Source of the DNA: Chiloscyllium plagiosum
Taxonomy: Eukaryota
DNA: 64,000 nt
NCBI RefSeq assembly: GCF_004010195.1
Contig: NC_057751.1
Location: forward strand, 9,933,457 to 9,997,456
Direction: 5' to 3'
In this document: positions 1 through 64,000 of the stretch, in pieces
How the letters are laid out: each line of letters begins with the position of its first letter
How positions within the stretch are numbered: position 1 is the first letter of the stretch
The notes under the pieces: generated by a model
Seen by the model: only the letters and a program-made list of their open reading frames with translations
Database searches by the model: none
What the model was told of the DNA's origin: nothing
Made by a program: the position numbers and the translations under genes

Positions 1-2489
1 AAAATGCTTGCAAGAAAGGCTGTATTGTTGGGAGAACCCTGAACAACTAGGCTAAGCCTCCGACTCAAGCATGACTTGTGTTGCCTTCCATTCTCATGCA
101 ACTTGTAAATGTGCATAGGAAAATTGAAATTAGCTGCAACCACCCCAGAAGTGGGCAGAGTCCTTTATTTTCTTTGAGCATGTGGGCTCTGTCTGTGAGC
201 AACATCAGGCCCTTCAAGGGGCAATTTTATATTCATCAGGCATTTTCATCATCCACACTGAAATCATCAGTAATCATTGTATCATGTTTGTGAAATGTAT
301 GCAATGTCCAACTGAGTGAGGTGCAAATCCTGGTGATAAGACAATTTGACAGTGCTGTTGGTTATTATTGATTGAAGAGTAACATGTCTCTGTAAAGCAG
401 ACTTTAAGTGGCATGTGTGGTCCACAATCCACAAAGACAATACCAGATGTGTAGGTTGCACAAAGTTACAGACCCAATTTCCTTGTTGTGGGAGTAATGG
501 GGAACAGATCTTGTTCCATCTTAATATATTGCATGACTTATTTTTAAAATTACACACCATCGGTCTCAAACCACATTCAGGATGAGAACTCCTGTTGCTG
601 TTACAACTATGAATGTGGACTGCTTCTAGAGATTATTTGTTTGCAACCAGCAAGGTATGAACTAGTCAAAAACCAACTACATGTTTAATAGAAAATCCTT
701 TATTGTCATGTGTACTCCAGTACTAAAGTACAGGAGTGCAGTGAAAAGTTTTAACAATGGCTGCCTCCAATGACACCACCTTAGCTTCTAATATTGGATA
801 CAAAAGAGGAATAAAAGAAAAATTAGTCATTATTCCCGACCGGCTGTGTCACAGCTGCACTGGAGAGTCCAATCTTGTGTCGAACTTGACACGAGCGAAT
901 TCAATCATCATTCCAGATGCATGTTAAATTCCAATGACACAAATAGCTTATTTCTCTGAATTTATTTATAACAACATAATAATACATAGAATCCCTACTG
1001 TGTGGAAATAGGCCATTGGACCAACAAGTGGACACCGATGCTCTGAAGAGTATCCCAGCCTGGTCCATTCCCCAATAATCACAGAACAGTTCTGTGCCAC
1101 ATGAAGAGGTACAGATGCCACTACTTTTAAAATTTTGGATTTCTCAAAAATGTTTCAAAGCTAGATGAATCAAAAGGGTTGCTTTTCAAGATAAGCCAAC
1201 CTGAAGACAATTCTATGATGATCCAACTTCAACCTCACGCTGAAGTCAAGGTGACACATGGGTTGACCACGGTCACTCTTGCAGATCAGTCATACTAGAT
1301 AGTTTTTTTTTATGTGATATATTATTGTCACATGTACCAAGGTACAGTGAAAAGTTTTGTTGCATGCAGTACAGGTGGATCAGAGAAGGTGCACAGAGAT
1401 CAACATTAAATTTGAAATTGGAGAGGTCCATTCAGAAGTCTAATAACAGCAGGAAAGAAGCTGTACTTGAACCTGCTGGTCCATGTGTTTAAGCTTTTGT
1501 ATCTTCTGCCTGATGGACAAGGTCAGAAGAGATAATAACCAAGATGGCAGGGTCTTTGAAGATGTTGGCCGTAGAGACATCATGACATTGTTTTGGGGGT
1601 GGGGGGTGCAGATGGATTTTTCTTGCAATGGGCGGGCAATGGATGTGATAGAAATGCATGAAAGAGCAGTTGACGGTGAGGTGTCCCCGCTGAGCGAGTA
1701 GGAAGCACAGAAGACAGGAAGGATTTGTAGTTTAGGAGGACAAATCAGCCGACAGCCATTGAAGGGATGTGATAGTGAGAGTTGCCATTCATGAGGCTTG
1801 GTGAGAAGTGTGTGTAGTTGGCAGAGTGAATATTGGCCCTGTCAGCATGAGGGAGCAGGAAGAAGATGGCGGTACTAACCACTGCCAAGTTGACGATCCT
1901 TGACCTGCTGGGAGGTATTCCATCCAGACACTGTGCTGCTCTGGGCCACTATCTCAGTCTCGGCTGACTGGATCTTGTGATATGGCCTCCTTTGTCAGTC
2001 AGCAGGGCACAGCACAACCCTCAATTGCGCCACTCGATCCTCTACTTCAGATCCCTATCGGTGAACCAAGGCACTAACTTGCTTTTCTGAGGCAATTTCC
2101 TTGGGAATAACATTGCAGGACCATGGTGAGACAGACATCTCCTGGCTTACAAGCATCTGAGGTGCTGTGGAACGAATGTTTAAATGTGGCACCAGGTGTG
2201 TGAATTCTGGAACATCTGGGCAGTGACAAACACCCCCTTTTCTCCTGCCCCACGTTACCACAAAATGGGTACTGTCGAAGTCCGCTGCATGAAGAGACTA
2301 GAAGATCGTTTGAGAAAAATAAACTTGGGTCATAGTAAACTAGGGCGTCTTGAATCTCACTTTGAAAAAAATATTTTGCCTAAAAATGGGAATTTCAGCT
2401 GAACATCCCTCCCCATTCAGTCTTGGTAAAGGCTAGCAAGTAGATTGGAAAGGTATTCAAGCTTTTCTAATGGCTGTAAAGGCTGCAAT

Positions 2490-2895
2490 TTGAAGTGGCT
2501 GGGGCTTTACTTTCCTGGAGCATCAAACGCTGAGGGGTGACCTCATCGAGGTTGATGAAATCATGAGGGGCATAGATATGGTGAATAGCCAAAGTCTTTT
2601 TCCCAGGGTCAGGGAGTCCAAAACTAGAGGGCATAGGTGACAGAGTAAAGATTTAAAAAAGGTCCTGAGGGGTAACGTTTTCTCCTAGAGGGTGGAATGA
2701 GCTGCAAGAGGAAGTGGTGGAGGCTGGTACAATTACAGCATTTAAAAGGCATCTGGATGGGTCTGTGAATAGGTTTGATTTGGAGGGATATGGTCCAAGT
2801 GCTGGCAAATGGGTCTAGATGAGGTTGGGATATTTGGTCAAAATGGACAAGTTGGACCAAAGGGTCTGTTTCTTTGCTGTCTGACTCTATAACTC
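2490..2895 (+). mobile_element. CR1/HER1-like LINE 3' end fragment
   Basis: Degenerate C-terminal RT region (ctgaggggtgacctcatcgagg...tctttttcccaggg...tggaatgagctgc) followed by the tail gttggaccaaagggtctgtttc. The same tail recurs at about 21710, 35165 and in the SINE tails. Boundaries approximate. Confidence 0.7.
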
Positions 2896-3089
2896 TGTAA
2901 GTTGGATCAAAGAGTTGGTTTGTTTGAATTGAATTGAATTTATTGTCACATGTACTCAGGCACAGTGAAAAGCAAGACAAACAGTTGTGTCGATAGTGAA
3001 TAATAGGTAAACAGCGGCAAAAACAAAAACACAAGTACAGGTGAATGTTGAGTTTTGAGCACATTCAGTATTCTGATAACAGTAGGGTA

Positions 3090-3686
3090 TGTTAGAAATG
3101 GGGTAAAGTATTGTTTTTGCAGATATAGAAAAAACATACAGAAAAGGGGTACAGCAAGAGAACTATTAACCTTGCAGGTATTTAGGGAAGAGTATCTCTA
3201 CTTTTCAGTGTATAATTATGGTTAATTTAATACTAACTTTGGTGTGTAATTATTATAACAAATAAGTTATTTTTAAAAATTATGTTTTCAGCAAAAAGCT
3301 GAGATAACCGAAATGCTTGAGCGATACAAAATGATACAAGTTAATGAAATTCCGAGGATGGAATTGATACTAAATGTTAAACCTGATCTTGACAAAAATA
3401 ATGTGCGTCAGCACTTACAGAGAGGAAGGTTGCCAAATTGGGGAAGGGGGAAGTAATAAGGGTGGAGCGCAGCTGGGCATTGGTATGGCATAGTAAGAGA
3501 GATTGGGTAATTAGGAGTCTGGAGAGATGACCTCACTCAGCTCAAAGGGTATAACGGTATACAAACCCGAGTTCTGATTTGCTCATTTGCTTATGCAATT
3601 GAAGCCCTTACTTGCAAGTTCGTAATAAATTGTCGTTTCCAGATTTGTTGGGTCTCGCGTAAATTTTATTAAGTTTGTTTCTTACA
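3090..3686 (+). mobile_element. Solo LTR (597 bp)
   Basis: Starts TGTTAGAAA and ends TTTCTTACA (8/9 inverted termini). Flanked by 4-bp TSD GGTA (3086-3089 and 3687-3690), with AATAAA at 3624-3629. Removing it rejoins an older repeat whose uninterrupted copy is at about 1438-1510. Confidence 0.8.
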
Positions 3687-3829
3687 GGTAGAAACTGTTA
3701 TGAAACCAGCCGGTGCGTGTGTTCAGGCTTCTGATGCCAGTCAAAAAAGAGAATTCCTGGGAAAGATTTGGGTGGGGAATAACAAAATGAAGCAGCTGGA
3801 GAACGGACCACACACACCTGGATCTGGAG

Positions 3830-4900
3830 GCGCCCGAGGAAAAGGTCTAAATGTCTCAGATGACGCAGATCGGGGGAAAAAACGCCCGAAAACACGGGCG
3901 TAAAATTTTTAAACTCCGTCAAATAGCGGGTGACGGAATCGGTCGCAAACAGCACATGGAGGAAGATCCTCAGGGCTGGGGAGAAAAACGAAGATGGAAT
4001 CCATGAAATCGCCCCTCAACAAAATGGCGGCCTTGAAAAATTCGTCGTTACCCCGCAACAAGATGGCGTCCGCGCCCTTGTTGTTGTGGTCGCCGCGCGC
4101 GAGGCGTGACGGTTCGTCACGTGCCAGCGAGCCCGCCGCTTGGCGGGAACCTCCCAACGGAAATCCATCCCGAGCGCGAGCCGGGAAAAGCAAAGCTGCA
4201 GCAAGGAGAAGACGAGCAACCCAATAAAATTAACCGTGCCAGGCGGTGTCTGAGAGCTGAGAAAGGAGAAAGGGGAGAGGGGTGGGGTATTTATCCTTCC
4301 ATCGCAGCCGTTCATCCACGTTGTTATGTTTTCCGAGCGGGCGGCGCAGCAGGAGCCGACTCTGCTGTCGGCCCCGCTCCCGGCCCAGCCGGGCCCGACT
4401 TTCCCCCGGGTCACCGCCGGCTCCTACAACAACCGCTCCGGCTGCTTCAGGCTGGGCGAGCGCTCCTTCCAGCGGCAGTACGCGCACATCTACGCCGCCC
4501 GGTTGATGCAGGTGCGCCCGTTGGTGGAGGAGAGCGCCAGAAAGAAGTGGGGTGAGTATTTCCCCCAGCTCCACACACAGCCGCCAGAGATGGGGGGGAC
4601 GGGTCAGGCGCCAACCGGCGGTGGGTGGATGGATGTTGGTTGAGCGAGGAATGGAATGGCATTGTCCTGAACCGCGGTGAAACACTCGGTCTGTGCGGTG
4701 CGTTGATTTTATTTCAGGATTGAATCCGCTGCTCTCCCCAGCGGCTCCATCAGGCTGAGTGTTGCTGTTCACTCGGGCGCCGCATGATTCTCCTGTTGTG
4801 TTCTGCAGGGGCCGATGTGCCGGTCAAGAAGCTGTGTGAGCTGCAGGTCGGCCAGAAATGTTGTGTGGTTGGCACCCTCTTCAAGCACATGGAGTTGAAA
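3830..4900 (+). promoter_or_regulatory. CpG island / POLD2 promoter region
   Basis: Sharp rise in CpG and GC against a CpG-depleted background. Contains YY1-like AAAATGGCGGC (4021-4031) and AAGATGGCGTC (4060-4070), E-box GTCACGTG (4116-4123) and E2F-like TTGGCGGGAA (4140-4149). A probable acceptor ttatccttccatcgcag ends at 4307, upstream of ATG 4326. Confidence 0.8.
4326..4551 (+). CDS. POLD2: DNA polymerase delta subunit 2, coding exon 1
   Basis: MFSERAAQ...FRLGERSFQRQYAHIYAARL...KKW matches the POLD2 N-terminus. Donor gtgagt at 4552; 226 nt. Confidence 0.96.
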
Positions 4901-4930
4901 CCATCCATCCTGCGGGAAATCAGTGAGGAG
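4809..4930 (+). CDS. POLD2: POLD2 coding exon 2
   Basis: ttctgcag acceptor; (G)[40 protein letters not shown]; donor gtagga; 122 nt. Confidence 0.96.
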
Positions 4931-6209
4931 GTAGGAGTCCTGCTCTGGGACCCGTCTCAGTATGAGCCTCTTGAGGACGTATCCTTCACCGTCACCCTAG
5001 TATTTGGCCGTCGCTCTCAGCCCAGCGAAAGGTCTAGTACTTTTAATCAGCATGTCCCGATTCCTTTGCGCGGTGAAGCATCCACCATTAGAACATAACG
5101 AATGAGAATTCGTGCACCGTTACTCCAACTGGGGTGATGCTCAAAGGTATGGACTCGTGCAAACCATTGCCCTGTTCATATTTGCAGAGTATACAGGAGT
5201 CTTATGTGTTACTACATTAGATTGGTTTGCAGTGCACTGCCATTCATTTAGATTGCTGATAATGGTTGTGGTCTTGTCTATGCTTTCTGGTCTGCACAAC
5301 TTTACTCGAAAGTTGAACAATAAAACACTGACCTGTAAGAAATAAGAATATGACTCAAGTTGTGACTAACATTTACTCAACACCTTGAGCCTGTCTGCCA
5401 CTGAATGGGACCATGGCAGATCTGACTTGGCTCAAGTCTACCTCTCTGCCCTTCCTCCATCTCTTGATTTCCCCACATTGTGAAGAGTCTTACCGATCTA
5501 AGCATTAAATAGTGTTAAGGACTCTCCCCCACATCTCTCTGTGGCAAGGAGTTCCAAAGTCACTGAATACTTTGAAAGAAGAAATACTTCTTCACTTCAA
5601 ACTTAAACCCCTCTGTTTCTCGCCCTTAGCCTGAGAGTCTGCCTTCTGGTCTGAAACTCCCTTCTGAGGAGAAGCATTCTCTCAGAATTCAGAATGTCAA
5701 GCTCCTTCAGAATCCTGTATGTTTCAGTGAGATCACATCATTCTTCTCAACTCCAGTAGGCAGAGCTTTTGCTCATAAGATTCTTTCTTCCTTGTTTCTC
5801 TTTACCTTGCCACACGACTTGCGTTCCCACCCCTCTACTGTTCGAGTTTAAATCTTCCCCAACCACAGGAATAAATATTGCCCTTGGACGTCAGTCTTGG
5901 TCTGCTCAACTGTAACCTGTCCAGTTTGTACTGGTCCCACCTCTCCCAGAACCAGCCCCAATATTCCAGACATCTGAGACCCCCCTCCCCCGCCAAGTTT
6001 TCTGGCCATGTATTCAACTGTTATATCTTTGTTTATACTTTGACTGCCATGTGGGTAACTCCCTTTGAGTTGGAGCCATAGAAATGCATGTCTGTTTCCT
6101 TTCCTGTTGATCTATAACAATTGCATTCACACTCTTTTTATATTCCTCCCCTGTGCAGCCACGTCGACTGTGGTGCAATGAATTTACTGGTTTCCCCTGA
6201 GAGGCCGTT

Positions 6210-6850
6210 CTCTCCAAAAGCATCCAAAGCACTATATATGCCAGACGACTGCGACCACTAGGACTTATAACAGCACACAAACCAACAGCCACTCTCATAC
6301 AACAACTCACCAGAAAGAAGGACCCGATACCCAGCATGAGCAAAACTAATGTAGTGTACAAAATCCCATGCACGGACTGCACAAAACACTATATAGGACA
6401 AACAGGAAGACAGCTAACGATCCGCATCCACGAACATCAACTAGCCACGAAACGACACGACCAGCTATCCCTAGTAGCCACACACGCAGACGACAAGCAA
6501 CATGAATTTGACTGGGATAACACTACCATTATAGGGCAAGCCAAACAAAAAACAGCCAGGGAATTCCTAGAAGCATGGCACTCATCCACAAACTCCATCA
6601 ACAAACACATCGACCTGGACCGAATATACCGGCCACTATAGCGGACAGCTGAAACTGACAACCAGAAGCGGCAGGGACAGGCCACTATAAATGCCGGAGG
6701 AAACACCACAGAAGTGCTTCACAGGAGGCTCCCAAGCACTGAGGATGTCACCTAGACAGGGGACGAAACGTTTGCAACAAAAACTTCCAGCTCGGCGAAC
6801 AGAACCACAGCAACGAGCACCCGAACTACAAATCTTCTCACAAACTTTGA
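6210..6850 (+). mobile_element. Penelope-like element 3' portion with GIY-YIG endonuclease ORF remnant
   Basis: ORF 6336-6641 NVVYKIPCTDCTKHYIGQTGRQLTIRIHEH...REFLEAWH is a typical PLE GIY-YIG domain, followed by a hammerhead-like motif at 6736-6775. Confidence 0.88.
6736..6775 (+). ncRNA. Minimal hammerhead ribozyme motif (Penelope-associated)
   Basis: GCA-CTGAGGA-t-GTCACCT/agac/AGGGGAC-GAAA-CGTT-TGC. It has the conserved CUGANGA and GAAA core, stem II, palindromic AACGUU stem III and a 3-bp stem I (GCA/UGC). Confidence 0.65.
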
Positions 6851-8419
6851 GTACTATATATGTTTTGCACAGTAAGAGCCACGGGGGTTTCCTGCACTCC
6901 CAGCTTTGACAAAGGGTCAGTTAGACTCGAAACATCAGCTCTTTTCTCTCCTTACAGATGCTGCCAGACCTTGTCCTTTTATTTGTCCTGGTAGTCACTC
7001 ATTCCATTTCTGCCGATGGAGTCTCAGCCTGTGATGTGCCAACTTATATGTACTGCTGTCCATGGGACTCGCAGCTTCATGGCTGCTCCAATGTCCCCAG
7101 CTCCCAAATGGTTTACTTCATATTCTTAGATGGTGATTCCTGGTTCTGGACTCCTCCATCAATGGGAACTTCCTGACAGTGTAATAAAGGGGAGTACAAA
7201 TAAGGTACACCCTCTTCTCTCGATTGGGAAAATTACCTTAAAGAATGGACACCTGATGTGGTGGGAAGGTCTCTACTTGGCAAGTTGGACTGACACAAAT
7301 ATTACAGGAATTGATATTACAGGAACATGCCCATGGCTGGTTTTGAAATTGTAATTGAGAAACATGACACTGTTTGTGCACTTTCCCAGCCTGAGCACCT
7401 CCTTCTGTCGCTTCCCAATTCTTCAACATGACCTGTCCCTCCATCTTTCTTTGTGTCACCTGCAAACTTAGCAGCCGAGCCCTCAGTTACTTTGTGCTGA
7501 TTGTAGTCCCAGCACAGATCCCTGCGATACTCCACTAGTAACTGGCTGCCATCCTGAAAAGATCCCTTTATCCCCACTTTCTGCCTTCTGCCAGTTAACC
7601 AAAAGTCTTTGCATGCCAGTACGTTGCCTGTAATATCTGAGCAATTTCTCATGTTGTTCAATAGATGCCAGTGCTGTAACTGTACTGGAACAACTTGGTG
7701 AGAGGAACGGTAAGTTCTGGAGCACAAGTCTTCCATTCTGTTGCTGGAATGTTGTCGCGGCCCACAGCCTATCAGGATCCAGCGTCTCCAATTGTTTCTT
7801 GATATACTGTGGAGTGTATCGAAAAGGCTGAAGACTGATATCTAAATGCTGGGAACTACTAGAGGAGGCCAAGATGGATCATCCACACAAGGCATTTCTG
7901 GCTGAATTTTGCTGTGAAAGCTTCAGTCCTAACTTTTACCTGATGTGCTGGGCTCTTCCATCGTTGACGATGGGGATATTTGTGGAGCTGTCTCCTCCAG
8001 CGAGTTCTTCAATCATCCACCATCTTTCTTGTCTGGATGTGGCAGGACTGCACAGCTGAGATCTGATCTGTTGGTTGTGAGATGCTTAGTTCTGTCTATT
8101 ACTTGCTGCCTATTCTGTTTGGCATGCAAGTAGTCCTGCACTGTTGCTTTAAGTTGACAAGTCATCTTCAGTAAAACTTGGTGCTGCTTCTGGCATGCCC
8201 TCTGCACTCTCCATGGAAACAAAGTTGATCCCCTGAATTGATGGTAATGGTTGAGTGGGGAATATGCTGTGCCATAAACTTACAGGCTGTTTTGGGGTAC
8301 AATTCTGCTGCTGTTGATGGCCCTCAGCATCTCAAGGATGCCCAGTCTTGAATTGCTAGATTTGTTCTCAGTCTTTCCCATTTGGCACAGTGTGCCAAAC
8401 AACATGGCGGTTAATCTCA

Positions 8420-8845
8420 GTGTACAAGCAGAACAAAAACAAAAGACCCTATTCCCATCATATGTAAGACTAACATAGTTTACAAGATTCCATGCAAAGA
8501 CTGCACTCAGCACGATAGGGGACAGGCAAACAACTTCATCCATGAACACCCAGCTAGCGTCTAAATGCCACGACCAGCTGTCTCTAGTAGCCATACTCAA
8601 AGATGACAAGGACCACAAATTCAACTGGGACAATGCAATGATCACAGGGCAAGTTAAACAAAGATCTAAAGCATGGATTCCATCAAGAAACACACAGACT
8701 TAGTCCCAGTATACCGGCCACAACCACGAATAGCAGGAACAGAAACAAATAAATTCCAGAAGATATTGGACAGCAGCGCTTCACTGCAAGCTCCAAAGCA
8801 CTGAAGATGTCACCAAGACAGGGGATGAAATGTCTGCAAGTCATA
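8420..8845 (+). mobile_element. Degenerate Penelope-like element fragment (same family as 6210-6850)
   Basis: Alignable to 6320-6780 (cacgaccagctgtctctagtagccatac, actgggacaa, gcatgg) and ends with a hammerhead-like motif at 8798-8837. Confidence 0.75.
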
Positions 8846-9289
8846 CCCACAACTATAATGTCCAGAGTCCATCTCTTGCTGGTGGTATACGACACATTCA
8901 GGGAAGGTGATGGTCATAGCTGGGGCATTATCTGTAAAGTATAATTCTTTGAATGTGACTGTCTCAGCATGATGCTTGACTTGTCTGTGAGACAGCTCCC
9001 AATTATGGCAAGAGCCCTCAGATGTTAGTAAGGAGGACTTTGCAGGCTTGACAGGGCTGTTTTGTGCCATTGTCTTTTCTGGTGCTAGGTCAATGCCAAG
9101 TAATTTTGTCTAGTTTCATTTCTTTGTGACTTTGGTACAACTGAATGGCTTGCAAGACTATTTCAAAGGGCTGTTGAGAGTCAACTACACCATTGTGGGT
9201 CTGGAGTGACATCTCGGCCGGACCAGGTGGTAATGGCAGATTTCCTTTCCTGAAGGACATCCGTGAATCAGATGGGCTTTTATGACACT

Positions 9290-9930
9290 TGACCGTGGTC
9301 ATCGACAAGAAACTCAACTGGACTCACTACATAAACACTGGCTACGAGAACAGGTCAGAAGTTATGAATACTGTGATGAGAAACTGAACTCCTAAAAGCC
9401 TGTCTGCCAACTCCAAGGCACAGGTCAGGAATATGATGGAATACTTCCCATTCTCCTGGATGAGTGCAGCTCCAACAGTATTTGAGAAGCTTGACACCAT
9501 TAAGAACAAAGCAGCCTGCTTCGTTGGCATTATATCCACAAGCAATCACTCCTTCCACCACCGATGTTCAGTATTAACAGTCTGTACGATCTACAAGCTG
9601 CACATGAGAAATTCGCTCAAGATCCTCACACACCTTCCAAGCCCATGACCACTTTCATCTAGAAGGCCAAGGGCAGCAAATACCTGAGAATGCCACAACC
9701 AATAAGTTCCCTTTCGAACCTCTCCCCATTCTAATTGCAAGTATATTGCTGTTCCTTCATTGTTGCTGGGTCAAAATCTTGGAATTCCTACCTTAATGGC
9801 ATTTCGGGTCAATCTGAAGCAGGCAGTCTGCAGCGCTTCAAGAAGGCGGCACATCATCACCGTCTCAAGGGTAGCTAGGGATAGGCAATGAAGGCCGGCC
9901 AGCCAGCAATGCGGCCTTCTCACAAATGAA
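9290..9930 (+). mobile_element. LINE (CR1/L2 clade) 3' fragment
   Basis: Degenerate RT C-terminus (ORF track MEYFPFSWMSAAPT...KLDTIKNKAAC) plus tail. Homologous copies at about 31650-32020 and 49420-49900. Confidence 0.65.
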
Positions 9931-11359
9931 TAAATCTTTTTTTTTCAAAAAGGCACCATGGGCTCTTAGCTTATTTAGCAGTTTCATGTGCATCACCTCC
10001 AAGGCCTTCTGGAAATCCAAATAAATGACAGCCACTGGCTCTCCTTTATCTAACTTGCTTGGTGCCTCATAGAATTCCAACAGATGATTACGCTTGACTG
10101 TTCTTGACACAGATGTGCTGACAGCCTTATTTTCCAGTGCACTTTCAGGTGCTCCTAAATCTCATACTTCAAGGCCTCCAAAATGTTAACGTCGACTGAG
10201 GTCAGGCCAACTGACCAATAATTTTGTCTTTTGCATCCCTCCCTTTAAACAAGAGTGTTACATTGGCCATTTTCCAGTCATCTGGGACCCTTCCTGACAC
10301 CAGTGATCCCTGAAAGATCACCAATAGTGTCTCTACAATCTCCTTCACTCTTTCCTTAAGAACTCTGGAATGTTGGTTGTCTGGTCCAGGTAGTTAATCC
10401 ACATTTAGATCTTTCAGCTTCCCCACTTGCTCTCTCCCATACGCTTCAAATTCCCTGAAACCTGACATGGATATTCAAGAGAAGAACTACTTACCAATGA
10501 GAGAAAAGGAGGGACAGATCACCAGCTCTGTGTTTTGTGTTATGGACCACACCAAAACCCTTTGATATGTATCAAGGAGATAACCTAGGCTCTAACTTGT
10601 TCTTATTTAAAGGCAAATGAAATGTTCTATGTTGCAGTAGTAATTCAATAGCCACCTGTGTGGAATCGCAGGAGATGGGTAAGATAGTAAATGATTATTT
10701 TGTGTCAGTATTGACTCTGGAGAACACTATGGAAACTACAGGACTTGGAAAAATAAATATGATATTTTGAAAAGTGTCCGTATTCCCGAAGAGGAGGTGC
10801 TGGACATGTTAAAATGCAGAAAGGTGGATAAATCCCAGAGGTCTCATGAGGTGTATCCCAAAATGAAGTGGCATGTTAAGGAAGGGATTTCTCGTTGGAT
10901 CATGTGGAGTCTAGGGGGAAGATAGTCAATTGGAAATGAAACTGGCTGAAAGATGGGAGACATGATGGTGGAGGGGTTTGTTTCGAACTGGAGATCTGTG
11001 ACCAGCAATATGCCATAAGGATCAGTGCTGGATCCACTTCTTTTTGATATTTATGTTAATGATTTGGACATGAATTTAGGAGGAATCATAGATGTGCAGC
11101 ATGGAAACAGACCCTTTGGCACAACTCATCCATGCCAACCAGATAGCCGAAATTAATCTAGTCCCATTTGCCAGCACTTGGCCCATGTCCCTGGAAACCC
11201 TTCCTATTTATATACCCATCCAGATGCCTTTTAAATGTTGTAATTGTACCAGCCTCCATCACTTCCTCTGGAAGCTCATTCCATGCACGTACCACCCTCT
11301 ACGTGAAAAAGCTGCCCCTTGGATTCCTTTTAAATCTTTTCTCCCTTGTCCTGCTTCCA

Positions 11360-14300
11360 TCCTCAGTCAAAGCAAAGCACTCAGAGACATGGTATAGTTT
11401 GATCTCTTTCATCTTTATTCCGGGCCCTGAGTGTGAGAGAATAATTAATAAAGAGTAAACCATCTGCTGTTACACAGTGATTAACTGACTTGAAATAATG
11501 AATGTTTTTCCACCTTGTTAACCCATTACACTTACCTCCAGCACCCCATTGTTACCGAAGTTCTTAGCAGATCTGAATCATGCTCAGCTGAACATCTTGT
11601 TTCACAAAACTCAACTTTTTCCCTGCCTGCTTGTACCCTACACATATTCTCATACCCTCCTTTTATCATTTCATGATAACCAATGGCCTTACCAGCTTTC
11701 ATAAGACGCTGACAGCCAATACTTAAGCAAGTTACTGACACACTGCATATAGTGATTGTAACAACAAAAATTACTAGTCCGTTTCAGTAAATAGAATTTT
11801 AAGAATCCTCCCATGTGGAAGAATAATTCACCAGTAAAGTTGTTAAATCTACACTCCTTAGTGACCACTCCATCCCCTCCAACTCGAGTGGAAACAAGTC
11901 AGTTCTCCCAAATTTCCTTCAGTAAAGTTCAACCTGAAAACAAAATTCAGTCTGTCCTTGTGCATCACTCCACAGAGAAATCCGAATTCTTGAATAATGG
12001 TAGTTAAATACTTAACAAAACTGAAGAGACTTTCATCCTTCTGGAGATATTTCAGATGGAGGATATCAGCACATTTGAGTGTGCAGTGCAGCAGCTGCAA
12101 ACTGCAGGCTAGGTGAATGCAGCATTCTTTGCTACATCTGCTCCAGCTCTGGTGTTGAAATGTAACAAAGCCAACTGGCTGTTGTCATGTTAGTTTGATT
12201 AGTGAACCTTCATATCCCTTAAATGATTGAAAGACAAGGTAAAACCCGCATGGTTTAATATCCATAGGAAGGCCACTGACAAAAATTGTACAGACCTCCT
12301 CTTCACTGTTGTTAGCTTTTTTTTCATGGTCATGACTGGGGAGCTGACTGAATCCGTTGGATCAGGTTGCGGAGGGGTAGACGGTGCTCTGAAGGTGTGC
12401 TTTACCTGCAAATGGGGAAATTCTACAGAAGTATCTTTGCACTTCCTCTCTCATTCCCTCCTTATCAAGGTGGTTAACAGTATAAAGACAGTCGCACATT
12501 TAACTACACTAAATTGCGTCTGCCTGTTTTAACATTCTTTGAATTCTTGAAGTCTGTTACTCTGTTCACTATTTATAGCATCTATTTTTGTACAATCAAT
12601 AAACTTCTAAATTCTACTGCCAAAACAATTCAGTCAATTGTAAACAACAATCAGTGCTCCTAAAATCAAACCCTCGGGTGCCTCCATTTAGATTACTCAA
12701 AAGTTATTTTCTTTTAACAAATTGATACTTGGCTAATGTGAACGCTGTCAGCATAAGTATTTCAGAAGTCTGGAACAGAAAGAAAACATGAAAACATTTA
12801 GCAATTAAAGAGGCGGTTTCAGTTAAGCTTTAAATCTTAAACACTTGTGGGAAACAAATGCTGAATATTTTAAAGTATGTTTTCCAAATGAAATTTCCCA
12901 AGTATGAATAGTCGAACTTCCAGTGACAACTTCAGTAGAGATCAGCATCTTTGAATTTGCAATATGAAGGGGGCCAATGAAGTCTTAACAATAATGAACA
13001 GAACTGAACCAATTCAGCCTCCAGTTCTGATATTCTCTCAAATCTTAAAACATAAAATTGAAAATGCACTGTTCTTTTTGTGAACACTCTGCATTAAAAA
13101 CATAGCAGCAAAGATTATAATACAATACTCTCATCTGGTGAAAGCAGGACCACTGACCCAACCGTTCGTTTTTAAACAGGCATTGTAGAATTGCTAACAC
13201 ATCAGGAGCTCAAGGCACTTAATCAGTTTGTTTTAAGGATACAAGTTTGATAGTTTTAAAAAGGACATAATATTGTACACTTAGAATGTAAAAACAAAAT
13301 CTTCCCCATTACAAAGCCAGTAAAACACATTGAATTAAGATCCAGTATTTTCTGAACCAGTATTTTAACAAACCAAAATATTTAAATATCACATACTCTC
13401 AGCATGGCACAATTTGTGCTGAAACTTTCCTTTTTCAGTGCAAGTATTAGTACAACCTTAATTTCAGCATTTTCTTGTTTTATTTTCCTTCTTCTCACTG
13501 AAATTATACTGACAAAAAAAAGAGAAGGCCCTCTCAGCAGACCACATGGTAGCACAATCCAAGACAACACCCCCCACCCCACCCCCGCCAGAACAAAGAT
13601 TCGCAGAGAATCTCAAATTTCACTCCTCGGAGGACTTAAACCTCAAATCAACCCACCCAGTAGATTTGAACCCCAGTACTGCGCAGAGGATTCTAACCTC
13701 AACCGAACCCACCCAGGGGACTCAAACCCCAGTATCACTTCGAGGACTTGAACCTCAATCACCACCCCCTCCCCGTGCATCGCAGAGGACACAAACCTCT
13801 GCTAGCTAACACACTTGTGAAACTATGTCTCTCAGCTGAACTAATTACCTTTCGAAGATTCTGTCGAATAGAGAGCTATCGAGCGAGGGGGCTGTCTCTC
13901 GCACACAAGAATATCGAGAGGGGCCAAGTTTTAAAATCTTACCTTGAAGGCCCATCAGTCTCACGGCACCGATGTTCAAGGTGGTCACTTGTGCTGTCAG
14001 TCTGGATCCTGCCAACTACACCAATATTTAGTCACCCCATTGCCCCCCCTCCCCCCCCCCCAAAAGTTTGACAACAGTTGTTTTACATCCTTCATTATTT
14101 CGAGCCCTGCGGGAAGAGAGAATGATTGCCCAGTTCTCTGGAACAGCACTTTCTAAATAAAGTATATAGTCATTTTACAGGGAGAAGCATCCAGATAAGG
14201 CAACATACATATTAATTAGGTGACTATTACAATAAGCGAGTATCAGTCAGAAAAAAATTAGCCATCTGCTGTTTCACAATGAATTGACTTCACATAAATG

Positions 14301-14537
14301 AATACTTTTCACCTTGTTAAACTAACCTCACATATGGAATGCTACCTCATCTTGTTAAATGGCTGTACATAATGAATGCTTTTTCATTTGTTAACCCATT
14401 ACCCTTGCCTCCAGCACCCCCATTGTTAACTGCAAGTTCTTATCTGATCTGAGTCATGCTCAGCTGAATCTCTTCTTTCACAAAACTCAGAACTTAACTC
14501 TTTCCCTGCCTGCTTGTATCCTATACGCATTCTGACA
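11360..14537 (-). mobile_element. Degenerate ERV-like LTR element, antisense in POLD2 intron
   Basis: Diverged direct repeats at about 11360-11654 and 14025-14537. On the - strand: TGTCAGAAT start at 14537, PBS TGGTGTAGTTGGCAGGAT (14023-14006, 16/18 to the tRNA-Ser 3' end), PPT AAAAGGAGGG (11664-11655), AATAAA in the 3' LTR (11419-11414) and env-like remnants. Confidence 0.8.
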
Positions 14538-16180
14538 GGGATATGTCAAGTAAATCTTTTCTAAACAGCTTCCAATGCTGTTCTGTTTACCAAATGAGAC
14601 CAAAGCGATACATTCTTCATATGTGATCTCATGTTGACATCTGCTGTAAAAATTTGCAACGTACAGTTTACTTCTAGTTGTCTTCCTGATTACTTGCTTT
14701 ATCTGCTTACCAACGTTTTGCGATTCATGTACCGGGTCACCCACATCTTTGCGTAATACGAAGTTCTGCACGTGCTCGCCATTGAATTTATATATAGCTT
14801 TTCTTGTTTGCTTGCTTCACATATCTATATCCTTCTAGTGCTTTCCATCTTAGCTTAACCAGTGTTCTCATAGCTACCTTGGCATTATTGGCAAATCTAA
14901 TACCATGTATTTAGTCCCTGTTGCCAAGTTATTTATGCACATTGCAAACTGAAATTTGTGGTGTTCTTGTCTGTGACAAGCCATTAGTTAAAGCCTACCA
15001 ACAGAGAAAGACCATCCGATTTCTGTTTGCCTTGATAAAGGACTGATTTGTTCAAATGTTCAACATCTCTGTTCTTAGCTTGTGTAACTTTGACTTGGTA
15101 CCTTTCCAAATTGTTTTGAGAAATCCAAGTAAGTTGTGGCTGCAGGTTCCCCTTGAACAACTTTGCTTACTTTCTCAGAGAACTCTTAACAGGTTAGTTG
15201 AACAAATTGAACAATCCCATGGTCATGCTACTGATAACATTGTGATGTCATCATGTTTTAACCTAAATAAAGAATCTTATGTATGCTGCATGTTTCACTA
15301 ACTAGCCTATAGCTTCCTGTTTTCTGTCTTTGTCTTTTATTGAACAAAGGTGTTGCATTAGCTATTTTCCAGTTCACTTGGACCTTTCCAAAATCTGTGG
15401 AATTGTTGGAAAATTATTAGCCCTGCATTAGCCACTTGTTGAAAAAACGTATGGTATAGGTAATCTGGTACTGAGGACTTGTCAAATTAGGTCTCATTGT
15501 TCTTGTACTTTTTCTCCAGTGACTCATTGTTTTAGGTAGCTCAGTGCCTGTTAATTTTCAAGGATCTGCTGGAACTTTCCTGAAGACACACAAAAGATGC
15601 ATGTTCATCCCCTCTGCCTTTTCCTTGTTATCTGTTTAGTTCTCCAGACTCTCTCTCTCGAGATGAAACAGTTTTTCACCTTTGTACTTGGAGAAACTTG
15701 ATCTGTTTTTAATATTACCATATAGTTTTCTCTTATTATCTAAATTGTCCCAATTTATTAGCTACTCTTTGCTGTTTGCTAAAATATGATCTCCTGAGCT
15801 ACCTTTTTGCAGTTATGTTTGGGCTAACACTTTTCCTATTCATACTTTGCTTTTGTCTCACCATTTAGATTTGACTTCATCAGTTAATCAGGTTTTTCTT
15901 TGTTTCTTATTCAAGTTGGACTTTTAAAATGTGATGAGACTCAAATTCTAGTCCGAGGTGCATTGGAGCAAGTGACTTGGCTCACCTGTACTCCATTCTG
16001 TGAAGAAAAAATCTTTTTTGATACTGGGAATTGCTTTTAATTGTTTCATGTGTTTTTGAATTTAAACTGATTCAAGCTGAGTTGAATGACTGCACCCCTT
16101 TGTCACTTCTGACTTGAATACTCTGTGTACTGAGGGTGATTAATTGTTGTTCCTAATGTCATAAATCTTGTTGCTTTTAG

Positions 16181-16304
16181 CACAACCTGTTGCCTCAACC
16201 AGCACGTACAAAATACACAGATCAATCCGACGAGCTTATTCTAGAGGATGAGCTGCAACGAATCAAATTGGAGGGAAAGATTGATGTTCAGAAATTAGTG
16301 ACAG
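16181..16304 (+). CDS. POLD2: POLD2 coding exon 3
   Basis: ttttag acceptor; [41 protein letters not shown](G); donor gtatgg; 124 nt. Confidence 0.96.
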
Positions 16305-17993
16305 GTATGGCTGGAAGCATTGTTGAAACAATTTTGGTCAATTCCCCGAAAGACCTAGCATTTTAGAGGTGCCAGGATATGTTCTGGACAGGTATTCTGA
16401 TGTGTACCTTTGGATCAAGAGATTTCTTCTGGCTGCTTTGCTTGTTTGTGCTCAACTGGATTTGATGACAAAACTACTATGTAATTATCTGTGACAGTTG
16501 TCCAGTAGCTTTCCAGTGACACATGCAGGTTGTGTTGGTAACTGTATAAATGGAGTTACAAAATTGTAGAAGACAGCTGACCTTGAAACATTATCAGTTG
16601 CATTTACCAAGGCAGGGTTAAATGTTTTTAAGTACGTTCCCGTCAAGTGGACCTTGATGCCTGATTCGTGAGGGGAAGAAGACGTATGGGTGATTTGTCT
16701 TTGATGAAGTGCAGCGCCTCAAATATGCATCTTTTCGTTGGAAAGGTTCCCCGCGTGCTTGTAGTAGAATATCTAGACTAGGTAGTCAATATTGATTTAA
16801 AACAACAGTCCTGGTAGATGTGAGGAGGCGTGTGAAGCCATAGCACATAAAGTGGGGATACCTTTTAAATTGAGCTGCTTTCTTTGTTGATTTTGTGGTC
16901 TTTTTTTTTCGAAAACCCCTAAATTCTGCCAGTCTAAGGAAGTTGTGTAAAAATGATAAGAATAAAAGAGTCATTATTGGAAATAGTGTCCGAAAGTTCT
17001 CTAGAATTTGCAAGATTGAAAAAAGTGTCCATGCATGTTTTTGTTGTACTGAAGTGCTTCCTTGATTTTGGTGTTCGGCATGCTCTCATAAAATTGGTTT
17101 TTCTTCAGATACTATTGTTAAACCTCGTATAACAAATTGTTGATTTGAACATTACCTGTTTGTTGCTTCATGTCAAGTATTTCCAGTATTTTCTTGTTGG
17201 TTAACACTGTTTTGACCTTGTATTTTTAAGTCTGACATCCATTGTTGTCGGTCTTATTGTCAGCTCAAGGATTGGTTCGTTTGAGTATTTCTTGAGGTGT
17301 GACTCATTGAAATTAGCCTTAATGGTTTCTCTAAGAGCTGATACTTGAATCCAACATGTGATAATATGTCCCTTTAAAAGAGAGTTGTAATAACCTGTTT
17401 GTCTTGAAGATGGGTGTTTGTCAACCTGGTGCCTTCTCCATGGAAAGAGAGTGAAGAGCTTTGATTTGTTAAAATTAGGCAAAAGAAGTGTCAGTGGTGG
17501 AGTCAGGCTCACAAACCTAGGGTTTTAGTTCTGCTTTCAGTTGTTGAAGTTGGGGTTTTGGGACTGTAGCGGCAAGATACAGCTGTTTATCTGCTGCCAC
17601 AAACAGCTTGAATTCTGTCCTTGCTGGATTCATTCTGCCTGTGTTCCTTCTGGAATGGAGGGAGATAGTAAGTAAGGGTAATTTGATTTGCTGAATTTGC
17701 CTTTACCAAGGGTGTGTCTATGGGATGCCGCTCTATTGGAACACTTGAGTAGCAGTTAAATAATACATAATTTTGTTAGGTATTTAGATCCAGTTAAAGT
17801 TGTGCCACATTTTTTTAAATATTTGAACTGTGGTTTCAGACTGAAGTGTGTTTTGTTTAAAGCTGCATAGTTTGATCTATCGAATCACATTTGTAACACA
17901 GCGCCTTGCACTTGGCTGTAAATAGTCTTTGATATTTTTTGAGAGGGTTTGATCTGGTACATAACAACCTTGTCCTTGTGGTTTGTTTATCAG

Positions 17994-18108
17994 GTGCAGT
18001 TATTGCATTACTTGGTGCTGAACAGGGTGATGGAAAATTTTTGGTAGAAGATATTTGTACAACTGACATTCCACCACAGCGGCAAATGGCAGGTCCAAAC
18101 ACTGATAG
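17994..18108 (+). CDS. POLD2: POLD2 coding exon 4
   Basis: tatcag acceptor; (G)AVIALLGAEQGDGKFLVEDICTTDIPPQRQMAGPNTD(R); donor gtgagc; 115 nt. Confidence 0.95.
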
Positions 18109-18171
18109 GTGAGCAAAACACTTGTACATCATGGATTTTTGAGACATGAATTAATTAGTTTGTAATATTAA

Positions 18172-18345
18172 GTGAAAGTGAGGACTGCAGATGCTGGAGA
18201 GTCAGAGTTGACAACTGTGACCCTGGAAAAGCACAGCTGGTCAGGCAGCATCGAGGAGTGGGAGATTCGACGATTCGGGCATAAGCCCTTCATCAGGAAT
18301 TGTACATTTCTGCCTGACCTGCGCTCTTTCAGTGCCACATATTTT
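18172..18345. repeat. Short Penelope-derived interspersed repeat
   Basis: gtgaggactgcagatgctgga...cagcatcgaggag...ttcgggcataagcccttcatcagg. Same family as copies at about 37470-37590, 45312-45410 and 48010-48137. Confidence 0.7.
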
Positions 18346-18571
18346 GACTCATTGGCCACATTAAATGCTGCTTTCGGTATTCTTCCTTCTCACATGACTC
18401 CGAGCTTAAAGGTTTTGTTTGACTGACCTTGATAGCTTATCTTCCACTTGGAACATTTCATGGTGAGCAAATTGCATGATGAATTTTATTTGCCATTCTT
18501 AGCAACCTTTAAATTATATACAGAATTTAAGCAGTATGAGAATTAATTGTGTGCTATTTTGCTGTTTAAAG

Positions 18572-18770
18572 GTATGTAATATTAGCCTCTGGTCTTGGCC
18601 TGGGTGGAAAGAATGCAGAAAGTCTTCTTGGCATGCAGCTTCTCATTGACATGGTAACAGGTCAGTTGGGAGATGAGGGTGAACAGAGCAGTGCTGCAAA
18701 AATCTCTCGTGTGATTTTAGCAGGAAATCTTCTCAGTCGGAACACACAGGATAAAGACTCCTTCATCAAG
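18572..18770 (+). CDS. POLD2: POLD2 coding exon 5
   Basis: tttaaag acceptor; [66 protein letters not shown]; donor gtgagc; 199 nt. Confidence 0.96.
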
Positions 18771-19039
18771 GTGAGCAGCTGGTGTTTCACCATGTTATTG
18801 TGTTCTCCTGTTACTTGTAACAAATGAACGCAAAGCTTTGTTAATCATTTTTCTGAACATGGAAATTTGTACATTAATGCAAAAGTGGCAACTGAAACAG
18901 GCAGATGTTACACGAATCTTCTAAAAAGCCAAGTATTAATCTGCTCCTCCCTTGGCAGTTGTCAGTGTGATCTGTTGAGGTCTTGTGCTGCATAAAAGAC
19001 TCTCTGGCCATAGGAATACCTGTGCCATTATATTCTCAG

Positions 19040-21750
19040 AATGCTCATCAAAGTGGAGGCTGGAGAACTCTGGAAAATAAATGTTGAAGAGGAAGTTCTG
19101 GAGGTATTAGGGAATATAAAGGTGGCTAAATGTACAGGACCTGACCAAATGTATTCCAGAATGCTGTGGGAACTAAGGGAGGAAATTGTGGGGCCCATTG
19201 TAGAAGTGAGTGCATCCTGTTTAATTACGGGTGAGATGCTGAATGACTGGAGGGAGGCTAATATTGTGCCCTTGTTTAAGAAGGATTGTAAGGAGAAACC
19301 AGGGAACTATTGACCTGTCAATCTGACATTGGCTGTTGCTAAGTTGTTGGAGGTCATTCTAAAACATAGGATTTATAAGCATTTAAAGAGGCAAAAATTG
19401 ATGAGGGACAGTCAGCATGGTTTTATGCAAGGAAAATCATGTCTCTCAAAATTGATTGAGGCCTTTTGATGATGTCTCCAAGGAGCTTGACAAGGGCAGA
19501 CAGTAGACATTGTTTACTCGGACTTCAGTAAAGCCTTTGGCAAGGTTCTATGTGGTTGACTATTAGTCAAGTTAGTTTGCGTGCAATTCAGGGTGAGCTT
19601 TCCGATTCGATACATGGGTGGCTTAATGGCAGGAAGTGGTGGTTGAAGGCTGCTTCTTGGACTGTAGTCCTGTCACCACCCTGTTGCACAGGAATTGGTT
19701 CTGGGTCCACTTGTGTTTGGCATATACATGAATGATTTGGATGAGAATTCAGAAAGCATGGTTACAATGTTTGCAGATGACACCAAGATTAGTGGTACAA
19801 TGGCCAGTGAAGAAGATTTTGTAAAATTACAAAAGGGTCTTTGGTCAGTGGACTGAAAAATGGCACACAGAGTTCAATTTGGACAAAGGCAAGGTATGGC
19901 ATTTTGGCACAGACCTGCAAAGGACCTCTGCTATTCTTCACCTGTGAAGGATCCACACATTCAAAAAACAGTTATCCTCTAGCTTATCAGACAAAAAGGA
20001 ACGTGAGAGCACCAAATTCTCAAGTACTTACCTCCAAACTCGGGATTCCTCCACCACTCCAGATCTTTCCCCCAGCCTCTGGAACCAGTTGGACACCGTT
20101 ATCCATGCGGCTACTACATCCACCTTTGCTAATGATGACTTCACTTTCACACCTGCCGCTCGACTGACTGCGGCCACTGCTGACCATACTGCCTCCACAA
20201 ATGCTACCAGAACCTCTGCGAAAGCTGCCCTCAATGTCACTTCAGTCCCTGTGGTTGCCACAGCTGTTGGCACTTCTCTCCCTCTCCCCCCCCCCCCCCC
20301 CCACTGATGTCACTCACCAGAGACAATTATGCTGTCCCTGCACACTTTGCCAAAAGCACTGCTTCCGCTTACACTGCCGTAGACGCAACTTCTGAAGCCA
20401 GGTGCCAACTCATAGACACCTCCTATCTCCCCTTTAACCACGACCCCACTTGCTATTACCAAACCATAATAAACTCCCCACCTCCATTCAGGATACCACC
20501 CATGCCTTCCACCTCCTCCATGAGTTTCGTTTCCCTGGCACCCAACGTCTCATCTTCACTACAGACATCCAGTCCCTCTATGTGACCATCCGGCATGGCA
20601 AAGACCTCCAAGCCTTCGGTTTCTTTCTCTGCTGCCGACCCAACAACCAGTACACTTCCACCGACCCACTCATTCAAATGGTCGAACTGGTCCTTACCCT
20701 CAACTTCTCCTTCAAATCCTCCCACTTCCTTCAGAATAAAGGGGTCGGCTTCGGCATCTACAAGGGCCCCCGCTATGCCTGCCTGTTCATAGGACATGTA
20801 GAACAGTCCATCTTCCACAGCTAGACACGCACCAACCCTGCCTTTTTCTCCAAAGGATCATTTCACATGCGGCAGAGATGTTCCTGCACATCCACCAACA
20901 TCATCTACTGTGTCCATTGCTCTCAATGTGGTCTCCTTGACATCAGGGAGACAGGACGCTAACTCAGTGTTTCACGGAAAGCCTCTGGGATACGTGCACC
21001 AAACAGCCCCACTGCCATATTGCCAGCCTCTTCAACTCCTGCTCCTGCTCCACCAAGAACATGCAAGTCCTGGGACGCCTCCACTGTCAACTTCAAGTTA
21101 CCTGACAACTGGAGGGCGGACATCTCATTTTTCTCCTTGGGACCCTTTAATCACACAGCATCAACATCGATTTCACTCGTTTCCAAATCTGCCCCGGCAA
21201 TCCCACATCAAACCCTCCAACTTGGCAATGCCCTCTTGCCCTGTACTACCTGTCTATTTTCCTTCCACTGAACCGCTCCACCCTCCCCACCAACCTATCA
21301 CTATTATCCCATACCTGCATCTACCTATTGCTTTCTCGGCTACCTTCCCCCTAGCATATGCAGTTCTCATTGCAACTGAAGAGGTTGAGAGGTGAGCTTG
21401 GAGAAGTTTATAAAATCAGGATAGCTAGAGGGAGAGTTAATGGTAGGTGTCTTTTCCCTCGGCTTGTGGATTTCAAGACTAGGCAGACTTTTAAGGTGAG
21501 AGGACAGAGATTTTAAAAAGATACAAGGGCAAGTTTTCTCGGTTGCTTTTGGTGTGGAATGTACCTCATGAAGCAGTGGTGGATGTGGGCGCAGTTAGAA
21601 CATTTGAAAGACCCTCAGATAAAGGCTTGAATAGCAAAGGTTTGGAGGGTTTTGAACCAGGAACAGGCACGTGGCACGAGATTAGCTTGGGATTACGTTC
21701 TGCATGGACTGGTTGGACCAAAGGGTCTGTTTCTGAGTTATCTGACTCCA
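19040..21750 (+). mobile_element. CR1-type LINE RT fragment (about 19040-19909 and 21355-21750) interrupted by a Penelope-like remnant (about 19910-21353)
   Basis: CR1 motifs GPDQMYSRMLWELREEI...DWREANIVPLFKK...PGNY and tttgcagatgacacc (FADDT). The nested segment encodes PLE RT-like LIFTTDIQSLYVTIRH and is homologous to the 45312-46585 element. Boundaries approximate. Confidence 0.75.
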
Positions 21751-21919
21751 CAGAGGGGAAAAAAAAAGTCTTTGTTTGCCTCAAATGGTCTGATTCTTCC
21801 AATTATTGTTGGGGGCAGTAATCTTTGGCGATCTAGCTTCTGAGACATAATGCAGTTTTGGTTGATATCAGATAGTGGTTGTGTGTCATTATAACTTTGT
21901 CATCGAATATGTGTTCCAG

Positions 21920-22000
21920 GCCAAGTATCTAACAAAGAAGACTCAGGCAGCCAGCGTGGAAGCCATTAAAATGCTCGATGAGATCCTGGTGCAGCTAAGT
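21920..22000 (+). CDS. POLD2: POLD2 coding exon 6
   Basis: ttccag acceptor; [27 protein letters not shown]; donor gtgcgt; 81 nt. Confidence 0.96.
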
Positions 22001-22168
22001 GTGCGTATTTAATTCTGTTCATAGCTTTCTGCTGCTGGTACTGTGTGCGCTGAACATATCTGTTGGGAAATAGTTGGTTTAAACTGCATGTTTAGCTGAA
22101 TAAATTGTTGCCCAGCTGTGTGCACGTTCATTCAAGTATGCACTATCTTTTTTCTTTGTTTACTGCAG

Positions 22169-22326
22169 GCCTCGGTTCCTGTAGATTGTATGCCTGGGGA
22201 ATTTGATCCAACAAATTACACCTTGCCACAGCAGCCACTCCACCACTGTATGTTTCCGCAGGCTATGACTTATCCCACAATGCAGCTTGTCACCAACCCT
22301 TATCAAGCAGACATTGATGGAGTAAG
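22169..22326 (+). CDS. POLD2: POLD2 coding exon 7
   Basis: ctgcag acceptor; [52 protein letters not shown](R); donor gtacga; 158 nt. Confidence 0.97.
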
Positions 22327-22625
22327 GTACGAATGCAGGAAGATTCGAAGTGCAACAATAGAGATGGCTGAAATTGAAATTATTCTGATAAACATGGCTG
22401 TAACTGTTCCCTTCATGTGAAGCATGAAGTTGCAGTTCGCGATCACCTTCTGAAGGACACCTTCAGATGGCACTAACTGCTGTCTCAGCCACTGATGCCC
22501 ATTTCCCATGAATGAATATTTGAAGTAACTCAAAATTGAATTCAAGAAGCAACAAAAAAAACATGTCTGTTGATGTTTTTATAAATCCAAAAGTGAAAGG
22601 CTATGCTTCATGTCCTTCTGCTCAG

Positions 22626-22753
22626 GTTCCTGGGAACATCTGGACAGAATGTGAAGGACATTTTCTGCTACAGTTCGATGGAGGATCATCTTGAGATCTT
22701 GGAGTGGACTTTACGGATTGGCCACATGAGTCCCACTTCGCCGGACACCCTTG
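22626..22753 (+). CDS. POLD2: POLD2 coding exon 8
   Basis: gctcag acceptor; [42 protein letters not shown](G); donor gtaagt; 128 nt. Confidence 0.97.
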
Positions 22754-23058
22754 GTAAGTACTTCAAGAACAAAGTTCATTTTGGAAAACTGTACTTGTCA
22801 GGAGTGTCTGTCATCTTTTAAGTAATATATGTTAATTTTTTGTTTTGTGAAGAATATTCCTTGCTTAGAGCTATGTTCAAATGCAGTTTTTAAAATGAGA
22901 CAGTATTTATGGTTTACTTGGGACTATGGTTGATCAGATCCGCACTTGTCCGGAATATAATTTTCTAAATGTGTATTTAAATTATTTGTCATTTAGTATT
23001 CTGTTGAAGTGGTAGTTTTGGAGTAATGAACATGTTTATCTTTTTTTTAATCTCTTAG

Positions 23059-23160
23059 GATGTTACCCATTCTACATGAATGATCCATTCATTTTTGAGG
23101 AGTGTCCACATGTTTACTTCTGTGGCAATGCTCCATCATTCCAATCAAAAATTCTAAAAG
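23059..23160 (+). CDS. POLD2: POLD2 coding exon 9
   Basis: tcttag acceptor; [33 protein letters not shown](G); donor gtgagg; 102 nt. Confidence 0.96.
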
Positions 23161-24164
23161 GTGAGGACCGAATTTGTTGGAAGGCATATGTCGAGAGAAA
23201 ACTTTGTGCATGATTTCTGTTTGGGCAGGATGATTAAAGAGTGTTGCAGTTAAAAATCAGTATGGGAGATTGGGAGGATTGTTGAAATTCCAATGGTTTT
23301 AAACAGTTGGAACTTTGTGTTCATACTCGAATGCTGGAGGAGATAAATACTGTGGAGATTTTTCAGGGCACAATATTTGGACTCCCGAGATGCTTTAAAA
23401 TAAATTCACATGTACAGGATATGCTATCTTTAACAACTTTCAATGAATTTTGATTCAGGAGATATGATTCTGGAAGTCAAATTTTTGACCTTTCAATATT
23501 TTCACTCTGAGAATTTGTCTTGTGATGAGCAATAATTGTATCTAACCAGATCATTTAAGTTGTTAGACACTTCAGGGGGCTGCCACAAATGGATCTCTCA
23601 AATTTCGTTTTGTATTTGCCACAGTTTCAAAGCTAACAGCAATATATTTAGGACATACTTGATTGTAAAGTGAACCATTTCGGCCTACAATTCATGAGGC
23701 AATGATTTGTGGCTTCACCAAAGTAGAATGCACATACTCTAATGGATGCAATGTGTTGGGTTTTCAAAAAATAAGTATTTTCTGTTTGCATGTTGCTCAC
23801 TTGTTAGCATAGGTGTTGAAATGGACGACCTCCAGTTTTGAGATAGTTTCTGGCATAAGTGTACATGTAAGAGGGATAAACAGGTTAATACTAAGGGAAT
23901 TCCACTTCTGAAACATGAGTGAAGGAAGGTTGATTCTGCAATTTTGAGCATTTATTTTTTATAAGTGATCCGATCACTGGAGCCTGTGTTATGTTGCCAG
24001 TTTTCCAAGTAGCCCTTTGTTTTCCCATGAACTATTTTCTTCTGTATGGCTTTCACATTTCTGATTTTATTTATTCTTTAATATCCTATTGCTTTCACTT
24101 CGACCACGTTATTATTCTCTCTCAAAGACTTGGCAACTATTAGATATACTCTTGTATGTAATTA

Positions 24165-24470
24165 TTTTGATCAGATTGCTTACAGTGTGGAAACAGGCCC
24201 TTTGGCCCAACAAGTCCACACCGACCCTCCGAAGAGCAACCCACTCAGACCCATTCCCCTACATTTACCCCTTCACCTAACACTACGGGTAATTTAGCAT
24301 GGCCAGTTCACCTAACCTGCACATCTTTGTGACTGTAGGACGAAACCGGAACACCTGGAGGAAACCTACACAGACACGGGGAGAATGTGCAAACTCCACA
24401 CAGACAGTTGCCCAAGGTGGGAATTGAACCCGGGTCTCTGGCGCTGTGAGGCTAACCACTGTGCTGCTGC
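24165..24470 (-). mobile_element. tRNA-derived SINE, HE1/V-SINE-like
   Basis: The reverse complement has a tRNA-like head (gtggttagc...gggttcaattcc), the central gtggagtttgcacattctccccgtgtctg domain and a CR1-like tail (gttgggccaaagggcctgtttcc). Confidence 0.85.
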
Positions 24471-25235
24471 TTTTGTGTTGCTTTTCATATTTTTGATTTT
24501 TTTTTCTCACATCTACAGTATTGTGCTGTAGATGAATACATTGTGGTTTCTTTCAAACAGCAGTTACACAGTGTATGAATGAAATAATTCAGTAGCCAGC
24601 GCTACACAAGTTCTTGAGATTTTTACATGGAAAATGTTCACTCTTCAAGAAAACTTGTGGAATGATCTGCAGAAGCCTCTTGGCAAAGCGGTAGTAGTGT
24701 CATCGTTACTTCATGAGACAAGTGAACTAGAACCCCATTCTAATGTGCTGGGGACATGGGTTTGATTCACCCCGTGATCAGTGGTGAAATTTGAAGTCTG
24801 GAATGAAAAGTTTGTTTGTTTATGTCCTTTAGCTGGTATGTCGTACATGTCATTGTGTGCACAGCAACGTGGTTGCCTCTTCATTAGGATATGATTTTGA
24901 GTGTTTGCTCAGACGAGCAAGTGATTCCTGCATTTCAAACAAGAATTTTAAGAGGGGGTTTATGTGAACAATGTATACCCAGTTTGATGCTTCAAAATCA
25001 CCATTCTTCTTGAGCTGTTATAGGAAGAGCATCTCATTTTTCATAACTGGAAAAGGCATCAATTGTTTGAATGCAGCCCTTGTTCCTCTAACTTGGACCT
25101 GTTTGGTGTGGGTAGAGGAAACATTAAGAAATAGCAAAAAGAAGCAGCTGGCCCTTTTCCCGCTTTGTTTAGTTTTTGCATAGTTTATTTTGTCAGAATT
25201 GTGGAGTAATTAAGGAAAATACTCTCTGTTCCCAG

Positions 25236-25393
25236 GTGTAGAAGGACAACGGGTACTCTTGGTTGCTGTCCCAGAATTTTCTACAACACAAAAAGCTTGT
25301 CTGGTGAACCTACGGACTCTTGAGTGTCAACCAATCAGCTTCTCTGCTTTCAGTGCTGGGGATGATGATGTCGAGATGGATGTCAGTCACTGA
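25236..25393 (+). CDS. POLD2: POLD2 final coding exon
   Basis: ttcccag acceptor; [51 protein letters not shown]; stop TGA 25391-25393. The ten exons sum to 1413 nt (470 aa plus stop). Confidence 0.96.
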
Positions 25394-26099
25394 GCGTGAA
25401 GACATGTTTGTTTAAAAAAGGTTTCATGTGACTTTTCATCCTCTGACACTAGCAAGCAAGATGCAGATTGCCCACTCTGCACAGGAGGGGAAGTCAATTG
25501 AGGAAGTCAGTTGCACCTCCTTTGTAACACTCCTGTCGTTGGTGTTCAGAGGGACTAATGTTGAAGAACCATGCTGCGTGGTAACTTGTTTCTACATCTT
25601 TTCATTCTGCAAAGGCAACACTGAAAGATTTTAAATCATCATGTTTTCAGCTTTAGTTTTGAAAGTGAACTCAGTCCCTTAACCTTGCCTCAATTGCATG
25701 TTTTTCAAATCAAAACAGTATCATGTTAATCATGAGTGAGACACTTTACAGCATGTCTAATTAGTGACAACATGCTGAAATTCTTAGACTTAAACCTCTG
25801 GGGATATAATGCATGAGGCATTTTTAAGTTGGTAACTTGCACTTGGTGCTTTGTTTTTAATTGGTCCCTGGGGTTTCTGAGTCTTGACATATTCAATTGT
25901 TTTGATGGAACTGATTGGACCTAACCCCTTTGCTCGCTCGTACCACCGAAAGTTAAAATGCTCCTGACAGGATAAACTTGAATAAGAGACAATGTCTTTT
26001 AGTTGTGTGCTGTGTTGGGTATTTCTTAAAACAGTTTATGCCATAAAAAATGTTGGAATCCTATAAGTTGATCCATTATATGTTTAACTGGATGTACAA

Positions 26100-26105
26100 A
26101 ATAAA
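26100..26105 (+). terminator. Candidate POLD2 polyadenylation signal
   Basis: First AATAAA I found after the stop codon (about 700 nt downstream), followed by T-rich sequence. Confidence 0.5.
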
Positions 26106-29100
26106 AGGCACTTCCATAGCGCCTAATATCTTCTTGGGGAAATTCAAATTACTTTTCTGTCATCCTGTACAGTGTACTATTTCAAGAACTCAACTTCTCT
26201 GATTTTCGTAGGGCAGTTTTAATCTGTCACTGTGTCTGGTGTAGCTGCTATCACACAGCAAGTATGATATCTTGTTTGTATTTTATTCTAGATTATGATT
26301 TGGCTTTGTAAACAAACCTGTGTGTTGACTTTCCAAAAATTAAATGAACAATAGTGTGACACACTTGGGCAGGAATAATAGAAGTATTACCTGAAGAGCA
26401 AACATCTGCAGAATTCCAAGGCTGCCAATAGATGGTAATATTAATTGCTTGCTACATGTATTTATGGAAATACAGTAAAATGTGTATGTTGATGCTGTTT
26501 TAAGCCAGTGCTGTTTTAGTTTCATAAATTATGAAAAATAAATCAGATATTCTTCGGACAAATTTCATTTTCTGTTCCATACAGAGCTTCTTGATTTGCT
26601 AAATAACGTGCTGCCACACCAGTCCCTTCCGCTGCAAATGCAAGGATGAAAAGAGCTGAAGCAGCCCCTGTCACCACTAACTAGACCCAGAAGGTCACAT
26701 CTGTCAAAAGCTGGCAGAGGCCACTACACTGAAGAAGCAGCATGCTGAGGCACCCCCGCTGCTGACTGGCCCCAAAACATTATCTCTGTCAAAGCCAAAT
26801 TGTTGCTGCTGATAGTCCTATTGCCACCATAGCTAACCCAACTCGAAGGCTGGTGCCCATCTCAACTTCCAAGAACTGATTGACTGTTCAAACTAACTCC
26901 TGAGGACTGAGAGGTCATTTCCTCTTTTGCCATTGCAGACACTGTTAAAACATCAGAAGAATAGAATGGAACCCAGTTCATCGCTGTAACAGTTGTTCAA
27001 GCCGCAATTGCCATGGCTGTGGAAATGGACTGGATCTGCCACTGAACAACTCCCCACAATTTCATTCCTCCATCGCAGCCACAGAAAAGAAGAGTTTGAT
27101 TCCCAAGTTAAATCAAGAAAAATAAAATATAAAGAAGGAAGGATGCATTCGATCACGTGAGGAGCAGATAGGTGACTCAGTGAACATCGCCTACCGAGCC
27201 ACCTCCACCATCTCAGTGCTCTGGAGCCTGAATCTCTCAAGTTTGTAAAGCAGATAGAACAGGTTATCGAAAAGATTTAAAGTCACGCCAGGCTTTGTTA
27301 CAAGCAGAATTGAACGTTCACGTACGAATGTTATCTTACGTTTATACAGGAAGTTTGTGAGACCACATCTTGAATGCCGTGTGCAGTTTGGTCTCCTTAT
27401 TTCGGTAAAAATATAAATGCATTCGAGGTGGTCCATTGGAGGTTTATGTAAAAGGTAAATTAAGTGAATGAATTGTCTTCAAAGAACGAATTGCACACAC
27501 TGAGCTTGTTTCCACTGGAATTTAGAAGAGGCCAGGGTGCCTTGATTGAAGTGTATAAGACCCTGAATATGTTCAAGTGGAAAGGAGAAAGGACCAAGTG
27601 GGTATTTAAGAATTAGGGGTTGCCATTTGCAGACATGGAGAAATCCTTTTTGAGGAGAACGGGTAAACTTTGGAACACTGTCCGAAAAGGTGCTGGAGAC
27701 ACTGCCATTCAGTATCCATTCGACATTATTTCACACACAATTTGGTAGATTCTTGTTCGCAAGGCAGTCAAAGATCGTGGTGTGTTTGGGAATATGAAAT
27801 TAAAAATACTGGGATCAGTCATCTTATTGAATCACGAAGCTGATTCAGGGTTGAATAGTCCCTCGTCCAAATGGAGATGCAAGATTCTGATCTTTGAACA
27901 GAAATGGAACTCTTGTACATTTTGGAACTTGAAGTGATTAGAGATGACCTTGCTGCTGGAAGTTGGTTAATTAATACTCAAGTCGACTGTGTGAATTGAT
28001 TTCCAATACACGGCAAGGCTTGCCCTGATTGAACATGATAAAAATGGCTGCAGAAGTTTTAAGGATTCTGAGGAGAGGAGAAGGTAAACACATTTGCAAC
28101 TTGACGGTATCAAGCTTCCAGATTGTTAAGAATTTGAACCTTTTCGGAAAAGTTCTTTGCTAAACACTTGGAGTTTGAATACGTATTGTTGTCCAACCTT
28201 AGGCAATCGCAGAGACAAGGAACTTCTCGACTGTCTCCAGGTTTTGCAATTTAAATAAAGGAAAGCTGACAAGGCCAATTATCCATAAGCTAATTGTGAA
28301 AGGCCATCATCCTCTTTAAGTTGCCATCAATATGAAATAATAACCATCTCATTACACCTGGTTTTCTGACACTGATCCTATTTTATTCTATGAGGAAACC
28401 TAGTGTAATTTGCAGAAAACACTGATGAGACTTAAGTAACAACTGATTTAATGATTTGTGAAAGAAACACTCTGAGACTGACTCTGAAAGCTCCAGGTTC
28501 AGCTGCAAAGAAATTGGTTTCCGAATAGAGCAGCCAGAAGTATATATTAAATGGTGTGCTGAATGGTCTTGAAATTAATCCTGCAGTCTGCGATCTGGAT
28601 CTGACCCCATCAATCTGAAGTTAATTGAGCTGTAGTTTGAGTGGGAACAAGTTTCTCCTTCACTGGATTGTCAAAGACAAGTAAATAAGAACTGTTCCTT
28701 TGGTTTTACTAGTTTGAGAAGTCCATTATTTTACTTGGCTTTAGTGTGATTTGTGACACAACGTGAGATCTATTGGGTGTCTGTATGATTCAGTAATGCT
28801 TTCTGTTTAAATCCAAGACAATCTGCAGATGGTGAAATTTTAGATTTATTTTCTAATCAACGTAGTCATTTTTGGCTATTGTGCTGATGGCCAGTGTATC
28901 TTGGATGAAAAGTGGTAAGGTTGTGCCTAACACTGTTCTGCTCTTTGTTTGAACACTTCTGTTTGAGAAATGTTTGAGGAGGACAGTCATCACCGTTCAA
29001 CTACAATTAAAATGAGTTAATTGTTTGCTGTTGTTTATTCTGCAAAAATAGGTTGAGAAACTTTAAGACATAAAGGAACTCTTCATTGAAAGGGCAGAAC

Positions 29101-30817
29101 AATCCTTTAGAATATTGCTTTTCCAATATTTTTAAAATAAATGTTCTCTATAACATTAGCACAACAAAACAAATCTAATTGCAATATTAAATAGAGCTGT
29201 CTCAAACAAAATCTTTCCACCAAAAATCCCAAAGTGAAGTTGAACACCACTCTTAAACTTTCATGTTGACTGGTTCAGCGTCAAATCAATCAACACAACT
29301 CTAAACATTTGCTTTTTAAAAACCAGTAAAAGTTTGTTGTTGAAGATGCATTGTTGAAATTTGCAAGTCACTGAACAGGCCAGATTGCAAGTAGTGTACA
29401 TTTAGATGAAAACTTACATGCATTTTTTTTAATCAAATGTAGAACTTGATTCTGGAGTTTTCTGTGTTTCACCTTAGTACAGTCACAGCTGCTGTGATAT
29501 CCTGAAGATAATTTCTGCATTTGTCATAGTAGTAGAATCTAAAATTTTATTAAATAGATTGTTCTGTTTATTGAAACAACGATTGATCACGTATCTTTGC
29601 AAAGATCATGAATGATTTGGTGATGTAGAGTTTCATATCAGAGGGATGATAATGCGTGGTTAGAATAAGCACCTTGGAAGCTGTTTACCAGAGAAGACTG
29701 AAATGTCTACACGTGTGTTTGCTGCTGTGGGAGTGCCAGTTCTATTTTGTTCATCTGCTCAATGTTTTAGAAGCAAGTGTGTTATGATTCAATATCCACA
29801 TAACAAGCATTTTGTTAACGATATCCCAGTCTGCTGAGTACAACAAAGGGGCAAGACTATTCAGCAGTGATCTGTGGGTTGCTCTTGAAATGAGTATCCA
29901 TTTTAGAGATATGTGAATGAAAGCTTTCTCGTTATTTAACTCTGACTTAACTCGTCTCCAAAGCCAATTTGTTATTTCATGTGTTGATAATTCAACTCTA
30001 TTTTTTAAATCGAACCATGTGACTCTAGCTTGAATCTGAAGCAATAACCCTTGTTGTGCCTGAGGTCCATGGGTTTTAAGTTTTGGCTTCCCATGTGAAG
30101 TCGGTGCTTTGAAACTTTGTGGAGCCTTGTATGGTTTCAGTTCGGTCATGAAGTTTGTAAGGGTTGGGCATGGGGTTTTTAAGATTTGTCTTCAATAGAA
30201 CTGTTGCATCAAGTAAATTGATTTCAAATACTGTATCAGGTTAGTTTTGTTTCAGGAACAATTATATATTCTTGTGGAGTAATCTTTCTGGGACACAAAC
30301 TTGAAATACATGATTATGAGCAAGGGAAGCTAATGGAGGCTGTGGTTCTAATGTCCCTCTCCTGAGCAGTTGTTTGTATGGGTGTGTTTTGGTTCTAATG
30401 TTGGGAGCCATTGGATTGCACCGAAAATGTGGTCTGTCGACCCAGATAACACTCTCTATCTGTTTGGAGCGATGTTGGACTATAGCTGTGAACGTACTCT
30501 TTAAATACATCCCTCCAAGCAAGCCAGAAAACATTACATCAGTATCATTACATCGTTGGTTCTGGGCTAATAGTTTGTAGTTCAGATTAAGTTCGCATTA
30601 ATTTGTTAGGATCTTCATCAGATGAAATCTGTTTGCACTAAAACTTAGGTTTTAGGTATGATACAAACTCTAATGAAACTTAATGGACAGTAATTCATAA
30701 TCTTGTTCTCACTGTTATGGTGACTGATTTCTACAAGCAGGTGTTTATGCATCACAGAGCCTCTGTCTTATAACACAAAGACTGTTTATCCACATGATGT
30801 GCAAGGGAATAGATGCT

Positions 30818-31119
30818 CTATTTTGAAGTCTGCGTCTGGTTTTGGTGTTGTTTCCGGTGTCCAGCACGCACCCGAATCTTCCGGATCTTCTTTACTCTTC
30901 TTCCCCGGGTCAACAGCACATTGATGGGCTTGCGTCCAAATTCTTCCATGATTTGCTGAATCCTGTGCCAGTTGGATTTGCGTAAATTAAAGTTGCACTC
31001 GGTGGCCTCATTCTCGTATCCCACATGACATACTCGAGTACTAGGTGCATAACCCTCTGCTTTCACAGTGATGCGATAGTCACCAGGGTTCAATATTCGC
31101 CAGTAGTCCCCATCAGTTG
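30818..31119 (-). CDS. AEBP1: AEBP1 last coding exon (carboxypeptidase regulatory beta-domain plus basic tail)
   Basis: ttctag acceptor; (A)TDGDYWRILNPGDYRITVKAEGYAPSTRVCHVGYENEATECNFNLRKSNWHRIQQIM...TSK; stop TAG 30820-30818. Confidence 0.92.
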
Positions 31120-32489
31120 CTAGAAGAAATAAAAAGATGAAATCATACAAATACCTGCAAATGTTTATCACACCTGGTTATTTGTTTTTATGCAAGTACT
31201 AACCAAGTTTAATGAACCGTTACCAGTTTATGAATGTGAAATGTGCAACACAGCAAGTTAAGTTCTGACTTATATGTAAAATTTTGTTCTGATGAGTTGC
31301 CTTGATCCTATGAGCCTTCCTCACTTTATTCTCAGCATTCCTCAAAAATTTATCACATTTGTTATGTAGTCCATAAAAATAGTGGTTATGAGATTTAGGG
31401 TTGAGGAATTCGATAGCAACAACAGCCTCTACTTTCCAAAAGCCCCAAGTCAGCCATATCAAGTAAAGCATGCTCCCTCAGTCAATGTCCAACAATGTTC
31501 TTTTTAAAAAAAAAATGAAAGAATTGCAGATGCTCTAAATGAGACACAAAACCAGAAAAGCTCAGCAGTTCTGGCAGCATCTGAGTTGATGTTTTGGGTC
31601 CAGTGCCCCTCCCTCAAAAGGTTCCAGATTACCAGCAATCAGGACAACATAACACAAGCCACCATCCATTACTTTGAATGTTCACTCCCCTTACTGCCAG
31701 CATAGAGTAGCTTCATTATGTACCATTTTTAAGATGAGCTGTAGCAGCTCAGCAACTTCCAAATCTCTAACCATTACAAGCAGCAGAATTAGGTCTCCAT
31801 GTGCATGGGAATACCACCATCCAGAAATTCCCCTTGAAACCACACACCAGGACTTTTGGTTCTTGTTCTGGAGCTGTGTTCGAATCTTGGAACATCCTCT
31901 CGAACAGCAGTGTAGGTGCATCATCATGTAGACCACAATTCAGAAGGCAAGCTCACCACCACCCTCCAGGGCAACTAAGAATGAGCAATAAATGTTCACT
32001 TTGCCAGTGATGCTCAAATCCTAAATCTGCAAACTGCAGTTTAATGAGTTCAGATAAGGGCAGGAGTTTAAGCAGAGAATTCTAGTGTGCTCGAGTTGAT
32101 TCCTGTTCCTTTGCAGGATGAGACTTGAAGCAGGTCTCCCTTGTGGACACAGATGTTATCTTCTGCAAGATTGTGGATTCACCTTTCATTTCCAACTTGA
32201 TTTTTACTGGAGGATGAGTTGGCATTTCAACTTGAGTCTTTTTTTGCAGATCAGTTGGATCACTGCTGATCTGGGCCTCGCTTTTTCTGTTCCTACATAT
32301 TCCTCCATCCATACACTTCTCATCAATCTACTCTTCATGTCGATCGCTCCATTTGCCTATATCCAAAGCCTTTTGAGGAAAAGTAATTTCATGGTTCTTC
32401 ATTTTGTGTGCGTCCACCATTTTCATTCTTGAACAACTAAGCTATCATAATAAGATTATGTTCCCTTATTTTCTATTCACCATTTGTTC

Positions 32490-32650
32490 TGCACAGCCTC
32501 AGTTATCCGAACATCAATTCCAATTTCAGATGATCCGAACAAGATCTCAAGTTCCGCTATCCGTTATCCAAACAGTCCATTATCCGAACTTAGTTATACA
32601 AACAAAATACTCCTGACCTATCTTGTTTGGATGTTGGAGGTCCTATATAT
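32490..32650. mobile_element. MITE-like DNA transposon remnant (Tigger/pogo-like)
   Basis: Repeated ttatccgaa subterminal motifs with degenerate inverted ends. A related copy begins at about 61796. Confidence 0.45.
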
Positions 32651-33076
32651 GGCATCTTCTTAATCTTTCTTAATTTATCCATGTTTTGTCCCCAACTCTT
32701 GAACCTCCACCTGAGCCTCAAATTGATCAATCTGTCTCACTTTTAATCTACATCTCCATTCAAACACAAAAGTGTCAGAGATTGTCTGAACGTACACAAT
32801 ACCACGTCACTGACTGCAGGACTACTTGATACAATGGGCAATTTTGTCTTCTTCTGCAACTTACTCTTCTCTAAGATCTTAACTGCCTTATTCTTCCTTA
32901 CCTCCAACATGCTTCTCAAATTTAAATCTCGTAGCACTTTCTCAACATTTATGAATTGTCTCTATTTTTTTATAGGCTTGATGTCTGATGCAGTGAGCCT
33001 TTCTCTTTATTTTGGCAAACATAAGAAGTGCAGATAAATTGCACCAGTTGCAATTCTGCAGATGGAATTGTATTAC

Positions 33077-33176
33077 CTGTCAGTACGTCATGGTTTATCC
33101 CTTCTGTTGACACTGTTGCATTTGCAATTGCATTTCCTTCCAAGTCTCGAACAAATCCTTTGATGCCACGATGGAC
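33077..33176 (-). CDS. AEBP1: AEBP1 coding exon
   Basis: tttcag acceptor; [33 protein letters not shown]; donor gtaata; 100 nt. Confidence 0.94.
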
Positions 33177-33706
33177 CTGAAATGAAATAATATGAACAAA
33201 AGATCTTTGTCTTCAAAATATTTGGCAAAATCATTCCTGGTTTTCAAAATGTTCTTATAATTTATTCACAAGATGAAGCCAGTAAACAACCCATGCTGTA
33301 TTATTGGGCCATTAAAAAATTTTGCTTGTGCTCATTGCCTTCTGAATCAGAACTTGAGCCTTTTTGAATGCTCCAGTTGTTTTCTTACACATAAAATAAT
33401 ATTGCTTGGAGTATATAATAATTCTCAATAATAAATTAGTTTGTGTATATTTAAGTTGTGGCTTGTTTTTCTGGTAATTGTAGTTTCCTCTTTGTCCTTT
33501 AATTTTAATTGGGCATGAATGTCTGCAGACAAGCATCTTTGATGATTTCTGAAACTACGATTGAATTTTACATTAGATATTTTTATCCTTCTGAAAATTA
33601 TCTCTTCCTCTTTTCCTCTTTTTTTTTTGGTAAGTGACCCAAACTTTCAATCATTCTATGTTCCCTTTATTTTCCATAGATGCTGCCTGCTGCCCTCAAT
33701 TTTTCA

Positions 33707-33946
<240 letters not shown>

Positions 33947-34599
33947 TTAAACATACCTCTTTTCAAGATATTTTTTTATCCAGAAACATTAAATCTTTTC
34001 ACAAACTGTGTCACTGACCAGACAACATTCTTAAATGGAATAACATATGAAATACCAGCTGTACCAGTCAATAAGACAAAGGCAAATCAGGCTGGGGTTT
34101 TCACTTCACCTTCCTCCCTACCTTCTGTAAAACCCTTGACAATCGTGTTGATTGAAAATCTGTCTAAATAAGTCTTGAATTTCTTCAGTGACCCAGCTTC
34201 TATTCTTCTGAGGTCAAGGATTTCAAAGATTAAAGGTTAGCTGACAGACAAATTCTTGCTCATGTTATTCTTAAATGGGAGGCCCCTTACTTTGAAATGG
34301 CCTGCACGTTCTTGTCTCCTCTGCAATTGGAAGTATCCTTTCAACACTGACCCTGTTCAGCTTCTTCTGACTGTTTCAACATGATCACATACTGATGTTT
34401 TCTTTTATATTACTCATAATCCATTGATTGAAGCAGTTATCTGTGTTACATATGCTTATTGGCTTTTTATGGTTGATACAAATTCCCTCCCTTTGCAAAC
34501 CAACTTCTTTTACTTCAAAACATCCACAACCCAATCAATCAATTAACACAGACCCAACTAACTACTTTTTAACAGTGGTGGCATATTTCCCCACTCCGT

Positions 34600-35210
34600 G
34601 TGGGCTCTGACAGGTAGGCAGGGTGGTGAAGAAAGCATAGAGCGTGCTTGCCTTTATTGCTCAGACTATTGAATACAGGGGTTGGGATGTCATGTTGAGG
34701 TTGTATGGAATGGTGAGGTCACTTGTGCAGTACTGTGCATAGTTCTGGCCTTCCCTTAGCAAGGAAGAATATTAAGGGTTCAGAAAAGCTGTACCAGGAT
34801 GTTGAGAGGAATGGAAAGTTTCACTGGACGGTCGGAGGTTGAGGGATGACCCTATAGAGGTTGATAAAATCATGAGGGGCATAGATGAAGTAAATAGTAA
34901 AGGTCTTTTCTATAGGATGGGTTGGTTCAAAACTAGGGGGAAAAGTTTTAAGGTGACAGATGAAAGATTTAAAAGAGGAGCAACGTTTTCAAACGGTGAT
35001 TCCTGTGTTGAATGAACTGCTGGAGGAAGTGGTAGATGCAGGTTCAGTGACAACATTGAAAAGACATTTGGATACGTATATGAATGGGAAAGGTTCAGAG
35101 GGATATTGGCAAAATGCAGGCATGTGGGACTAGATTAATTTAGGAAACTTGGTCAGTGTAGACTAGTTGGACCAAAGGGTCTGTTCTATGCTGTGTAACT
35201 CTGACTCAAT
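34600..35210 (+). mobile_element. CR1/HER1-like LINE 3' fragment
   Basis: Degenerate RT C-terminus and tail gttggaccaaagggtctgtt, homologous to 2490-2895. Confidence 0.7.
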
Positions 35211-35472
35211 GATAGCTCCTGTAAGGAAGATTGCCAGTTTGATCCTGGTTTTGTCCTGTGGATCTATATCCATTTCGAAATGGTTTCTGGTTTGTTAAAT
35301 TTATTTAATGGCAACACTCGTAACCACCAGAGGGCAAGTTTGTCATCACTCCGACAGTGTGCAGCACCATGAGGCCAAACCTGTTATCTTCCTTCGGAGA
35401 TTGTTGCAGCCTGTCAGCTTAAAACTAACAAAGTAAAGAGCGATCATTTGTTGTAGTCTGCTTTGAACTATG

Positions 35473-35753
35473 TTCTGGACTAGTGGTGTTGGAAAAGCAC
35501 AGCAATTCAGGCAGCATCCAAGGAGCAGTAAAATCGACGTTTCAGGCAAAAGCCCTCCAGGAATACAGGCAGAGTGCCTGAAGGGTGGAGAGATCAAAAT
35601 CCACCCTTCAGGCACTCTGCCTGTATTCCTGATGCAGGGCTTTTGCCCGAAACGTCGCTTTTACTGCTCCTCGGATGCTCCCTGAACTGCTGTGCTTTTC
35701 CAGCACCACTAATCCAGAATCTGGTTTCCAGCATCTGCAGTTGTCGTTTTTAC
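35473..35753. repeat. Palindromic Penelope-derived insertion with target-site duplication
   Basis: Inverted repeat 35473-35719 with a perfect 32-bp inner stem (35558-35589 / 35600-35631, 10-nt loop). Flanked by ctgctttgaact at 35458-35469 and 35754-35765. Confidence 0.85.
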
Positions 35754-36928
35754 CTGCTTTGAACTGTGTATAACTTTGAAAATGTATAATTCTGCAGAAA
35801 TGTGTTGTTCATGATGATCAGATTTGAGAAAGCGCTCGACAGTGCAGTCACTGCTGTACTTCATGAAATGTGGCTCATTGTTTGCCCACACCAAACGAAG
35901 GATTTGGTTGAGGGATACATTGATCAGGATATCAGGAGTAATTACTTGCTGTTCTTCAAAATCATGCAATATGATATTCTGTGTTCACCGAAGTAAACAT
36001 TTGGGGCCTTAGTTTAACAAGAGTTCTAAAAAGCCTCTCCTATCATAAAGTTCTGCGCTCAAGTTTCGTAGTAAAGCCCTGGATTGGACTTCCCATTGAC
36101 TCGGGTTGGTGCATTATAAATGTACAATAGAGTGATTCTAAAGCTGCTAGACGTAATGGCAAAGGCAACTGCTATTTATAACATATGTTAATGTGCCAAA
36201 GGAAGAATGCAATACAAGGTCCAAGAAATATTCAACTCTTTGAAAATTCCATTAGCTTTTCCAAATTTTTATCAAATATTCATTTTGGAAATATTAAAAT
36301 ATACTTTGTTTCAATAAATAATCCGAAATTAAGAAACTTCCTTTCCATAGCCCCCACCTGAATGTGTTTAGAAATGATGCTTAACTATTTTGTAAAAATT
36401 CAGTCACCTTATTTTACTGGAGTATGTTTTTCTCTTTGAGATCTCAGGCTTACGACAGAGGGCAACATCTTTTTGCCACTTAAGTTTCAGTTTCTCAAAC
36501 AGCAGTGCAAATCCTGGCGACATCCATCCCTCCTAATTATCAATTAGCAACTCAAATCCTTTCAGTAACCTGTAGGTTTGACAATTCTGGCCAAGAATTA
36601 CAATTTATTATTGGCAAGATGATGTGGATATGATTGTAAGTAATTTTATGTGCTGCTTCGAGAATAGTGATTTCTGTTAGAAGAGCTTGTTTACTTGGCA
36701 ATAAACTTGTAGTTTTGCTGTCAGTGCAACTTAATTTACATGCAATAAATCATATTTGCATATTCTTCCTGTTTATGCAAGGTGTACCCTCTTGATTCTC
36801 TGGTAAAGGAATCTTCACAGTCCACAGACCAGTGCTTACAGCTCATTTGTGCTTAAATTCCACATCTCTGCCTCTGATATTGTGGACTATATTCCTGTAT
36901 GGTGCATTGTGCTATAATTCATACTTAC

Positions 36929-37295
36929 TGCCAACAGCTGACTGCCATGCACCCCCATTGATGATTCCAAAGCCATTGGTAAAATCATCAGTGTGACATT
37001 TGCCTCGATATGTTTCTGTCATAGTAAGATGTGCAGAAGCATAAGAAATAGCCAGCCATTGGAATATTGCATCATCTGGTGTTTCCATGTAACGTATCTT
37101 TTCGCCTTCATCTTCCTCATAATCGTCTCTGCTCTGTTGCCTTCGCCTCACCTCTTCCTCCTCCTCCTCCTCCTCTTGAGGTTTGCCCAGGTTGTATGGG
37201 AAAGTCACCACTTGTTCCCCTCCAAGGAAATTGGCGCCAAGGACAAAAGGGATTTTTTCTAACCATGTTATGATAGCACGTGTTTCCATCGCAAC
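36929..37295 (-). CDS. AEBP1: AEBP1 coding exon with acidic insertion
   Basis: tttcag acceptor; VAMETRAIITWLEKIPFVLGANFLGGEQVVTFPY...E8...ETPDDAIFQWLAISYASAHLTMTETYRG...SAVG; donor gtaagt; 367 nt. The acidic insert before ETPD and WLAISxASAHLT are AEBP1-type features. Confidence 0.94.
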
Positions 37296-38883
37296 CTGAA
37301 AAAAAGACTAATTGTCAAGATTGATTCTAAAATTTGTGCTGTAACAGTGTGAAACTAAATTTTTGTTTCGCAGTCAACATATCTGTTGACAGTCTCCCTG
37401 CATCAATTCAAGAGGCTGTCTTTTCTCATCTCATTATTTGATGTCAGTCACTCTGAGATTACGGAGAATCGAAGGGCTCATGCCCGAACCGTTGATTCTC
37501 CTGCTCCTTGGATGCTGCCTGACCTGCTACGCTTTTCCAGCAACACATTTTCAGCTCTGATCTCCAGCATCTGCAGTCCTCACATTCTCCCACTCCTAGA
37601 TTACCTCAAGATTTACTCAGATATAAACAGAATACTATATGTTGGAAATACTCAGTAGGTCCATGGAAAGGAAGAGCAATTGATGCACACACATTGTTTA
37701 GGTTTAGGCTTGATGATATTTTCCCAGGATTGAATAACATTCAAAATGACAGATTTTAAGAAAATATAGAGGTTGGTAAAGCATTGGGGCTGAACTGAAT
37801 GAAAGGTATGTGATGGGGTGAAACGCAGGAGTTGTTCAATGATAACTGGGTTTATTTTTCCTTCATGTGAAAATGACCATCGTTATCACATGAAATGTTT
37901 TGCAGAGTTCTGGTGGGTATGTGAGTGACTGATCAGGCCAGTTTTTGTCTGGGAGGTTCTGTTGCAAAGACGTCAGGATATTCAGACATGAGAGTCTTGG
38001 ACTGATTAAGTATCTGGCTCAGAATTTCCTCTCCTTGTATTTTCAAGTGGGAAACCGGGCAAGACAAAAAGAGGTGATCGTGGGCACTTAAAGAAACAAA
38101 AGGTAAATCCTGTCTGGTGAAATGGCACCTGCAGACCTGCTGTTTGAAAATAACCAAAGGAGTGGTCATAAACTGAAATTGCCGAACTTGATGGTGAATT
38201 GAATACTGAAAGGGGAGCTTGTGCAATTAACAGAAGATATTTCAATGTCAAAATTGATGGCTGTAGTTGAGGACAATTCTTATGGAAGGCAAGTTGACTA
38301 AATACAATTGAGGGCATCCAAGTTGAGGAGGAAGGAAATACTAGTGTGTGTGGTCTGTGGTATGCTCAGAGCAGATATGAAGCAAGCAGAAAAACTGGGA
38401 AAATGGCATAACATACTTGTTGCAAGCCAAGTGGGAATAAGTGCCGTATATACTCATGTATAGGTTGATATCATGTATAAGTTGACCTCTTATTTTGGTA
38501 AAAACATCTGGTATTTTTGATGTATCTCGTGGATAAGTCAACTCTAGTTTTTCAGGGCTCTCTTCCTGACCCCATATGGAGCCTTAAAAGGGCATGATTT
38601 GCGCATTTTTTTGATTCAAATGCTTTGCTTCCATCATCATATGTCATGTGCACCAGTATATATTTGCACAACGTGATTTTCAAATCGTTAAATTGAATGT
38701 TGATAACTATAGAAACTAAATATATACTGTATATGTTTATTTACGTAATATTTACTTGCATATATTTGACCTGTGCATGCAAATATCCCGGTACCTGCTG
38801 GTCTGCCTATTAACTTTTGTGTAGACTACATGCACTTTACGGTACTGATAATTGGAATATGGTACGAGAGTACCGTTCCACCG

Positions 38884-39677
38884 TGGCTGAATACTTCTGA
38901 TCTCTTTACTGAGAGATATATAATATCTGCAATACTTTAGTATGAAAGTCTCCCTTCACTCCTTGAGTTCATCCAGGTCAAACCATTATTTTCTGCGCTC
39001 AGCTAGACTATTTCAGATATTTCTTGCCCCATTTTTTTCATCGGAGTTGTTGACTAAATGAAGAGCATTCAGATGAATCAACTCCTGAGCCCTTCCTATA
39101 AAAACACCACATATCTGCTGCTTGCTCACCGCGCTTTCTTCTGCTTGGTATTCCTCTGGTATCGGAAGGTGGTGAGTGATGGCTTTTCGTGAACCTCTTG
39201 TTTGGTCTTTTGCGCTCCAGACCATTGAGGTGAGGTCTGGAAAGTTGTCACTGAGATCATGTCCTTCTTCTGTCCAGTGCCCCAGCGCCCAGCTGCTGAG
39301 TTCTGACCCCTGCAGCATAAGTAAAGAAATTTATTTTCTGTATTCTTGTTTTTTGAATCTTAAGCGACTCATCACGAATGGGTTTGCATCAAAGTCTTTA
39401 TTTAATTCACAATTTTGGATACTGCCAATCCAATTTCATTAAAAACTGCAACAAATTGATGCTAATTTGTAATTTTACTCATGAAGTCATGGAAATAACA
39501 TAACACCCCTGTCTGAAGCTGTACATTTACTGAGAAATACAACATTCAACTTCGACCATACCCTGTAGGTATCACCTGATTGGCTGAATACTTCTGATCT
39601 TCTCTTTACTGAGAGATATATAATATCTGCAGTACTTTAGTATGAAAGTCTCCCTTCACTCCTTGAGTTCATCCAGG
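38884..39677 (+). repeat. Pair of near-identical direct repeats of about 95 bp (38884-38977 and 39581-39677)
   Basis: tggctgaatacttctgatc...gagttcatccagg occurs twice. The copies differ by one substitution and a 3-nt indel. Confidence 0.95.
39130..39309 (-). CDS. AEBP1: AEBP1 coding exon
   Basis: ctgcag acceptor; GSELSSWALGHWTEEGHDLSDNFPDLTSMVWSAKDQTRGSRKAITHHLPIPEEYQAEESA; donor gtgagc; 180 nt, phase 0-0. Confidence 0.94.
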
Positions 39678-39749
39678 CGTGATGTCGCAATCAATAGTAC
39701 AATTGTCAGTTCTACATGTGAGGACCCATCAACCAGTTATTTCCAATCA

Positions 39750-39965
<216 letters not shown>

Positions 39966-40231
39966 TTAATTTATCAAGTGTGAACACTAATACAGTGTTA
40001 ATTCCAGAGAAAATAAGCCAGAATAATGTCAGTCTTCCAAAATAATCCTGCATGCAATTCTTTTCACTCCTTTGACTGTGGTGAAAATATTTGCCAGACA
40101 GTAGTTCCAAAAGAATAAACACACAAGCATACAAATTATCAAGAAGAATAGAACAGTTTCCCCCTCGAACCTCATTTTTTTAACATCATAGCTGATCTTT
40201 TTGTGCCATCTGACTCGACTTTCCCCTCAAT

Positions 40232-40570
40232 GGGGTGGCATGGTGGCTCAGTGGTTAGTGCTGCTTCCTCACAGCACCAGGGACCTGGGTTCGATTCCCA
40301 CCTCTGGCAACTGTCTGTGTGGAGTTTGCACATTGTCCCCATTGCCTGAGTGGGTTTCCTCCGGGTACTCCGGTTTCCTCCCACAGTCCAAAGATATGCA
40401 GGTCAGGTGAATTGGCCTTGCTACATTGTCCGTAGTGTTAGGCACATAAGTCAGGGGTATATGTAGGGTGGGGGAATGGGTCTGGGTGGGCTACTCTTTG
40501 GAGGGTTGGTGTGGACTTGTTGGGCTGAAGGGCCTGTTTCCATTATGAAGGGAATCTCATCCAATTTAAT
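40232..40570 (+). mobile_element. tRNA-derived SINE, HE1/V-SINE-like
   Basis: A-box tggctcagtgg, B-box ggttcgattcc, central domain gtggagtttgcaca and CR1-like tail. Homologous to 24165-24470. Confidence 0.88.
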
Positions 40571-41240
40571 CCTGTTCAAACATCTACCAAACTCAGCCAA
40601 ACTAATACTCTATGAGCCAACCTGCATAGCAGTCTGTGTTAGAGGTTCCAAAGACATTGATCCTCAGAGAAAGATATCCTCCTCGGCTCCACCTTAACTC
40701 AACGATCCCTTATTTTTAAATGTTGTACCTTAGTTCTTGTGTTTCTCCAAGTGGAAAATCTTCTGAGCATCCGTGCCACTCTCAAATCCCATGAGGATGT
40801 TATACATTTCAGTAAGATCACCTCACATTTTCCTAACTGCAAATGATAACAGGCCAAATCTGCCCAACTATTCCTCACAAAATAACCCGTTCATCCTCAA
40901 TCAGTCAAGTGGGTTTTCTCTGAAAATATATCCTTTCTCATGGTAAAAAACCAAGACTGAACAGTTTTTCAGATCTTACTTCAACACCCTGCGCAACTAG
41001 AGCAAAACTTTCCTACTTTTCTATTCAACCAAATAACAATCCTTTTTTTCCTTCATCACTTGCTGTGTCTGCATGCTAGTCTTTTGAGATTTACATGCCG
41101 TGAGATCCAGATCCCTCTATATTGCAGAATTTTGCAATATTTTCCCTTTTCAGTAAATTACTGCTTTCTTCTCAAATGGCTACTCTTTGTATGTGAATTG
41201 AACAGTAAATTTTTGGAGGACTTTTGTTTGATATTCATCA

Positions 41241-41429
<189 letters not shown>

Positions 41430-41769
41430 CTAAGAGACAATTCAAGTGTTAAGTATTTTCACTGATTAAATAATTATGCACTAAAAGCGGAGATCAGTGT
41501 CAAAGTTGGAGGATGAATGAGTGGAACAAAAATTCACAATTCTTAGCTCAGTTTTCATCAAACCGCATTCTGTATTGTGCATGACTGACTGACTTATTTT
41601 ATCCCATGACTAAGTAAAGAACGAGAGAAGATCACACAGCATCAAATTTCCAGTGACTTTGGAAAACTATCAAGCAAAAACCAGAAGATAAGCATCCAAT
41701 ATGACATTACCAAATTATGCTACATTACATCAGTAATGTTTCCTTGGCCACAGTATCTCAAATTGTACT

Positions 41770-42472
41770 ATGTTAAAAATCACACAACACCACATTGTAA
41801 ACCAGCAGGTTTATTTGGAAGCACTAGCTTTTGAGGTGCTGCTCCTTCTTCAGCTGCTTGTGGAGTATAAGAGCGGAAGACACAGAATTTGTAGCAAAAG
41901 TTTAAAATATTATGCAACTAAAATTATATATTGAAAAAGACCTGGATTGTCTATTACGTGTCTCATCTTTTAGAATCAGCATGTCGGTTTCAGTTCTTTC
42001 ATGTGTAAATCCCAGAACTTTTTTTTAAAAAGTTACATTCTCAAGTGAACTTTAACAATAGGTGCCATGTCAGCTCAGATGATGCACTGAAAGTAGGAGG
42101 TGCCCTGTGTGAGGCTGTCTGTGACCCAATGTTTAGACTGATTCTATTTCTAAAGGAGGGAATTACAGAATCTTACATGGATTCATGCAGTTTTTGAGCA
42201 AAATAAAATGTACTTCTGCAAGTACAAATTCATCCCACAAACTTATATATGTGCTTGTGGGGGTGGTGGGGGGTATGAGTGAATGTCTGTGGGTGTGTGT
42301 GTGAATGTGAATGTAAAGGTAGAAGTCTGTGAGAGGGTGTGTATGTGTAAGCATATGAGTGTATGAGAGAGGGTCCACGTCAGTGTATGAGTCTGTAGCA
42401 GTGTGTGCGTGTGTATGCAAGAGACAGCGTGTATCATGCATTGGGGTCACCTGTAGTGTGACATGAACCAAA
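41770..42472 (-). mobile_element. Probable Penelope-derived element with 12-bp TSD and degenerate (TG)n tract
   Basis: tcaaattgtact at 41758-41769 and 42473-42484. The minus strand has a degenerate hammerhead-like ctgaagaaggagc...aaaagctag near 41825-41855, and there is a TG-rich tract at about 42255-42435. Confidence 0.65.
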
Positions 42473-42958
42473 TCAAATTGTACTGTAAGACTACTCAATC
42501 ACCTCAAAGTATCCCAATGGTTTTGACTTGCTCTTAAAAACATATAAAATGCCTTTATATTTCCCTAACCGCTAATATTACTGGACCAGTTCAAAATATG
42601 CAACCATGATCTGGTGAACAATTTTGTTTCTCTCCAAAGGAGCACACATACTGTCCAACACAATTTATCTGCAATGTTTAACTGATTAAGCAGAGTCATG
42701 CAGGAATTCTTGTGAACACTTGCTGGCAAATTAAGGAGTACAGAAAATTGAGGAGGAAAGCAGGAAGCAAATAGAGGACACAGACAATTCAATATTTGGA
42801 CAGTTATCTGGCAATGCATGTAAGCAAGAAGTAGAATGGTTTGTTTTCAATGCTTCCCTTGAGAACTGAAATTCACTGTTCAAAATGAGCTGCTGTTGAC
42901 TATGAACTACAGTACGACTGAACATGCCTTGAGCTGCTACAAACTGCATTGGCCATAC

Positions 42959-43041
42959 CTGTCGCATATCCTTGTAGTTATGATGCCTGAAATCAAGACC
43001 TTCTTCTGGACTCAGTTCATTGGGTTCATATTGATTGGAAT
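42959..43041 (-). CDS. AEBP1: AEBP1 coding exon (linker / start of carboxypeptidase domain)
   Basis: tcccag acceptor; (D)SNQYEPNELSPEEGLDFRHHNYKDMRQ; donor gtatgg; 83 nt. Confidence 0.94.
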
Positions 43042-44635
43042 CTGGGAGATAGGCATAGCAAATGTTATAGTTTTCAATTGTGCAATGATAACTGCAATTT
43101 GTACAACCAAATCTGAATTACAACATTTCAAAAATATACTGAGCAGCAAAATGGAGAAAGTTGTTTTGTTGGTTGGGACATTTGTAATGTGAGGAAAAGG
43201 TGGGAAATTAACACTGGAAGATATAAGGATGAGATTAAAAGAAGTGTGTTCAAATGCAGTACATTCCCCAAGAGGTTGCTCTTTGGATGAAAATTGGACT
43301 GATATGATTTCTGGCTTGCTGTAGTCATGTGATCTCTGCCATGAGACACTTATGCAGGCAGCTGTCGAACAAGTTGTTGACTGAGGACACAGTGCAAACA
43401 AGACTGTTGTTCTGTAAGCTAGTAACATGGTGTCAGGGTAGAGCTGACATTGACCCTGTACACAAGCAGAGCAACTAAAGAACACGTGAACATTCAGAGC
43501 TGTTGAAAGTTGCTAGAAGCCCCACAAAATGAACCAAGAAAACAGCTCCAGCTGAAAGCTGAGTAAAACACAATAGTGACAAATTTTCCTCTTGATGCCA
43601 GTTGAAATTGAAAGTGTATAGCTGAAAGTGATGAAGCATATTTCATCTGAAATTTCTCTGAAGAAAAGATGGTAGAAACATTGAAAAACTTGAATGCATG
43701 CTTTGAACCAAAACTGAATGTCACATTTAAACAGTATGTATTCAACATTCAAGAGCCTATTGACTACATTAATACAGCTTGCAGAATCATGTGAAATCAG
43801 GCATCTAAAGTATGATCTCATCAAGGATAGAATTATCTCATGCTTTTACGGCCTGACTATGATAGCGTGGCTCTGGCTTAGTGGTGCTGGAAGAGCACAG
43901 CAGTTCAGTCGGCATCCGAGGAGCAGTAAAGCGTGGCAGTTGAGGGAACAGAATTTGACTCAAAGAAGTTATAAACTCAGATGATCTCTGAGTTTTTAAG
44001 TCAATAGCTACACCACACCTGGGAGAACTGGCCAGTTTGTCTACAATAAGGATAGCAGCCCGCAACTCTGCACTATTTTGAAAAATAGCTTCAACTATTC
44101 AAGTGCAATAGTATGGTGAAAACCAACAAGTTTCCACAAAGTGGACAGGAGAAAGTTCAAGGTGGAAATACAAGTTGCAGAGGTCATAGTGCAAAACCTA
44201 GACAAAGCAGGTCTAGCAGAGAGAAAACAGTATTTTTTATTTTCATAAGTTAAACACTTTGCTCACAAATGTTTAGATTGGAAGAAGGAAATTCATAAAG
44301 CCAACCGTGATAACTGCTTTTGAGATGTTGGACAGATGGTCCGACAACTCAGGTCTAAGTACGGAAGAGATGTCAAGCAAAGATTGGCACATTTCAATCT
44401 ATTGAACAGGTTGGCAAATTAATTCTCAAGGTGGAAAATGGTTTAGAGCTATTACAATGAAGACAGCAGAATGACAGCATCAAACAAATACAAAACCCCA
44501 GTCAAATACTGATGTTGACTTCAACATTATGAGCTTCATGGACCTGAGTAGAGGCTCTGTGATGGAATGATTCTTAGCCTGAAAGGTCACATTAGTCTGA
44601 AAGCCCTTTGCAATGAAAACATAGCTAGGACTGAA

Positions 44636-44855
44636 GAGTGGGTTTCCTCCGGGTTCTCCAGTTTCCTCCCACAATTCAAAGATGTGCAGGTTAGATTGCC
44701 TGTAGTGTCAGGGATACGTAGGTTAGGTGCATTAGTCAGGGGTAAATGGAAAGTAATAGCCTAAGGGAATGAGTATGGGTGGGTTATTCTTTGGACGGTT
44801 GGTGTGTACTTGTTGGGCCGAATGACCTGTTTCCACACTTTAGGGATTCTATGAT
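44636..44855 (+). mobile_element. 5'-truncated HE1-like SINE
   Basis: gtgggtttcctccgggttctccagtttcctcccaca...gttgggccgaatgacctgtttcc is homologous to the 3' half of 40232-40570. Confidence 0.8.
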
Positions 44856-45311
44856 CTGGAATTTCAGGTGCACCTGAGAAAGTCACACATCTCAGCAGAA
44901 GCAATTTGAGAACTTGGACAAATAATTCTAAATATGGCAAAAAGGCTTCATTTTTTTTCTAAGCCACGAACAAATGAACACTGATACAGTAAAGGTCTGA
45001 CCTTCGACCCAAAAATGAAACTTGATGCCACAGTCAAATATACAGAAAAGAATTGCATTGCTACACACAGGTAATGCATCTCAAGGTAAGGGATTGTCCA
45101 AGACAATAGTGTATATCAGAACAATTAACTAAGAATATTTTGAAACAGATTTACAGAGTATATAATTCCTACCAGCAGATGCTGGAGGAAAAACTGACAA
45201 CCTACATGCATGATACATGTGTAAGGTGATGAACAAAAGACAGACAATGGAATAAGGAGCAGTTTTGCTGATGCATAAATATAATTGTTTCCATATTGGA
45301 TAACTTGAGTC

Positions 45312-46585
45312 ACTGCTGAAAATGTGTTGCTAGAAAAGCGCAGCAGGTCAGGCAGCATCCAAGGAGCAGGAGAATCGACGTTTCGGGCATGAGCCCTTCT
45401 TCAGGAATGAGGAAAGTGTACCAAAGCAGGCTAAGATAAAAGGTAGGGAGGAGGGACTTGGGGGAGGGGCGTTGGAAATGCGATAGGTGGAAGCAGGTTA
45501 AGGTGAGGGTGATAGGCCGGAATGGGGGTGGGCACGGAGAGGTCAGGAACAAGATTGCAGGTTAGGAAGGTGGTGCTGAGTTCGAGGGTTGGAACTGAGA
45601 CAAGGTGGGAGGGGAAATGAGGAAACTGGAGAAATCTGAGTTCATCCCTTGTGGTTGGAGGGTTCCTAGGCGGAAGATGAGGCACTCTTCCTCCAGCCAT
45701 CGTGTTGCTATGGTCTGGCGATGGAGGAGTCCAAGGACCTGCATGTCCTTGGTGGAGTGGGAGGGGGAGTTGAAGTGTTGAGCCATGGGCTGGGTTGGTT
45801 GGTCCGGGTGTCCCAGAGGTGTTCTCTGAAACGTTCTGCAAGTAGGCAGCCTGTCTCCCCAATATAGAGGAGGCCGCAGCGGATGCAGTAAATGATGTGT
45901 GTGGAGGTGCAGGTGAATTTGTGGAGGATATGGAAGGATTCCTTGGGGCCTTGGAGGGAAGTAAGAGGGGAGGTGTGGATGCAAGTTGAGCATTTCTTGC
46001 GGTTGCAGGGGAAGGTGCCATGAGTGGAGGTTGGGTTGGTGGGGGGTGTGGACCTGACGAGGGAGTCACTGAGGGAGTGGTCTTTTCGGAACGCCGATAC
46101 GGGAAGGGAGGGAAATATATTCTTGGTGGTGGGGTCTGTTGTTTGGAGGTGGCGGAAATGACGAAGGATGATACGATGTATATGGAAGTTGGTGGGGTGG
46201 TAGGTGAGGACCAGTGGGGTTCTGTCCTGGTGGCGATTGGAGGGGCGGGGCTCAAGGGTGGAGGAGCAGGAAGTGGAGGAGATATGGTGGAGAATATCGT
46301 CAACCATGTCTGGGGGAAATTGTGGTCTTTGAAGAAGGAAGCCATCTGGATTGTTCGGTATTGGAACTAGTCCTCCTGGGAGCAAATGCGGCGGAGGCGA
46401 AGGAATTGGGAATATGGGATAGCGTTTTTACAGGGGGCAGGGTGGGAGGAGGTGTTGGCTAGGTAACTGTGGGAGTCGGTCGGTTTATCGTAAATGTCCG
46501 TGTTGATTCGGTCTCCCGAGGTAGAAATGGAGAGGTCTAGGAAGGGGAGGGAGGAGTCTGAGACGGTCCAGGTAAATTTGAGGTC
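45312..46585 (-). mobile_element. Penelope-like element 3' portion (RT thumb, Cys-rich linker, GIY-YIG)
   Basis: LPFLDLSIS...DIYDKPTDSHSYL...IPYSQFLRLRRICS, PLVLTYHP, CNRKKCSTC and FTCTSTHIIYCIRCGLLYIGETG...RFREH. Frameshifted; ends in a hammerhead-like ctgaagaagggctcatgcccgaaacgtcg. Confidence 0.9.
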
Positions 46586-48009
46586 TAACTTTGTAACTCC
46601 CAGTTTATTTTCTTTGGTTTGAAAGGAGCGATGTTTGAATGGGAATTGGACAAACATGCTTCCTGGCTTACTGTAATTGTATGACTTCTGCCATAAAGCA
46701 CTCATGAGGGCAAACTGGCCAGTAATATAACAACAGAAGAAGAGCTTGTAAAAATATATGAAAATGAGAGAGCTGAAATCCATACACCCCTGAGAGAATG
46801 AGGCTGAGAAAATATTAATGGGAAACCAGGAAATGGCCCTTGGTCTTCATGGTAGAAGACAATCATTCTATCCCCAAAGTACAGAGTAATCAAGGGGCAA
46901 AAGGAGGGATAAAAATAAACATAACAGTTATCACAAGAGAAAAAGTAATCGAGACACTAGTTGAGTTTCTACTCTTTGAAGTTGTGAGGAGACCTTATTG
47001 AAACATACAACATTCTAAGGAGTCTTGACAAGGTCGCTGCAGTGAATTATTTACCCTTGTGGGACTACCTAGGGCTCAAGGGCATAATCTCTGAGTGAGC
47101 AGTCACCATTTAAGACAGAGATAAGGATAATGTCTTTTCTCAGAGGTTAGGGAGTCTTGGGATTCTTTACCACAAGGTACTATTGAGACTGGGTTGTTAA
47201 CTATATTCAGGGTTGCAATAGATAGCTTTTTCATTTCTAAGGGAATCAAGGCTTCTGGGGAAAGGTGGGACAGTGAAATTGAATCTATCTGTTGTCAGCC
47301 ATGAAATCGAGTGATGGAGCAGAATCAAAAGACCCAATGGCCTACTTTTGCTCTGCCATCTTTTGGACTTACGATCGCTTACTGCAGGCAGCCAGCTCAC
47401 AAATAGTTCAGTCAAAGCTGTTGTCCTGTGATCTTGGAATTGCTACTGAAACAGAGACATCAACTTCAGATCTGTTGCACAGAAACAGACCCATTGGTCC
47501 ATCTGGGTCTATGTGGGCATTTATGCACCGGGTTAGATGTTGCTCACCTAACCCCAATTGCATACTATTCCATTTCGTTCTTCCTCGTATACTGATCAAG
47601 ATCCCTGTGGATATGGAGACAGATCATTTGAAGAGTCTAAACTAGCAGTACAGTCACTGGGTTGGAACACTTTGAAAGATAAAATCTTACTTTCATAATA
47701 AATGTGCATTTGCCATGGTCTCGCATTTCGAACTTCAATTCAGTGGAAATTATTAACTGCTGACACCAGCACTTCCAAATGACTCCTTCAGCTCTCAGAA
47801 TTAACATTGACATGTTTATCATTCAAATTTTACAGGATAGTGACTGAATTTGGGCATCCATCTATTTTGAGAAACAATGGACTGTGCCCAGGCTGTGTGT
47901 CATTTGTGGATTGAGCACTTTTGTTGTGACTGTGGATGCCAATTTATGAGTGGCAGTCCCTTCTTCACAATTGATAAAACTGGCTTGAGGTTGACTGATT
48001 TTTATTCCT

Positions 48010-48137
48010 GTCGAGATTGTGGTGCTGGAAAAGCACAGCAGGTCAGGCAGCATCCAAGGAGCAGGAGAATAGATGTTTCAGGCAAGAGCCCTTCATCAGG
48101 AGCCCTCCAGCATCTGCAGTCCTCACTTTCTCCTCGT
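48010..48137. repeat. Short Penelope-derived repeat, internally inverted, with 14-bp TSD
   Basis: tgatttttattcct at 47996-48009 and 48138-48151 flanks two oppositely oriented pieces of the same repeat. Confidence 0.75.
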
Positions 48138-49196
48138 TGATTTTTATTCCTTCCTGCTGGCTTTCTTTGCTGCCATCTGTTCATTTCTTTTGTCCTCTGC
48201 TTTTCCCTTCTTGACTACTTGTCTCCAGGCTCTCCAGTCAGTTCAATTTCCCATGCATCAACTTGGATCGCTGTTAATTTGAGATTTCTCTTGCAAAATC
48301 CCTGTATTGTGGATAAGGGTAATCTCTTGGTCTTGTGTTGATTGGCTCTTTGAGGTCATGGCCGTCATCCTTTTTGGTTGATGTGACTGATCCAACAGAG
48401 TCGCTGCTGATCAAGAGAGCAAACGTGCTGGACCCCCAAATTCAGCTTTCTGTCATGCCAGCAGATGCACAATATTCCTGTGAAGCAGCTGAATTGTGAG
48501 CTGTTCTTAGAGGTTATTGAACTGTGAGCTGTTCAGCCTTTCTTTGGCTTGCAGCTGTTGTCCTTGCTTTGTTCTTATACTTGTAATGGTTCCTATCTTT
48601 GTCTTCAAGAGACTATACTCAGTTGTTCCTCAATTTCTTCATTATGATATCTTCAGAAAACAATGCACGAAGCCAGAGTGTGGCATCAGAAGTGGGATCA
48701 TCTGTGCAACACCATCTCACTCTGCACTTCATCTATACATGCAGTAAAATCAGAATAATGATGACTTTGAGGCTTCTGTCAGTGAAATGGAGCCAGTTAC
48801 TGCAACCAAGAGGAGATTTCTCAAGAACTCAACAGCCAGTTCCGAGCAAACAAAATCAAAATTCAAGCATCAAGTCTCACAGACTGCTCAGCATTGCACC
48901 AATCAGTTGAAACTCTCCAGCAGCATGCAATCTGCTGCGGAATCCACTGATTCCAGAAGGATGCATGCAGGAATCTGGTAAACAATCGGCTCAGCAACCA
49001 CATATCAGCTGTCTTGAAGACAGTACAGAGTAAACATTTATCTGTGTATTCTGTTTAATATGTAGTACACACAGTAAAGACAGCCATGCAATATGTGTTT
49101 TGTAGAACACATAGGAATAACACATACATGCATCACACATGCCAAAATGCTGCAGTGCACACATGATATTGTCTTTGCCTGTGAGAAAATTATTAC

Positions 49197-49341
49197 CTGA
49201 CACTGGACAGCCGAGTACCTCCATTCTCATGCACAGACTTCCATTCCAGCTTTGTGGATTAATTCGGATGAAGCGAGCAACAACGGTTTCTGGAAATTCA
49301 TTCAGAACTGGAGTGTCAGTATCCACATTCCCATAAAATAG
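49197..49341 (-). CDS. AEBP1: AEBP1 coding exon (discoidin/F5-8 type C domain C-terminus)
   Basis: ctgtag acceptor; [48 protein letters not shown]; donor gtaata; 145 nt. Confidence 0.95.
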
Positions 49342-50299
49342 CTACAGAAATGGAAGGATATCAGTTAGTCATCACTGTTGTATTCTAAATTATTTAATAA
49401 TTCTGTATGGAAAATTCATTTATACAAAAGCTTGTTTGGATGTGTCCAGCTCCAATAGTACTCAAGAAACCTGACACCATCCAGTACAAAGCAGCCCACT
49501 TGATTGGCACCATATCCACAAACATCCATTCCCTCCACCACTGACATTCAGATGCAGCAGTGTGTATGACTGACAGGATACACTGCAGAAATTCGCTAAA
49601 GGTCCTCAGACAGTAGCTTCCAACCCATGGCCACTACCATCAAGAAAGACGACAGCAGATACATGGGATCACCACCAACTGCAAGTTCTCCTCTAAGCCA
49701 CTCACCATCCTGACTTGGAAATATATCACCATTCTTTCAATGTCGCTGGGTCACAACCCTGGAATTTCCTCCCTAATGGTATTGTGGGTCGACCTACAGC
49801 ACATGGACTGCAGCAATTCAAGAATGCAGCTCACCACTACCTTCTCAAGGACAACCAGGGACAGAAAATAAATTCCAGTGATGCCCACATCCTACAGGTG
49901 AGCACAAAAACACCTGCTTGCATCATTCAGGATCAGTCAACATTTCTGTATTATTTCTGGTATGTTTCCACAAAGGCTGAGGTGCTCATGAAACAGTGCA
50001 GACTGATAAAATGAAGCATAAAATACTCTGATCAGAAACTCTGTTAGTCCCATGATTAAGTATTTCCATTTTAAATCTCATACAAAAACTATGTTTCCCT
50101 TCTGGGACGATATGATTTGAGACTGCAGGACTGTCAAATCTGATTCTCTCTATTCTAAATTTCTTGTCCAGATTGAGATTAGCCAACTCAGGCCAGATTG
50201 CATATTCAACCTGAAGCTTTTTTGACCCCATTTGGCTTTGTACCACATTCAAAGAATTCTGTAATTCTGTAGGAGCTTGAGTGAAATGATTATGCCACA

Positions 50300-53200
50300 G
50301 TTGAAGAGGGTGAAGACATGACTGCCAAGCTGATTCAGTGTGCTATGTGCATGATGTGGGAGGTCAAGGACTCTGGTGTATCTGGCTCATATAACTGGAA
50401 AGTATGCACACGTTCAGCTTCTGATAGAGCATATTGCAGCACTGATGAAAGAACTCGATGACCTCAGGCTCATCCGAGAGAACGAGATCTTTCTGGACAG
50501 GACTTTCAGCGAGGTTATTACACCAACCATACCAGAAGGGAGAAGACGATGAGGAAGGCAGAGAGAAGACAAGTGCAAGAGACCCCAGTGGATGTACCTG
50601 TCAGGAACAGGTTGAATTTTTTGGAAACAGTAGAGACAGGCGACACTGCCAGTCCGCGAGGCGGTCAGATCTGCCAATCAAAAGTTGGCATGGAGGCAGA
50701 GCTGAGGAGTCAGACATCACACAGAGCCGGGGTAATAGGGGACTCCATAGAGAGAGGAACTGAACGGGGTTTCTGTGGCAACAGGCGGGATTTGACGATG
50801 TTGTGTTGCCTTCCTGGTGCCAGGATTAAGGACATCGCAGACAGAATGCAGGAAATCCTCAAGGGCGAAGGTGAAGAGCCAGAGGTGGTGGTACATGTCG
50901 GTACAAATGATGTCAGGAAGAAGAGGAGGGACATTCTACAGCAGGACTCCAGAGAACTTGGAAGAAAGCTGAAAAGCAGGACATCCAGGGTGGTTATCTC
51001 CAGTTTGCTTCCAGTTCCTCGGGCTGGAGAGGCCAGGAACAGGGAGATAATGGACTTGAATGTGTGGCTGGGGAACTGGTGCAGGAAGCAAGGATTTAAA
51101 TTCTTGGATCACTGGGGTATGTTTTGCGGTTAGGATAAAATATACAAGAGGGACGGGTTGTACCTTAATAGGTGGGGGACTAGCATTCTGGCAGGCAGGT
51201 TTGCCATTGCAACACAGCTGCGTTAAAACTAAATGGGGGGGAGGGGACAAACTGGAAGTTTAAGAAGGAAATTGAAGGGAAAGTTCGAACAAGGGAAGTC
51301 AACAAAAGACAACTGTATCAATGAGGCAGAAAATTCAAAAAGGGATCATGCCATAAGGTTGAGTGAAATAGGGATTGAGAGGAAGGGTGAGGGCAGTAAC
51401 AAATTAAAAATATTATATATGAATGCACAAAGCATTAGAAATAAGATGGATGAGCTTGAGGCTCATTTGGAAATTGGCAGTTACGATGTTGTGAAGATAA
51501 CAGAGATGTGGCTTCAAGTGGATAGGGCCTGGGAAATGAGTATTCAAGGCTATACGTGCTATCGTAAGGACAGACTGACAGGCAGAGGGGGTGGGGTGGC
51601 CCTGTTGGTAAGGAATGATATTCAGTCCCTTGCGCGGGAGGACCTAGAATCAGGAGATGTAGAGTCAGTATGGATAGAGCTGAGAAATTCTCAGGGTAGA
51701 AGGACCCTCATGGGAGTTATCTACAGGCCCCCAAACAGTAGTCTGGATGTAGGGTGTAAGTTGAATAAGGAGCTGAAATTGGCCTGTCGCAAAGATATTA
51801 CTACAGTTGTTATGGGGGATTTCAACATGCAGGTAAACTGGAAGAATCAGGATGGTACTGGACCCCAAGAAAGGGAGTTTGTGGAGTGCCTCCTAGATGG
51901 ATTCTTAGAACAGCTGGTGTTGGAGCCTACCAGGGAGAAGGCAATTCTGGATCTGGTGTTGTGCAACAATCTGGATTTGATCAGGGACCTCGAAGTGAAG
52001 GAGCCATTAGGAGGTAGTAATGATAATACAATAAGCTTTAATCTGCAATTTGAAAGGGAGAGGGTCCAATTGGAAGTGACAATACTTCAGTTGACTAAAG
52101 GGAACTATGAAGCTATGAGGGAGGAGCTAGCCAAAGTTCAATGGTGCAAAACCCTAGCAGGGATGGCAGTGGAGCAACAATGGCAGGTATTTCTGGGTAT
52201 AATGCAGAAGATGCAGAATCAGTTCATTCCAAAAAGGAAGAAAGATCCTAAGAGGAGGCAGGGGTGGCCGTGGCTGACAAGGGAAGTTAAGAAACATATA
52301 AAGTCAAAAGAGAAAAAGTATAACATAGCAAAGATGAGTGGGAAAACGGAGGACTGGGAAGCTTTGAAAGAACAACAGAGGATACTAAGAAGGAAATACG
52401 CAGAGAAAAAATGAGGTACAAAGGTAAACTGGCCAAAAATATAAAGGAGGATAGTAAAAGCTTTTTTAGGTATGTGAAAGGAAAAATAAATGGTTAAGAC
52501 TAAAATTGGGCCCTTGAAGACAGAAACAGGTGAATATATTACGGGGAACAAAGAAATGGCAGAAGAGTTGGATTGGTACTTCAGATCTGTGTTTATGGGG
52601 GAAGACACAAGCTATCTCCCAGAGGTAATAGTGGCTGAAGGACCTGAACTGAAGGGAATTTATATTTGCCAGGAAATGGTTGTGGAGAGACTGTTAGGTC
52701 TGAAGGCTGATAAGTCCCCGGGACCTGATGGTCTGCATCCCAGGGTACTGAAGGAGGTGGCTCTAGAAATCGTGGATGCATTGGTGATCATTTTCCAATG
52801 TTCTGTAGATTCAAGATCAGTTCCTGCAGATTGAAGGGTGGCTAATGTTGTCCTACTTTTTAAGAAAGGAAGGAGAGAGAAAGCAGGGAATTATAGACCA
52901 GTTAGTCTGACCTCAGTGGTGGGAAAGATGCTGGAGTCAATTATAAAGGATGAAATTACGACACACCTGGATAGCAGTAACAGGATAGGTCAGAGTCAGC
53001 ATGGATTTATAAAGGAGAAATCATGCTTGACTAATCTTCTGGAAATTTTTGAGGATGTAACTCTGAAGATGGACAAGGGAGATCCAGTGGATGTAGTGTA
53101 CCTGGACTTTCAGAAAGCCTTTGATAAAGTCCACATAGGAGGTTAGTGAGCAAAATTAGGGTGCATAGTATTGGGGGAAAAATACTGACTTGGATTAAAA

Positions 53201-54026
53201 ATTGGTTGGCTGACAGGAAACAAAGAGTAGTGATAAACGGCTCCCTTTCGGAATGGCAGGCGGTGACCAGTGAGGTACCGCAGGGATCAGTGCTGGGACT
53301 GCAGCTTTTTACAATATACATTGATGATATAGATGATGGTATTAAAAGTAATATTAGCAAATTTGCTGATGATACAAAGCTGGGTGGCAGGGTGAAATAT
53401 GAGGAGGATGTTCGGAGATTACAGGGTGACCTGGACAGGCTAGGTGAGTGGACAGATGCATGGCAGATACAGTTTAATGTGGATAAATGTATGGTTATCC
53501 ACTTTGGTGGCAAGAACAGGAAGGCAGATTACTACCTCAATGGAATAAATTTAGGTAAAGGGGCAGTACAAAGAGATCTGGGTGTTCTTGTACACCAGTC
53601 AATGAAGGCAAGCATGCAGGTCGTGAAGAAAGCTAATAGCATGCTGGCCTTCATAACAGATTATTAAAGGATTGGACACTCTGGAGGCAGGAAACATGTT
53701 TCCGCTGATGGGTGAGTCCCGAACCAGAGGACACAGATTAAAAATAAGGGGTAGGCCATTTAGAACAGAGTTGAGGAGAAACTTCTTCACCCAGAGAGTG
53801 GTGGGTGTGTGGAATGCTCTGCCCCAGAAGGCTGTGGAGGCCAAGTCTCTTGATACTTTCAAGAAAGCATTGGATAGAGCTCTTAAGGATAGTGGAATCA
53901 AGGGTTATGGGAATAAGGCAGGAACAGGATACTGATTGAGGATGGTCAACCATGATCATAATGAATGGTGGTGCTGGCTTGAAGGGCAGAATGGCCTACT
54001 CCTACTCCTGCACCTATTGTCTATTG
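50300..54026 (+). mobile_element. Near full-length, inactivated CR1-clade LINE
   Basis: ORF1 from ATG 50318 has a CxxC zinc-finger/zipper remnant and an SGNH esterase (VIGDS, CLPGA, VHVGTND). ORF2 has an APE endonuclease (YMNAQSI, VVMGDFN, ILDLVL) and RT (YRPVSLTS, QHGF, YLDFQKAFDKV, PQGSVLG, FADD at 53362-53373). Several stops and frameshifts, an internal deletion at about 53658, and a (ctattgt) tail. Confidence 0.95.
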
Positions 54027-54593
54027 TTTATAATTTCTTTTCTGCATTATTAAAAGCCACAGGAATGGCTATAACCTGTAAGGGCTATTTATTGTGGAAT
54101 ATTTTAATTTGATAATAAAAAATACCTGGATGTAAAATCCATGAACAAATGACACATCAGCATGTCAGTTTCAATTGTTATCTCATGTACACTTGACCGA
54201 TTGTATCTGTCATTTTATGTGAAACATACCCAGTCATAGTTCTTATCTGTGATACATAATATATAACATAGAATATCTTGCAACTTCTGGATACACCTTC
54301 AGTCAGGATGTGCCTGTAAAATCTGACAACAGCTAATGTCCATCTCTTCATATATTCAGTTTTTGCTGTTGATATGATTCATTCCCAGTAGCTGTTAGTG
54401 TGTGATGCCCAGTCACTGTGCTTGATGTATTAAATCACACCTGTCACTGCATATGATTGTATCCATTTATTACTACTAGATAGTGATTATGTGCCCAATC
54501 ACATATATGTCAGTACGTTACACATTTTTAGTTCTATCTTATTCTTTTGTCCTCACTGCCAAGTCACATGTTTTGAATTCCTGAGAGACATAC

Positions 54594-54678
54594 CCAATCA
54601 TAATATCCATCTGTGTACGTCATCCAGGTACGGCTGTCGTTGCTGAATTGCACATAGAATGAACTCACCCAGTCATTG
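54594..54678 (-). CDS. AEBP1: AEBP1 coding exon (discoidin domain)
   Basis: ttgacag acceptor; (H)NDWVSSFYVQFSNDSRTWMTYTDGYYDW; donor gtatgt; 85 nt. Confidence 0.94.
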
Positions 54679-54870
54679 CTGTCAAAAAAAAGAGTTTCAG
54701 TTGTTAGTTCCAAAGAGCTTTTAGAGATCACTGGCTTTCAATTCTTTACTGCAGAGTGATAGCATGAATTTAGTTCAGTTGTGATTTGACTGTCAGGTAC
54801 TTTTAAAGAACAGTCAGATAGCATAATGTTGGGTTACATCTGTTAAATTAATAAACTAGATTGCTCAGGA

Positions 54871-55610
54871 AATAGACAATAGTCAATAGGTGCAGGAGTA
54901 GGCCATTCTGCCCTTCGAGCCAGCACCACCATTCATTATGATCATGGCTGATCATCCTCAATCAGTATCCTGTTCCTGCCTTAACCCATAACCCTTGATT
55001 CCACTATCCTTAAGAGCTCTATCCAACTCTTTCTTGAAAGTATCAAGAGACTTGGCCTCCACAGCCTTCTGGGGCAGAGCATTCCACACACCCACCACTC
55101 TCTGGGTGAAGAAGTTTCTCCTCAACTCTGTTCTAAATGGCCTACCCCTTATTTTTAATCTATGTCCTCTGGTTCGGGACTCACCCATCAGCAGAAACAT
55201 GCTTCCTGCCTCCAGAGTGTCCAATCCTTTAATAATCTTATACGTCTCAATCAGATCCCCTCTCAGCCTTCTAAACTCAAGGGTATCCAAGCCCAGTCGC
55301 TCCAATCTTTCAACGTAAGATAGTCCCGCCATTCCGGGAATTGACCTCATGAACCTACGCTGCACTCCTCAATAGCCAGAATGTCTTTCCTCAAATTTGG
55401 AGACCAAAACCACACACAATATTCCAGGTACGATCTCAAGAGGGCCCGGTACAGCTGCAGAAGAACCTCTTTGCTTCTATACTCAATTCCTCTTGATATG
55501 AAGACCAGCATGCTATTAGCTTTCTTCACTGCCTGCTGTGCCTGCATGCTTGCTTTCATTGACTGATGTACAAGAACACCTAGATGTCGTTGTACTGCCC
55601 CTTTACCTAA
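54871..55610 (-). mobile_element. 5'-truncated CR1 LINE, same young subfamily as 50300-54026
   Basis: The reverse complement is nearly identical to 53551-54026 and also retains about 255 nt deleted from that copy. Same ctattg tail. Confidence 0.95.
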
Positions 55611-57600
55611 CTTGCAAAAGATGCAACAGCAGAGCATTTAGAAAGGTTAAAACCACAAGAAATAATATAACTGTAAAGATTATGAGTTAACAAGGAATTG
55701 AGAATTAGGATTTTAGAAGGCTGAACATTGTAAGGAGAGAGAAATTAAAGATTGAAAACATTGACGTCCTGGTGAAAGAAGAAGTTCAGGAGGTATTCTG
55801 ACAAATTTTGCTTTGGGAATTTCAGAAAGGGGAAGACTCTGTAGGACGAGTAGATATGCATGTTTAGAGCTTACCAACAACAGAAAATTTGAGAATCTTA
55901 ACAGTAACTGTTTTGATGAGATTCATAAAATATAAAGTGATTAGAAAAAGTATGTTGAGGCAAGAGACGAATTGGAAGCTGCAGGTTAAAAAATAAATAT
56001 CTGCTCTCTGACAAAGCATTTTTGTGGCAGCATTTTTAGACAAGTGTCAAGAAGCTCTTCAAGTACAGGAGCATTTGACAATCAGCTACAGAGACAGTGG
56101 ACACTCTGGAAATAATCTTCCAAGACTCCTTTATTCTTGAAATGTTCCACCCATTGCAAAACTACCAATGTAACACCTTCACTCAAAAGGTAGGAGTCAG
56201 AAAAAAAAAATTATTGCAGGCTAATTAGCAGAACATCTGTCACTGGAAAAGGCAAAAGATGCAACAGCAGAGCATTTAGAAACATACTCTAATAAAGCAA
56301 AGTCAGCATGGCTTCATGAAGGAGAAATCATGCCTGACAAATTTAATACAGTTTCTTTGAGGAGGGAACAAGCAGGATTGATAAACGGGTATTTGATAAA
56401 GTACCACACATTAGGTTACTGAATAATATGACTGTACTCCTTATGACTGGGCAGCCAAATTCAGTTCTACCTCCATTTAGAAGTTTGCTGATGACACCAC
56501 CATCGTGGGTTGGATCACAAAGAATAACGAGAAAGAGAGTTGAGTGCCATGATGGAAAGACAACAGTCTCTCCCTCAATGTCAGCAAAATGAAGGAGCTG
56601 ATCACCGACTTCAGAAATTGGACTCACTTCCACCCTCTTCCATCGTGCAGAAGATACAAGTTTGAAAACACATACCAACATATTCAAGAACAGCTACTTG
56701 CCCACTGTTGTCAGACTTACAAACGGACCTGTCACATATGAGAGTTGATCTTTCTCTGCACCTTCTTGTAGTTATAACACTACATTCTGCATTCTATTTG
56801 ATTACCCTGATGTTCTTAAGGTACAATTTGTTTGATTAGCACACAAAACTATACTTTTCACTGTATCGTGATAATAAATCAAATCAAAGATCCCATCGTC
56901 TTCAGAGTATTCAGTTAACATGGATAGAAGCTTGGCTAACAAACAGAAGACAAAGAACCAATGAAAAGGGACACATTTTTCAGGATGGCAACCTGTAACT
57001 CATGGAAGGCCACTGGGATTGGTTATTTACAGTATATTAAAAATTTGGATAACAAGTGATTGGACGATCACCAAATTTGCAGATGACACAAAAATGGCGG
57101 GGGAGGGCAAGTCATAAGGCTGCAGAGGAATATAGACAGGTTAAGTGAATGAGCAAAAACTTTGCTAGACGGAATGTAATTTGGGCAGCCAGGGGTTGGT
57201 TTGTTTAATTGACAGGACGGTTGGTTGCAATGTAGAGGAACACCAACAGCATGGGTTAAATTTTCATACCGGCCGAGGTTACCTCAGTACTTTCTTCTTC
57301 TAGAAGGACTTTCCTTTTCAACCTCTCCCCTCAACTGAGGTGTGGTGACCATCAGGTTAAATCACCATCAGTTGTCTTTCTTTGATGAGAGAGCAACCCA
57401 ATGAACTTCTGGGACTTTGGTGGTGTCACCTTCGCCAATTTGGGAAAATGTGATGTTGTGCACTGTGGCCGAAAGAGTAGCCCAGGTGAATATTATTCAA
57501 ATAGGTGAAAGACTGCACAAGACGGTAGTACAGTCTCCATTACATCTTTCCTTCTCTGTGGAGATTGTATTCCTAAGAAATGTGATCCCAAATACCTTTA

Positions 57601-57861
<261 letters not shown>

Positions 57862-59629
57862 TCATGGAGAATGAGGAAGACTTGACATTTCAGCAAAAAA
57901 GGGTGAAGAAACTCAAGGAAGGAAAAACAGAATACGAACAGACCAGCAAGGCAAACAAAAATCACAAAAGAACTTTCTATTGGCATATAAATGGGAAGAG
58001 ATGATAAAAATAAGAATGGCTTATTTGAGGCAGAGACAGGTAAAATTATAATGGAGAATAAAGAAGTAGCAGTGTCATTCGATACTTTGCATCTGTCTTC
58101 TTTGTGAGATCAAATCAGATTCTGGACATTTGCTCTGCCTCTTTTCTATCATGGGGCGCATGAGACATTTTTAAAACAGATTTCCAAAAATGGCTTATCA
58201 GACACAATCTTCTCACTTATCCCCAAATGATGCAGAGTATAAATTCACAAAGTTAGACTTCTGCTTGACATTAAAAGCAAATGTTTGCAAAAGTCAAAAG
58301 CTGTTCGTGAGGTTTGTTCATTTAAAGATATATTACTTTCTGCAGTATTCAGCCTGCCCACAAAAGGTCAGTTTGACTTGAAAATTGACAACACATTCAT
58401 CTGATTCATAATTAGCAGCACAAAAATCATTGAGATAGTTCTGATATTCTGCAGAGTACAGCTGATAAAGGTGATAGTGCAACTCGGAAAAGCCATTCTT
58501 TGAGCCGCTACAATCAGGGGAGTGGGAATTATTTCCACTGTGCTATATCAATGTTATGGGTTAATGTAATAGTGAACATAATAGGTTAGACAGATGCTTT
58601 AGGTCTCGGGTGAAATGGTTGGAAGAGCAAACTTTTGTCACATCTTAATTGACCAGAAATTGGCAGGAAAAATGACAGTTCAGTTTTGTCTTCTATGGCC
58701 ACAGTACAAACGGGGTTTCTATTCATGTTACTCTCAAGGTTGCAACTTGGAACAAGACTCATGTGCTTTTATTTAGCTCTTTGTGACAAGTGTTTTGCTG
58801 TTGACATGCATCAAGCTGGCTTGAATATAAAGATATCAGAATACCCAGCCCTGTTACTCTTTATTTTGCCTCAAGTTCTGTCTTTGTGGAGGATTGATCA
58901 ATTATTATTTAAACCAAGTCTCCAACATACTTTACTTTTGCATAAGAGGAGCAGGAATGGGCCACTCAGTCTTTCCAGCCTGCTCCACCAATCAATATGT
59001 TCATGGTTCATCTAATTGTGACCTGGATTCCACTCTCCTGCCTATCTCCAACCTCCATATGCATGCATTCCCTTTGAATCCCATGTCAATCAAAAATCTG
59101 TCCAACTTAGTATTGAATATCAATGTAAAGTTAATATGGGCAGACCTGACGCAAACCCTTGAAGAAAAATCTTTCCTCTACTATTTCAGTAATTTTCCTT
59201 GATTACTGTCCTTTGAATAATATGGTTGTCTGCTGAAATATATTCGTAAAAAAAGTATTCAGACATTCAAGTTATTGTTCAAAAAAGCTTTGTGATATTG
59301 GATTGGACTTATGTACCCAATGTACTGGGAATGATTTTTCCAGCAGTGGGTGAGAAAACTCATAATGATTGCGTGGGCTTGCAAGAGGCCAGCAGGGAGG
59401 TACAGTTCTCTTCTGATAGGAGGAAGAAGCCTGCTAATGTCAAGCAGTGAGAGCTAGAGGAAGCAGAACAACAAGACTTGGGTACTGAACTCATGGATTC
59501 AATGCCAAAAGCAGTTAAAAGAGCTAAGCAGGACAGTAATGTTGAGCACTTTTGGACAAGGGCAAGCCCTTCTTGAATAATGTCACAACATTCGCTACCC
59601 TCCAGTATTCCATGCCCTCACTCGTGGCT

Positions 59630-61650
59630 AACAGTGATGCAAAAATATCAGCCAGGCCCCTGCAATTGCTTCTCTAGCCTTTTGCACTGCTCTTGGATAT
59701 ATCTGGTCAGGACCAGGAGATTTATCCACATGTATACATTCTAATACATCCAACACCTCCTCCACTGTCCCCAAGACTTCACCACTAATTTCTGCAAGTT
59801 CCCAAGTTTTCATGTCTTTCGCCATGGTAAACACAGAGGATAAATATTCATTGAGAACCTCGCCCATCTTTTGCATTTCTACACATACATGTCCACTTCG
59901 GTCCTTGAGGGGGCCTATTCTACACTCTAGTTATTCTTTTTCCTTTAATATACTTAAAGTACTGTTTTGGATTCACCCTAATCTTCTCAGCCAAGGCTAT
60001 CTTGTGCCCCCTTATCACCCTACCGATTTCCTTCTTTAGTAGACTCCTGTATTCCCTGGACATCTCCATGGATTCCCTTAATCCCAGCTGCCTGTTACTG
60101 AGCCATGCCTCCTTTCTTCTGGTCAAAGCCTCAATAGTCTTGGGATGGCTTTCTGCATCAATCCATTGAGGAACAAATTGCAGAATAGAACAGGGTAGAG
60201 TGGGTAATGTGTAATGAGAAAGGAATAATTGGCAATCTAGCGATGCGAGGCCCTTTGGGAAAGAGTCCAGACAAGATGATAAAATCTTGGTGAACAGAGA
60301 GAGTGACGTGGTTGATTCTGAGACTAAAGTCATGAATCTCAATAAAATGAACTATGATGGTATGAGGCATGAGCTGACTATGATAAATCGGGGGTCTTAC
60401 TGAACCAGATTATAGTTGCTTAGCAATAACAACACTTAAAGGATGCATAGAGGAACTGCAACAATTATTTATTCCTATCTGGCACAAAATTAAAAAATGA
60501 AAGATGGCCCAGCCATGGCTACACCCATAAGGACCGTGTTAGATCTAAGGCAAAGGCATATAAATTGGCCAAACTCAACTATGGATCTGGTGTTTGGGAG
60601 CATTTTAGATATCAGCAAAGGAAGACAAAGGGATTGACGAAGAGGGAGAAAATTGATTTTATAAGTAAGCTTGCAGGAATGTACAAATTGATTGTAAAAG
60701 CTTCTATTGGTATTTGAAGAGAAAAATATGAATGAAGACAAATGTAGTTCACTTAAAGTCAGAAACAGGAAGCTATTGTGCAGACCAAATAATAACATAT
60801 TTTGGCTATAGCTTCACAAAGGAAGACCAAATAATGTTTCAAATCTGTTGGGAAACACAGGGTCCAGTGAGAGGAAGGAACAGAAGGAACTCAGTATTTG
60901 TTGGAAAATGGTGTTAGGAAATTGATCAGAGTTTAAGGACCAAAAACAGGGAAGGTAGATTATCTGAATGGTGATTGATTGGAAAAGGCGGAGAGTCAAC
61001 AAGACCTGGTTATTTTGTACACCAGTCACTGAAAGTAAGCATGCAGGTGTAGCAAATGATGAAAGGGGCAAATGGTATGTTGGCCTTCATAGGCGACAGG
61101 ATTCGGGTACAGGAGCAGGAATATCTCACTGCAATTTTATCGGGCTTTGGTGGGAACTCACCTGGAATATTATGTGCAGTTTTAGTTTCCTTATCTGAGG
61201 AAGGATGTTCTTGCTATAGGGAGAATGTAATAAAGATTTATCAGATTGATTTATGACGAGAGACTGACTATATTCGATGCAGTGTAGGAGAATAAAGAGG
61301 AGTCTCAGCGGAACCGAGCAACTTCTAACAATACTTGACAGTGTAAATGCAGGAAGGATGTTCTGATGACTGTGGAGTCCAGAAGGATATATGGTAGGCC
61401 ATTTATGACTGAGTTGAGGAGAAATCCTTTCACCAAGAAAATGGTGAGCTTGTGGAATTTTCTGCCATAGAAAGTAATTGAGTAAACACACCAAGTTTTC
61501 AAGAAAGAGTTCAATATAGTTCTTGGGCTAAAGGGTATAAGGAGAACAAATAAAAAGGTTCAGAGTTGGATATTCAGCAATGATCATCTTGAATGACAGG
61601 ACCAGGACCAAAGGGTCAAATCACCTACTTCTGCTCCTATTTTCCAAATT
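59630..61650. mobile_element. Old CR1 fragments (about 59630-60160 on -, about 60165-61650 on +)
   Basis: MGEVLNEYLSSVFT...DKSPGPDQIYPR on the minus strand, and degenerate sequence colinear with 51900-54000 on the plus strand. Confidence 0.7.
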
Positions 61651-61704
61651 TCAATGGCTTATTGGTAGCAGGAAAGTATGGTTAAGCTTTGCAAAGGTTG
61701 GCAG

Positions 61705-62461
61705 TATGAAGAAGATGTGAGTGTACTGCACCTTTAAGAGAGTTGAAAGCAACAGAAGTACCTGAAAAAGCACCAAGTGTTCTGAAACAAGATATACAGG
61801 GGAACCTTGATTATCCGAATACCAATTATCCGAAAATTGGATTATCTGAAGGAGATCTCGAGGTCCCGAGGGAAACATTACAACAAAGACATGTTTCCAA
61901 CAGTAATTAAACAGGCATCGTCTCCAAATGACTGACCTCTCTCTCGCTCTCTCCTCACACACTTTCCCTGGAGTTCTGCACAGGTGTGTACCCTAAACCC
62001 CCTGTCCCCACATAATCTCTCCAACATTGTATAAGACCAGGGAAAATTGAACAGTTGGGAGGAGAACTGCCAAGCCACCAGCATGTAAAAAGACTGCCTG
62101 AAAAATAGCTCTCTTAAAGTGCCTTTATCGATCAGTAACCTGTGAAGCAGAATCCCCAAAAAGAAGAAAAGAAGACAGGAATACAGAGAAAACTGAAAGC
62201 TGCCTGGTTTTGAGATAATAAGTTTTGTTTTGTATATCTTAATCGAGTTTTATTGGTCTAGTATTATAGAAGGAAAGGAAAAAGATAGGTTAGAGGAAGG
62301 AATTGTAAATAGTTGTTAGTTAATTATTCCCTGCCATATTTTAAGAAATTTGTTAATTTTTGCTTTAACTAGTTCTTAGCCTATTCAATTTTCACAGATT
62401 GCTGCACTTTTCTGTGTTACTGGTTTAAGTTAAGCAGAAATGTTTACCCCATGTCATAACA
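61705..62461 (+). mobile_element. Probable solo LTR with a nested MITE-like insertion
   Basis: Ends TCATAACA and starts TATGAAG (decayed TG). Flanks gcag / gcgg resemble a 4-bp TSD with one mismatch. ttatccgaa-repeat terminus from about 61796. Confidence 0.45.
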
Positions 62462-63394
62462 GCGGTGAAAGTGTGATTCAAGAGCTGATGCTGAGCAATT
62501 GGGATGCTTGGTTGTTTGGAGAAATGACTTTTGCTTATGGGTCAGATGGATGGACCTCTGGAATCTCGATGAACCTCAGAACAGTGAGGATACCTCAGGC
62601 AGTGTGTGTATCTGATGCTCGTTAGCTAGAATACATTTCCTCCTCTGAATTGGCTCTAAGTCTGTCCATTAAATCTACTATAGCAAAGTATTTCTGAAGC
62701 TCTAACTGGAAAGGAAGTGTTGTTACTGGATTAAAACTGTGCCAGGTTTAAAAATATTTCTTTCTAGAATACAGATGAATAAGCTTACAGTTGGTGGAAG
62801 ATGGGTTAATGATGGTGTAATCTGTGTTTAGAAGACAAAAACAAAATTCACTTCCTTATGCAAACAGTTTTCTGTTTTGGATTTATCACCTCTAGACTCA
62901 CTGCTGTCATTGTCCTAAACTTATAATAAATGGAGGTTCCATGAAACACAACAGCAGCTTTTGGAACACTGATGTTAACAGGCATACATTTATGGCAAAT
63001 ATAGCTCAGGGATTCACATTCTCAACTCTCAGTCTCAACATATGAGTTGAAATGGCATTCCAGAGAATTGAGCACAAAAACTGAGGCCAACACTGCAGTA
63101 TTGTGCTGTCAGAAATGCTATTTTTCAGAGGAAGCTTTAAATTGTGGTCTCTTTTCCCCAGTAATGAAAATATACTAGATCCCAGGCGCTATTTTAAAGA
63201 TAATTGGGGCAGGGAAGGCTTATCCCCAGTATTCAGACTGGCAAATCTGTTTGGGATAGAGTGAAAGGGAGAATTCTGGTGAAACTATCAGAACAGGGCA
63301 GGGGATTGGGAGGGCAGGGCTGTGACTGGGAGTGGGGCCTTACCAGTTCTGCCTAATGGCAACCAGACTTTCAGGTCAGCCGCAAAATCTTTTT

Positions 63395-63720
63395 AAAATT
63401 TATTCACTTACGGGACATGGATATCTCTGGGTAGGCCAGCATTTATTGCCATCGCTAATCGCCCAGAGGGTATTTAATAGTCAACTACGTTTTTGTGGGT
63501 CTGGAATTACATGTAGGCCAGACAAGGTAAGGATGGCAGATTTCCTTCCCTAAAAGGCATTACTGAACCAGACAGGTCATTAAACTTTTAATTCCTGATT
63601 CTTTATTGAATTCAAATTAAGCTATTTGTCATAGCAGGATTTAAACCCTGCTCCTCAGAATTTTAATTGAGTTTCTGTATTAATAGTCTGTCTATAATAC
63701 CACTAGGCCATTGCTTCCCA
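63395..63720 (-). mobile_element. SINE resembling shark SacSINE1 / Deu-domain type
   Basis: Minus strand has a tRNA-like head (gggtttaaatcctg), core gggaaggaaatctgccatccttaccttgtctggcctacatg and a LINE-like tail aataaatgctggcc. Related fragments at about 9130-9290, 24680-24880 and 47620-47780. Family name is from recall. Confidence 0.6.
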
Positions 63721-64000
63721 AATATGTGAGGGGAAGCAATCCCAGGCAAAGGTTGATATGGGGAAATAGTCCTAGAGCAGAGGCCAGCAAGAGGAATTTA
63801 GTCACAGAGTGGAGGTTAGTGAGGGCAAGCACTCCTGGGCAGAGGCCAATGCGAGGAAGCAGTACCGGAGCAGAGGCCAGCAGTCCTGGACTAATCTTAC
63901 CTTGGAGTCGGTACGGAGCTGAGTGAAGGCGTGGAGTGGAGTGGGACATTTGTTGGGCTGGGGTCTGGTTCAGCAGTCAGACCACATGTGGAAGACCCTC

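What the first reader, a model, noticed from the sequence alone, without database searches (positions are those of the whole stretch)
11360..14537. Cryptic tRNA-Ser-primed endogenous-retrovirus-like provirus hidden antisense in the 11-kb POLD2 intron
Seen on the minus strand, in retroviral order: 5' LTR (14537-14025), PBS TGGTGTAGTTGGCAGGAT, splice donor AAG/GTAAGA (GT at 13942-13941), structured leader, AT-rich interior, acceptor TTTCCCCATTTGCAG (12420-12406), env-like pieces, PPT AAAAGGAGGG and a diverged 3' LTR with AATAAA. Established: vertebrate tRNA-Ser(AGA/TGA) ends ATCCTGCCGACTACGCCA, so both PBS mismatches are CpG-type transitions. No gag or pol is recognisable in the 2.3-kb interior. 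Inference: an old non-autonomous or internally deleted ERV from a cartilaginous fish, a group whose retroviruses are sparsely described. No long ORF reveals it.
Basis: partly seen in the sequence, partly recalled or inferred. Interest (0 to 1): 0.72.

Follow-up and report, generated by a model that had tools for sequence, protein, structure and literature searches.

The report
Shark retrovirus relic carrying host RBPMS2
This is a decayed copy of a gene-less shark endogenous retrovirus that carries a spliced, broken copy of the host's RBPMS2 messenger RNA where its envelope gene was, occurs at well over a hundred places in the genome, and likely multiplied with enzymes borrowed from a related virus while the host gene rode along as a likely useless passenger.

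Summary
The provirus is real: two LTRs, a tRNA-Ser(AGA) primer site, a polypurine tract, lying antisense in an 11,250-nt POLD2 intron. The 'env-like pieces' (12359-11806) are an intronless host RBPMS2 mRNA: seven exon pieces spread over 106 kb in the parent gene. The mRNA replaces env between an integrase stub and the env tail, with 8-nt microhomology at the 3' junction. The element belongs to a family (A) seen at 165 distinct places (rough estimate 230-530), with 4-bp target duplications. A sister family (B) has a different LTR, a Ser(GCT) primer site and more of the RBPMS2 frame. Two coding class I ERV lineages supply the parts, so family A is a recombinant. The cargo looks neutral (dN/dS 0.92-1.07 among copies); all 40 A copies examined lack half the RRM. 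Closest known: crocodilian CrocERV31-nectin3 and HERV-K-FAM8A1. It differs in scale, in moving the cargo to a second virus lineage, and in showing no selection. This scan reported the same family twice before, on other copies in this genome.

The parts
14028..14535 (-). 5' LTR, family-A type (about 510 nt)
   Evidence: 2086 first-look candidates in the genome; 70-77% identical, with the leader, to coding lineage-A ERVs L207/L210/L212/L214/L215
14006..14023 (-). Primer binding site for tRNA-Ser(AGA), 16/18 match, two CpG transitions
   Evidence: 19 of 40 A copies hold a site at 15/18 or better
13620..14005 (-). Leader from coding lineage A, with predicted splice donor (GT 13942-13941) and a 56-bp tandem array (13622-13799) whose length varies among copies
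   Evidence: use of the donor not shown
12494..13619 (-). AT-rich non-coding interior of unknown origin; part of it also sits in an env-bearing A-type element without RBPMS2 (L221)
   Evidence: 12 of 12 fetched matches were element copies
12385..12493 (-). Integrase stub from coding lineage B (part of the HHCC region joined to the region after the core), containing the predicted env acceptor 12420-12406
11806..12359 (-). Captured spliced host RBPMS2 mRNA: part of the 5' UTR, codons 1-71, a 255-nt in-frame deletion, the C-terminal codons and about 210 nt of 3' UTR; 3 frameshifts and 4 stops in this copy
   Evidence: RBPMS E 7e-21; seven exon pieces of G000:C40:25026138-25132105
11690..11805 (-). 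Tail of the env TM coding region from lineage B; 8-nt microhomology with the host 3' UTR at the junction
11655..11664 (-). Polypurine tract; the last ~38 nt before the LTR match lineage A best (up to 97%)
11347..11652 (-). 3' LTR, internally deleted (about 305 nt), AATAAA at 11419-11414
4931..16180 (+). Host POLD2 intron (11,250 nt) in which the element lies antisense

Best explanation
The element is a dead copy of a non-autonomous class I endogenous retrovirus that carries a spliced host RBPMS2 mRNA in place of env and likely multiplied by reverse transcription using proteins borrowed from a coding relative, with the host sequence likely a neutral passenger. SHOWN: the mosaic anatomy, the spliced cargo, two families (A, B) that share it, 4-bp target duplications, two coding parent lineages, and neutral decay of the cargo among copies. 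INFERRED steps: (1) A lineage-B retrovirus replicating in the germ line co-packaged RBPMS2 mRNA, and reverse transcriptase switched onto it near the end of pol and back at an 8-nt microhomology in env. (2) The product lost most of gag-pol and spread as family B. (3) A B derivative lost 255 nt of RBPMS2 and recombined with a lineage-A element, gaining LTRs, leader, Ser(AGA) primer site and an AT-rich interior. (4) This family A was copied in trans to hundreds of sites, far outnumbering its coding partner, as env-less ERVs tend to do. (5) The window's copy landed in POLD2 before the split from a related species and has decayed since.
For: Cargo identity and splicing. Homology to coding relatives stops at the acceptor region and resumes about 150 nt before the PPT, and the replaced stretch in relatives is env. 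3' microhomology. No poly(A) tail at the cargo end. TSDs: exact 4 bp in 8 of 16 readable copies, none of 5 or 6 bp. Copy number: 165 distinct places on 51 contigs from three capped hit lists, Chapman estimates 228 and 532; 629 and 584 first-look candidates against 34 for the lineage-A IN-env stretch. Class I: RT-RNase H best matches MLV/XMRV RT (E 4e-38) against foamy Pol E 0.73. Neutral cargo: omega relative to a UTR-based neutral baseline A-A 0.94, B-B 0.98/0.92, A-B 1.07. RRM cut after codon 71 in 40 of 40 A copies, a shared stop at codon 161 in 21 of 40, and 12 of 20 B copies lacking the C-terminal stretch. A is one side of a 97/95 branch, with the host among B rows. Age: LTR-LTR K2P median 0.124 (20 A pairs) and 0.141 (11 B pairs); the LTR-flank junction is bridged by one contig of another organism at about 95.5%.
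Against: Host-versus-B omega is 0.52 (0.38-0.71). I attribute this to selection on the host gene, but the branch from capture to the B burst is confounded with it, so early selection in the virus is not excluded. The family-wide 255-nt deletion is in frame (one chance in three), and 32 of 40 A copies keep the ATG. Half of the readable copies lack an exact TSD. The 5' junction of the capture is unresolved: family B has about 200 nt of unassigned sequence there. The copies sampled were the best-scoring ones, so they are biased to good preservation. The cargo tree is mostly unresolved, its bootstrap had not converged, and the B-before-A order has no formal root test. Trans-mobilisation is inferred from shared ends, not observed.
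Confidence: 0.72

Rival explanations
1. Same origin, but the captured RNA helped the element spread in cis, for example by carrying signals that route or stabilise the genomic RNA in oocytes or germ plasm, so that more copies reached the germ line.
For: Every deletion variant keeps the 5' end and some of the 3' UTR. The cassette crossed into a second virus lineage and both carriers amplified. In zebrafish, rbpms2a transcripts are enriched in the Balbiani body and are maternal (PMC6049948, section on expression read).
Against: The 3' UTR part is no better conserved than the coding part (0.13-0.14 versus 0.08-0.12 from host). Twelve of 20 B copies lost part of it. Loss of env alone is reported to favour spread (PMC6112702 passage). 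There are no shark data on localisation.
Confidence: 0.14
2. The capture was first selected as a protein, like a viral oncogene expressed from the spliced env message, and only later decayed.
For: The cargo is in sense, downstream of the predicted env acceptor, with its own ATG. 8 of 20 B copies examined still span the C-terminal stretch as well. No stop or frameshift is shared by all B copies in the RRM. Host-versus-B omega is 0.52. The crocodilian captures were reported under purifying selection (PMC4299795).
Against: Omega is near 1 within and between families, and net A-B changes are 3.8 nonsynonymous to 0.4 synonymous. The most successful family lacks half the RRM, and zebrafish germline localisation of Rbpms2 needs an intact RNA-binding domain (PMC6049948 abstract).
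Confidence: 0.08
3. A LINE-made RBPMS2 processed pseudogene inserted into an existing provirus, and a later DNA deletion removed env.
For: LINE-like repeats are abundant around these loci, and the 5' junction is unresolved.
Against: No poly(A) or TSD around the cargo; the 3' UTR is cut short at an 8-nt microhomology with env; env is replaced rather than interrupted. These are the marks that Tan et al. give for template switching (PMC5131818 passages).
Confidence: 0.05
4. One reading: a simple internally deleted provirus with env remnants (or its refuters: independent non-LTR repeats, or a Gypsy element).
For: The LTR, PBS, PPT and a short env tail are real.
Against: The interior is host mRNA. 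TSDs and PBS recur across copies. Relatives have class I pol and env.
Confidence: 0.01

Closest known systems
CrocERV31-nectin3 and CrocERV29-KIT-ligand (Chong et al. 2014, PMC4299795; passages and the nectin3 section read)
   Same: An ancient vertebrate ERV that captured a host mRNA; for nectin3 the mRNA replaces env and deletion derivatives exist.
   Different: Six and nine copies there, against at least 165 places here. Those ORFs were reported under purifying selection; here the cargo is neutral and broken. Their consensus names carry the SFV-like label that the paper uses for ERV4; the relatives here are class I. Here the cargo moved to a second LTR/PBS lineage.
HERV-K-FAM8A1 capture and LTR-mediated retroposition (Tan et al. 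2016, PMC5131818; passages read; Jamain et al. 2001 seen only as cited there)
   Same: mRNA replaces internal ORFs between LTRs, microsimilarity at the switch point, no poly(A), and the product can act as a non-autonomous element.
   Different: The passages read describe single loci or a few insertion sites, not a genome-wide burst; the six taxa surveyed include no cartilaginous fish.
Acutely transforming retroviruses with v-onc genes (established knowledge; PMC13297096 passages)
   Same: A helper-dependent genome with a spliced host gene replacing viral genes, placed behind the predicted env acceptor.
   Different: No sign that the protein was selected; the cargo is an RNA-binding protein; the element is fixed in the germ line.
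recKoRV and env-less 'superspreader' ERVs (PMC6112702; passages read)
   Same: Recombination between two retroelements yields a defective mosaic that proliferates.
   Different: recKoRV carries retroelement sequence, not a host mRNA, and is very young.
CmiERV lineages II/III of elephant shark (Han 2015, PMC4422223; first of two parts read)
   Same: Class I-type ERVs of cartilaginous fish.
   Different: No host-gene capture is described in the part read; relationship to these lineages was not tested.

Membership tests
LTR retroelement / provirus | Paired terminal direct repeats with TG...CA ends | tested here: met
   (ends decayed in the window copy, clear in others)
LTR retroelement / provirus | PBS complementary to a host tRNA and a PPT next to the LTRs | tested here: met
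   Ser(AGA) for A; Ser(GCT) for B (9 of 20 copies at 15/18 or better); PPT
LTR retroelement / provirus | Target-site duplication | tested here: met
   8 of 16 readable A copies have an exact 4-bp TSD; 10 of 26 tried were unreadable; not readable at the window copy
Class I (gamma/epsilon-like) ERV | Pol closest to MLV-type RT, RNase H and integrase | tested here: met
   On coding relatives and B remnants; the window keeps only an integrase stub
Class I (gamma/epsilon-like) ERV | env with an immunosuppressive-domain-like heptad and CX6C motif downstream of pol | tested here: met
   Visible in translations of relatives (motif names recalled); Pfam PF22307 E 8e-5, under the curated cut-off; the window keeps only the TM tail
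Epsilonretrovirus-like clade | RT phylogeny grouping with WDSV/WEHV or CmiERV II/III | not tested
   No reference sequences were fetched
Gypsy/Metaviridae | Gypsy-type RT, no retroviral env | tested here: not met
ERV with captured host mRNA | Intronless host transcript inside the LTRs, replacing viral ORFs | tested here: met
ERV with captured host mRNA | Microhomology at the switch points, no poly(A) | tested here: inconclusive
   8 nt at the 3' junction and no poly(A); 5' junction unresolved
v-onc-type transducing retrovirus | Captured ORF intact and under selection during replication | tested here: not met
   omega 0.92-1.07 among copies; RRM cut in 40 of 40 A copies; the earliest branch could not be separated
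v-onc-type transducing retrovirus | Expression from a spliced subgenomic RNA | tested here: inconclusive
   No 13942-12406 joint among those listed (59 joints not shown; shallow sampling)

The most novel reading that the evidence does not exclude
A shark retrovirus captured a germ-plasm mRNA and its RNA, not its protein, acted as a germ-line routing signal. That would explain why the cassette was kept through deletions, jumped to a second virus lineage and took both carriers to hundreds of copies: a transposon hijacking a host RNA localisation code.
Probability: 0.12. Interest if true: 0.85.

Novelty: new variant of a known kind. Interest (0 to 1): 0.5.

Why it matters
Capture of host mRNA by retroviruses is usually seen in short-lived tumour viruses or in a handful of endogenous copies. 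Here it is fixed at hundreds of sites, with the parent gene, the intermediate family and both coding parent lineages still in one genome, so capture, trimming, recombination and burst can be ordered and dated. It also offers a natural test of whether a captured host sequence helps or merely rides an env-less element. In practice it floods this genome with RBPMS2 pseudo-copies, some of which are annotated as 'RBPMS2-like' proteins (P0001, P0006, P0021), which can confuse read mapping and orthology for a gene needed for ovary fate in zebrafish. I found no paper on it: 0 papers hold RBPMS + endogenous retrovirus + pseudogenes + LTR, and the listings show none. The library lacks most subscription journals, and Repbase/Dfam could not be searched.

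Tried and rejected
(1) Pfam on ten stop-to-stop frames of the window gave nothing over the cut-off; the PDB sequence search gave the lead. (2) The top 30 generic integrase loci were not close partners; a query from a B copy found them. (3) Host source for the AT-rich interior: 12 of 12 fetched best matches were element copies, and there was no match in 200 kb around RBPMS2 or in lineage-B relatives; origin unresolved. (4) Expression: no RNA holder listed. Laying reads at 80% showed family-like reads but no donor-acceptor joint among those listed, and one run laid nothing; this is no evidence either way. Summed contig depth was not used as copy number. (5) The chimeric integrase-RBPMS2 frame was found only in proteins named from Chiloscyllium plagiosum among 120 listed of 360 hits; this is weak evidence, since pseudogenes are rarely annotated. 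(6) Dating in years: the rate assumed in PMC4422223 (2.2e-10) would give about 280 My for d = 0.124; I do not trust that assumed rate and give relative ages only. (7) The PDB search with the IN piece gave 0 hits. (8) Rows dropped: 9 of 29 A and 2 of 13 B LTR pairs with short or misplaced alignments were left out of the medians; L067 (near-identical to L054, likely an assembly duplicate) was left out of the dN/dS groups; the count of 165 may include a few such duplicates on small contigs. (9) No supplementary files were read.

Full report
OBSERVATION. The retroviral frame is in the sequence. The two repeats align at 83% over 285 nt, and the 3' copy has internal deletions. Comparison with other copies places the LTRs at about 14535-14028 and 11652-11347. 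The site at 14023-14006 matches 16 of 18 nt of CCA plus the 3' end of tRNA-Ser(AGA) genes found in this genome. Both mismatches are C>T at CpG, and the chance of such a match next to an LTR end is about 2e-7. The element lies antisense in an 11,250-nt POLD2 intron.

The frame at 12361-12155 matches human RBPMS and RBPMS2 (E 7e-21 and 4e-19). The parent gene lies on contig C40; six of its exon matches are 100% identical to, or run on from, a protein named by its source as Chiloscyllium plagiosum RBPMS2, so the host is likely a bamboo shark. Window 12359-11806 aligns, end to end and without introns, to seven exon pieces spread over 106 kb (76-90% identity). It holds part of the 5' UTR, codons 1-71, a 255-nt in-frame deletion, the C-terminus and about 210 nt of 3' UTR, with 3 frameshifts and 4 stops in this copy. 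Only about 11805-11690 is env, and a short integrase stub lies just upstream of the cargo.

A FAMILY, NOT A LOCUS. The cargo stretch gave 629 first-look candidates, with all 40 scored matching nearly the whole query at 82-86% apart from the self hit. The LTR gave 2086 candidates and the AT-rich interior 584. Three capped hit lists give 165 distinct places on 51 contigs; capture-recapture estimates are 228 and 532, rough because the lists are biased. The 39 fetched copies share the layout LTR-PBS-leader with a 56-bp array-interior-cargo-PPT-LTR, many being 5'-truncated or interrupted. Of 26 two-LTR copies tried, 16 had readable ends and 8 of those show an exact 4-bp TSD, none 5 or 6 bp. LTR-LTR K2P has a median of 0.124 for 20 of 29 pairs. 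One contig from a differently labelled organism bridges the 5' LTR and flank at about 95.5% identity, so the insertion likely predates that split, by roughly 2.5-3 times its depth (inference).

A SISTER FAMILY AND TWO CODING PARENTS. A protein search found intronless copies with the whole RRM. Twenty were fetched: they have another LTR, a Ser(GCT) primer site, RNase H and integrase remnants, and the same donor, acceptor and PPT motifs (family B; median K2P 0.141 for 11 of 13 pairs). An integrase piece from one B copy led to coding relatives with gag CCHC, RT (LPQGF, YVDD), RNase H, integrase and env. Their RT-RNase H is closest to MLV/XMRV (E 4e-38; foamy E 0.73) and 50% identical to skate and catshark proteins. 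Their homology to A and B ends at the acceptor region and resumes about 150 nt before the PPT; between these points they carry env. At the 3' junction host 3' UTR and env share 8 nt. A second coding lineage (34 candidates) has family A's LTR, Ser(AGA) PBS and leader. One A-type element has part of the AT-rich interior with env and no RBPMS2. Family A is therefore a mosaic: ends, leader and the last ~38 nt from lineage A; integrase stub, cargo and env tail from lineage B. On the cargo tree A is one side of a 97/95 branch with the host among B rows, but most forks are open and the root was not tested.

IS THE CARGO USED? Pairwise N/S ratios relative to a baseline from the 3' UTR spectrum are 0.94 (A-A), 0.98 and 0.92 (B-B) and 1.07 (A-B). 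All 40 A copies lack the stretch after codon 71, which by established RRM anatomy removes the end of the domain; 21 of 40 share a stop at codon 161; and 12 of 20 B copies lack the C-terminal stretch. Against this, host-versus-B is 0.52 (0.38-0.71), the deletion is in frame, 32 of 40 A copies keep the ATG and 4 of 40 have no stop or frameshift in the deleted frame. Selection on the host gene explains the first point, but early selection in the virus cannot be separated without outgroups. RNA data gave no evidence on splicing or expression.

MECHANISM. Template switching onto a co-packaged germ-line mRNA, loss of coding genes, recombination onto a second lineage's ends, and amplification in trans. 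The anatomy is shown; co-packaging, order of events and trans-mobilisation are inferred. RBPMS2 is a plausible capture because in zebrafish its transcripts are maternal and present in oocytes (PMC6049948, abstract and one section); there are no such data here for sharks.

COMPARISON AND NOVELTY. It works like CrocERV31-nectin3 (env replaced; six copies) and HERV-K-FAM8A1, and fits the LTR-mediated retroposition model. It meets the tests for a class I ERV derivative with captured mRNA and fails the test for a selected v-onc-type cargo. It differs in scale, in the transfer of the cargo between virus lineages, and in the cargo's neutrality. No paper on it turned up (listings only, open-licence library). 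After I had reached this reading, the scan's index showed two earlier unchecked notes on other copies in this genome with the same conclusion; they are not independent support.

VERDICT. Real feature, re-interpreted; a new variant of a known kind; interest 0.5. The boldest reading not excluded is that the captured RNA served as a germ-line routing signal (probability 0.12).

Noticed in passing
L085-L104 (e.g. G000:C30:30.98 Mb, C17:42.30 Mb, C15:47.11 Mb): Family B: same cargo, donor, acceptor and PPT, different LTR, Ser(GCT) PBS, RNase H and integrase remnants; 347 first-look candidates for its leader region, an unknown share of which carry the cargo.
   Followed up: yes
L207, L210, L212, L214, L215 and L175-L194: Two decayed coding class I ERV lineages with Ser primer sites and an identical PPT; I saw no description of them in the papers read.
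   Followed up: partly
L221 (G000:C29:33.64 Mb): A-type element with part of the AT-rich interior but env instead of RBPMS2; a likely donor of family A's 5' half.
   Followed up: partly
L033 oriented 3766-5165; window 13622-13799: The 56-bp leader repeat expands from about 3 units in the window to more than 20 in L033.
   Followed up: no
L044, L051, L053 and window 14536-14541: Four copies have CCTG or CTGG just upstream of the 5' LTR, a possible target preference; sample too small.
   Followed up: no
L188, L189, L181: Further mosaics: an A-type 5' LTR on B-type pol with a different 3' LTR (L188), an inverted family-A piece inside an env-bearing element (L189), and a cargo-bearing copy with more integrase (L181).
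   Followed up: no
P0001, P0006, P0021: Public 'RBPMS2-like' proteins that begin with element-derived residues; likely annotated element copies, not genes.
   Followed up: partly
window 11090-11344: Very high-copy repeat fragment (LINE-like, label recalled) abutting the 3' LTR and hiding its end.
   Followed up: no
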